Shown here: positions 1-64,000 of the stretch, piece by piece
How the letters are laid out: each line of letters begins with the position of its first letter
Numbering within the stretch: the first letter of the stretch is position 1
Assembly: GCA_951406725.2 (NCBI GenBank)
Contig: OX597815.1
Coordinates: 159,712,001 to 159,776,000 of the forward strand
Direction of reading: 5' to 3'
Source of the DNA: Octopus vulgaris
Lineage: Eukaryota
Length of the DNA: 64,000 bases
The notes under the pieces: generated by a model
What the model saw: the letters and a program-made list of their open reading frames with translations, nothing else
Database searches by the model: none
What the model was told of the DNA's origin: nothing
Translations under genes and position numbers: made by a program

Positions 1-64
1 CTTTTACTTTCCCCAATGGCTTTGTACCTTTCTCCAGGTACCATCTCTTCTACTATGGCCAAAA

Positions 65-136
65 GGCTTCAGCATGACTCAAGGCTTCAGCATAATTCAG
101 AGCTTCAGCATCACTCAGAGCTTCAGTGTGGCTCTG
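65..136. repeat. 18-bp tandem repeat, about 4 degenerate copies
   Basis: ggcttcagcatgactcaa / ggcttcagcataattcag / agcttcagcatcactcag / agcttcagtgtggctctg. Confidence 0.75.
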
Positions 137-373
137 CAGCTAAGGAGTAGGCACTTCAGCTCTCAGTGCTCGCGACTCTGATAATGAGGTGATTTGTTTG
201 AGAGGAAGAAAAGAAATATTGAAGTCTTATGAGCTAGCGTAAGGAAGAAGAGTAAGGGACTGGAAGTGTAAGGGTATGGATGTGAATATCAACATAATGA
301 CTGGAGGAAATTCCACAGAATGGGATTCTACATTCTAAATATTCATACTGTAGCTCTGACATATATAATATTA

Positions 374-545
374 ATTTCAAATTTTGAAACAAGGCCTGCA
401 ACTTCGGTGGGGGTTAAGTTGATTACATCGACCTTAGTGTTTAACTGGTACTTATTTTATCAACCCCAAAGGGATGAAAGGTAAAGTTGACCTAATTGGA
501 TTTTAAACTCAGAACATTAAAACAGACAAAACATACTATTGCTAC
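374..545 (-). mobile_element. Meta-domain-type tRNA-derived SINE (family B), partial
   Basis: Minus strand reads ttctgagtttaaaatcc...ggtcaactttacctttcatccctttggggttgataaaataagtaccag, matching other copies in the window. The gccttTcatcctt..ggggtcgataaa.taagtacc core resembles the Meta domain from recall. Confidence 0.75.
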
Positions 546-908
546 TTATTTAATCCCTTAACTCCTAATGCTCTTAATGAAGTATAGGCCATTTACAACT
601 TTCCTCTATTCTTGACTCTGGTCTGTTTGGTTGGGTCACTCTTTTAGTATGAAGGGAACCATATGTTTACCTGAGAGAAGACCTTCCTCTCTCAGGTCTT
701 GTGTCTTTGAATTGTCATCGAGGCTTCTGTAACTTTACTTTTTACTAGGTAGGGCTGTTGGCCCTATGCAAACCCACTTTTACCTGTAGGAAGAAGCAGT
801 CTATAGTTGTCTGGCCTCAATCCTTTGATTTGTCCAGCATAGAAGGCCTTTCTGCTACCTTAGCTCTCATGATCATTGAAGTATACTAGTCACCACACCA
901 CACTACAA
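545..908 (-). mobile_element. Decayed non-autonomous bipartite RTE-type retroelement (RTE 5'UTR-like part joined to RTE 3' end)
   Basis: Minus strand contains atgctggacaaatcaaaggattgaggccagac and gggtttgcatagggccaacagccctacctagtaaaaa (RTE 5'UTR-like), followed by ttgtaaatggcctatacttc (RTE 3'-end-like). Family assignment is from recall. Confidence 0.5.
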
Positions 909-1814
909 AAAGGACTGGATCTTGTGTTGGATATATGTTGTATAGTGGGTTGAGAACAAATTTTTTACTTCAACAAATGATATTATTCAAGCAATATGAA
1001 GGCAAAAATTTATCTTTAAGGAAGAAAATAGCCAACTTTCCAAAACATACTGCAAGTGAATCAGATTTTGATGTTTTCAGTCCTAGACAAGCTGCTTAAC
1101 TTCAATCTACAATAACACAAGAAGAAAATGGAATAAGACTTCAAGCAGAAAGGTTAAAAATTACTGAAAGGAGACGAATAAATCCCCTGTCATTCTTGTG
1201 AGAAACACAGAGAGAGAGAGAGTGGGTTTTGAGTGGGTGGATGAATGGTTAGACAGGCAGACAGAGGAGAGAGAGAGTGTGTGTGTGTGTGTGTGTGTGT
1301 GTGCACTTGCGCATGTGTGAGAAAGATTAAGATACAAGCAGGAAGAATGATTGTCGTTGATGATGATTTGATATGAAGTGACACAGCCTTAGCATTCTTA
1401 CTCCAAAGGAAATCAGTTTTCCATCATTGGAGTCTTTGCAATGACAGCAAATAAATGACAGGTCTAGTCTTTCAATAAAGTAGGTTTGTTTCTGCTGCAA
1501 ATGGTAGCCAGTCAAGACCATCTCTACATAACTCTGAGTAGAACAGAGAATCAAGGCGATCAAGTTGACTTGAAAACTTAAGGTCAAGATAAAGTGAGAG
1601 AATTTAGTGTCTTTACAAATGATATTGTAATAAAAAAATAATAACACTTAATATTTTTATTACTAAGATTCTGACTTGCATAATTCATTCCATGAACAAA
1701 TACATCCTGTTATTTAGTAAAAGTCAACTATGATATCACCATCCTTTTAATACTTTTTCATTTTGCTTTCTCATAACCACTTACTCCACGCACTTAAGTG
1801 CTCTATAGTATGTC

Positions 1815-2000
1815 GGTTTCGAATTCTGGCACAAGGCCAGCAATTTTAGTGAAGGGTTTAAGTCAGTTATATCAACCCCAGTGATCTACTGGTACTTATT
1901 TTGTCGACCTGACTGGAGTTTGAATTCAGAACATAAGGACATTCGAAATGCTGTTTGGCATTTTGCCAAGCATGCTAATGATTTTGATAGATCGCTACTT
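1815..2000 (-). mobile_element. Family B (Meta-type) SINE, decayed
   Basis: ggcacaaggccagcaatttt...ctggtacttattttgtcgacc...tttgaattcagaac...catgctaatgattttg, colinear with 2662-2875 and 25898-26131. Confidence 0.75.
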
Positions 2001-2021
2001 TTGAACCCTACAGTATATCAA

Positions 2022-2259
2022 CCCTTTAGCATTCAGTTTATTCTGTGAAATGTATTGCTTATTTATTCACATTGTTTTGAATTAATCGTGCATTATCTCG
2101 TAGCTTTAAGATTTAAATGATGTGATTGTTTATTTTTAGGTTGGCATTTTTAGGATTGTTTATTTTTAGGATGAAGTGTGTGAGGCCTGATCTGGCCATT
2201 TTGAACCCAAAACAGGTCAGATATTAGGGATGGATATGGCTGGATTAAATACTAAAGGG
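2022..2259. mobile_element. piggyBac-like MITE
   Basis: Terminal inverted repeats ccctttagcatt ... aatactaaaggg, flanked by tcaa / ttaa (TTAA-type target duplication). Related copies at 33110-33740 and 36512-36638. Confidence 0.75.
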
Positions 2260-2630
2260 TTAACCAGTATTAAATTGTCAAATGCTATTCCACTTCCATC
2301 CCCCTTCAATCTTATACATATATAAGCCTTGAAATTAATAATTTCATCTGTACTCTAATGATTTTGAAATTAAAAAAAAAAACATCACTAGTTTTGTAAG
2401 TGAAAAAATCAAATATCCCCACTCAACTACTTGTTGCAGAACTGAGGAGTTACCTCAATCCTTTATATATTAACCAAAATGAAGTAGATTGACAAAATTA
2501 TTTTTTGAAGACACACAAGATGTCGAAATATCGTTCAACAGATAACAATGGCACTCTTCTTTTAATTTTGATTCTATATCTTCTGGAGGAGTTACCTCAA
2601 TCCTTTATATACTACTACTACTACTACTAC

Positions 2631-2661
<31 letters not shown>

Positions 2662-2875
2662 CATTTCTACTGTAGGCACAAGGCCTGTAGATTTGGGGGA
2701 GGGTATAGTCAATTACATTGACCCCCAGTGCATAGCTGGTACTTATTTCATCAACCCTGAAAGGATGAAGGGCAAAGTTGACCTTGGCAGAATTTGAACT
2801 CAGAATGTAGCAGCAGACGAAAGACCGCTAATCATTTCGTCTGGTGTGCTAATGATCCTGCCAGCTTGTTGCCTT
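2662..2875 (-). mobile_element. Family B (Meta-type) SINE, near full length, inside (AAT)n
   Basis: Minus strand has head aaggcaacaagctggcaggatcattagc, B-box-like gagttcaaattc, the Meta-like core, and tail ggccttgtgcctacagtagaaa followed by (att)n. Confidence 0.8.
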
Positions 2876-3270
2876 TATAATAATAGTAATAATAATAGTC
2901 TTCTTAAATGTGACTTTGCTGAATAATCTAGTTCGTTCAGACAGAAAATGGGAAATGTTTGTGCATACAGTGTTGTTAAAGATGATATAAGAGTAAAAGA
3001 GGTAAAAGTTGTGATATAATAAGTCAGACAGAATAAATCAATAGCCATAGAAATGTATGGTAATCTTACTGCTGGGATGGCCGAATATTTATAGAATATT
3101 TGTAGAAATGTTTTGTTATGGAAACAATACATACATACATACATTTATATGTATGTGTGTGTGTGTGTGTATTTATGTGTGTATTTATGTGTATATATAT
3201 TTATTTATATATATATAGGTATTTATATATGTATATATATATTTATATATGTATATATATGTGTGTGTGT

Positions 3271-3525
3271 ATCATCATCATCATCATCATCATCATCATC
3301 GTTTAACGTCCGTTTTCCGCGCTAGCACGGGTTGGACGGTTTCGACCGGGGTCTGGGGAGCTCGGGACTGCCCCAGGCTCCAGTCTAGTCTGGCAGTGTT
3401 TCTACAGCTGGATGCCCTTCCTAACGCCAACCACTCCGCGAGTGTAGTGGGTGTTTTTTACGTGCCACCTGCACAGGTGCCAGAGGGGTCTGGCATCGGC
3501 CACGTTCGGATGGTGCTTTTTATGT
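3271..3525 (-). mobile_element. Family C SINE-like retroposon with (GAT)n tail
   Basis: Minus strand: ggtggcacgtaaaaaacacccactacactc..gtggttggcgttaggaagggcatccagctgtagaaac...ggacgttaaac(gat)n. At least 15 related copies or fragments occur in the window. Confidence 0.85.
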
Positions 3526-3747
3526 GGGGGGGGGATGCAGAAATATATAGGGGAGCACCAGTGGGGAGGGGTGGTTCAGAGAAATGATGACAGGTTCTAG
3601 GCAAGTAGAACGTAGGATATCAAGAGAGGGTAATGCATGGTGAAATAGCGTGTTGAAGAGGGGGGTTCGAAGAGTAGACACCTATAATGGTGGTGGGAGA
3701 AGCGACATCCGGTATAGATGGAACAAAAATATAGAGATATCCGGTAT

Positions 3748-3905
3748 TGGTGGTGGTGGTGGTGGTGGTGGTGGTGGTGGTGGTGGTGGTGGTGGTGGTG
3801 GTGGTGGTGGTGGTGGTGGTGGTGGTGGTGGTGGTGGTGGTGGTGGTGGTGGTGGTGGTGGTGGTGGTGGTGGTGGTGGTGGTGGTGGTGGTGGTGGTGG
3901 TGGTG
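3748..3905. repeat. (GGT)n microsatellite, about 52 units
   Basis: Pure tggtggtgg run; it produces the poly-G/W/V/T ORFs. Confidence 0.98.
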
Positions 3906-3991
3906 GGGGTGGGCAAGGGCGGGTGCACCGGGAATATGCGAAGGTTGAACTTTAGAGAAACGGGCGGGAATGGCGATGTTTTTAGGGTGGC

Positions 3992-4831
<840 letters not shown>

Positions 4832-4961
4832 CTTGTTTTTATGTCAAGTTATATGTTTAACGATTTAACTTTAGACTGAACAATTGCTGAATACTTTTTA
4901 GTAGAGTTTATGTTTGTTAAACTTAAACAAGAAGGGAGGCGTCAGGTTGAAACTTCAAAGT

Positions 4962-5337
4962 TTCAGCCATTTGACTGCTGCTATGCTGGAGCACCAGCTT
5001 AAAAGGTTTTTTTTTAGTCAAAGAAATTTACCCGAGGAGTTATTCTTTGTAAACCTTGTACTTATTTTATCAGTCTCTTTTGCCAAACTGCTAAGTTACA
5101 GGGATGTAAAGACACCAGCATCAGTTGTCAAGTGATGGTGAGTAGATAAACACAGACACAAAGACACACGCACACACGTACGTCTTTCAGTTTCTGTCTG
5201 CCAAATCCACTCTCAAGTGTTTGGTCGACCCAAGACTAAAGTAGAAGACACTTGCTCAAGGCGCCACACAATGGGACTGAACCTGGAACTATGCTGTTTG
5301 GAAGCAAGCTTCTTACCACACAGCATTTCCTGTGCCT
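4962..5337 (-). mobile_element. Family A tRNA-derived SINE, near full length
   Basis: Minus strand has a tRNA-like head (gctgtgtggtaagaagcttgcttcc...ggttcagtccca), a CORE-like ccttgagcaagtgtcttctac segment, an internal (TG)n, and tail ggtgctccagcatagcagcagtcaaatggctgaaa. Confidence 0.85.
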
Positions 5338-5649
5338 ATATACATATATATATATATGTGTGTGTGTGTGTGTTATTTTATTTTATTGTTTAGTCTTTTA
5401 TTCTTTTATGCATCTCAACCCAAAGGCTGTAGCCATGCTGAGACACAGCCAGTATCATCACCTTTTCAGTGGCCATTCTCTCTTTATTGCCTTTTGATGT
5501 AGGAAAGAGCTTGGTACTACTGCCCTCTTTTGAGTTTCTTGCCCTGATGTAGTTGTGTGTGGGATCTTGGCCAGCAGAAGGTGAAGTTACTGCTTGAGAA
5601 GCATCTACATCTGCTCCTTACAGATTTCTCATTTATTTGGCAAAATGCA

Positions 5650-5822
5650 TGTTAAAAAGCACCAAGCACTCACTGTAAAGTGGTTGGTGTTAAGAAAGGC
5701 ATCCAACCAAAGAAATGAAGCCAAATCAGACTGGAACCTGGTGCAACTTTCTTGCTTGTCAGCTCTTATCAAAGCCATTCAACTCATGCCAGCATGGAAA
5801 ATGGACATTAAAGAATGAAGAT
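5650..5822 (+). mobile_element. Family C retroposon, decayed
   Basis: gtggttggtgttaagaaaggcatccaacc...ccagcatggaaaatggacattaaag. Confidence 0.75.
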
Positions 5823-6850
5823 GGCATTGATAGTGATATATCATAGAAAAATAAAATGGATTCTTGAATATTTGTTTAAGATCTAAATTTTTTATAAATC
5901 AGTGCTGTGACTGACTGTAAATAAGATTTTCTCAAAAATGGTAGTCAGGAGTAAAGTATTGGTGCATGAATGTCACTAATGCTCTCACATATCAATGTTA
6001 ACATAAACCATATTACATAACTTCTGTTATGATTTATTTCAGATATCATATATTATCACAATGCTAGATAGCGACAGTTTTTCTTTTCCATATAAAATGT
6101 TCTTCCTTTTAAGAAGTTTAAAGCATATATATATATGTAAAAGTCTGTCATCTCATTTATCTTAGTCTCAGGTTATAAATGGATACATTCAATAATAACA
6201 GTTACTTCTTATGTACATAACTATTAAGATGACATAGATTTTCCTTCATACTATTTCACCTGGTACAGTTCAAGAGTTGGTTTGTGGGTGAGGTACAGAA
6301 TGTTCTTTCAAGTAAGCTTGTCATTTATATCTATTCAAAAGTGAATTTTATTTTCCAACTCTCACTTATCACCTGCTGCTTGCTGAGGAATGAAGAGGAC
6401 ATTAAAATCCATGGATACTCATTGGCTGGTTTTTCTGGCAAGCTAAATATTCATTCTATCACAATTTAGTTAAGAATATTTATTTTCTAAATGCCTTTCT
6501 ACTAAGTAGATATGAAGAATACACACTAATCTGATTACATTTTGATGATGGCAAGAGATGAAGCGACATGAATTAGAATCATTCAATGCTGAAAGTAGAA
6601 CCCGGTATATTCAACAGATAACCTGACATAACACGTTTATCATCATTTTCATCTCTAATATCTGAGTATTATATTGGCTTGTATTGGCTTTATAAGCTGT
6701 TTAATAATAAGCCCTCTTTGGAAACTCTTTAGTCATTCAGCAATGAACTGTAAGATGTAATTAAATGATGTTGTTTGATGTAAATGAAAGGAAAAATCCT
6801 TAATGTTTAATACAAAAGTGAAACTCATCTAAAATCATTCACCAAAAGTT

Positions 6851-6920
6851 ATATATGTATATAGTATATATGTATATAGTATATATGTATATAGTATATA
6901 TGTATATAGTATATATGTAT
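6851..6920. repeat. 15-bp tandem repeat (atatatgtatatagt) x4.6
   Basis: Exact tandem copies. Confidence 0.9.
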
Positions 6921-7757
6921 TTATGTACGTGTTTGTATATTGTGTGTGTATGAGTGTGTTCAACTTAAGTTGATGTTATACATCCAACAGATAATGCTAA
7001 ATTTATTTCTCTCTATTCTCTGTAAATCTTTGTTAAATACCCATTTTTTTACTGCTAGCCATCATCACACTATTTACAGGTATTTTATAGTCTGTTGTTT
7101 GTGCTCAGGGAGGGAGGGAGGGAGAGAGAGAGAAAGAAAAGGGAAACCCTTTGTTGCTCAGAGAAGTAACCAACAGATTTGTGAAGTCTTTCCCCTCCTC
7201 CGTTTACCTTCGCTTCCATATTTTCATTACAAACATCTCCGGTAGTAATTTGATCACCTGGATAACAGAAGGTATATACTTCTAGCAAAATATCACCTTG
7301 ATTCATTATTGATGACTCTCCAGAAATATCAAATAGTTTCTTTCTTGGAATTAAGCTTCAAATGCCTGAAAATTGCACCCTCAGGCTGATGTAAATGCTA
7401 TCATATTTTCCTGGGAAGCAGGACTTGCATGGTTTTGACCCCCTGTACAGGACTCATTGCAGATTACTAATTCTCTAATCTTCTTACACCTCCCTATATT
7501 ATTTCAGCTACTACTATACTGTCACAACAACTACCTGCAGCTCTAATTAGGTTGCCTGTTTCCCGCACCTGAATGCACTGATCCTCGCTACAGGTGGTGA
7601 CCAGCTTGTAAGTATAGGAACTAATGTAAGAAAAATGGTTGGATGTCTAGGTAGTGGTGACTTCTGTTGGTAATGAAACCTTTCCTATCTTAGTGTAGAA
7701 TTAAGATTATATGAAGGTTCTTGAAGAAGTTTGGTATTGCATGGTAGTGAGAGATTG

Positions 7758-7910
7758 GTTTCACATTTTGGCACAAGGCCAGCAATTTTGATGGAGCGTT
7801 AAGTCGACTATATCAGTCCCCACCCCCAGTGCTCAACTGGCGCTTTTATTGACGCTGAAAAGATGAAAGGTAAAGTCAACCTTGGTGAAATTTGAACTCA
7901 AAATATAAGA
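7758..7910 (-). mobile_element. Family B (Meta-type) SINE, partial
   Basis: ttttggcacaaggccagcaatttt...gatgaaaggtaaagtcaaccttggtgaaatttgaactca. Confidence 0.75.
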
Positions 7911-8611
7911 ATGGGTAGTGAGAGGTATTGAGTGATGGGTATGTGGATGCTGGAGGGAAATGAATCAGGTGATTGTCTTCTAAACTTAGACTCTGCCAAG
8001 GCCTCACTTCAGAAGAAACCCCCACACATGCATGCACACATGTATAAATAGGTTCACTGGATTACCAAAAGTGAAGTCATTAATTTCATTGATAACTCTG
8101 GCAGGAAAGAAATATTGAGTTAAGTGTGTGTGTGTGTGTGTGCATTCACATATGCATTTGTGCGCCAGTAAATCATATGTTTCTTATAGATTAATTCAAC
8201 AATAAACAATATAAGAACTAGTTAAAACAAAATGCATATACTTCTCTAATTACCAGTCTCCTTATCTCTCTCTCTCTCTCTCTCTCTTCTTCTTCTCTTT
8301 CTCTCTTCCTCTTCCTTTCTCTGTCTCTCATTCCATACATACCTATTTATTTTTGCAAACCTTATGTATTTTCTGTTCTTTCCTCTTTCTCCTATCTCTT
8401 CTGCTACCTCTCCCCTTCTCTATTCTTTTTATTTGTTATGCTATGTTCTTGTCAATTCCTATATGAGGGTTTCATTACAGGGTTTGCTACCCTCTGGCTA
8501 GACTTATTATCCTGGCATCAAAATATTGATAAATGTCCACCTTATATTTCCAATTGCTGATTTCACCAAAACAGTTATTTTTCCTTAAATGTACGAATGT
8601 ATGTATATATT

Positions 8612-8656
<45 letters not shown>

Positions 8657-8889
8657 GAAAAAACAAGTCAAGATAGAAAATGCTAAAATAATTTTATAAA
8701 GAACATTTCAGTACCGGTTTTGGTCATTTTGAGACCTTTTCAACTGTAACGATTAAATAATTAAATTTAGAAAAATTAAAAGAAAAGTTTTTAAAGGAAT
8801 ATTTGTATAGTGTTCAAATATAAGTGGCATTTTCCTTGTTTCTGCCTTTCTCTGTCTCTCTTGTTTGCACTTGTGTGTTCGAGGTTGTT

Positions 8890-8893
<4 letters not shown>
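8657..8893 (-). mobile_element. Probable Penelope-like element terminus (pLTR fragment) inside (TA)n
   Basis: Unique sequence flanked by (TA)n on both sides, carrying a minimal hammerhead-like motif at 8705-8750. Confidence 0.55.
8705..8750 (-). ncRNA. Minimal type I hammerhead-like motif, U3-A8 core variant; G12->A in this copy
   Basis: Minus strand: ttacag-TTGAAAA-GGTC tcaaaat GACC-AAAA-CCG-GTA-ctgaaa. Helix I cag/ctg, helix II 4 bp, palindromic ACCGGT helix III, GUA cleavage triplet. Confidence 0.6.
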
Positions 8894-8928
<35 letters not shown>

Positions 8929-9207
8929 TTGTCTATAAAGTTAAGTCACAATATATGGACTCAAGTAACTTGGTAGTACTCATAAAAAAAGTTCTTTTTA
9001 TGTATCATTAATGAACATAGAAAATATATTGTACAACACAAGTTATGAAACAATTTGTCTTGATATTAGAGTTTTTTTTATGGTTAAATAAAATTCCATC
9101 AGACCATTTCTCTGTCATTTATGACTTTATATATATATATATAAATGTAATGTTATGCTACATCCTAATACTCATTTGAGATATATATATATATATATAT
9201 ATATATA

Positions 9208-9460
9208 CAGGGGTTGGACAAAATAATGGAAACACATTAAAATTTCAAACAAACGTATTTTAATATGGAGTAGGACTGCCTTTGGTAGTAATTACAGCTT
9301 GAATTCTATGAGGTATTCTTTAGACTGACACGTCTTTCTGAGGCATTTTTCAGACAATTACAGTCCCTGTTAGTGTATGTTTTCATTCATGTGCATTAAC
9401 TACAGCATTAAAGCAGTTTAGCTCTTATTTCTAGCAATGTAGGTGTTTTTTAACACCCTA
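9208..9460. mobile_element. Internally deleted Tc1 derivative, same family as 12651-13866
   Basis: Begins TA|caggggttggacaaaataatggaaacac. The first ~108 bp match 12651-12760, and the end is a degenerate ggtgtttttt..aacacccta TIR. Confidence 0.8.
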
Positions 9461-9474
9461 GTGACAGTTAGTGA

Positions 9475-9985
9475 TTATCATCATCATCATCATCGTTTAA
9501 CGTCCGCTTTCCATGCTAGCATGGGTTGGACGGTTCCACTGGGGTCTGGCAAGCTCGAAGGCTGCACCAGGTCAGTCAGATCTGGCAGTGTTTCTACAGC
9601 TGGATGCCCTTCCTAACGCCAACCACTCCGAGAGTGTAGTGGGTGATTTTATGTGCCACCGACACAGGTGCCAGACGAGGCTGGCAGACGGTCACGCTCG
9701 GATGGTGTTTTTATGTGCCACCGATACAGGTGCCAGACGAGGCTGGCAGATGGCCACGCTCGGATGGTGTTTTCTTATGTGCCACCGACACAAGTGCCAG
9801 ACGAGGCTGGCGAACGGCCACGCTCGGATGTTGTTTGTTACGTGCCCACAGCACGGAGGCCAGTCGATGCGGTACTAGCTATGGTCACGTTCGGATGGTT
9901 TTCTTATGTGCCACCCACAAGGATACAAATTCCATTGATGTTCATCTATTTTTATTTAGTTTGATTTGATTTGATTTTGATTGTA
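9475..9985 (-). mobile_element. Family C retroposon with ~60-bp internal repeats and (ATCAA)n 5' end
   Basis: Reverse complement of the last array unit at 12140-12630. Confidence 0.9.
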
Positions 9986-10027
9986 TATATATATATATAA
10001 ATATATTTGATTTGATTTGATTTTGAT

Positions 10028-10064
<37 letters not shown>

Positions 10065-10065
10065 G

Positions 10066-10228
10066 CACCAGTATAAGCACACGTGAAACAAGGTGGAAAA
10101 AAGAGTAATCAGATACCAGAGGTAGAGTAATATGCTTTATTTAAAAGTAGCAGAAATATAACAAAAGCTGTTGCTCAGAGTTTCACGTTCCCATTCATCC
10201 GACAAACTGTTTTTAAATAAAGCATATA
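10066..10228 (-). mobile_element. Penelope-like element terminus with degenerate hammerhead, same family as 50121-50317
   Basis: Reverse complement aligns to 50187-50317. Motif tgt-CGGATGA-ATG GGAA CGT-GAAAC TCTGA GCA-acag at 10168-10205. Flanked by (TA)n. Confidence 0.7.
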
Positions 10229-10248
10229 TATATATATATATATATATA

Positions 10249-12630
10249 TCAAACCAAATCAAAATAGATGAACATCAATGGAATTTGTATCTTTGTGGTT
10301 CCAGTACCGGTGGCACACAAGAAAACCATCCGAACGTGGCCGTAGCCAGTACCGCATCGACTGGCCTCCGTGCTGTGGGCACAACAAACACCATCTGATC
10401 GTGGCCGTTCGCCAGCCTCATCTGGCACCTGTGTCGGTGGCACATAAAGACACCATCCGAAGACCCGGCGATGTAGTCAGTCCACCTGTGCATACCTTCC
10501 CTCTTATGACACTTGTGAAGACCTGTTGAGGCAAGTGTGTGACACTTGTGAAGACCTGTTGAGGCAGAGGCAAGTGTGTGACACTTGTGGAGACCTGTTG
10601 AGGCAAGTGTGTGACCCTTGTGAAGACCTGTTGAGGCAAGTGAAAATCAAAAATCAAATCAAACCAAATCAAAATAGATGAACATCAATGGAATTTGTAT
10701 CTTTGTGGTTCCAGTACCGGTGGCACACAAGAAAACCATCCGAACGTGGCCGTAGCCAGTACCGCATCGACTGGCCTCCGTGCTGTGGGCACAACAAACA
10801 CCATCTGATCGTGGCCGTTCGCCAGCCTCATCTGGCACCTGTGTCGGTGGCACATAAAAACACCATCCGAAGACCCGGCGACGTAGTCAGTCCACCTGTG
10901 CATACCTTCCCTCTTATGACACTTGTGAAGACCTGTTGAGGCAAGTGTGTGACACTTGTGAAGACCTGTTGAGGCAGAGGCAAGTGTGTGACACTTTGTG
11001 AAGACCTGTTGAGGCAGAGGCAAATGTGTGACACTTGTGGAGACGTGTTGAGGCAAGTGTGTGACACGTGTGACACTTGTGAAGACCTGTTGAGGCAAGT
11101 GAAAATCAAACCAAACTTGTGAAGACCTGTTGAGGCAATTGAGGCAAGTGAAAATCAAACCAAACTTGTGAAGACCTGTTGAGGCAAGTGAAAATCAAAC
11201 CAAATCAAAATAGATGAACATCAATGGAATTTGTATCTTTGTGGTTCCAGTACCGGTGGCACACAAGAAAACCATCCGATCGTGGCCGTTCGCCAGCCTC
11301 ATCTGACACCTGTGTCAGTGGCACATAAAAACACCATCCGAAGACCCGGCGACGTAGTCAGTCCACCTGTGCATACCTTCCTACTTATGACACTTGTGAA
11401 GACCTGTTGAGGCAAGTGAAAATCAAAATCAAAATCAAATCAAATCAAATCAAACCAAATCAAAATAGATGAACATCAATGGAATTTGTATCTTTGTGGT
11501 ACCAGTACCGGTGGCACACAAGAAAACCATCCGAACGTGGCCGTAGCCAGTACCGCATCGACTGGCCTCTGTGATGTGGGCACATAACAAACACCATCCG
11601 ATCGTGGCCGTCCGCCAGCCTCATCTGGCACCTGTGTCGGTGGCACATAAAAACACCAACCGAAGACCCGGCAAGACTAGTCAGGCCATAACCCATGGCC
11701 CCTACTTGGGACGTAGTCAGTCCACCTGTGCATACCTTCCTTCCTTCTTGTGACACTTGTGAAGACCTGTGAAGACCTGTTGAGGCAAGTGAAAATCAAA
11801 TCAAATCAAATCAAAATAGATGAACATCAATGGAATTTGTATCTTGTGGTACCAGTGCCGGTGGCACACAAGAAAACCATCCGAACGTGGCCGTAGCCAG
11901 TACCGCATCGACTGGCCTCCGTGCTGTGGGCACGCAACAAACACCATCCGATCGTGGCCGTTCGCCAGCCTCATCTGGCACCTGTGTCGGTGGCACATAA
12001 AAACACCATCCGAAGACCCGGCAAGACTAGTCAGGCCATAACCCGTGGCCCCTACCTGGGACGTAGTCAGTCCACCTGTGCATACCTTCCTTCTTGTGAC
12101 ACTTGTGAAGACCTGTTGAGGCAAGTGAAAATCAAATCAAATCAAAACAAATCAAAATAGATGAACATCAATGGAATTTGTATCTTTGTGGTACCAGTGC
12201 CGGTGGCACACAAGAAAATCATCCGAACGTGGCCGTAGCCAGTACCGCATAGACTGGCTTCCGTGCTTTGGGGACGTAACAAACACCATCCGATCGTGGC
12301 CGTCCGCCAGCCTCATCTGGCACCTGTGTCGGTGGCACATAAAACACCATCCGAGCGTGGCCGTCTGCCAGCCTCGTCTGGCACCTGTGTCGGTGGCACA
12401 TAAAAACACCATCCGAGCGTGGCCGTTCGCCAGCCTCGTCTGGCACCTGTGTCGGTGGCACATAAAATCACCCACTACACTCTTGGAGTGGTTGGCGTTA
12501 GGAAGGGCATCCAGCTGTAGAAACACTGCCAGATCTGACTGGCCTGGTGCAGCCTTCGGGCTCCCCAGACCCCAGTTGAACCGTCCAACCCATGCTAGCA
12601 TGGAAAACGGACGCTAAATGATGATGATGA
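10249..12630 (+). repeat. Head-to-tail array of six family-C-derived units with nested 33-bp and 60-bp subrepeats
   Basis: The marker aaaatagatgaacatcaatgg occurs at 10261, 10671, 11207, 11462, 11813 and 12154. Units are separated by (ATCAA)n, and only the last one carries the body and (GAT)n tail. Confidence 0.92.
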
Positions 12631-12650
12631 TATATATATATATATACATA

Positions 12651-13866
12651 CATGGGGGTCGAACAAAATAATGGAAACACCTTAAAATTTGAAACAAATT
12701 TATTTTAATATGGGGTAGTACTGCCTTTGGTAGTTATTACAGCTTGAATTCTATGAGGTATGAACTTGTACACAGTAGGAATTGTTTCCAAAGGAATTTT
12801 TGTCCATTCTTCAGCTAAAATTGTCTCTAGTTCTTGTAGTGATGATGGTGGAGTATATTGACTCCTTGTTTTTCTAAAATGCTCAATAAATATTCAATAA
12901 TATTGAGATCTGGGGACTGTGGTGGCCAGATAAGATGTTCAACTTCACTAGAATGTTCCTCGTGCCATTCAGTAACAATTTTAGCTGTGTGAATTGGTGC
13001 ATTATCATCCAAAAAGATTGCATTTCCCTCCAGAAACAGTTCCACAACCATAGGATGAATTTAATCAGAAAAATGCTTAAATAGTCTTGACTATTAATTC
13101 TGCCATGAAGAGAAACCACTGAGCTGCCGGACTTCCAAGATATAGCTACCCCCAAATCATCACAGAACCTCCTCCATATTTAAAAGTTAGAAGAAGGCAG
13201 TCTGAGTCAAATGCTTCTTTTGGCTGTCTCCACACATATACTTGGCCGGTGGTCGGAAATAAGGTAAAGGATGACTTGTCCAAGAAAATAACATTCTTCC
13301 ACTGCTCTAGGGACCAATTCTGTAGGTTTCTAAATGCTTTGTAACGTTTGTTTTTGAAAGTAGTGGTTTTGTGATTGCAGCCCTCCCATGAAATCTGGCT
13401 TAATACAGCTCCAGGTGAATAGTTTTTGTGGAAACTGGGTTCTTGAGGTGGTCATTAAGCTCTGCAGTAATTTTGGGAAATGTACTTTTGAGATCCTTTC
13501 TAACAATTTGTATAAGAATCCGACAGTCCCTATCTGAAAGTCTTGGTTTTCTTCCGGAGTTTTGTCTCGACGAAGAGGTTTTTACTCTCTTTCTCAAAGG
13601 CTGTCATTACTTTTGAGACAGTACTTCTTGATATACCAAACATTTCAGCTGTTTTCATTATGCTAGCACCTGCCATATGAGCACCAACAATTTGACCTGT
13701 TTGAAAGTCCGATAGATCTGTCATTTTAATGAATTTTAATTACCTTTTTCTCTTGATATCTGAAAATAAACAGCAATTTTAGCAAAACATATTAAGCATC
13801 ACTAATAATAAATCAAAAAACATAAAATAAACAAGCTGTTGATGATTTTATAGACATTTCAAAATT
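12651..13866 (-). mobile_element. Tc1-like DNA transposon, decayed, one TIR visible
   Basis: TIR ggggtcgaacaaaataatggaaacacc next to TA; contains the transposase pseudogene listed next. Confidence 0.92.
12827..13724 (-). pseudogene. Tc1 (DD34E-type) transposase, frameshifted
   Basis: Fragments MTDLSDFQTGQIVGAHMAGASIMKTAEMFGISRSTVSKV (HTH), SGRKPRLSDRD, and FLDDNAPIHTAK...WPPQSPDLNIIE, split across frames. Confidence 0.92.
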
Positions 13867-14483
13867 ATGTATATATATATAATTCAAAATGTACAGTATT
13901 ATATATCTATCACAGCTGATCTCACCAACTGGTTTCACACAAGGAATACAATGGAGTGTTTAGTGTGTGTGTGTGTATATATATATAAACACACACACAC
14001 ACACAAACGTGTGTGTTTGTATGGTTGTGCATATAAACACTACTCACAAATGAGAATGATATGAATGATTTGAGAAACTGTTACCACATATGCCTGTATC
14101 ACCTCTATTAGTTGATTACAAACTTCATAGATACCAGACTATCACATCATCTCAACTACCAACACCCGAGGGAGCTAGGTTTTTTCTGAAGAACCACTGC
14201 ATAATATATCACACATTCACTCGCACACAGCAGATGCAGTGAAAAGAGTATCAACTGCATTTTTTACCTTGCCTACACTGGTTATGAAAATGTTTTCAGT
14301 AGCATAGAGGTGGAGGCAGTGCTGAAGGTTTCTGGACATGCAAGGGGCTGAGGTGCAATACATCAAATTTCTTAGTAAGGTGAACTTTAGATATACCACC
14401 ACTTGTGTTCATCTGTCAAATGACAATGGTCATCTGTCCATCCTGGAAATGGGTGATAATTTGCACAGTGTCTTTATTTAAAT

Positions 14484-14836
14484 CAGTATTTCTCAACTGT
14501 TTTATACTTATGGGCCCCTTTAATTTCTATTTTACTCAGATAGACCCTCCTAGCCATTTAATGTTTCAAAAATTCCTCTTATGTTTATATAATTAAATTT
14601 ATGCAGCTCTCTTCCTCTCTACTGAGTCACAAAGATTTCTTTCCACAGAGTCCACCAGATCCAGCCTTCACATGCATGAGGAGGCAACCCCTTATTGACC
14701 CAGGAATTGCATAGAAATAATTGTTAAAATATTTTCTGTATTGTAGTAGTAGAACTAATTTATTGCAGATAAATTTCAACATCAAAATCTTATATTGAAC
14801 CTCAGGGGCCATATGAACCCTGCTTGAAAACCACTG
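14484..14836. mobile_element. hAT-like MITE
   Basis: TIRs cagtatttctcaac / cttgaaaaccactg, with an 8-bp target duplication atttaaat / gtttaaaa (6/8 match). Confidence 0.7.
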
Positions 14837-15599
14837 GTTTAAAATGATGAAGGGTTACACATTGTCAGTCTCACTCTTTCATCTGAAAGCATCTTCAATC
14901 CAGTAGCAAGACTAGGTCGAGACAACTAGAGATGAAGAAGCATGCAGTGGGTGACCAAGCTGTCTTGCTTTACTCATCTTGCTTTTTGTACTCCACAGTG
15001 CATTTATGCAGCTCTCTTCCTCTCTACTGAGTCACAAAGATTTCTTCCCACAGAATCCACCATGTATGAGGAGGCAACCCCTTATTGAACCAAAGTTACA
15101 TACCTGTTGGCTCTCTGTTGGGGCGTAGGGTATGCCAAGGCGAGATAGCACCTTTGACAGGAGAACACATTACACTCTGGAAGGTGGTTTCTCCACTTTG
15201 GTCTTCACCTGAAACCCAACATTCACTTGTGGTTCCAAGTAGCTGTTTGCATACACCAACACAGCAGTCAAAGCCTAGTAAACTACTTCAACTGGCAAGC
15301 TAAAATGAGTGAAAGTAACCAATGAGTATGTACCACCTATGTAGCTCTGCAATTATCACTTGTATGAATTCTAGTCAATAAGATCGTCAGACAAAGAGAT
15401 ACCATCTTTTCAAAGCTCTTCTTACTTATCTCGAAATGATCAACAGTAGCATTTATTTAAAAGGTGACATCAACAGTAGTGGCAAGCTGCTAACACACCT
15501 ATGAATCAAAAACGACATTGAACTAATCATAGCAGCGATAATTAACTACAAACCTTGCTGACAGGGCTATATTCCTAGAGCTCAGGTGTAGGTGATAGA

Positions 15600-15801
15600 C
15601 TGATGTATACACACATACACATATGTATGAATATGTGGAAATATGTGCATGTGTGTGGATGTGTGCATATATGTGCATGTGCAGATAACTGCGTGTGTCT
15701 ATGAATCTATGTTTTGTATGTGTGTATATATATACATATATTAGTCTGTTGGTTTCCATACCTGTATCATTCTATATATGGGCACACATATATATATATA
15801 C

Positions 15802-15835
<34 letters not shown>

Positions 15836-16107
15836 CACACACACACACACACTTATACATACACCTACCCACCCACACACACACACCTATATATGCACAT
15901 ACATATATATGTAAGTGTATCAGTGTGTATATATATTCATAAATCTGTATATATATTTATATATAAATATACAGATTTATATATATATATACACACACAC
16001 ACATATATATATACACATAAATATATATATGTGTAAAGATATATATATGTATGTATGTATATGTATGTATGTATATATGTATGTATGTATATGTATGTAT
16101 GTATATG

Positions 16108-16145
<38 letters not shown>

Positions 16146-16167
16146 TGTATGTACATATATGTATATG

Positions 16168-16212
<45 letters not shown>

Positions 16213-16300
16213 ATGTATCTATATATGTATGTACATATATATGTACATACATATATATATATATATATACATACATACACACACATACTTACATACAAAC
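15600..16300. repeat. Compound (TA)n/(CA)n/(TATG)n low-complexity tract
   Basis: Visible dinucleotide and tetranucleotide runs. Confidence 0.9.
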
Positions 16301-17027
16301 ATCTCAAATTCGCGTTGCAAAATCTCTTGCGGCTTTCACCTCAGCTTGCTTTGATTCCCATCTTCCTGATCTCCTGTGAATGCCATAAGATATCTAAGCC
16401 TTGTATAACTGCTTCAACAATATCCAACATGTAAGCATTCAATTATAAAATGGCTTTCATAAACAGAAGCGGAATTTGCCATTGGATATGAAATTCATTG
16501 TACAAAATCCAGCTAGTTGCTCTTATTGTGTGTCTTTGGATCAGTATGTGTTTCCTATTGTAGCCACAAACTTAAGCTATCACTCAGCTTCTTGGTAGAC
16601 TAGCTGCCAGCTTTTATTTGGAACTTTCTCTGATTTTGCTGTGAGATAAACAGAAACTAAACGAAGAGAAATCATTTATCTTGCAAAGATCATGATGTTT
16701 AAAATATGTTGTGGTATACAACAACCATACACAAGAGGGAGAACATGGTCCACAATATATGTAGAATAGATATGAGAAATGATGTGAAGGGGTAGAGGTT
16801 TATTCCATATGTTTACAACCATTTCATAATCTTGTTAGTTATATAATAGATCAATAGATGTTACATTTATATAAAGTATACATATACACACATATATAAA
16901 TAAATGTATATGTTTGTATATGCCTATATATATAGAATGGTACAGGTATGGAAACCAACAGACTCATCTTCAGAATTATACATGGTAATTGAAAACATAA
17001 ACTCTTGTACAGAGAATAAGCTGACTA

Positions 17028-17062
<35 letters not shown>

Positions 17063-19514
17063 CTTTGATACTTTGATAGGTTTCGGCCATTATTGGCCCA
17101 GGCCATGTCTAACTTAATAGCACCACCTGGTGAAGTCTTTCAAGTCAGAATTTGGGCACTATGGCCCACTCAAGTAGAGAGTTATTGTTTACAGAGACAT
17201 ATCCGGGTGTAGGGGGTTTATCCGGGATTTCTTGAAGGAATCTGTCCAAAGACTTCTTGAACCCTATAGGGTCAGTTTCTGTTTTAATGTGTTTTGGTGT
17301 AATGTTAAAGAGAGCGGGGCCAATTGAGGTGAAATAATTGTGCCGTATTGTTGTTATGAGATGAGAGTGCGATTTTTGTTTTGGGCGGATGGCACGGGGC
17401 CCAAGCCTTGGATGTACCTTAAAGATGATGCCAACATCATTTGGGCAATGCTGATGGAATATTTTCCACATCATGCAGATGATATAGCGCTCACGACGAC
17501 GTTGGAGAGAATAGAGTTTTAGCTTTTCTAGTTGACCCCAATAGTCGAGGCCTGTCATGCCATCTATCTTTTTTGTGATTGCCCTTTGAGGTGCTTCGAC
17601 TTTTTTGATACCTTGTATTGTGTGGGGAGACCACAGTGGACAACAGTATTCAAGGTGGGGTCGGGCAAAAGTGGAGAAGAGAAGGATAATGGTGTGGATA
17701 TCTCTCGACTGGAAAGTTCTGAGAATCCAGGAACACATTCTGCGGGCCATGTCAACTTTGGTGTTTATATGAGTGGCCCAGCTTACGTTGTTGTCCACAA
17801 TTACTCCCAAGTCTCTGATGTTGTTGGACGCCGCGAGAGTTTCACCTGAAGGAAGGGAGTATGGGAGTTTCAGGGCATCCTCTTTTCCAAAGTGGATTAG
17901 CTCAAATTTATCCTCGTTCAGCAGCATATTGTTTTTTTCTGCCCATTGGATAACAGCCAGTAGATCTGACTGAAGGCATGTCCGGTCACTCGCCTCATTT
18001 ATGACCTTCTGTAGCTTGGAGTCATCTGCAAAGATTTTTATGTTGCTGTGCTTGATGATGTCATTAATGTCATTAATGTAAATGATGAAAAGAAGTGGGC
18101 CCAGCACAGTGCCTTGCGGAACGCCACTACTGACTTTGGCTGGGCTTGATTTTACCCCTTCAACTACAACATGTTGAGATCTGTCTGTCAGGAAACACTT
18201 AATCCATTTCAGTAACTTTCCAGAGACACCAATGTTGGATAGTTTTTTCAATAGGATCTTGTGATCGACCCTGTCGAAGGCCTTACTGAAATCAAGGTAG
18301 ATGACATCGGTGTTGGAGCCCTCTCCCAAAGCTCTCAAAATGTCCTCAAAGTGATGCAGGAGCTGCGTTAGGCAGTCCCTTCCATTACGGAACCCATGTT
18401 GGTTGGAGATCAGCCGTCTGTTGCTTTCCAGAAATTGGGTTATTTGAGATCTCACCACCCTCTCAAATACCTTGATGATATGAGAGGTGAGTGAGATCGG
18501 ACGGTAATTCACTGCAAGGGACTTGTTTCCCTTTTTGAAAACTGGGACAACAGACTGGGACAGAAGGTTTTTGGAATATAGCCAGCATCCAGTGAGTTTC
18601 TCCACAGATTAGCAAGGGGAGATGCAAGTTGGTGTCGACACACCTTCAGGACACAAGCAGGGAACCTATCGGGGCCTACTGCTGAATTGTGTTTTATTTC
18701 GTTTATCGCCGCTAAGACATCAGGGGCACTAAACGTTATGTCCGATATAGTGTGTTGGGGGTTGACATCACTGATACAGCCCAGATCGGCCATATCAGGA
18801 TTGCTGAAAACAGAGCAGTATTGTTTCTGCAGTATCTCGGCCATGGATTTGGCATTATCTTGGAGAGTGCCAGTTTCGTCAATTAGAGGGCCTACAGTGG
18901 AGACAGTGACCCTGCGTTTCCTCGCAAATGAAAAGAACACTTTGGGGTTGAGTTTGATTTTTTCAATGGCCCACTTCTCCTCAGCTGATCTTTGGTTATT
19001 GATGAGGGACTTCATGCATTGTTGGAGGTTATATTTTTTGGATTCAAGCAGTGCGATAGCCGTCGAATGTGTGTGTTGCTGTTGGTAGTACTTTAGTTTG
19101 TTAATTTTTTTGTTTGTTCTTTTTATTTTTCTGATAATGGTTTTTCTGTTTTGGGGGATTCTGCACTTTTTGTTCACAGGTCTTGGTGGGGAGTGTTTTG
19201 CACATATGTCTGTGACGGTGTCTACAAAGATCTGCCAAGATGTTTTATGGTTGGTGGAGATGTGTGTATGTGTAAAGGACCAGTCAACATTTGATAGCTC
19301 GTTCCTGATTGCATCCCAGTTGGCTTTATGGAGATCCATGTTGTCAAATGGGTGGGCTGGAGGAAGGTCACTAGGATTAGCTTTCGGCTGGTGGAATTTC
19401 ATGTTACAGAGAACCATGTCATGGTCTGAAAGAAGGGTTTTTTCCACTGTAACGTTATGTATAGTGTTAGTGTGGTTACTAAACACTAGGTCCAAAATGT
19501 TCTGATGTCTTGTT

Positions 19515-19517
<3 letters not shown>
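17063..19517 (-). mobile_element. CR1-group LINE, 5'-truncated, inserted in (TA)n
   Basis: ORF2 remnant followed by a short 3'UTR with hairpin GGCCA-ATAA-TGGCC and a (TATCAAAG)2 tail; (TA)n on both flanks. Confidence 0.92.
17145..19517 (-). pseudogene. LINE ORF2 (APE C-terminal end plus reverse transcriptase), single frameshift at about 18570
   Basis: APE end [15 protein letters not shown]; RT motifs NYRPISLTS, QHGFR, YLDFSKAFDRVDH, GVPQGTVLGPLLF, FADD, DLGV; C-terminal LQRRRER and GPALFN. The two ORFs (360 aa and 486 aa) join at a T5 run at 18568-18572. Confidence 0.95.
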
Positions 19518-19578
<61 letters not shown>

Positions 19579-19616
19579 TATACATATACATATATATACA
19601 TTTATATATCTCTCTC

Positions 19617-19686
<70 letters not shown>

Positions 19687-19704
19687 TGTGTATGTATGTA
19701 TGTA

Positions 19705-19742
<38 letters not shown>

Positions 19743-19748
<6 letters not shown>

Positions 19749-19961
19749 TGGCCAAAAGTCACCTGGCAGTAAATCAAGTTCCAAGATTTATTTTATGTTA
19801 AACAACTAAATTGATTTAATAAAAGCATCGAAATACACAGTGATTTTTATCTCACAGCATTCAATTATTAAACATTCATATTTGGAATGAATAAATAAAA
19901 TTGAATATTAAAGTACTTATGGAATTATGATTTACTGTCAGGTGACTTTTGGCTAACTCTG
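19743..19961. mobile_element. Tc1/mariner-type MITE
   Basis: About 34-bp TIRs agggttggccaaaagtcacctggcagtaaatca / tgatttactgtcaggtgacttttggctaactctg in a TA context. Confidence 0.85.
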
Positions 19962-19984
19962 TGTATATATATACATATATATAT

Positions 19985-20182
19985 GTGTGCCTGTGCAGGT
20001 GGCACGTAAAAAGCACCCACTACACTCACGGAGTGGTTGGCGTTAGGAAGGGCATCCAGCTGTAGAAACATTGCCAGATAAAACTGGAGCCTGGTGCAGC
20101 CTTCTGGCTTCCCAGATCCCCGGTCGAACTGTCCAACCCATGCTAGCATGGAGAACGGACGTTAAACGATGATGATGATGAT
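19985..20182 (+). mobile_element. Family C retroposon
   Basis: cctgtgcaggtggcacgtaaaaagcacc...ggacgttaaac(gat)n. Confidence 0.88.
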
Positions 20183-20387
20183 GTGTGTGTATGTATATAT
20201 GTATACACACACACACACATATGAACATCATATCTTTATGTAATCAGCTTTGAAAACTTGTCAAGATATTAAGATATTTTCTTCACATGAAACCAATGGT
20301 AGTTTTTATACACAAATAAAGAAATTTTATCCACCAATGCACTGTTAAGCACTCATTCTCATAGTTTGAAATTTACATATATATATG

Positions 20388-20769
20388 AGTGGTTGGTGTT
20401 AGGAAGGGCTTCCAGCTGTCAAAATCCTGCCAAAATAGTCACAGAAATTAGGTGCAGGCTTCTGCCTGGCCAGCTCTTGTGAAACTGTCCCACCTATGTT
20501 AGCATGGAAGGCAGATGTTAAACGATATGATGACGACAATATTTTTTTAAAAAATATTCTTTTTATTTGTTTCAGTCATTTTACTGCAGCCATACTGGAG
20601 CACCACCTTTACTTGAACAAATCGACCCCAGGACTTATTCTTTGTATGCTTAGTACTTTTTCTATTGGTCACTTTTGCTGAACTGCTAGATTACAGAGAC
20701 ATAAATACACCAACATTGATTGTCAAGTGATGGTGGGGGGCACAAACACCGACTCACAAACATACATAC

Positions 20770-20800
<31 letters not shown>

Positions 20801-21170
20801 CATGTTAAAATGATGTATGGTAAGAATTTTGCTTCCTAATCACACGGTTATGGGTTGAATCCCACTGTGTGGCACCGTATGCAAGTGTCTTTTCCTAAAA
20901 CCGCAGGTTGACCAAAGTTTTGAGAGTGGATTTAGTAGTTAGAAACTGAAAGAAGCTCATCATGTGTGTGTGTGTGTGTGTGTGTGTTGTATCTGTATTT
21001 GTCCCCCACCACTGCTTGACAACCATTGTTGGTATGTTTATATCCCTGTAACTAAGCAGATCAGCAAAAGAGAGCAATACAATATGTACTATGCTTAACA
21101 AAATGGTACTGGATTTGATTTATTCAACTAAAAATCCTTCAATAAGGAGCCCCAGCATGGTCGTAACATG
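20388..21170. mobile_element. SINE cluster: family C (+, 20388-20535), family A tail (-, 20560-20765), family A (+, 20815-21170)
   Basis: Same diagnostic motifs as other copies. Confidence 0.75.
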
Positions 21171-21346
21171 TGAAAGATATATGTATACATATTCATGCAC
21201 ACACACACATGAACATGTGTGTGTGTGTATATATATGTATATATATATATATATATATATGGAGAGTGAATGTGAAAACGAAAAATAATTCATATATATA
21301 TATTTAACATCCACCTTCCATGCTGGCATGAGTGGATATATATATG

Positions 21347-21402
<56 letters not shown>

Positions 21403-22062
21403 CACACATACATATAGGCACACATACTTATGTATATACACATGAACATATAAACAATAATAGAAATTGTCAAAATAGGATCCAGAATATCCACAAAATC
21501 ACAGAATTTCTAAACATAGCCTTATATCAGTGATGTTGATATTCTTACATATATATTGAGCATTAACAATTTCAGAGCAATAAAACATTGCATGTCAGTA
21601 AAAATGATTGAAAATTTAGAACTAAGATATTTTTAGATTATCTGGCTGGCTTTGCTTTCATTCTACACCATATTTTCATTTTGATAGTACTATTTTTAAA
21701 AAATATAAAATAAAAAAAAAATTAAGGTTTCGTAAGTCTACTCGCACCACCAAAAATACAGAACAGTAAAATTGAATTACACTCTAAGTTCTGCTGTTAT
21801 TCATATCTTCTGTCAACAGTGATTCAAATGCCATCCACTAGTTAGTTATCCTTGACATGCAGGCTGTTGTATATTCATAATCCTATAGAAACAAAATTAT
21901 ACCTCCAAATCTAATTCCGAGAAATGTATTTATTCTCAGTCCAATCTGCTCTTATCCTATTGAACATTATGTAATTTTTTTTTTTTCCTGAGGTATTCCT
22001 ATATGGAATCATGGAACTGGTGTGAAAATGTATAGAGAATTGCAGTTGAATATTTCTTTCTA

Positions 22063-22097
<35 letters not shown>

Positions 22098-22212
22098 GCA
22101 TGTCCTCTCACACACAAACACACACACACATATATATACACCTATATACATACATATATGTACATATATATACATACATACATATCTGTCCATATATATA
22201 TATATATATAAT

Positions 22213-22404
22213 CAAAATAAGCAACAGGATATCAAGTAGTGATACAGTATGACCATTTCAATCAGCTTCATTTAATTGAAGAATGCAATCATTACAACAA
22301 TTTAATTGCATTTAAATTGATGTAATGATTGCATTGTTCAATTAAATCGAGCCACTTGAAACAATCGTACTGCATTGCTACTTGATATACTGTTACTTAT
22401 TTCG
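22213..22404. repeat. Imperfect inverted repeat (about 93-bp arms) flanked by (TA)n; probable PLE-type inverted terminus
   Basis: caaaataagcaacaggatatcaagtag...aatttaa pairs with ttaaattgatgtaatgattgcatt...ctacttgatatactgttacttatttcg. Confidence 0.75.
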
Positions 22405-24709
22405 ATTTTATTCACCTTACTTTGAGGTGTGCGGATAATACCGGACTGACTTGGTGCTTCAACTGAATCTTAGTTATTTCTTTTATACATATATATATAT
22501 ATATATATATTCATACATACATACATATATACATAACTATAACTTAGCAGTTTGGCAGAAGAAATATATAAAATAAGTACCAGGCTTTAGAAATATGCAA
22601 GTCCTGGGATCGCTTCATTCAACTAAAAACTCTTCAAGGCAGTGCCCCAGCATGGCCATTGTCTAATGACTGAAACAAGGAAAAGATTAAAAGAATCACT
22701 TCATCGAAATCTTGAAGAGAAAAGACAATGTGTGATTGATTCACAACAATGCTAATAAATAAGCATTATATTTGACCGAGTGATCTGAATGTTGATGGGT
22801 TAAATCAGGGTATCATCTTCCCAGACTATGAAATACCCAACACACGCATCAGTGATGGAATTGTCTGAGCACAAAGAAATCAAGTATCATCATTTAATAG
22901 GTTGTTGCGTTGAAAAATTGAAGCTAGGGTGTGTCCATGATTAAGCAAGATCTTTCTAGAGTTTCAGAGAGATCAATGATGATGTTTCATCTGTCATCTT
23001 TAGAAATTACAAGACATCCTAGTTTTGCTATTCTCAGCCTATGATGAAAGAAACCTAATGCTATCCTTAATTCAAATACAAGAGCTAGGAATTATTGACT
23101 TTGAACAAGAACTAATCGCCCAGGGGTTTTTTTTTTTCTTTTTTGATATTTTTTCCATGTCACCCAGCATCTCTTTGAAATTCAGAAAATTATCTAATTA
23201 TTTCTGTTGACAACATTATGAAAGGTATCAATTAGCAAGTTTCAGCATTTCTTTCTGAAACCTGGTTAAAGCCATTTTTGCTATCTTCGTGTTTTAAAAT
23301 GATGTTGCAACAAGATTATGATATCTGTAACATGACATGCTGTTACTGTGACAACTGTAATTACAACTTATGCATTCCTACCAGCTAGTGAGGGAACCTC
23401 TGTCTGATCTCTCTACTTGTTAGATATAGCTGCTTAACATCCCTCAAAATTACACCCTACCATCTTTTAAAAAAATGAGAAAACAGGTGAAGTAGTAGAA
23501 TGCAAAACTTTATGAGCTACACAGCAATTTACAAATGTGAATGGTAGAGCTCTTCCAGCAAAAATATATTCTTGCTTTATATAATAGCATATTCTTTGAA
23601 TCTCTTTTATCTTTTTCTTGTTTCAATTATTTGACTGTGACCATGTTGGGGCTCTGCATTTTAGTCGAAGAAATATCTATATACATATATGACAGGCTTC
23701 TTTCAGTTTCTATTTACCACATCCACTCACAACGCTTTGGTTGGCCAAGGTTTCATGTAGTGAGACTAAACACAGAACCATGTAGTTGTGAAGCAAGATT
23801 CTTACCACATAGCCATACCTGTGCCTATTTTTGGGTTTCCTCATTTGTTTGTACAATTTTTGACTTCTAGTTCTATGGGAGAAAGGAATGCACAATCCAA
23901 AACACTGATGGTTCAAATTTATATGACTCTGATCTTCCTGAAAAATGTAGTTTCAGTTATACACTGAAACAGAAGATGGCAGAATGGCAGAGACATTGCA
24001 GCATTGGATAGAATGCTTCCTAATATTTGTTCCAACCTTCTGTGCTCAGAGTTCAATTCCACCAAGATCTACTTAATTTGTTATTCTTTTAGAGTAAATA
24101 AAAAAAAGTACCAGTACAGTTTGTTGGCTTGCTTAGAACTATTACAGAATCAAACAAGATGTCTTGTGGTACCTCTTCTAGCTTTTGGCATTCTGACTCT
24201 AGGGACAAATTGTATCTGCCTGAGTGTATAGAATTTTCCTTAGATAAGGACTAGTAGCATAAAGATGAAGAAGTGTGCATGCATGAGCAACTCCCAGGCT
24301 TCCTTCATGTAATCTTGCCCATATTTGTGCATATATGTGTAAATGTAAGGTCAGACATGACTAATGGAGGCCCTAGTATACTGATGTATTTTGACTAGTG
24401 TCTTCATTCTGAGGACAACAGTAAAAAAATATGTGTGTCACATGTGAATTCTGACCACCATCATCATCATTTTAAGGTTCACATTTCCATGCTCACATGG
24501 GCTGGACAGAGTTTGTTGAGTCAGATTTTCTATAGTTTGATGTCCTTTCTGTCACCAGCACTTACCTGTTTCCATGGAAAGTAATATTCCCTCATGACCT
24601 GACATGTGTACACAAAAGTATTGAAAGAAAGACATTACTTGTATGATAGCTCTTGCTTACGGCTGTCATGCAAAGCCAAGGCAAAGAGACAGTAACACAT
24701 ACACACATA

Positions 24710-24937
24710 TGAAGGGATTCTTTCTGTTTCCATCAACCAAATCCACTAACAAGGCTTTGGCTACCACACAGTTGTCCCCAGAGTACCACACAACTAGACT
24801 TGCTCTGGGTACCACACAATTGAACTTGCTCTGGGTACCATACAATTGGACTTGCTCTGGGCACCACAGTTTGACTAGGACCTAAAATCACATGGTTGGA
24901 AGGCAAGCTTCTTAACCATACAATCACACCCGTGCCT
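24710..24937 (-). mobile_element. Family A SINE containing a 26-bp tandem amplification (24783-24875)
   Basis: gtaccacacaactagacttgctctgg x3 plus a partial copy, inside the SINE head and core. Confidence 0.75.
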
Positions 24938-25241
24938 ATAATGTATGATTGTGATAACTCTTTATCTCAGAAATCTGTGTGAATTTCTTATAGCAACTAA
25001 CCCATCTTTTAGCATATGTCTGCTCATTTAGTGCAAAGCTGTAGACTAAACAGCAGCAGCAAAATTACAGGTGCGTCCAGGCTTGAGAGTTTAAAACTGG
25101 ATCAATATTACTGGGAAAAGTAAATTTTAAAAGACCTCTAAAAGCAAAACACATTTTGATTTTTAGATCATTAATTAGTGAATGAATGCTAGAGAAATAA
25201 TTGCACAGGTAAGGACAATATGTATTGAGTGTGTGTATATG

Positions 25242-25686
25242 TGCAGGTGTGGTTGTGTGTTAAGAAGTTTTACTTCCCAACCAAATGGCTATGGGTTCAT
25301 TCCTCCTGTGTGACCTTTTAGGCAAATGTCTTCTAATACAGCCACAGGCCAATCAAACCTCTGTGGGTGGGGTTTGTAGATGGAACCTGAAAGAAATTTA
25401 TTGTGTGTGTGTGTCTTTGTGTTTGTCCCTTGCCACCACTTCACAATCACTTTTGGTTCTTACTCTTTTACTTGTATCAGTCATTTGACTACAGCCATGC
25501 TGGAGCACCATGTTGAAGGGTTCTAGCCGAAGAAATCAACCCCAGGGCTTATTCTTTGTAAGCCTAATAGTTATTCTATTGGTCTCTTTTTCCAAACTGC
25601 TAAGTTATGGGGATGTAAATGCACCAACATTAGTTGTCAAGTGATGGTGGGGAGACAAACACTGACACACACACACACATGCACAC

Positions 25687-25734
<48 letters not shown>

Positions 25735-26160
25735 ATGTATATCATAATTATTTGACTTCCATTTTCCATGCTGACATATATGTGTAAATATATATATACA
25801 TGTGTGTGTGTGTGTATATATATGTATATTAATACACAATGGGCTTCTTTCAGTTTCCGTCTACCAAGAATCATTTGGTTAGGAAGCAAGCTTCTTATTT
25901 CTTTATTGCCCACAAGGGGCTAAACATAAAGGGGACAAACAAGGACAGACAAAGAGATTAAGTCAATTATATCAACCCCAGGCCGTAACTGGTACTTAAT
26001 TTATCAACCCCAAAAGTGTGAAAGGCAAAGTTGACCTCGGCGGAATTTGAACTCAGAACGTAACAGCAGACGAAATACTGCTAAGCATTTCACCTGGCAT
26101 GCTAACGATTCTGCCAACTCACCACCTTGAGGCAAGCTTCTTACCACACAGCTATGCCCT
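25242..26160. mobile_element. Family A SINEs in opposite orientations (+ 25242-25445; - 25465-26160, interrupted by a family B insertion)
   Basis: Head and tail motifs as in 4962-5337. Confidence 0.8.
25898..26131 (-). mobile_element. Family B (Meta-type) SINE, full length, alternative 3' tail, with 12-bp target-site duplication
   Basis: TSD gcaagcttctta at 25886-25897 and 26132-26143; tail ...tttagccccttgtgggcaataaagaaa. Confidence 0.9.
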
Positions 26161-27023
26161 CTTGTTTATATCTCAATGACTTAGTGGTTCAGCAACAAGA
26201 AATCAACAAAATAAGTGCCAGGTTGAAAATAAAAATAAGTACTGGAAGTTAATTTGTCTGAATAAACTCTTCAAGGTAGTGCTCCAGCAAGGCCACAATC
26301 CAGTAACTGAAACAAGTAAAAGATAAAAATATTAAAGATAAAGCAATAAAAATGTCAATTAAAAATGAATTACCTCATTCATTTGATACACCAAATAGAA
26401 ATTTAATTCCTAACATTGACTCAAAACATTTGGAGAAGGCTTATAAATTAAATAATCGAGTCTTCTTGCCTATTTATAATTTGCTGTTTGTCTCAGCATT
26501 TCAACTTATTTTGTATTCTCCTAGCAATTATTGCATTAATCATTTTGTTTATGTGGTTAATTACATCACCAAATTGTCTCACCTATATGTCATCTCATGC
26601 TGTAAGTTACATTATAATCACCTGAGTTGAACATGGAATTTGTTCGTTCTTTCTCTCTGTTTGCTTCTATCGTTCCTTGAGATCAACAACGTCAGCAAAC
26701 ATCTTTCTAAAATGTCTTCGTCTCTTTTATTAGAAAAAAAAAAAAGAAAACTTTGGTGTTTTTGTGACTTAATAATAATCCATTGAATGAGATTATATTT
26801 AGGAGCAGATAGCATCATGGGTCCATAATTACTATCTCTTGTCTGTGTACAAATAAACCATCTAACTAATCCTTTTGACTTCATTATGGAGAAAAATTTA
26901 TATTGTTTACGATATGTGTGTATATATATGTGTGCGTGTAATTATGTGCATATACACATACATTCCTAATACATACCTATGTATGTTGTGGATGCATGCA
27001 AAATAATGTTATATAACATAATA

Positions 27024-27070
<47 letters not shown>

Positions 27071-27397
27071 ATATATAAAATGTGAACATGTACACATATA
27101 TATGCTCTGTTTATCTCACACACTCTCTTTCTTTCTCTCTCTCTCTCTCTCTCTTCTCTGACCTTCTGCAACCTTACTCTCTGAAATCCTCTCCGTCTCT
27201 TTGTGTTTATTATTACAGGCTTCTCAATTCTAATGAGAAGACTTGTTATTGCCCTTAGGCTTTCTTATTATCATAGAGTAATTTACTTGTTATTAAATAA
27301 TATTTTTAGCAATATTCTGTTCGGTTGCTTTATTGTCTGCAGCAAGAGATCTTTGCTAGTTAACTATTTTATAATACCACCTCATCATCATGATTGT

Positions 27398-27473
27398 ATT
27401 ATTATTATTATTATCATCATCATCGTCATTATTATTATTATTATTATTATTATCATTATTATTATTATTATTA

Positions 27474-27513
<40 letters not shown>

Positions 27514-27523
27514 TATTATTATT
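27398..27523. repeat. (ATT/ATC)n microsatellite
   Basis: Trinucleotide run. Confidence 0.95.
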
Positions 27524-28211
27524 ATAGAACACATCAGATTGATTATTGTACATAGATATGCATTTAAAGAATGCACACATATATCTACTTTGTGTATTTT
27601 GTTTCCATACATAGCTGTACCATATGTGTATGCCTATACTTGTGTTTTCCTTTAAACTCCATAAGTGTATATCTATCTATCTACCCATCCATCCATTCAC
27701 CACCCCACACACACGCACATGCATATATACACACACTCTCATATACTCTTATGCTGGTGTAGAAATATTTTTGTATTTGTTGTATTCATTGATGAAAAAA
27801 AAGATAAGAAGCCATAAAAGCAGATATTTCGAAAGTTTTTAAGTTAGTACCATCAATAACAGCATCTCTTTTAATGAGCTAATAAATGAGCAAGTGCGTG
27901 TTGGCATGAACTACTCAAAATAACCATTGAATCTCCTGCTACAAAATGCTTGGCAAGACCACGGACCTCCAGTCGCAGAAAGCATGCTAAAAATGTAATG
28001 TTTGAATGATATTTGGTCCAGACCCATCTCGGGGTGCCAGCATGGAATAAGAAGTGTAACATGGTGATAATGACAAAATGTAACATAACACAAATAAATT
28101 AATGCAATAAACATGTTTAATAACAGATGTTTATGTCATTTTCACAGACAGAATTATGTAAGAAAATAGAAACAGGTTTAACAGAATATATGAAATAAAC
28201 ATACAACTGGC

Positions 28212-28600
28212 TTCCATGCTGGTGGCACATAAAAAGCACCATTCGAGCGTGATCATTACCAGCGTCACCTTACTGGCACCTGTGCTGGTGGCACATGAAA
28301 AAACATTCAAACGAAGTCATTGCCAGTGCTGCTGGACTGGCTCCTGTGCAGGTGGCACATAGAAAACACCATTTGAGCATGGCCATTGCCAGTACCACCT
28401 GACTGGTCCTCGTGCCAGTGGCACGTAAAAACACCCACTACACTCTTGGAGTGGTTGGCGTTAGGAAAGGTATCCAGCTGTAGAAGCTCTACCAGATCAA
28501 GATTGAAGCCTGGTGCAGCCATCTGGTTCGCCAGTCCTCAGTTAAATCCTCCAACCCATGCATGGAAAGTGGACGTTAAATGATGATGATGATGATGATG
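28212..28600 (+). mobile_element. Family C retroposon with diverged ~60-bp 5' repeats
   Basis: Four ggtggcac.taaaaa.cacc motifs, then the body and (GAT)n tail. Confidence 0.85.
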
Positions 28601-28604
28601 AGTA

Positions 28605-28990
28605 GAGGTGCCTGCATGACTGAGTAGTTTAAAAGCTTGCCTCCCAATCATGCAGTCTTGGGTTCTGTGCCACTGCTTGGCACCATGGGCAAGTGTCTTT
28701 TACTATACCCTCAGGCTTACCAAAACCTTGTCAGTGAATTTGATTGACAGAAACTGAAAGAAGCTTCTCATATATGTGTTTATGTTTGTTCTCCAACAAC
28801 ATTCACCAACCAGTTTTAGTCCATTTACATCCCTGCAACTTAGCAGTTCAGCTAAGAAAATCTGATAGAGTAAATGCCAATCTTTAAAAATAAATACTAG
28901 AGTTGACTTTTTTTTACTAAGCCCATCGAGGTGGTGCCCCTGTATGGCCACAGTCCAATGACTGAAGCAAATCAAAGACTAAAGATAAAC
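28605..28990 (+). mobile_element. Family A SINE, decayed
   Basis: ggcaccatgggcaagtgtctttt...ggtggtgcccctgtatggccacagtccaatgactgaagc. Confidence 0.75.
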
Positions 28991-29151
28991 GTATCAAGTT
29001 GAACAGAAACAAAACTCACCCCTTGTGCAGAATATTTCATATGTACTAAAGATGTCCAGGTGTAGAGTAATCAAATATGTTGTCAAAATCCTAATTAACC
29101 TACTTTAAACTCAGTCAGAAACAGTTATTGTTTAATAACTAAGTGATGGAT

Positions 29152-29370
29152 AAAGCAGTGAGCTGGCAGAATCATTAGCATGTGAGGTGAAATGCTTGGT
29201 GGTATTTCATGTCTTTATGTTCTGTGTTCAAATTCCTCCAAGGTTGACTTTGCATTTCAACCCCTTCAGTGTCAGGAGAATCAGTAACTGTTGACCACTA
29301 AGGTTGATGTAATTGATTTAATTCTCACCCTTGAAATTACTGGTCTTGTGCCAAAATAGGAAATCATATT
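29152..29370 (+). mobile_element. Family B (Meta-type) SINE, decayed
   Basis: aaagcagtgagctggcagaatcattagc...ggtcttgtgccaaaa. Confidence 0.75.
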
Positions 29371-30584
29371 AGTGGTGGGTCTCTGTTGTTCACTGGTGAT
29401 GATTCAGGTGTTTAATTAGCTGGTTTACCTTCTCCCAATTAACACGTAATTGACTGAGCATTGTAAAGACACATGAATCCTTTAACATTGTTTCTGCAGA
29501 CAGAGTCCCCATGACTAACTATGTGACAAGGTAGTGCCTGTCTTTTTTTTTAAATTTTATTTTTCAGTTCCATTTCAGTCTAGTCAATATGAACTTCTAT
29601 ACAGTTTTCATTCGTTTCCTTCATGAGGTATAGGTTGACTTGATCCCTAGGATAATGACAGTCCTTCAAGATCCCAGAGATTGTGATCAAACGAGAAAAT
29701 AGTTAAACTTCTTAGCTATTCAGCCACACTGTAGTCAACTGGTTTAGAAGTTTGTAACCATATAATAAATTACAAGGATACAACATTGAAAAATGTCCTT
29801 ATCAACTACATGCAAGCATTGTAAGAAATTTCAAGAAGCCAACATAATACAGATATTCAGCCCCCAAACATGACAGCTGTAAATTTCATAAATCTAACTG
29901 TTACATTCAGATGTTCCAATTGAACATCAATGCCAAGGGATTTGAAATTTTGTGAGGGTTTGCTAAAGTTAAGAGCACTACCACTCTTCTACTGACTCAC
30001 TAACAGAAAGAAAACCTTTCCACAAATAATGTATAGGTGCTATGCAATGTTGCTTATTGTCAAAGCATATACAATAAAGAGCCACAATGATATACTTCAC
30101 AAAACATACATGCTTACAACTTGAGTGAAAATCTCTTTTCTGAAGTATAACTGTCGTCTGTGAAATACTTCCCCAAAACCTACAATAAACTTTATGGAAT
30201 CAAACTAAAATTGTAAACATAATCTAACAAATAACACTTCCTAGTAGGAATATCTGGATGAGTAGCAAGTTTGCTTCTCAAGCATCCCTTCCCATATTTG
30301 ATTCAAATGTACTGCATCCTAGCATTTTGAGCGAGTATTTTCTACTGTTACTTCGGGTTACCCAACAATATGTGGGTGTAATTCAGTAGAGAGAAAATGC
30401 CCAAATATGTGTCTGTGTTTGGATGTTTTATCATCATCATCATCATCATCATAATATTGTCTTTTCCATGTTTACATAGGTCAAGCCAAATTTGTAGTGG
30501 CAGATTTTCTGGTATCAGCTGTTACCAACTCTCACCTATTTCCAAGCATATATATATATACTTCAGAGATGATGATTAAGTTTT

Positions 30585-30727
30585 CATCAGATAAAATGAT
30601 AAAGGTATTGCTTTGACCTACCAAGTTACCTGATTGAAACCCAATAGAACATTTGTTGGGTGTTTTGAAAAGGAAACTCGAGGAGAAAAAACCCTGCAAT
30701 GTAAAACAGTTGAAAAACATCATAGAG
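30585..30727 (+). pseudogene. Tc1 transposase fragment (catalytic E region)
   Basis: Translates IKVLL*PTKLPD*NPIEHLLGVLKRKLEEKKPCNVKQLKNII, a decayed WPxxSPDLNPIEHLW motif. Confidence 0.8.
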
Positions 30728-30749
30728 AGAGACAAACAGACAGATGGAT

Positions 30750-31260
30750 GATGCCGGTATCATGTAAAAAGCACCTCCTAAGCATTGAGTCTCACAGAGG
30801 TAATGTGGCTGATGCCAATGGCATGTAACTACCAGTGGCATGTAAAGAACACCTTTTGAGCATTGGGGATCACAGAAGCAATGTGACCAGTGCTGGTGTC
30901 ACATAACTAGCACCTGTGCCGGTAGCATATAAAAGCATCTTTTGAGTATTGAACCTTACGGAGGCAATAACAAATGATCGAGACCTTTGGCAATATGTGT
31001 CATGCATGACTAGAAGATCCATCAAGCCAAGTGAAATCATAGTCATGTCAGATACTGGTGTCACAAAACTGGCACTTGCTGCCAGTGGCAGGTAAAAGCA
31101 CCTATTACACTCTCAGAGTAGTTGACATTAGGAAGGGAATCCAACCGTAGAAACCATGCCAAACCAGACGGGTGTCTGGTACAGCCCCTCAGCTTACTAG
31201 CCTTGGTCAAACCATCCAACCTATTCTAGCATGGACAACAGATGTTAAATGATGATGATG
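30750..31260 (+). mobile_element. Family C retroposon, decayed, with 5' repeats
   Basis: Repeated gtggca.gtaaaa.cacc motifs, the body, and a (GAT)n tail. Confidence 0.78.
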
Positions 31261-31570
31261 GATAGATGGATGGATGGGCGAGTGGGGAGGTAGGTAGATA
31301 GATAGACAGACAGACAGACATAACTAGATCGATAGACAGACATGGACAGTTAGATAAATTGTTAGATAGATAGGTAGATACATAGATAGACAGACAGACA
31401 GACAGACAGACCTACATAGCTAGATCGATAGACAAACAGATGGACAGTTAGATAGATAAATAAATAGACAGAAAGATAGATAGATAGATAGGTAAATCAA
31501 TCCATAGATAGATAGAGATAGATAGATAGATAGATATGTAGATAAATAGATTGATAGACAGACAGACACA
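31260..31570. repeat. (GATA)n/(GACA)n microsatellite
   Basis: Tetranucleotide runs. Confidence 0.92.
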
Positions 31571-32272
31571 CATAATCACTATCATATGTCTATTTTCCAC
31601 ACTGTTATTATATATATGTACATACATTTAGCCACAGATATACATGTATACAAAGACAGTGAGAGAGAGATACAGGTTATTCAGAAGTTCATTTAGAAGT
31701 TTATTATTTTTTTTTCATATCATTTGAATGCTAGAGGGCTTTCTAAGCCTCTGAATCAGCCTGTGTGGGTAGGTGGATGGGTGGGAGTGTGTGTGTGTGC
31801 GTGCATGCATGCACATGTGCATATTTAGTTTTAAACTCTACCAAGCAGAAGTTAACATGCATACAGACAGACCCACACAAACTGCAACTCTTGATAATAG
31901 ATGGTAATGAAGTCAGTAGCTTTTGAGGTAAATAAGTGTGAACCAACATTTGAATAAAATGGGATTTTAATTAAAATTGAAAGTAAAATGTCAAGGAAGT
32001 AACAACAATGATGATTAATTTTATTCTGCATAGCTGCCCCATATTTGTAGTAGCTATAATGACACCCACCAGAAAGATAGGTTTGGAATTAGGATCTGTT
32101 AAGAGAAAGGCATGCCTGTGTGGCTAAGAAGTTCACTGTACAAGCATGTGATTGGAATTCAATCCCAGTGTGTGGTTCCTTTCAGCAAGTATCTTGTACT
32201 ATAGCTTCACTACCATGTGTGTGAATTTTTTTGATGCAAACTGTGTGGGGAACCCATTAAATGTGTGTGTAT

Positions 32273-32668
32273 TATTCTTTTACTTGATTCAGTCATTTGA
32301 TTACAGCCATGCTGGAGCACTGCCTTAACGGTTTTTAGTTGAAGCAATTGACCCCATGACTTATTCTTTGTAAACCTTGTGCCTATCCTACCAGTCTCCT
32401 TTACCAAATCACTAAGTTACAGAGACATAAACACTCCAGTATCAGTTGTCATGTGATGGTGGTAAGGACAAACACACACACACGAATATATATAGATATA
32501 TATATATGATGGGCTTCTTTCAGTTTTCGTCTACCAAATCCACTCACAAGTCTTTGGTCAGTCCAAGGCTTTAGTAGAAAACACTTGCCCAAGGTGCCAC
32601 ACAGTGGGACTGAACCCAGAATCATGTGGTTAGGAAGCAAGCTTCTTACCACACACCCACGCCTGTGC
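32273..32668 (-). mobile_element. Family A SINE, full length; further fragments follow to about 33000
   Basis: Complete tail-to-head colinearity with 4962-5337. Confidence 0.88.
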
Positions 32669-33109
32669 CTATATGTGTATGTGCATGTGTGTGTGTCTTT
32701 GTGTCTGTGTTTGTCACCCTTCACCATTTGACAACCAGTGCTGGTTTGTTTAAATCTCTGAAACTTGGTGGTTTGGCAATAGATATAAAGAGAATAAGTA
32801 CCAGACTTCAAAAACTTGACTACAGCCATACTGAGGCACCCCTTTGAAGGGTTTTCTTTGAACAAATCAACACTAGTACTTACCTTTTAAGTCGGGTACT
32901 TCTTCTTTTGCTCTCTACTGCCATACCACTAAGTTATAGGGATATAACAAACCAGCACCGGTTGCCAAGCATTAGGGTGGAGACATACACATATACACAT
33001 ATGATAGAATGTTCTCAGTACATTCTATAAAATGGAGGGTGCCATGTATTTGACAGAGTTACAGGATCCTCAAGATCCTGCATCTTTACTCACTTGCCAA
33101 CCACTTCAA

Positions 33110-33740
33110 TCCTTTAGCATTCAAATAAACTATATCTAGCCCTAATAGTCTACCTGTTCTATGCTCAAGCCAGCCGGATCTGACTTCTAACACTTACCCT
33201 ACAATGTTATTCTGAAAATAAACAATCATATTGTTGAAATCTCACCCTTGGCATGGATACATTGAAACTCCGACGTCTGGCAGATGACTTACTAACAATA
33301 ACTCTGAGCACCTTTTCAAACTCCACCTGTCTAACACCTGTGGACATGTTTACAAAATCAGAAAACAGCACAGCTCCCATGACTTTCGGAAACATTTTTT
33401 CTCGCTAAGAGTTGCTGAAGTATGGAACAAACTGCCGGCATCAGTTGTTAGTTGTCGGAGCGCTGCATTCTTCAAAACTTCCATGCTTCCTGAGATTCGC
33501 CAACACTACACCCAATTTTCTCCCCTCCATACACACACAAGCATATATCTGACTCATACACTGTTCACTTCCCAGACATTTGTACATTACTGCATATGTT
33601 TTATACACACTTTTGACAAGTTGTGGTGCACCTGAGAACCGTATGCAATAATTTCATTATTATTTTATTATAATGCAGGATAAATTCAAAATGGAAATAA
33701 ATAAGCATTACATTGACAAATTAATCAGAAAGCTAAAGGG
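33110..33740. mobile_element. piggyBac-like MITE (inverted relative to 2022-2259), split by a CR1 insertion
   Basis: cctttagcattc ... agctaaaggg|ttaa; 33110-33243 and about 33670-33740 match the two halves of the 2022-2259 copy. Confidence 0.78.
33245..33668 (+). mobile_element. CR1 LINE 3' end (5'-truncated)
   Basis: Translates LGMDTLKLRRLADDL..HLFKLHLSNTCGHVYKIRKQHSSHDFRKHFFSLRVAEVWNKLPASVV (CR1 C-terminus), then a 3'UTR and (att)n tail. Confidence 0.85.
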
Positions 33741-34200
33741 TTAAATGTTCCTGCTTGGGTAAATTTATAGTGGTACTCAAAATAGTGGGTGTTGCCTCAT
33801 GCACCAAATTTTAAAGTACTCTCACCCCTTTGTAAAGTATTTGTTTATTTATTCATGACAGTGTGGTTGAGAGGTGAACAGAAGGGACAGAAATACAGAA
33901 GAACCAGAATCAGAGGGAGAAGGAACAGGAGTGTGATGATAGAAACAGTGAAAGGAATGAGCAAGTTATAGAAGGAGTGAGAGAGTGATGGATGCTAATA
34001 AAGGTGGATAAATGGCAAGAGTTGTGGCCAAGTGAGGGGTATAGAAGTGGGGAGAATACAATTAAGTGCCAGTTACCAAACTTATGATGCTGAGATTAAT
34101 ATCAGTTAGCACTAAAAATATTTCTGTTCATGAACGAAAATTTAATTTTAGCTCACAACCCTAAGTATGATTGCCCGCACTTAACTAATATACATATATT

Positions 34201-34245
<45 letters not shown>

Positions 34246-35639
34246 AGATTTATTGTGTTCTTAAAGTTATAAGTTTCTGCTTCACAGTAATCTTATTTCC
34301 TGCTATCAGAATTGACATCCAAGCTCCAGTGTCACATGAAAAACCCCTTTATACATACATATATATATATGGTTTTATAATTAAATTGTTGAAAAGAGTT
34401 AAGATTATTGAGTTTTCTCAACCAAGAAAGAAACAAAAATGTAATTGTTAATTTCTGTTCAGTAAAAAAAATATCTTTATTTAAAGCCTAATGGAATTAC
34501 TAAAAAAATTTCGTATTAAATAAGCCTAGATTAGAACGATGAGCTGTATTCTAAAATGATAAATGATCAGTATCTAAGTAACAGATAATTGTTTACATCG
34601 GTATTCATTTATAAAAGTGCAGTCAAGCCTGCCTACATTATTCCCTATTGAAAAGTTAAATCACCGCTGTGTTTTATATTTTAGATTTAGAATTAAATAT
34701 TTTATGTAATAAGCATTTCTTTTACCAAACTATCTAGTCACAGCTAAATTTATTTTAATTCAATCATTCTAAAAGATTTGTTGCATGCAACCATTTGTGA
34801 ATGAAAGAATTTTCTCATCAGCTGACAGCTCAAAAGGATCAAACAGACATTTATTGTAAAGCAAGTTTTGAGAGAAACAGCCAGTTTGTTCTTTCTTTTG
34901 TTTCTTACAGTAATAAAAGCTTCCCGATAATTCTGTTTGCTTCTATTGTGTAATCAATGGCGATAGCTGTTCCTGTATCCTATATTATAAAGTTTTAAAC
35001 CTATTTAATAATAATTGTTCTTATTACGGTGGATGATTGAAATGGAATTTCAAATACACAGCTTCCTGTCTGTATGATTACATCAGCGGGGAAGGAAAGA
35101 GAACAAATTGGATTTGAAATTAAATTTTTGTCTTGCAGTGGTTAAGGTGTGAGCTGCACAATTTCCTGATAACTTCAGATATTTTTGTTCACAACTGCAA
35201 TAAATATTATCCTATGGATTCATACATTTCCTAATGTTTTTCTGACTTACTCTTGTAATATTACTCTTTTTGATGCCTTCTTTCATTTTATCTTTTGTTT
35301 TCGAATATTGATTTATTTTTCTCTTTTTCTGGGTTTTTTTTTCACCTCCTGTAGAATGTACATTGTGAATGTCCTTGAATGTCTTTCATATAAATGATTA
35401 AGCTTTCAGTTATATGTGTGTAACGCATTGTCTGGGAATTTCTTTTCATTTTGTTCAGAATATTTGCATTTTGCTGCTTACATCTATGTATTGATACATG
35501 CCGACTAACACTTAAAACAAAGAGAATTCTGCCATATACAAGGTTTAAAACATTACAATTTAAAAGGGATTTAATTACATGTGATATTTGTGATATAAGG
35601 ATAGATGGATAGATAGATATAAACACACACATATGTGTA

Positions 35640-36510
35640 TTTATGTGGCTGTAGTAGTGAGTTTGCTTCTCAACCACATGGATCTATGGTCAGTCTCACT
35701 GCACATGGCACCTTGGGCAAGTGTCTTCTATTATAGCCCCAACCAAAGCCTTGCAAATAAATCAGATAGATGGAAACTGAAGGAAGCCCATTATATGTAT
35801 GTATGTATATATGTATATATCTTTGTGTTGTATTTGCCACCCCCCTTGTCAACTCATGTTGGTTTGTTTACATCCCCATTGTTTAGTGATTTGGAAAAAG
35901 TGACCAGTAGAAATATCAGACTTGAAAAATAAGTACTGGGATCAATCAGTTCAACTAAGCCCCTTCTAAGTTGTGCTTCAGTATGGCAACAGTCTAGTGA
36001 ATGAATCAAGTAAATAATAAACGATATATATGCATGTTATCACCCTCATCATCATTGTTTCAGTGTCCATTTTCCCATACATGTATGGCTCCGACTGAAA
36101 TTGTTGAGGCAGATTTCCTATGGCTTGATGTTCTACTTGTCACCAGCCTCTACTTGTTTCCTTGCAAGATAATATTTCCACATGGCTAGACATGATTTTC
36201 ATAGAAGACTGGGGAAAAAAAACATCACTTGCATGATTAGATGCTCACTTTGGACCATCATATGATGTCAAAGCTAAGACACTGATATATCATCATCATC
36301 ATCATTATCATTTAACATCCACACACACATACATAGACATATACATATATATATATATATGATGGGCTTTGCACAGTTTCCATCCACCACAATTACTCAC
36401 AAGGCTCTGGTCAGCCCAAGGCTATAGCAGAAGACATTTGCCCAAGGTGCCATGCAGTGGGACTGAACCCAGAAGCATGTGGTTCGGAAGCAAGGTTCTT
36501 ACCACACATT
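35640..36510. mobile_element. SINE cluster: family A (+, 35640-36020), family C variant (-, 36040-36290), family A head (-, 36360-36510)
   Basis: Diagnostic head, core and tail motifs. Confidence 0.72.
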
Positions 36511-37007
36511 CATTATGTCATAGTTTTGAGATTTTGATGATGTGATTAGGGTAGGTGTAAGAGGCCAAATCTAGCCAGTTTGAACATAAAATAAGTAGAA
36601 TATTTTGGCCAGATATGGTCCGTTTAAATACTAAAGGGTTTGATAAATTGTAGAAGTTCTGCAAATCTGCAAAGATTAGACAGAGTAGCATGGAAAGAAA
36701 ATGTATTTAATGCCATATTAAATATACAGGGCCTATTTTTCTTATAACATAGACTACATTATATTGTGTACCTGTATTTTAAACATGTGTGATTTGAGGG
36801 AGATTTGGCTGCAATTCTTTGCTAGTTAAACAACTGAGTTCAGGCTCCTTTTTCATTAGCTCATAGTATAATGGTAATAAATTTGGATATTAATCAAGCA
36901 GTATGAATTAAAGCTCACTGATATGTTACTAATTGTTACTATTTGTTTATATGTTCTAATATATTCATATAACCTTCTGAAGAATCCATGTTCATTGAAA
37001 ATTTGTA

Positions 37008-37186
37008 TGTGGGCATGCTGAAAAGTTCCTGGTTTTAAGGGTGTCACGAAAGGCCTGGTTGTTCTTTTACAGGGCTTAGAAAAACTGAAGGACCGCTGCA
37101 AGAAGTGTGTGAATCTGAGAGGAGGAATACGTCGAATAAAATTATATTCCTTTTCCCAAAGTCTGGAACTTTTCAGTACCCCTTTG
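37008..37186 (+). mobile_element. mariner-derived MITE
   Basis: TIRs gggcatgctgaaaagttcctggttt / aaagtctggaacttttcagtacccc with TA flanks. The interior encodes the mariner C-terminus GLEKLKDRCKKCVNLRG-EYVE*. Confidence 0.88.
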
Positions 37187-38027
37187 TATGTATGTATTTG
37201 GTGGTACATAACAGTTTTCTGTCAATTCCTAGAAATCTATTTAAAAGACTATGAAAAGTCACGTATTTCTCTTTGTAAGTATTTCTTCCATTGCTACATG
37301 TATTTATAAATCTCCTATTATTTTCTATTTAAACAGGTGCCTGTTGTCAGAACAGTCCAGCTTGTGTTATGAAACTGTCTCTATGCCATGTGGATGTATC
37401 CTTTTCAGTAAATATTTGCATCTTGTATGTGTTTATATCCTTTTACATTTTGGTTAGTGTGGATAGATTGGATAAGCTAAGAGAAATATCCAACATTGAA
37501 ATCTCTGAATATTATTTCTAATAGATATATCTGTGGTTGAAGCTTTCTCCTAACCATATGGCCTTCAGTTCAGTCCCACTATGAAGCACCTTGAGTAAGT
37601 GTCTTCTACTATAGCCCTGGACCAACCAAAGCCTTGCAAGTTAAATTGGTGGACAAAAACTGACAGAATCCCATCAGATGTGTGTGTGTATGTGTGCCTG
37701 TGTGTGTAAATGTATATATGTGTTTGCATATTTATGTATGTATATGTGTATCTATTTATGTGTGTGTGTGTGTGCCTTTGTGCATACCATTATTAAACAT
37801 CGTATGATGGTTATAGATGAGCATCATTGTCATACAAGTGAGGTTCCTCATTTCTAGTCATCCATGGAAAGCACGTCTTGCTACAGGGAAATATTACCTC
37901 GCTTAAAAACAGGTAAAGGTTGGTGACAGGAAGGGCATCTTACTAGAGAATCCACTTCGACAAATTCTGACTGACCCATGTGGACATGGATAAGTAGATA
38001 CTAAATAATGATGATGATGATTTCTAA

Positions 38028-38430
38028 TCTATTATATAAGATCCATTCTGTCTGTCTGTGCGTGTGTGTCTTCTGGGATCTCGGGCATCCTCCATCCGAT
38101 TGCACTCACATTTGATATGTAGATACCGATGGTATCAGGGTGTGTATAAGTCTTGAAAAAATTACAAAAATAGATTCCAGGTGAGAATGCGATTGATTAC
38201 TGGTACTTTAAACTCTTTGGGTGCATATTTGTGTGAATAAAATCGTTTTTCTTTGGAATAGAAAAAAAGTCTATCTTTAGTTATTCTTTTGCTGGTGTCT
38301 CAAATTTAAGTTAAATCAGTGTTTCTCAAAGGGAAGGCCTATGGGATGGTCGGACAAGTTGTTTTGAGAAAATTTGGTTTAAATGTTTGACAACTCAGCA
38401 CCGTCCATTGAACGGGGGGAGTTTTGCTCG
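38028..38430 (+). mobile_element. Non-autonomous Helitron-like element
   Basis: 5' A|TCtattatataag, then (tctg)n; 3' hairpin ccgtccattgaacgg followed by ctcg|t (degenerate CTAG|T). Confidence 0.65.
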
Positions 38431-39330
38431 TACAGATATAAGAATGGAAAAATGGATGGAGAAACATTCAGTTAAATTAACACTAGTACTTGTCGGGTAC
38501 TTATTTCATTTAACCCTTTGAAGGATGGAAAAGCAGTTGACCTTGGCTAGATTTGATCTCAGAATATAAAGGGACATAACTAAGTGATGCAATGCATTTT
38601 GTTCTGCTGATTTTGCTAATCCATGATCTCATTGAGTTCAATGCAATAATTAAGAAGATAAGTTCAGTGCAATTAATAAGATTCAGTGAGTAAAATGAAT
38701 TTGGGTGATTTTGGGGGAAGACGTGGCAGTTTTTATTGTGTAATTGAATCAGATGACATAGATAGTGGCCTATAGACTGAAACTAATTTCTCTTTCAGAA
38801 TTGATAGATAACATCAGTATGAATGATGTGGATTTTTATAACAGGAATATCAGTTTTCAAAGGAACAGGTCTGTTAAGTGAAATCTTTTGTGAGAGATTT
38901 CAAAGAGTTCTTTGAAAGTAATATTTTCAACAGATACAATAATATTGTGTTATGCAATGCCTTATAGGTGCAATTATGATAATATGATTAAGAAATTCAG
39001 TTTGCAACCAAGTGGCTTCAAGTTTGATATCACATCATGGCATCTTTAGCAAACATTTTCTGTCCACAGCCTTCAGTTGACTGAAATCTTTGGAGTGGAA
39101 TTGGATTGACCAAATAACTGTGCAGAAACATGTTGGATTAATTGTAACAGTTCTTCAACAGTAGGCTTAATACATTATGCTATTTAAGCCTATCACCTGG
39201 TCCTAAGGTGTCTTTAGTGGAGTCTGCTCAGTTGCAAGCATTCAGGGCAGGTTTGAGTGAAACTACCTCTTTCAATCTTAGACACTTTGCAATTGAGTGG
39301 AAATACTGCCCTTCCTCTTCTCATTCACAA

Positions 39331-39364
<34 letters not shown>

Positions 39365-39366
<2 letters not shown>

Positions 39367-39806
39367 TTTCTATTATAGACACAAGGCCTGAAATTGTAGA
39401 GGAGAGGGTTAGTCAATTACATTGACTCCAGTGTGTAATTGGTAATTATTTCATCAACCCTGAAAGGGGTGCCAGTTACATTGAAAGGATGAAAGGCAAA
39501 GTAAACCTCAGCAGAATTTAAACTCAGAACATAAGAATGGATGAAATGCCACTAAGCAATTTGCCTGGCGTGCTAACAATTCTGCCAACTTGCCACCTTC
39601 ATATAATAATAATAATGATGATAATAATAATAATAACCCTTTCTGCCATAGGCACATGGCCTAAAATTTTACAGGAGTGGTTTAGGCATTTATATTGAAT
39701 CCATACCTGAAATTTGAGGGGAGGAGTAAGTTGATTACGTTGTCCCCAGTGCATAACTGGTACTTATTTAATCGACCCTGAAAGGATGAAAGGCAAAGTC
39801 AACCTC
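39365..39806 (-). mobile_element. Two family B SINEs in tandem within (AAT)n
   Basis: 39365-39599 is full length and 39637-39806 lacks the head; (aat)n on each side. Confidence 0.8.
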
Positions 39807-39821
39807 ATAATAATAATGATG

Positions 39822-40375
39822 ATAAATGTCCTGATGCAAGCAGTGACTCTCATGGCTTCTGATCTTAGCTAACTGGAAGTGTTATGATGTACCTTGTTTT
39901 GTCTTGTTATAAAAGATGGGCTACAGCAAGTATTCTGCTCAATACCAAGATTTGCTTGTCAGTTGCTGACCTTAACCAGTTGAGCATGTCCTTTGGTGGT
40001 TGACAATATGTGCATCTCTAACCATGAGCAGAAGTAGTAGGGGAGCATCATAGCCATGTATTGAAAGGAATCCTTTGGGGTTTGGATAATTCACCTCTGG
40101 AAACATGGATATTTTGTTCATCATCCTTAAACAACCCTTATTTAGGGACCGTTTGTGCAAGATGGGCTATTTGACCTGAAGAAAATTCTGACTGGGATCC
40201 ACCTACAAGGTTATGCACTGTTTATCGTGATATGAGATCATTGTGTTGCACTCATATGGTTGTGATGCATGTGTCTGATGTACCCTTATCAGATGAGTGG
40301 TGATGATGGGTATATTGGGCATTGTATATTCATACCCCAGTGTCACTTTAATGGCATGCACTGCTCTCTCACTCA
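39822..40375 (+). mobile_element. Unclassified ~550-bp element bounded by (AAT)n on both sides
   Basis: Sharp boundaries at (aat)n runs and higher GC than the flanks. I recall it as an abundant octopus repeat, but there is only one copy in this window. Confidence 0.5.
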
Positions 40376-41872
40376 ATAATAATAATAATTGTAATAATGA
40401 TAATATAATTTATTGGATTTGTCCCAGTTTCTCTTCATTGAAAAATTGATGTTTGGGAAAAAGATTTTAAGTGAAGAATGGAGAATACTTGAAGCAGTAT
40501 CCATAAATATCTATTCTGCCAATTCAGATATTTGATTAAGCACAATCAGTTATTTTATTTTTCTCATATATAAAATCAAAAATTATTATTTTAAATTTGT
40601 TTGATTATGATTTGTGTATCTATCAAATTAGCCAAAGAGTTTTGTTTGATAAACTTCACAAGTTATAAGATATTTTTTCTGATACAGATCTATCTTTTTA
40701 GATACTTCATTAATTTATGAGATAAGCTATCATAATAATCATCACCACTATCATTGCTATCATTATCATCACCATCATCGTCATGATCATCACCATCATC
40801 GTCATGATCATCACTGTTATAGTGTTCCACTGTCTAAAAATATTTTCAATCATGGCTGTGTGGCTACAAAGCTTGCTTTGCAGCCATGTGATCTGGTAAT
40901 TAAGTTCCACTGCGTGGTACTTTTGGACAAATGTCTTTTATTAAGGCCTTAGGCTGACCAAGGCCTTATCAGTAAATTTGGTTGACAAAAATTCTGTAGA
41001 AGTCCTTCATGTATATGTGTATGTGTGATTTTGTGTGTGGCTATTAACCTCCGGGCTAATCAAAGCCTTGTGAGTGGTTTGGCTAGATGGAACCTTAAAG
41101 AAGCCTATTATATATGTGTGTGTTTGTTTGGTTGGTATTAGGAAGGGCATCCAGCCATTGAAACCTAACCAAATCTGACTGAAACTTGGTGCTGCTCTTC
41201 TGCTTGCCAGCTCTAGTCAAACCATCCAACCCATGCCAACATGGAAAACAAATATTTTTTGATGGAGATGATAATGATGATGATGGCCTATAACTATGTA
41301 TGTATCATTATATTTGTATTTGTCCCCTGCTACTGCTTGACAACCTGTGTTGGGTTGCTTATGTCCCCATAATTAGCAGTTTAGCAAAAGAGACTGATAG
41401 AATAAGTACCGAACTTAGAAACATGTACTGGAGTCAATTTATTTGACAAAACCTTTCAAAGTGGGGCCACAAAAGGGCTGCCATCCAATAACTGTAACAA
41501 GTAAAAGATAAAAATTTAATAAATAATCATTTTAGATATATTCTTAAGCCTTATGAAACACATTGCTATGTATTGTATATAATAATTCCTTAAATCATAT
41601 TCAGTTATTTATCAGCTGCAGTTGTTCAGTACATGGGGAGATCCTTACTATGTAGGATTAAATGGAATTGAATTATATGATGCGGAATTCTACAAGATAC
41701 CACTTGATGAAAGCCGTAAGTACCTTTTCCATTGGTGTTTTTTTTTTACACTTCTTATTTTTGATGTTATTTAATCCTAGTTCATCCTTGATATATAAGA
41801 TTAATACCATTCCAGTCATGACAACAGCATACTGTTGCATTTGTGAGTGTGTGTGTATACAACATGGAAGAG

Positions 41873-41971
41873 AACACTACCGAAAATATACCCTATAGTA
41901 TTAAATCTAAGAAATTCCCTCCAAAGATCAAAGGTCTGGAAGACTTTGAAGCAGACCTACTGAAGCTTAGG
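41873..41971 (+). pseudogene. Penelope-like element ORF fragment (pre-RT region)
   Basis: NTTENIPYSIKSKKFPPKIKGLEDFEADLLKL resembles the YGFKSxxxPPxxxxLxxFExDL motif of invertebrate PLEs (from recall); directly upstream of a hammerhead motif. Confidence 0.65.
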
Positions 41972-41991
41972 GCATTTTTCCCGATGTCCGT

Positions 41992-42050
41992 ATAACTGAA
42001 GAGATGGTGGCGTGGATTCCCACCTCAGCATCCGAAACTCGGAGTTTTAT
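41992..42050 (+). ncRNA. Minimal type I hammerhead ribozyme with canonical core
   Basis: ATAA-CTGAAGA-GATG..GTGG attc CCAC..CATC(C)-GAAA-CTC G GAG-TT-TTAT. Helix I ATAA/TTAT, helix III ACTC/GAGT, predicted cleavage after GUU at 42046. Confidence 0.78.
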
Positions 42051-42288
42051 CATGGCTATCAAATAATTGTCACATATTACATTTACAGATAAATTCCTCT
42101 ATTTACATAATATCGAGGTCTCTTTCATTCTTTTGTTATCTTACCATTTTTATCAATATATATATATGTATATATGTGTGTATATATGTATATGTATATA
42201 TATGTATATATGTATGTATATATATGTATGTGTATATATATATATGTATATATATATGTGTATATATATATGTGTATATATGTGTATA

Positions 42289-42327
<39 letters not shown>

Positions 42328-42355
42328 ATATATATGTATATATATATATATATGT

Positions 42356-42788
42356 ATCATCATCATCATCATCATCATTTAGCGTCCGCTTTCCATGCTA
42401 GCATGGGTTGGACAGTTCAACTGGGGTCTGTGAAGCTGGAAGGCTTCATCAGGCCCAGTCAGATCTGGCAGTGTTTCTACGGCTGGATGCCCTTCGTAAC
42501 GCCAACCACTCCGTGAGTGTAGTGGGTGCTTTTTACGTGCCACCCGCACAGGTGCCAGACAGAGCTGGCAAACGGCCACGAACGGATGTATATATGTATA
42601 TCATCATCATCATCATCATCATCGTTTAACGTCCGTTCTCCATGCTAGCATGGGTTGGACGGTTCGACCGAGGTTCTGGGAAGCCAGAAGGCTGCACCAG
42701 GCTCCAGTCTAATCTGGCAATGTTTCTACAGCTGGATGCCCTTCCTAACGCCAACCACTCCGTGAGTGTAGTGGGTGCTTTTTACGTG

Positions 42789-42790
<2 letters not shown>
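42356..42790 (-). mobile_element. Two tandem family C retroposons
   Basis: Each has (cat)n-gtttaacgtcc/tttagcgtcc...gggtgctttttacgtgc. Confidence 0.88.
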
Positions 42791-42840
<50 letters not shown>

Positions 42841-42895
42841 ATATGTATATATATATGTGTGTATGTATATTTATATATATATTTGACAAAAAAAA

Positions 42896-43045
42896 GCCAC
42901 TAAGTTTGCTAGCCACTTGTAGAGTTTGAAAGCCAGCTCCTCACCAAAGACAATCAAGTGAAGAATCATAGAGAAATCTGTGCTATATGTTGATGAATCG
43001 GAGAAATACAAAGTATGCATAGCTGAAAGATTACATATTCTAAGA
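42896..43045 (+). pseudogene. Penelope-like element GIY-YIG C-terminal fragment
   Basis: ATKFASHL*SLKASSSPKTIK*RIIEKSVLYVDESEKYKVCIAERLHIL matches the TxLSxxIWxLK..IKWxII..PY..CxLCxxEKxxIL pattern; both stops fall at Trp positions. Confidence 0.72.
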
Positions 43046-44166
43046 ATTGCCCGAAATACTGTTTTCCAGATCTGGAATTTTCAGCAAATGCAAACATATG
43101 GACAAATTTCTTTTGATGAACTGGAGGACACCACCTTCTCTAGATTGAACTGCTGTCTTGCAGATTTTGGACCCCTCTCCATTTGACTCCTCTCTGTTGA
43201 ATTATTCTTCAACAACTAGCTTAATTATAGCTTTATGATCAAAGTATATAGGCACAGGCATATATAGTATATATATATGCACGTGTATGTATTGCATGTG
43301 TGTATATTTAGTAGGTCCAAAACTTCGAAGTCTCTTTCAGGAACATTCTTGTAAAGGAATAATAAATTTGTACTCTAATATATTTTATATTATGTTATGG
43401 TTGCATAACAGATTAATGTAAAACTATTTTCATTATAACTGAACATAAGAAACAAACATTAATATCATATCTATCTATCTATCTATCTATTTAATACACA
43501 CACACACATGCACACACACACACACACACACACCACTTCTGTTTAAAATCCTGAAGAGATTCGTGCTCTCACTGACAAGACCATCATGAAACTACCTATT
43601 CAAATTGACAAGAATGATTCAAATTTGATGCTTTGAAAATTGAATTTCTTTTAACTTGGTCTTAGGCTGTTGTTGTTAGGTGTTAGGTGATTGCATCAAT
43701 GTCAGTGTATTCAGTTTATTTCCTGGAAATTACATTACCTTCAAATGAGAGAACCTTTAGGTGGTCACTTGACCTGCTAAAAACTACAGCTAAATTTCTT
43801 TGAGAATAAATTCTTGACTCTTGAAATTATCCCTTCTGATAATCTGATCTTTTGCTCTTTTCTGTAATATTAGTACATGTGTGCGTAACACATAGTTATT
43901 ACATGTGTTTGTATTCTAATACTTTGCAATAAATTGACATACTAGAATGTCTACCAGCTGATGTATGTCATTTTTGTATCCTCTCCATTTTCTTATTTGC
44001 CGTATGAATTAAGGGTAAACCACTTTTGACCCCCACCCATATATAACACTTAACCGTGAGATTGCCGAGCAATAACCAGTACTTGGGTATGAATAAATGG
44101 GCACACTCCGAGCAGTATATTGGATAGGTACTATCCCTTAGTTGGTTGATTTCCTATCTCACACAG

Positions 44167-44213
<47 letters not shown>

Positions 44214-44214
<1 letters not shown>

Positions 44215-44365
44215 CATCGTTTAACGTCTGTTTTCCATGCTAGCACGGGTTGGACGGTTCGACCGGGGTCTGGGAAGCCAGGAGGCTGCACCAGGCTCCT
44301 GTCTGATCTGGCAGTGTTTCTACAGCTGGATGCCCTTCCTAACACCAACCACTCTGTGAATGCAG
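44214..44365 (-). mobile_element. Family C retroposon, partial
   Basis: catcgtttaacgtctgttttccatgctagc...cccttcctaacaccaaccactc. Confidence 0.85.
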
Positions 44366-44368
44366 TTA

Positions 44369-44401
<33 letters not shown>

Positions 44402-44789
44402 ATCTTCCAACCCATGCCAACATAAACAACAGCTGCTAAATGATGAGGATATATATTCTTATGCATATTTCCTTTGTGTGTGTGTGTATACATCCACATT
44501 GACACGCATGTACTTACAGAAACTGATAAAGAAAACATGTGGAAGAGGAATTTTGAGTTAGAAGAGATATCACTTTAAGAAGTAATAAAAATTTTATATA
44601 TTTGAAATCTGAAAGCTTGATTAAAAAAAAAAAAAACGAAAAAAAAGAAGTCGAAAGGGATTTTAACTTGATGTGATACAGTATAGCAAGCAGTGATGTT
44701 TTTGTTAAATGATAGAAATATTCCACATATATCATGGGAAATGGAAAAGTTAATGATTGGTAGCAAGTAAATTGATTTTCCGAAATTGA

Positions 44790-45460
44790 TTTCAAAAGGA
44801 GATTAGTGTCAATTTAATCCATCCAGATAACTTTCCAAGGTGGGAGTGATCGAATAGAAAATTCTCCATTCAAGGAAATAACATAGGCCATGGCAACATC
44901 AAATCAGAGAGTGAAAGAATCAGCCTGTTATAAATCTTGGATTTTGGTGTATAACTGTATTGATACCATTTGACAAATTGATGCAGCTAGTAATTGCAAT
45001 ACTGAACTGTTTGTCTCCTGTGTCTGTATTAGAACAGTGTGTGTGAGGAACATGATATAAAATGTAACTGATTACAAAGTGTTTCTGATTCAAATTATGT
45101 GTTTTCACCTCCTCATGGATTGTTATCCAGTTCTTGCGATAGATGTCAGTTAGTTATCCATCTTGAGTTATGGACTGCATCATTCGCTGATGAGTTGTAC
45201 AAAGAAAATTTAATCTCTCTTTCACCCTGAATCAGAATTAAAGTTCAAAGAGAAACCATTGACAGAATGTTGGAATTACTAGGACCCCCCAATCAGGTTT
45301 TCATGGAAATAGATTCTAGAAGAAACTTTGAGTTAAGGGTTTACAAAAATACATGAATCTATCTACTGATATCTCTGGAAAGAATAGTTCAATTTGGCAT
45401 GGAACTATGTTTAAAGATCCATGGCAGAAGCTATGTAAAGAACCATGGTGGAAAATAAAG
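44790..45460 (-). pseudogene. Highly decayed Penelope-like element C-terminal half
   Basis: SYILYHVPHTHCSNTDTGD resembles the GIY-YIG VVYxIPCxxCxxxYIGE motif; upstream VNGFS resembles NGYP; downstream LFLEW. Confidence 0.45.
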
Positions 45461-45784
45461 CAATTCTACTCCAACATCATCCTATTTTGTATATGTGTCA
45501 TGTGAACTGATGACATCATGCAGAGCTAAAGAGTTTTTTCATCATATTTTGAAGCTATCTGTATGAGACTTAAATCCAATATCTAACTCAGATGTGGAAA
45601 TAATGAGATAAACACAGTGTTGCAGAATTGCAGGTTTGGTCTAAAGAATGAAGGAAGTTTGCAAAAAGAATATAGACTGGAAGTCTTAAAGTCTATATAC
45701 AATAAGGCCCAAATTTTTGATATTTTGCACCAACTATGAAGCATGTTAGTAGATAAAGCAATCCTTGAAATAAAACAACAGTTG

Positions 45785-46336
45785 CAGGCATGGTTGTGTA
45801 GTAAGAAGTTTGCTTCCCAACCACATGATTTTAGATTCAGTCCCTCAGCACTGTACCTTGGGCAAGTGTTTTCTACTATAGCCCTGGGCCAGCCAAAGCC
45901 TTGTGAGTGGATTTCATAGACAAAAACTGAAATATTCCCAGTGTATGTGTGTGTAACTTGGTGTTTGTATCTATCCCCTACCACTGGACAACTAGAGTTG
46001 CTTTGTTTACAACCCCCTAACTTAGTCATTTGGCAAAAAATACTGATAGAATAAGTACCAGGCTTTACAAAATAAATACTTGTGTCAATTTATTTGACTA
46101 ATGCTTCAGGGTGATGCTCCAGCTTGGCTGCAGTGTAATGACTGAAACAAGTGAAAAGTGGAAGATAAAAGATAAACTCCTAAGAAATCGCACAGGCACA
46201 GCCGTGTGGTTTATAAGTTTGCTTCCCAGCTACATGGCTCTGAGTTCAGTCCCACGGCATAGTACCTTTGGCAAGTGTCTACTATTATATATAATCTCTA
46301 GCTGACCAAAGCTTTGTGAGGAAACTGAAAAAAAGC

Positions 46337-46385
<49 letters not shown>

Positions 46386-46592
46386 GTGTGTGTGTGTGTT
46401 TGCCCTCCATCACCTCTTGACAACTTGTGTCGAGGTACTTATATCCCTCTAACTTAGCAGTTTGGCAAAACAAGTCTGATAGAATAAGTACTAGGCTTAA
46501 AAAGAAAGAAAAAAAAAGCATAAGTACTTTTCAAGGTGGTGCCCCAGCATGACCACACTCTAATGGCTGAAACAAGTGAAAGATAAAAGATA
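45785..46592 (+). mobile_element. Two tandem full-length family A SINEs (45785-46175, 46190-46592)
   Basis: tRNA-like heads, ccttgggcaagtgt core, and gaaacaagtgaaa..gataaaaga tails. Confidence 0.85.
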
Positions 46593-46869
46593 TCATTGAT
46601 GCTCTAAGGCAATATCAACATTTTTATGCTCTGAGGAGTCACTCTTAATAATGTTAACAAAGGAGCGCATCATAAATAAATTCACTGAACAATTACCCAG
46701 ATGCCTAAATGCAGCTAAACACACATTCACATATCATAATCCAGACCATACATAACTTGATATATACATTGTGTCAACAACTATTAATACACATGAACTT
46801 GAGGAACTATATTTGAATAACTTGTATTTGACATGATCTTGAATCTAGATCCATATATGTGTGTGTGTA

Positions 46870-46926
<57 letters not shown>

Positions 46927-47726
46927 GTATGTGTGCATATATGTATATATACATATATATGTGTATGCATGTATGTGTTTGTATATATGTGTGTATATAC
47001 ATATATGTGTGTATGCGTATATATGTGTGTGTGCATGCGTATATATGTGCATATATATATATATATGCCTACATATTCATCTGTGTGCATTTGCATTTTA
47101 CATAGTTGTATGTATATATTAGTGTGAATGTGTGTATTCGTGTTTGCAGGCATATGTTTATATGTGTATATGCATACATATTTGTATATGTGCGTATGTG
47201 CATATGTATGCATATCCGTGTATATATTTACTTATGTGTATACATGAGTGTATTAACATGTGTATGTGTGTATGTCAGACTTTGCACAGACGTCTGTATG
47301 TTGCTTTACGTATGAATATATACACATATTTATCTTTGCTGTGGGCGTATATTTATGTATATATACACGTGTGTACCTGCATATATGAGTTCCTATACAT
47401 ATATATATATGTATTCCTCCATCCGTGTGCGTACGAATGTGCATCTAGTTGTATGTATATGTGCGTCTAAGCACAAGCACAAAAAAATGTTTGCCTTAGT
47501 ATTATGTTCCTTTCAACTTCTACATCCTTTTCTTTCTCATAACAGTTACAACTGCGGAGGCTCGTTACGCCATTTTCTCAAAACTAGAATGTATAATTTT
47601 CACGTTCATATTAGAAATTTTTGCATTTCATTTTTCTCTGTTTTTTTTACTCATTCTCGAAGTTGATGGACATACAGCTGTACATAAAACCAAATCAGAA
47701 AATCTTTAGTAAGACATTTTACATTG

Positions 47727-47770
47727 ATGTACCCGAAGAGACCCATAACGGGTCAAAAGATGTGTCATAC
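47727..47770 (+). ncRNA. Degenerate minimal hammerhead-like motif (U4C, G12A)
   Basis: gtac-CCGAAGA-GACCC ataac GGGTC-AAAA-GATGT-GTC-atac, followed by AATAAA; perfect 5-bp helix II. Confidence 0.55.
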
Positions 47771-47930
47771 CCAATAAAATATTTTACTCACTCCATATTT
47801 TTATTAATACTGTTACCCCAACCGCCACTATGAAGTTCCTGCAATAAATCTACAGATAACAACAGGTAATCGAAACTGCCAGTGCTTTACTCATCATCCA
47901 TTTATACATTTTGTATAATATATATATATA

Positions 47931-47971
<41 letters not shown>

Positions 47972-47975
<4 letters not shown>

Positions 47976-48157
47976 TCATCATCATCGTTTAACGTCCGTT
48001 TTCCATGCTAGCATGGGTTGGACGGTTCAACTGGGGTCTGTGAAGCCAGAAGGCTTCATCAGGCCCAGTCAGATCTGGCAGTGTTTCTACGGCTGGATGC
48101 CCTTCCTAACGCCAACCACTCCGTGAGTGTAGTGGGTGCTTTTTACGTGCCATCTGC
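47972..48157 (-). mobile_element. Family C retroposon
   Basis: Nearly identical to 42356-42545. Confidence 0.88.
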
Positions 48158-48271
48158 ATATATATATACATACATATATATATACATACATACATACACA
48201 CACAAATTTGCACACTGATATACATATATACACACACACACATACCGATATATATATGTATGTATGTACAT

Positions 48272-48745
48272 ACAATGTGTCTGAGACATCTCTGATGAAA
48301 GCATTCAAGAACCCTTACATGATGTTTGTAAAGGGCCCCATGTCTCACATGAGTAAAAGAGCAATGTTAGTACACATGCATGGTACACAGTCATTTTGGT
48401 TTGTTTTGTGATGCCATGCTTGGACCTGGCAGAAGACTGAAGAGACTGGAAGGAATCAGTCACTCTCTGCAGCCTGAAAGATATTCCATCATCTAGGAAC
48501 TAGAACAGCTGAGTGTGCTGCTCAGGTAGGCACACTTGTCTACCACATTCAGAATTGTTTCTTCAACCAAGATAGCTGGTTCCACTTAAGGATTTCCTGG
48601 TGCAGGCTAGAACATAACAAAAGTCTTGTCCAGGGTAATGCTGAGTTCAAATGTGGAGCTGCAGATGCAAAATATAAGTTAGTCCAAGAGCACACAATGT
48701 TCCTGAAGGCCAGCAATGGTCTTCCTCGGTCACAAGTGGATGGCC
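48272..48745 (-). pseudogene. RTE (BovB-like) LINE RT/thumb fragment
   Basis: [80 protein letters not shown]. Confidence 0.85.
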
Positions 48746-48757
48746 ATCATCATCATC

Positions 48758-49480
<723 letters not shown>

Positions 49481-50073
49481 GTGTTCATTTATTCTTTCAC
49501 TGGTTTCAAGGATTTAGCCAATTATATTGATCACAGTTTGTCTGGTAATCAATTTATCGATTTAATGGTAACATCCACTTAGTGCAGAAGAACTTAATTT
49601 GGTTCACTAAATACCACAGGGTACTTTTTGTTCGATGCAACCATTTATCATCATTGTGTACAAACACACATACACACATGCAACCATACATTTATATACG
49701 CAAACATAATGAGGCTTTGTACTGTTTTAACTAAAGTTTGTCCCCAAGGTTTTGGTGATGCCATAGCGTCAAGCTAGCAACTCAAGCTGCTGTCTAGAAA
49801 GATCGGGTCCAGAACCATATGGTCAGAAACTGATTTTAACCTTATGAGTAATGTCTGCACCTACATAGTCCTGTGTCATGTCAGAAAGAGGAAGGTTTGT
49901 GTGCGTGTATGCACATGTTCTTGTGCATGCATGTATAAACTGTGAACTCCACCTGAATAAATCATCGGATTTGAATGAATTGATATATTCTACATGTGTT
50001 TGGTACTTTTTTAATCATTTGATTACCCAAAGATATATCTATCTATCTATCTATATATCTATCTATCTATCTA

Positions 50074-50119
<46 letters not shown>

Positions 50120-50120
50120 C

Positions 50121-50317
50121 ATATGCTTTATTTAAAGCAGCAGAAAATTCAACAAAACCTGTTACTCTGAGTTTCGCGTTGCCGTTCTGTCCGATGAACG
50201 GCAACGCGAAATTCAGAGTAACAGGTTTTGTTGAATTTTCTGCTGCTTTAAATAAAGCATATTACTCTACCACTGGTATTTGAGTACTCTTTTTGCCACC
50301 TTGTTTCACATTTATGT
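50121..50317 (+). mobile_element. Penelope-like element terminus with 5' inverted duplication, inside (TA)n
   Basis: 50121-50187 is the reverse complement of 50196-50262 (1 mismatch); hammerhead motif present and AATAAA at 50251. Confidence 0.75.
50187..50224 (+). ncRNA. Minimal type I hammerhead-like motif (U4C core)
   Basis: CTGT-CCGATGA-ACG GCAA CGC-GAAA-TTCAGA-GTA-ACAG. Helix I CTGT/ACAG, GNRA-capped helix II, GUA triplet. The inverted copy preserves GAAAC. Confidence 0.68.
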
Positions 50318-50361
50318 GTATATATATATATATATATATATACTCCGGTATATATATATAC

Positions 50362-50401
<40 letters not shown>

Positions 50402-50408
<7 letters not shown>

Positions 50409-51766
50409 ACTGCAAAAGAAACATCACACACATGCTAAATAGAAGCCTGTTTATTAACAGATTGCTATAGCATTGATTGAAGAGTGCTAATTAAGAAACT
50501 GTTCTTTCCTAATGATAAAACGTCATTTCCTGAAACATGCTTGATGTCACACAGTGTCACATGATGAAGCAGTGTTCTAAGAGATGAACCCAATATCTCA
50601 TGTGATCATTGTTAGTGTTGATCACTGCTGGCATCTTCTGTACATTGAATGCACCAAACGAATGATGAAGGCCACAGGGATAGCAACCCACACTCTGTTA
50701 AAACATGCAGTGAGTTGTGCCATGACAGATGTCATTTAGCCTTCTTTGGATTTTGTCCCACAGGTGCTCTATGGGGTTCAAGTCCAGACTTAAGGTAGGC
50801 CATGGCAGTGTCTGGATGTTGTGCTGTTGGAAGAAGTCTGTTTTCAACCTGGCAGTATGGGCACAGGTATTGCCATGTTGGAACATGTGATTCCAATGAC
50901 GGGCAAAGTATGACATAATGTGAGGCCTCAACACTTGGATGATGTAGCAGGCAGCATTTACTCCATTGCCCCAGCCTTGGCCAATATTTTAGGAGACCAC
51001 CAGTCCAAATTTCTGGTTGAGTGCAATCATGCCCCATATTTTGATGCTCTGTCCTCCCTATGAGTTTCTTCCTACCACGCAGCCATCAGTATGATGTTCA
51101 CACCTTCTTCTCCAAACCCTATCTCTGCCATCTGCTGCAGAAATGCAATATCGACTTTCTTTAAAGATGACTACAGTCTTCCACTGCTGATATTACCAGT
51201 TCTGACGTTTTTGAGCCTACTGCAGACGTGCCCATTGATGACAAGTGCTGGCAATGCAGGTGGTGATCTTGACATGCCATTGCAACCCTTGGTTGGCTAC
51301 TGTGTGAGCGATCATCCATGCTATTTATCGCATTGTATCATTCCCTCAGCCACTCAATTGTCTGAATACTGCAGTTCAAACCATTAGCAATGACCTGTGA
51401 ACATTGACCAGCAGGGAGACATCCGATGGCTTGCTCCCCTTTGTTTCGTGTCAGTCTTGATATGCTTGCTGCATTCAAGAATCGAATGACAGGCTGGTAA
51501 ATTCAGTTGCCTTTTATACCCAATGAGTCAATGTTTAGCACATGCATCATGCTTTTTCGTAAAGATGCATTCACAAGCATTACCATGTTCATGAAAAGTG
51601 AGCAAGTTCAAACCCTATATACAATCCTTGTGTTTTTAAAAGAGAGTAGTGTTGTGGGTCAGTGACATCTTCCTGATATCAACTTACCTAGAAATGTAAA
51701 AAAATTCATATGATCTCAATATTATGTGTGAAACAAATGATCTTTTACACTGCAACATTTCTTTTG
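50402..51766 (-). mobile_element. Second Tc1-like transposon, decayed
   Basis: FQHGNTCAHTAR..LPWPTLSLDLNPIEHLWDKIQRRL; imperfect TIRs caaaagaaacatcac / gcaacatttcttttg in a TA context. Confidence 0.85.
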
Positions 51767-51789
51767 TATATATATAAATTAGAGAAAAA

Positions 51790-52680
51790 CCACTATTGAG
51801 CAATTCAAACAATATCTCAAAAATCATGCTAACCTCATTAGCATTTATTTTGAAGATATGAGGACCTCTTTAATGTAAGGGATGCTAATTCCTAGTTTTG
51901 ACTTTGAAAATTTTCAATCAGGTGCTAATTGTTTCATGTAGAATTCAACCTAATACAAGGGAGGTCACTCTAAAATCATTCTGCTTCTATAAAATTCTGT
52001 TGTAGTTTAAACAATTTTTGAGTGCACTTGTCTAGAGATAATTGAAACTTGAAATTTCTTTTTACTGAAGCATTTCAAAAATCAAGAAGTTTGGCACTGA
52101 CACAAGAGATGTTTGCTAAAAACAAAGTGTCAACAAATCTGTTTCCTAGTTCAAACAATTTCTATTTTGAAACAAAATTATTCTTATTTTCTTGCTTAAA
52201 CAAGCAAAAGTGTTATTGTTTTAATTTAAAGTTACCATTCCTCTTAATTCACACTTTAACCACAGTCAGCCTATTAAATTTAAATTTGTAAGGACTCACA
52301 TAACTACCACATTTTTTATCAGGGCTAACAAATATTTATGCTTATAGTATCTAGTTTTAAATACCATTTCAGTTGCACCACTTTCTATTTTTGCTTATTG
52401 CTATTAGCTTTATATGCAATTGCATTGCCCAACAACTGTCATTTAGTGGGCAATTTTTATGGATTGTATGACTTGTTTGTAAGGTGAAGCTATGCTGCTT
52501 TGTAACCTTTGATATAACAAGTGAAATTCTTACAAACTGGATTACTAACCTTAATACAGTTCTTATCAAATAACTTAATATAAAATCACGTTCTAGCAAA
52601 ATATAGCGATGTATTAAATCAAGGATATCCCTAGGAATATTAGTTTTTATTGCCAAATTAAATACCAGCCATGTCTTAAA
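51790..52680 (-). pseudogene. Possible very decayed Penelope-like element
   Basis: TWLVFNLAIKTNIPRD resembles RT motif LVxFDxxSLYTNIPxD; FYMKQLAPD near 51930 resembles a GIY-YIG end; many stops. Confidence 0.3.
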
Positions 52681-52787
52681 ATATTCCTCATATTCCTATG
52701 CAAAATTTAGTATTTTTTCATGAATCATATTTTTAGAATTTCCCATTTCCGAGTGCTTTATTTTAATACCAAGACATACTTATAAAT

Positions 52788-53830
52788 GGGCAATTCCACT
52801 GTAACTGATGCAACATTTACAAGAATTTTTTAATATTAATAAATTTTCTGGTATCTTACTTAAGCTAACTGAAATATAATGACCCATGAATACTTTAACT
52901 GCTGTCGCCCATAAATATTGTTACATATGTATTGTAATTTTATGTTTGAACTAGTTTGTCTTAGAGAGAATAAATACTTGCTTAATTGATGCAACGGAAA
53001 AAAGACATGATACCTGACTTGGTGGCACTTATGCTGGAAACCTTGTGCAGAAAATTTACATGTGCAAACAATTTTTATATGTATAAAAAAAAAAAAACTG
53101 AAGTGGTATGAATGTTATACATGCTTTCATATCCAACACTATTATTTAAAACATGCTGTAGCACCTTTGCTAAAATGTAACTGATGCAACATTTCCACCT
53201 AGAAATGTGTAACTGACACAGCACTGAAACTTGGATACCACTTAGTATTCCACATTTTTTTAATCAATCAGGAAAGTGAGGAATTGATCAAAAGGTCAAA
53301 ACACACTCTATGTATTCGAAACATGTGCTGCACTTGAATACAAAGTTCTAAATAGCATTTCTTGAAGCTTATTGCAGCACATGCATAATGTCTTAGATAA
53401 TCGAATCCAGACATTTTGCATGCATTGCAGATAAATGTGGAAGCCCTATAATACTGCAAGCCACTGATCATAATGTGACTGAAATTTCCATGAACAGTGC
53501 ACAACCAGGTACATGTAACTGAAAATATAAAGGACTGTGTATAAGGATAAAATCCTTCCCTTACAGCGTGTCATAATGGTTGCATTTGTTTTAAAGTAAG
53601 TATTTATCAGGATTAGTAAACTAAACTTAAAATGCCAAAATGTAACTGACACTGCAAATTCTAATGGACACAGTAAATTCTGTTTTTGCTGACAAGCAGG
53701 ATGAGCTTCTAAAAAATAACACTGCCAAACTGTTGTTTTACTCTAGTCCTTACTGAAAATGCCACTTTGCAAAATGGAAAGTTAATTTTTTTTCTAGGAT
53801 ACCTACCTTTTTTGTCCCTGCAGTCAAATT
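52788..53830. mobile_element. Probable non-autonomous DNA transposon with subterminal motif repeats
   Basis: Starts GGGCAATTCCAC; TGTAACTGA occurs at 52800, 53176, 53208, 53514 and 53641; no partner TIR found. Confidence 0.4.
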
Positions 53831-53994
53831 GTCATCTTCTAGACTGCATCCAAGATTGCTTCCTGGGTCACATGACTAACCCCATGGAAATTTTTTAAAA
53901 CTTTTTTAATCCTATTGGCTTATGGGCAGATAAAAATGCATAAATTATGGTAGCACTGTTATATTATAATTCTTCAGTTTTTGTCTCCTTGTGT

Positions 53995-54240
53995 GTGGAT
54001 TTGCTCATATGCATTTCTGTCAAAGTGGTGTCAAGAAAATTAATAGCTACAAGATTAATATACACACTACTGTTCTATCTCCTGAAATAATTCAATGAAA
54101 TCAAATTTAAATCTATCCTGCTTATGACTCACACCACTTTTCAATAGAACTAAGCTATCATTGTGGTATAAATCATAATCTTTTTCTGTCACTTTCATTC
54201 TCAATAAATCTAGAATATATAGCCCTATAATTCTGTTCAT
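53995..54240 (-). pseudogene. Penelope-like element RT fragment (catalytic region)
   Basis: IIGLYILDLL..DLYHNDSLVLLK..DRFKFDFIELFQEI, then after a frameshift INLVAINFLDTTL. Decayed GLYIL, GLYRDDGL and VNFLDVTL motifs. Confidence 0.75.
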
Positions 54241-54359
54241 AAATGAAGTCCCAAGTTTGATCCCACTGTGTGGCATCTTTGGCAAATGTCTTTTATTTAT
54301 TATAACCTTGACTTGATTCAAGCCCATGAGTGATATTAGAAAAAAAACCCAGAAAAGTT

Positions 54360-54603
54360 ACCTTCTTGAGTCATTTGCGACTCATAAGAGCCAGTTTACC
54401 AGTTTCGTGGCATATATTTTCCCCACCTGGACAGGACGCTGATCCCTCACAGGATTACTCATTTTTGCCTGCTGAGTGAACTGGAGCAATGTGAAATGAA
54501 GTGTTTTGCTCAAAAGCACAATGTGTCCCCTGGTCCAGGAATTGAAACCACAATCTTATGATCATGAGTCCAATACCCTAACCACTATGCCACATGCCTC
54601 CAC
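54360..54603 (-). mobile_element. Family D tRNA-derived SINE
   Basis: Minus strand has tRNA-like head tggcatagtggttagg..ggtttcaattcc, core ttgagcaaaacacttc and ttcactcagc..aaaatgagta; an inverted copy lies at 55160-55385. Confidence 0.8.
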
Positions 54604-54780
54604 ATGAGTAGCATTGGGTGGATAGAAACTATTAGAGGCTGTTGGATGCATTGTATCAGTAATTTAAATGTCCTTGTTTGTTAGATATTGTTTCATGTTC
54701 ATTCTGTCTCAGAGTTGTACTATAAGTACATGTATCTGTGGAATACTCAGCCACTTATTTGCTAATTCAGTGAGTAGATA

Positions 54781-55750
54781 CCATATTTTCTGGCATCCAA
54801 GTTGGTGTTGTATACAGTGTTAACATTCAGACATGGTCACTATGTTTCTAAATCCAGCCATATTTCACATGAAATTTCTGCTCCTCCAAAATCATCTTGG
54901 TGTATAAGTCGACCTTCCATTTTTTGGCTGTAAATTTTGGTCTGAAAATTTCAATTTGTATGCTGGAAAATAAGGTGCATAGTCTTGTGCATATTGTCTT
55001 GGGTAGGGGTATAGAATCTAGTGTATATAATCTAGTGTATATTGTATTCTTGTGTATATAATCATGGATGCAGATATAAATTCTATAAATTCTCATCTTG
55101 CATTCATCTCTTGAAACATGTATGCCACATTATCTAGCATACATGTTGGCATAGTATAGTGAAGGAACATGGCTTAGTTGTTAAGGTGTTAGACACATGA
55201 TCATAAGATAGTGGTTTCAATTCCTGTATTGGGTGATGTGTTGCGTTCATGAGCAAAACACTTCATTTCACATTGTTCCAGTTTACTCAGCTGAGAAAAA
55301 TGAGTAATCCTGCAAAGGACCAGCATCCCATCCAGGTGGAGAATATATACGCCATGGAAACTGGGAAACCAGCCCTTATGAGTTAGGTCCCAAAGAATAT
55401 CTACTTAATAGTCTCCAACAGGGGATCAGTCACATATGAACTCCTGCAGCTTTGAGCTGACAAAATGTTTGGGCAGAGAACAGCACTATTATTCCATGCT
55501 CAAAATTCAGTGCTATTCATGGGTGAATGCTCAGTGCATTCTTAGATAATCGAATCCAGACATTTTGCCTGCATTGCAGGTAACTGTGGAAGCCCTATAA
55601 CACTGCAAGCCACTGATTGTAATATGACTTTTTTTTTGGCATAATAATATAGAGTAAACATGTTGCATAAACATTCAAACAGCGTCACTATCTTTCCAAA
55701 TCCTGCTGCATTTCACATGAAATTTTTGACTTCTATGCTGGAAAATATGG
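54781..55750. mobile_element. pogo-type MITE with nested insertions
   Basis: TA|ccatattttctggcatccaagt ... gacttctatgctggaaaatatgg|TA; internal tataagtcgacc motif and a further TIR-like end at about 54975. Confidence 0.62.
55160..55385 (+). mobile_element. Family D SINE
   Basis: Reverse complement of 54375-54603. Confidence 0.8.
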
Positions 55751-55864
55751 TAGTTCAGTTAACTGAACAACTGAACATTTGTTGTTGAAACTGACAGAGT
55801 CCCATACACTTAGTTATGTATGTGTATATATGTGATTTTGTTTATTTGCATTATTAATTGGCTG

Positions 55865-56205
55865 CGCTATTGTTCAGCAGTTAGAGCATCAAGCTCACAA
55901 TCATGAGTTTGTAAGTTTAGTTCTTGAGCCGAGCTGTGTGTCATTTTCTTGAGCAAGACACTTTATTTCACATTTTGCTCCAATTCACTCAGCTGTAGAA
56001 ATGAGTTGCAACGTCACTGTGCCAGGCTGTATTAGCCTTTGCCTTTCCCTTGGACAACATTAATGGCATGGAGAGGGGAAGCTGGGATGCATGGGTGACA
56101 GTTGGTCTTCTGTAAACAACCTTGCCCAGACTTGTGCCTTGGAGGGTAACTCTCTAGGTGCAGTCCCATGGTCTTTCATAACCGAAGTGGAGTCTGTACC
56201 CATTT
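55865..56205 (+). mobile_element. Family D-related SINE with a different 3' half
   Basis: Head and core ttcttgagcaagacactttatttcac shared with 62770-62885. Confidence 0.65.
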
Positions 56206-56334
56206 CACTTATGTTTGATTCATCACAATTTAGATAATATACTCTGGTATAGAATAAAGAGTGAAGACTGGCAAAATACATAGAGAGAGGGGATAAAAAA
56301 AAACCACATTATTTAGCTATGCTTTTTCTATTAT

Positions 56335-56735
56335 TTTTTTACTTGTTTCAGACACTTGACTGCGGCCATGCTGGGGCACCACCTTGAATTTTTAGTTAAA
56401 TGAATCAACCTCAGTATGTTTTTTTGTAAGAAGTGGTACTTATTCTATCAATCTGTTTTGCCAAACCACCAAGTTACAGGGACACAAACACACCAATACC
56501 AGTTATCAAGCAATGGTGGTGGGAGCAGACACAGACACCCATATAGATATATATACATATGTATATATATACAATGGGCTTCTTCCAGTTTCTGTCTACC
56601 AAATCCACTTACAAGGCTTTGGTTGGCCCATGGCTACTGTAGAAGACACTTTCCCAAGGTGCCATGTAGTAGACTGAATCCAAAACCATGTTATTGGGAA
56701 GCAGGCATCTTAGCACAGAACCATGTCTGTGCCTA
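56335..56735 (-). mobile_element. Family A SINE, full length
   Basis: Colinear with 32273-32668. Confidence 0.85.
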
Positions 56736-57127
56736 TGCTTGTTTATGTTTGAAATTCTGCCCTGTTAGAGTTTGCTTTTATTCTTGTCTCCAAGTCCTGG
56801 CATACATAGAACCTGTTGTCCATTTTCCATTCTGCATAAGTGTCTGGTCACATCATTTGCTCTGGGTGGGATGCCAGTCTCTTGCAAGGTTACTCATTTA
56901 CAGCTGAATTGGGGTTGAACAACATGAAGTAAAGTATTTTGCTTTAATGCACAACACACTGCCTGGTTTGGAAATCATATAACTATGAGTGCAATACTCT
57001 AGCCTCTAGGACATATGCCTTCTTTAGTTCCTGTAGGGTCAACAAAACAGTTAGTGGTTATATATTTCTAAACCAATAAAAATCAATTACAAACCCCCCT
57101 TTGCATTGTAAATGTTGTTGCTTCATA

Positions 57128-58503
57128 CCGGGATTTTCTGAAAATCCGTCCAGAGCTGTTAAACAGAAAATTCTATTTTATAAAACTGTTTTTCGGCTTA
57201 AATGACCACCCACTTATAATAAGCACTCATGGGCAGTAATATGGAAGTAAAATATTTCACCTAGGAAAAACAAAGATATTCTCAAAAACCATATTTATTT
57301 TATACAATTCCATTGAACTTGTATCGTTTCAGTTATCAGATACATAGACATAAAGAAACTGAAACATCCTTAAAAGAAGTAGCATAATAAAAAAAATATT
57401 CTGAAGTTTACTATGGATCTATTAGGAAATATTGAAAATTAAACTGTTGAAAACATGAATAGAAGCCTCATATGAACAAATAATGTCCTTGTGTATTTAT
57501 GGTAGAATAATAACCAAATAGTTTCAAGTTAAATACCACAAATTTCTTCATTTGTTGCTTGGCCATAATTCACATCAGAGCTAATTTCACTTACTTGTAT
57601 CTCATCTTCTTCAATTTTGTCATTATGTGCATCTGGCGCATTTACCTCAAGGCCAGACAAAACATCCTGTAAGCATGAGTTTAAGAGGCTATGTTCTAGT
57701 CTGTCCATGAGGAGCAATTCTACGACATTCAAAAGCACGCTTTATAGTTTCTTTATTTAAAGTGGCAACAGCTTGGGTCACAAAGTTCACTATCTCTTGA
57801 TAAGAAGATTTTGTGCGATATCCTTTATTTGAATAATCCTTTTTGCCATTTGAAAACCAATTCTCCCATTCAGCATAAAGGGCTTTCTTGAAAGGACCAA
57901 TAATTGATACATCTAACAGCTGCAAGTAAGATGTTGTTTTAGGAGGTATAAGTTTGTGAATTGTATTCCTAGATTTGAACACTTCTAGGATCTCTTGTTT
58001 TCTTATGCACTGAGCATTCATCCATGAATAGCACTGAATTTTGAGCATGGAATAATTGTGCTGTTCTCTGCCCAAACACTCTGTCAGCTCACAGCTGCAG
58101 GAGTTCATATGTGACTGATCCCTTGTTGAAAACTGTTAAGTAAATATTCTTTGAGACCTTGATTTTAGGTACGTTTTTCAATCCTTTAAGGATAATCATT
58201 GTTTTCAACACCTTTCCTGCAGCATAAGCATGCAACACAACAGTAAAATGAGCTTTGGTAGCACCACAGTGGCTGGCATCTACATTTTTATTGCCAACAC
58301 AGTCTATAGAGGTAATCAATCAAATGGTGTTACATTACTCCTCCGACGAAATAAGGCTAGCACTGAACAGAGCAAATAAATGTCTAAACAGAATGCAAAC
58401 AAGAACACCAACTCTGTTTCAACTTTTAACCACAAATAACTGCCCATCCAAATAAATGCCCATGAGTGATCTAATAGATGGGCAGATTTTCAGAAAACCC
58501 TGT
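57128..58503 (-). mobile_element. pogo/Tigger-type DNA transposon, internally deleted (DDE region only)
   Basis: TIRs TA|ccgggattttctgaaaatccgtcc / gggcagattttcagaaaaccctgt|TA; fragments KAHFTVVLHAYAAGKVLKTMIILKG and LIPPKTTSYLQLLDVSIIGPFKKAL. Confidence 0.9.
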
Positions 58504-59098
58504 TACCAAAGCAAATGCCACTAAGAAATAGTAGTAAGTGTTGCTGTGTAGCTCCAGATCAGCTTTAATCAAGGCAAACCATGTTGGAAGGTTTTCCAGA
58601 CATGACCATCCCACCTTTTTTTTTTCCTGATTTCTTTCAAGAGAGGATAGTGTAAGTGGAAGGAAATTTGGCTTCTATTTCTAGCTGGTCTAATGACCAT
58701 GTAGAGGTTCCCTTCATAGCTTGTATTAGAAATTGAGATTTTGTTAATACATAGTCTTTTTTTTTGTTGTTGTTGTATATACATTAGAAATTTGATTACA
58801 TTTATAGCTGTTGACTTTACATCAACATTCTACTTTATGCTTAGTAACTGATTAATAAAGATAAAAAGCCAAAACAAAAATATGCTAATGACAGAATATC
58901 AGAATACAAGACACAGCAACATGTATGGCATAAACATCTATTGTGAATTCATTAATTTACAACAGAAAAAAATTATTTAAAAAAGTAAACCATACAAATT
59001 ATGATTTTTTCTTGTGATTTTTTTGTGCATTTCGTGATGTAATATTGATAAAGATTAGATTCTCAGCATCTTTATTTTCTGTTATTATTATTATTATT

Positions 59099-59362
59099 AA
59101 AGTGCCCATGTGGGGTCACATAAAAGCACCCATGTGGTGCCACATAAAAGTGCCCTTGCAGTTCCACATTAAAGTGTCCATGCAGTGTCACATTAAAGTG
59201 CCTCTGTAGTGCAACATAAAAGTACCCATGTGGTGTAACATAAAAGCGCCCATGCGGTGTCACATAAAAGTGCCCATGCAGTTCCACATTAAAGTGCCTC
59301 TGCAGTGCCACATAAAAGTGCCCATGCCATACCACATAAAAGTGCCTGTGCTGTGTCATGTA
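59099..59362 (+). repeat. 24-bp minisatellite x11 forming the 5' end of a family C copy
   Basis: Unit aaagtgcccatgcagtgccacata with variants, running in phase into aaagcactcagcacactc..taggaagggcatccagc. Confidence 0.9.
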
Positions 59363-59838
59363 AAAGCACTCAGCACACTCTGTAAAATGATTGACATTAG
59401 GAAGGGCATCCAGCCATAGAAACCATGCCAAGTCAGACTGGATTCTGGTACAACTCCCCAGCTTGCCATCTCTGGTCAAACTGTCGAAGCCATACCGGCA
59501 TGGACAACAGATGTTAAATGATGATAATGATAATGATGATGATAATTATTATTATTTCAAGTTTCACTTGAAAAGGAAAGTGAGGATAGAGAGAGGAGTG
59601 CTGCCCTAAGCACCAACCGATCGTGGCCGTTTGCCAGCCTCCTCTGGACCCTGTGCTGGTGGCACGTAAAAAACACCCATTACACTCACAGACTGGTTGG
59701 CATTAGGAAGGGCATCCAGCTGTAGAAACACTGCCAGATCAGACTGGAGCCTGGTGCAGCCTCCTGGCTTCCCAGACCCCAGTCAAACCATCCAACCCAT
59801 GCTAGCATAGAAAACAGACATTAAACAATGATGATGAT
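59363..59838 (+). mobile_element. Two family C retroposons (59363-59545, 59610-59838)
   Basis: Body and (GAT)n tails. Confidence 0.85.
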
Positions 59839-60104
59839 GTGGGTAAATGTAGCAAGAATGGTCTGAGTGAACGGGCTTACTTTAAACATGTGCCTGTAGA
59901 CGATGTGGAAAGGGCACTCACCCTAATGGTCAAGGTCTCTGTGCTTTTGTGGTGTTTACATGAGCAGTCCTAAGTAGTCTCTCTCTTTTTGGAGGAATTA
60001 TTCTTTGTTAAAATTCATATTTTTGTAATTTTTTTTCCTTTTTTCACACCCTTCATGTAATTCTCACATTGTATTTTCCTACACTGTCTAGTGCACTAGG
60101 CAAG

Positions 60105-60299
60105 TTACTTAGCAGAATTTCATTCATCTTTACATTTTGAGTTCAAATTCTTTGATTTTCATCCTTTCAGGGTCAATAAAATAAATACCTGTCAAACACT
60201 GGGATTGATGTAGTCGACTTTTTCCCTGCCCTGAAATTGATGACCTTGTGCCAAAATTTGAAACCATTATTATAATTATTATTATTATCATCATCATCA

Positions 60300-60364
<65 letters not shown>
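60105..60364 (+). mobile_element. Family B SINE with expanded (ATT)n tail
   Basis: gagttcaaattc..ttttcatcctttcagggtcaataaa..ccttgtgccaaaatttgaaacc then (att/atc)n. Confidence 0.78.
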
Positions 60365-60367
<3 letters not shown>

Positions 60368-60848
60368 TCAGCCTTAGCGAAGGCGGGGGTATTGTTTTCG
60401 GTTGTGTTTGTTTGTGAGTTTGTCTATGGACAAGATATCTCAAGAACCACTGGATGGATTCAGATGAAACTTTCAGGAATGTTTGGCCTTGTGACTGATA
60501 TGAACTAACTGATTAGATTTTGGGATCGGGTTGAGGATTCTGGATTATTTTTTATATTTTCTTTACATGCATATGTAAAGTTTCACATAGTTCTCTTGTA
60601 CACACACACATACACACATATATTCACACGTTTTCAGTGCTGAATATTACCATCCCATTTCCATTGTACAAGGTATATGGATTATTTTTCCATTTGAGAG
60701 TGATCAAGTTCATTTTTAGTATTCTTGTTTGTGAGAGCAGTCGATTTTATTTCAGATATTCTCATTTAAAAAAATCATCTCTGGTTAATTGTCAAGAGGA
60801 TGTTGGTGTTGCAGTGGAAGAGGTTTGCACTCCCTGAGTGCTCTTGTT
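60363..60848 (+). mobile_element. Helentron-associated (DINE-1/HINE-like) non-autonomous element
   Basis: 5' ttacctcagcc..aggcgggggtattgttttc, (tttg)n, ggatggattcagatgaaactt; 3' subterminal ggaagaggt plus palindrome gcactc-cct-gagtgc ending at TT. Confidence 0.7.
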
Positions 60849-60888
60849 GTTGTTATTATTATTATCATTATTATTATTATTATTATTA

Positions 60889-61817
60889 CTTTTTTTTTTC
60901 TTCTTTCAAATTTTCTTCCATTTCTTGCCGAGTGTCTTCCCGACTCCTAGGGCAAAGAAACTCATAGTGTATATTGGTAGGCCATTAAACCAAACTCAGT
61001 AGTTCGTTAATTTTTTTTTTTTTTTTTTTAAAGTTAAATTAAAATACATGAGCAACAACAGTTCTCACATCGACAATGCTCTTCTCAATACGTGTGATGT
61101 ACCAGTTAAGACAATCTTTTGCACTTCTTGCAGGGATGGTAAGCCAGGGATCATTCTCACATATTTGCCGTGCAGAGGTTTCTCCTCCCACCTATCAGCC
61201 AATTGCTCGTGCGCTTTTTTCATTGCCATCATTTTCACCTTCTTTGCAACAATAGTTGCCGTACTTCCCTCGGGTTGTTCAGTTTGGGTATCCTGCACAA
61301 GATCAATAGCAAATTTTTTGCTTTCCTTTATGATAGAATGAAGCTTCTTTCGTCTCTCGTGATTTTCCACGAGCTTTAGCATCCAGTCATTCGATATTTC
61401 GAGATATTTGGCCAGTCCAATTGTGGTTGTTTTGTAAGCTAGTTCAAATTGGATCAGGCCTCGACCTCCTTGGGCTCTGGGAAGGTAAAGGCGATCTACG
61501 TCTGCCTTTGGGTGGTGCATCCTATTACAACTCAGCAACTTGCGTATTTTTCTATCTATATTCTTTACTTCACTCATATTCCAGTTCAACACATTGTAGC
61601 TATAAGTAACAACTGGAACTGCTAAGGAATTTATAGCTAACACCTTGTTACGTGCATTTAGTTCAGATTTCAGGACTGCACGAACTCTCCTATAACATTC
61701 CTTCCTGATTTTCTCTTTCATGCTTGCATGCTGAATACCAGAGCCTTCATTTATCCCTAAATATTTGTATGTTTGTTCTTGCTCAAGCTCTCTTATGACT
61801 GTGTCAACATCTAACAC

Positions 61818-61818
<1 letters not shown>
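60889..61818 (-). mobile_element. R4/Dong-clade non-LTR retrotransposon, 5'-truncated and internally deleted, within (TAA)n
   Basis: YKYLGINE, LKSELNARNKVLAINSLAVPVVTYS, DRKIRKLL..HHPKADVDRLYLPRAQGGRGL, KPLHGKY joined directly to C-terminal QKIVLTGTSHVLRRAL*; (TAA)n on both flanks. Confidence 0.88.
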
Positions 61819-61879
<61 letters not shown>

Positions 61880-61886
61880 CATTGTT

Positions 61887-62272
61887 AAGGTGGCGAGCTG
61901 GCAGGATCGTTAGCATGTTGGATGAAATGCTTAGCAATATTTCGCCCATTGCTTCATTCTAAGTTCAAGTTCTGCCAAGGTTGATTTTGCTTTTCATCCT
62001 TTCAGGCTCAATTAAATAAGTACCAGTTACTCAGTGGGATCAATGTAATTGACTTAATTCTCTCCCACAAGCTCCCTTGTGGCAAAATTTGAAATCGTCA
62101 TCATCATCATCATTATTATTATTATCATTATTATATTCAAATGCCACCAGGTTCAGCTTCGCTTTTCATCCTTTTGGGGTTGATAAATTAAGTACCAGTT
62201 ATGCACTGGGGTCAATGTAATTGACTGGTCTCCTCCCCCAAAATTTCAGGCCTTGTACCTATAGGAGAAAGG

Positions 62273-62311
<39 letters not shown>
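61887..62311 (+). mobile_element. Two family B SINEs with different tails, in (ATT)n
   Basis: 61887-62097 ends ggcaaaatttgaaatc; 62135-62273 ends ggccttgtacctataggagaaagg(att)n. Confidence 0.8.
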
Positions 62312-62313
<2 letters not shown>

Positions 62314-62769
62314 GCACTTGATGAAAAACAAAATTAAAGAAATAATATAGGAAAAATATTAAAAAGAAACTGTTGTTTATCTGCATGTGTTAGTCACTAG
62401 TCGACTGGATTGTCATTGTGTCAGTAACCCATTGAGATGAATTAATTCATTAACATAGTATTATTCACTTGATGGTACATTAATGGTTCAAAGAGAATTG
62501 CATTTTGTTTGAGTGTATTGAGAGATAGATGACAAGGTTGGCTGCTGTTTACTGTGTATGCTGTAATTGGTTGGTACAAAAAAAAAATTACCATGTCTTC
62601 AAGATTTTCTATAAGGTCACAGAGGATGATAGCAGGTGGTTATTCAGTAAATAGTTTTGTAACACTAAACCTCTCCTTACGTGAGGGTTCTTTATTTTAA
62701 TTTTTACTTTTTGCTTTGCATTTATTTTTTTGTTCCTCTCTACTCCATTATACCATTATTACCATGACT

Positions 62770-62885
62770 GTGAAGGTGCATGTCCCAGTGGTTAGAGTGT
62801 CAGGCTCACAATCACGCGGTAGTGAGTTCGATTCCCCAACCGAGCTGTGTGTTGTGTTCTTGAGCAAGACACTTTATATTATTTA
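62770..62885 (+). mobile_element. tRNA-derived SINE head (family D-related)
   Basis: A-box-like cagtggttagag and B-box gagttcgattcc followed by the SINE core ttcttgagcaagacac. Confidence 0.7.
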
Positions 62886-63479
62886 CATTATTTACATTGG
62901 ACATATATACCCATGGACATACAGCATAATGGTTAAGAATGTGGGCTACTAGCCCCAAGACTGTGAATTCAATAATTATATCAGCAAAACTTAGGAATGA
63001 GAACCTAGGGTGATATCTTGTGATATGTTCTGAGTTCAAATCCTCCTTCAGTTATCTTGCCTTATCATTTCTCCTATGTTATAAAAGTAGGTTTAAAGCA
63101 GCATTAAAACCTTTTATTCAGTGAGAGGGCACACATTGTTAAATTGAACTACTCTAACCTGTCAATTTAAACTGATTATTTGAGAAACCAAATTAAACTG
63201 GTTTAATTCATCAAAAACTTACCTCTCTTCTATCCACCTTACAAACAACATAACAACATAGTCATTCCAGAGTTAAACTCTTTTGGCATGCAACTTGATC
63301 TGATATTGTGTTTTGGGAGTAAAACAATTGCTTTATTTTGCATTTAAGTTGTCAGTAAAAATGCACTTAAACTGTTATGTTCACATTTACTACATTATCA
63401 TTTTCTTTTACTATATGTATATATGTATGTATTGATTGTCAGAAAATCATAAATCCAAAAGAGAAGCACACTCTACTGT

Positions 63480-63537
<58 letters not shown>

Positions 63538-64000
63538 ATGTTGGTATGAAAGTTTCTACTTCATTTTATCTTCAGTATAAAAATAGTCATTATATTTCAA
63601 GAAAGGTGATATGCCTGTGATTCCCTAACTTACCCTGCCAAATATCTATATAAAAAAGATATTCCTTTGTATCATTCTATACTGTTTCATATGTCTTTCA
63701 TTTCTGTTTTTTTTTTTATTTTGTTTTTTTCTTGTTGCACATCAAGTGAGAAGTATAAAACCATTAACCTTGTAAAAGTTTCCATTTCTAAGTAGCTATA
63801 TAGATTAATTTTTGCCTTCCTTGCCTTGTTTCTATATCTATAAAGATCAGCATTCCAGCCATCTCATTCTTTTCAGATGATGTCAAATAGAAAGCAAAAA
63901 AAATGATAATAATAATAATAATAATAATAATGAAAAGAAAATCAATGACAACTTGATGGCTTCGTATCTCTATTTGCTGAAATCTTTATTCATCAATAGC

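Follow-up and report, generated by a model that had tools for sequence, protein, structure and literature searches.

A hammerhead ribozyme motif in an intron of Octopus vulgaris lies on a partial Hydra-clade Penelope-like insertion and is probably an inert relic

The hammerhead motif found in the window (the whole 64-kb stretch of Octopus vulgaris DNA analyzed here) is best explained as the ribozyme of the pseudo-LTR (pLTR) in a family of Hydra-clade Penelope-like elements (PLEs), carried on a 300-nt partial insertion in a host intron and likely to be an inert relic that is decaying neutrally (probability about 0.88). The copy belongs to this family, has an insertion with definite limits on the sense strand of a host intron, carries two changes in stem I, and has no partner copy in that intron. 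A single copy of this kind has little weight, since the clade is published and decayed hammerheads are found in many of its pLTRs. Its family as a whole is a useful natural record for the open question of the purpose of the PLE hammerhead.

The hammerhead is of type I, with core elements CUGANGA, GAAA, and UH placed around three helices and with the structure open at helix I. Along with the extended stem I of the family, it is located at 41982–42061 on the + strand, with core positions at 41996–42002, 42034–42037, and 42045–42046. An earlier note had described the core (CUGAAGA, GAAA, and GUU, at 41992–42050) as complete, and all of its bases are confirmed in the letters, with CTGAAGA at 41996–42002 and GAAA at 42034–42037. 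The helices are also present as described there. Helix I pairs ATAA (41992–41995) with TTAT (42047–42050), the long helix II region is 31 nt in length (42003–42033), and helix III is ACTC-G-GAGT (42037–42045) with a 1-nt loop. H17 is T42046, and cleavage is predicted after U42046, at the same site as proposed before.

A type I descriptor, drawn up after the motif had been seen, identified this as the single site on both strands of the 64 kb and returned no hammerheads from 200 dinucleotide shuffles, which argues that the motif is not due to chance. The Rfam Hammerhead_1 search proposed in the earlier note aligned at the site (41990–42053 of a 141-nt window piece), but with a score of 13.7 bits (E = 1.3), short of the gathering threshold of 34. 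An Rfam scan of 40000–45000 returned no hammerhead, its matches being microsatellite-driven miRNA ones and chance ones, and the unmutated sister copy L013 gave no Hammerhead_1 match. The Hammerhead_1 model has a short helix II. Support for the motif comes from the descriptor and from the family, and not from Rfam.

Comparison of positions 41865–42125 (261 nt) with the animal's own 2.8-Gb genome yielded 1493 first-look candidates, a figure that is not a copy number. The best 40 of these 1493 candidates were scored and gave 54 matches, 81–97% identical, the window itself aside. Where copies extend past the pLTR, a short 5' UTR comes next and then an ORF. Among 16 longer stretches, seven contain two direct pLTR copies that enclose about 2.9 kb, and these near-full-length copies (L091, L092, L094, and L097–L100) are all interrupted by stops or frameshifts. 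Their translations contain RWK and DKT motifs, a reverse transcriptase (RT) with Y-x-DD, a C-x-C-x5-C linker, and, at the C-terminus, a GIY-YIG endonuclease followed by CxxC and CxH; in L092, L098, and L099, these cysteine motifs read CSCRNKKLC, CGLC, and CPH. The CCHH-type cysteine pair is absent from the GIY-YIG core of the translated copies. The Pfam GIY-YIG match to the family ORF is weak (E = 0.007) and below the cut-off. In full copies, including L091, the 3' UTR is about 750 nt in length, is rich in simple GT/AT sequence, and contains a repeat that is about 50 nt long or longer. Seven loci (L044, L047, L048, L049, L053, L056, and L060) form a subfamily with a U4C change in the core and an A in loop III; they share other diagnostic letters and include four of the seven near-full-length copies.

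These motifs place the family, which is dispersed, in the Hydra clade, as the near-full-length copies carry the features that define this clade in the available part of PMC8557442 (RWK, DKT, CxCX5C, and GIY-YIG at the C-terminus without CCHH). The family has a single short ORF (element of about 3 kb or less) with the GIY-YIG at its C-terminus, an N-terminal RWK, and DKG changed to DKT. Its linker is CxCX5C, CCHH is lacking, and CxxC and CxH occur around the conserved E and N. A canonical hammerhead is located near the 3' end, and insertion is preferentially into (TA)n. The earlier note was right in recognizing a minimal type I hammerhead of a PLE pLTR with a palindromic helix III, and the pLTR family is now identified. 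Its assignment to the Naiad-like group was wrong, because the family has a C-terminal endonuclease along with a canonical hammerhead, whereas Naiads, in the part of PMC8557442 consulted, have an N-terminal endonuclease and no canonical hammerhead. The Naiad clade (N-terminal GIY-YIG, CxC, DKA, no canonical hammerhead) was accordingly rejected, with RWK and DKT likewise being at odds with it. A non-LTR retrozyme was also rejected. Such elements, in the available part of 10.64898/2026.07.22.740005, consist of tandemly repeated units that do not code for protein and that each carry a hammerhead; the motif occurs once in the window, and its family is tied to an RT-endonuclease ORF. On motif evidence, the family is new, whereas its clade is published and its ribozyme is the one usual for that clade, and the window contains a decayed partial copy of it. 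In the open-access literature, Penelope-like, octopus, and hammerhead were found together only in PMC8557442.

The insertion that carries the hammerhead is limited to 41858–42157 (300 nt), in which an ORF-start piece of 112 nt adjoins a pLTR piece of 186 nt. The ORF-start fragment (41858–41969, + strand; nt 229–341 from the pLTR end) is preceded by a (GT)n tract and is 79–88% identical in nucleotide sequence to the seven near-full-length copies; the peptide it encodes is 76% identical over 37 amino acids to the ORF start of the family. At the joint are two G nucleotides (41970–41971, + strand) that come from neither piece and are possibly cap-derived. The pLTR copy with the hammerhead follows (41972–42157, + strand; −74 to +111 relative to the cut site) and ends at the main 3' end of the family in a (TA)n-type microsatellite (42156–42357), (TA)n being the preferred target of Hydra elements (PMC8557442, available part).

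A further PLE-derived piece is located downstream at 42883–43250 on the + strand and corresponds to the broken C-terminus and 3' flank of an endonuclease from a second, older family of Hydra type. The earlier note had described PLE-like peptides on both sides of the hammerhead on the same strand. Both are indeed derived from PLEs and lie on the + strand, but they come from two families and not from one element. Pfam found no domain in either short peptide. The downstream peptide begins about 725 nt past the pLTR, after two microsatellites and two copies of another repeat, and is related to the endonuclease end of the hammerhead family at only 30% over 53 amino acids and 50% over 22 amino acids. 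It was present in none of the 30 loci from the first family search, the window aside. The downstream piece (from about 42883) is a separate, older insertion outside that of the hammerhead, because it has no blastn match to the seven near-full-length copies and its own relatives are more diverged, being only 70–77% identical as compared to 97–100% for the 3' part of the pLTR. The type I descriptor found no intact hammerheads at 29 loci of the downstream family. The endonuclease end of yet another Hydra-type family occurs at L032:2884–3115 (− strand); it is 69% identical to the downstream piece of the window and has no match to full copies of the hammerhead family. This genome thus contains several Hydra families side by side. 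The window also has 12 matches (70–100%) to an abundant SINE-like repeat of ~185 nt, found after (CAT)n/(TA)n tracts, with copies at 42376–42560 and 42625–42789 and ten more at 3302, 9496, 12438, 19990, 28412, 41129, 44220, 47988, 59345, and 59643; some copies continue into 62–66-nt tandem units.

The hammerhead resides within a host gene, which we take to be KATNIP/KIAA0556-like. A host exon of this DUF4457 gene (Pfam PF14652, E = 2e-12) is located at 41605–41715 on the + strand, and three RNA-like runs each have one contig covering exactly these positions. The flanking letters of the contig from run X11 match an upstream exon at about 37368 and a downstream exon at 88895, in numbering continued past the window. 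The ribozyme-bearing intron thus extends from 41716 to 88894 in the same numbering, ending about 24.9 kb past the window and spanning 47 kb, and transcripts spliced across it exist among the RNA-like contigs. The hammerhead lies 331 nt into this intron on the sense strand, the orientation that the earlier note had required for it to cut a host pre-mRNA. RNA ends and levels are not readable from these data, which are contigs. Family RNA is abundant in the RNA-like runs, with contig depth over the ribozyme pooling many copies and not being assignable to the window copy. In run X19, which has a different organism label, a contig (41400–41921) extends over the exon and into the insertion as far as its 64th nt, differing little from the window; the insertion may predate the split from that organism.

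In the window copy, stem I has lost two of its pairs through G-to-T changes at 41987 and 41991. These positions are G in 74 and 78, respectively, of the 84 copies that span the motif, and T in two copies each. The family stem I consists of five pairs, a bulge, six pairs, a mismatch, and two pairs, and 93% of cells are paired over the whole family structure. Four proximal stem I pairs (A-U) remain in the window copy, and its core, helix II, and helix III are intact. The predicted hammerhead-shaped fold has an energy of −10.3 kcal/mol for the window copy versus −25.0 kcal/mol for an unmutated copy, with stem I pair probabilities of 0.41–0.62 and 0 versus 0.65–0.99. In the minimum-energy fold of both copies, CUGA of the core pairs with the helix III strand instead, as is expected when a 1-nt loop does not allow closure within a monomer. 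The cofold energy of helix III, which is self-complementary and so suits a dimer, is −11.5 kcal/mol. No partner copy occurs inside the 47-kb intron. Across 144 kb, the family is otherwise represented by a single inverted pair (L142, 115211–115422 in continued numbering), which is located 73 kb downstream and beyond the next exon.

The earlier note had proposed a check of conservation and covariation across the family. The core is kept in 52 of the 84 copies (the core and helix III in 49, and these along with the five proximal stem I pairs in 41), but covariation among 56 distinct copies does not rise above that in shuffles, 173 to 314 of 500 of which reach the observed values. Absence of covariation would be expected of copies that decay once inserted. 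A minimal PLE hammerhead showed no cleavage as a monomer and low cleavage as a dimer (PMC4209133, available part), a review concurs on dimers (PMC6765202, available part), and the ribozyme of an Anolis PLE cut only with protein (PMC11167929, available part). The window copy is most likely an inert relic that would be unable to cut on its own, since two pairs are missing from its stem I, the intron offers it no partner, and comparable minimal hammerheads failed as monomers. The suggestion in the earlier note that it is possibly still competent for cleavage is unlikely on these grounds, with an intact core being common in the family. It may nevertheless cleave slowly, or in trans together with sister transcripts, which are abundant, given the intact core and helices II and III and the four A-U pairs left.

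Under an alternative explanation, the window copy would be an active ribozyme, exapted to tune the gene by cutting its pre-mRNA at a point 331 nt inside the intron. Its location on the sense strand of an expressed gene, its fully intact core, its self-complementary helix III (with the −11.5 kcal/mol cofold), and the abundance of family RNA as a source of trans partners all agree with this, as does the preservation of helix II through a double change from C-G to U-A. The double change, however, amounts to two CpG transitions, and an intact core is the norm (52/84). The two rare breaks in stem I, the lack of a partner in the intron, and the failure of minimal PLE hammerheads to cleave as monomers (PMC4209133, available part) argue against activity. 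Spliced transcripts also exist, and splicing was not blocked by intronic hammerhead cleavage in work cited by the available part of PMC2995048, according to which such cleavage need not block splicing. We consider an exapted, active ribozyme to be very unlikely.

Two other explanations concern the origin of the insertion. Units of ORF start plus pLTR could constitute a retrozyme-like mini-element that is non-autonomous and owes its spread to a single deleted ancestor, and at least 13 other loci do have an ORF-start piece joined directly to the pLTR, seven of them at ORF nt 323–339, although six of these seven were first found by a query containing the joint of the window. The joint sequences all differ, the ORF ends are spread over nt 220–447, two loci end at nt 335–336 in a microsatellite without a pLTR, and no tandem arrays of the unit were seen, making a spreading mini-element highly improbable. 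The region 41858–43250 could instead be a single Naiad-group PLE, rearranged or with an internal deletion, that has a canonical hammerhead as an exception for its clade. The three pieces are closely spaced on the same strand, and some Naiads have stemless hammerhead cores (PMC8557442, available part). However, full copies have a C-terminal endonuclease along with RWK and DKT, the downstream piece comes from another family, and the pLTR ends at the normal 3' end of its family in (TA)n; a single Naiad element is therefore the least probable of these explanations.

Insertion scars across the family bear on how such copies may arise. Among 145 pLTR matches, 75 reach +111, 22 stop at +48, and 15 stop at +67, typically in (TA)n; +111 is the end of the reference, and about 19 of those 75 run on into the next unit. 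Two internal priming sites per (TA)n break would lead to inverted-pair arms that almost never have the same 3' end, and of 50 inverted-pair rows (46 loci), 41 combine a long and a short end, one combines two long ends, none combines two short ends, and eight are of other types. At the 5' side, 28 copies were chosen solely by sequence 3' of the cut. The cut site is spanned by 24 of these; 13 of the 28 start between −88 and −48, and four reach beyond −90. None of the 28 starts at the cut site, the nearest being at −6 and +5, and two of the remaining 117 pLTR matches have their starts at 0 and −1, respectively.

From L1 work, an additional G where a full-length copy begins at its 5' end is known as the mark of a copied cap. 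An extra untemplated G precedes 26 of 47 junctions at −95 to −70 versus 15 of 68 elsewhere (Fisher p = 0.0004), in a test that employed a majority-matching reference and anchored alignment, with repeated loci dropped. The −95 to −70 interval was picked after the data were seen, and the result weakens with wider intervals (p = 0.006–0.018). With one junction per locus, the counts are 20/38 versus 6/36; in the unbiased subset, the narrow interval gives p = 0.04 and the wide interval p = 0.18; and with a reference that differs at the junction region, the counts are 17/47 versus 11/63 (p = 0.03). The term "non-templated G" was not found by a weak search of the open-access Penelope and pLTR literature.

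The ORF positions nt 334–341 are a possible fourth RT start site. ORF-start pieces end there at 5 of 29 loci in one set and at 0 of 9 new loci. L033 and L054 end at nt 335–336 directly in a microsatellite with no pLTR, and L005, L010, and L021 also end within nt 334–336, where they adjoin a pLTR. In the predicted fold of copy L032, the site at ORF nt ~335 is on the 3' arm of a hairpin (ORF nt ~312–340), and no long-range pairing of the 5' end with this site is present. An origin of the ORF-pLTR joints at splice junctions (GTAAGT in the ORF and TTTTCATAG before the ribozyme) was rejected, as the joints fall elsewhere.

These observations suggest how the window copy may have formed. The RT of the element would have been primed at a cut (TA)n target and would have started internally on element RNA at +111, copying through the uncleaved ribozyme. 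Copying would have reached the likely capped 5' end of the RNA at −74, leaving the extra G, after which the RT would have switched to another internal start, at ORF nt ~341, to copy a further 112 nt. In an active element, the ribozyme would function as a dimer through its palindromic helix III, with the help of an element protein, or both; it would cut about 75–90 nt from the transcript start, with DNA copying being independent of the cut. The scars fit what is described in the available part of PMC11167929, in which the RT of a lizard (Anolis) PLE initiates internally at two sites on a template of unprocessed RNA. Both point to internal RT starts, a tail at one end, an uncleaved template, and a ribozyme cut that may not be needed.

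A wider proposal, which we advance as tentative and doubtful in its entirety, is that the family scars map the transposition cycle. Transcription would start 74–91 nt upstream of the cut, and capped, uncleaved RNA would be copied, with the untemplated G as its trace. At a (TA)n break, one RNP would prime each of the two ends from a different internal site, a further start at the ORF hairpin would produce ORF-pLTR chimeras, and the U4C subfamily would have spread. The hammerhead in this proposal would be a protein-gated decapping brake near the 5' end and not a step in making the template. The scars agree with the sole in vitro study on internal RT starts and an uncleaved template, and they add a likely start site just upstream of the ribozyme, unequal 3' ends of inverted-pair arms, and a subfamily with a changed core that spread.

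Several known systems resemble the window family; the comparisons that follow pertain to the available parts of the papers named. Like the Naiad clade (PMC8557442), the family is Penelope-like, targets (TA)n, and is found in cephalopods, but it is the opposite of this clade with respect to the N-terminal endonuclease, the CxC and DKA motifs, and the lack of a canonical hammerhead. Minimal PLE hammerheads (PMC4209133) similarly have a long helix II, a short proximal helix I, and a palindromic helix III, and they occur mostly as dispersed single copies, with pairs on opposite strands 100–700 bp apart. Unlike these, the window family has a 4-bp helix III, where theirs has none, and has its odd nucleotide on the 3' side of helix II. 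With the Poseidon element PAc of Anolis (PMC11167929), the family shares RT start sites that are internal, fixed, and downstream of the ribozyme, as well as a tail at one end only, an unprocessed RNA template, and AT-rich targets. The family differs from PAc in having three start sites before the ORF (+48, +67, and +111) and a possible fourth inside it, and in having a ribozyme entirely upstream of the start codon; the evidence for PAc is in vitro, whereas that for the window family is genomic only.

The closest counterparts are Hydra elements, which have already been published with the same type of ribozyme, including an octopus member, Hydra-1_Obim (PMC8557442). Hydra-1_Obim is a different family (64 of the first 120 residues identical to copy L092, by a by-eye count). 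In the window family, helix II is longer, with 11 pairs and two mismatches, GAAA is preceded by an additional C, the extended stem I comprises 13 pairs, and the 3' UTR is longer, at about 750 nt. The family also has clear pLTRs and inverted pairs, which were not seen for Hydra-1_Obim in the same source. Helix III is ACTC/GAGT in the window family and ACCA/TGGT in Hydra-1_Obim, with compensatory differences at two pairs, and the two have in common the GUU site and the 11 nt beginning at C3, CTGAAGAGATG. In the published table of Hydra hammerheads (supplement of PMC8557442), most have a 1-nt loop III and many have U17. Helix III of Hydra-2_Amil (PMC8557442), ACTC-G-GAGT, is identical to that of the window family.
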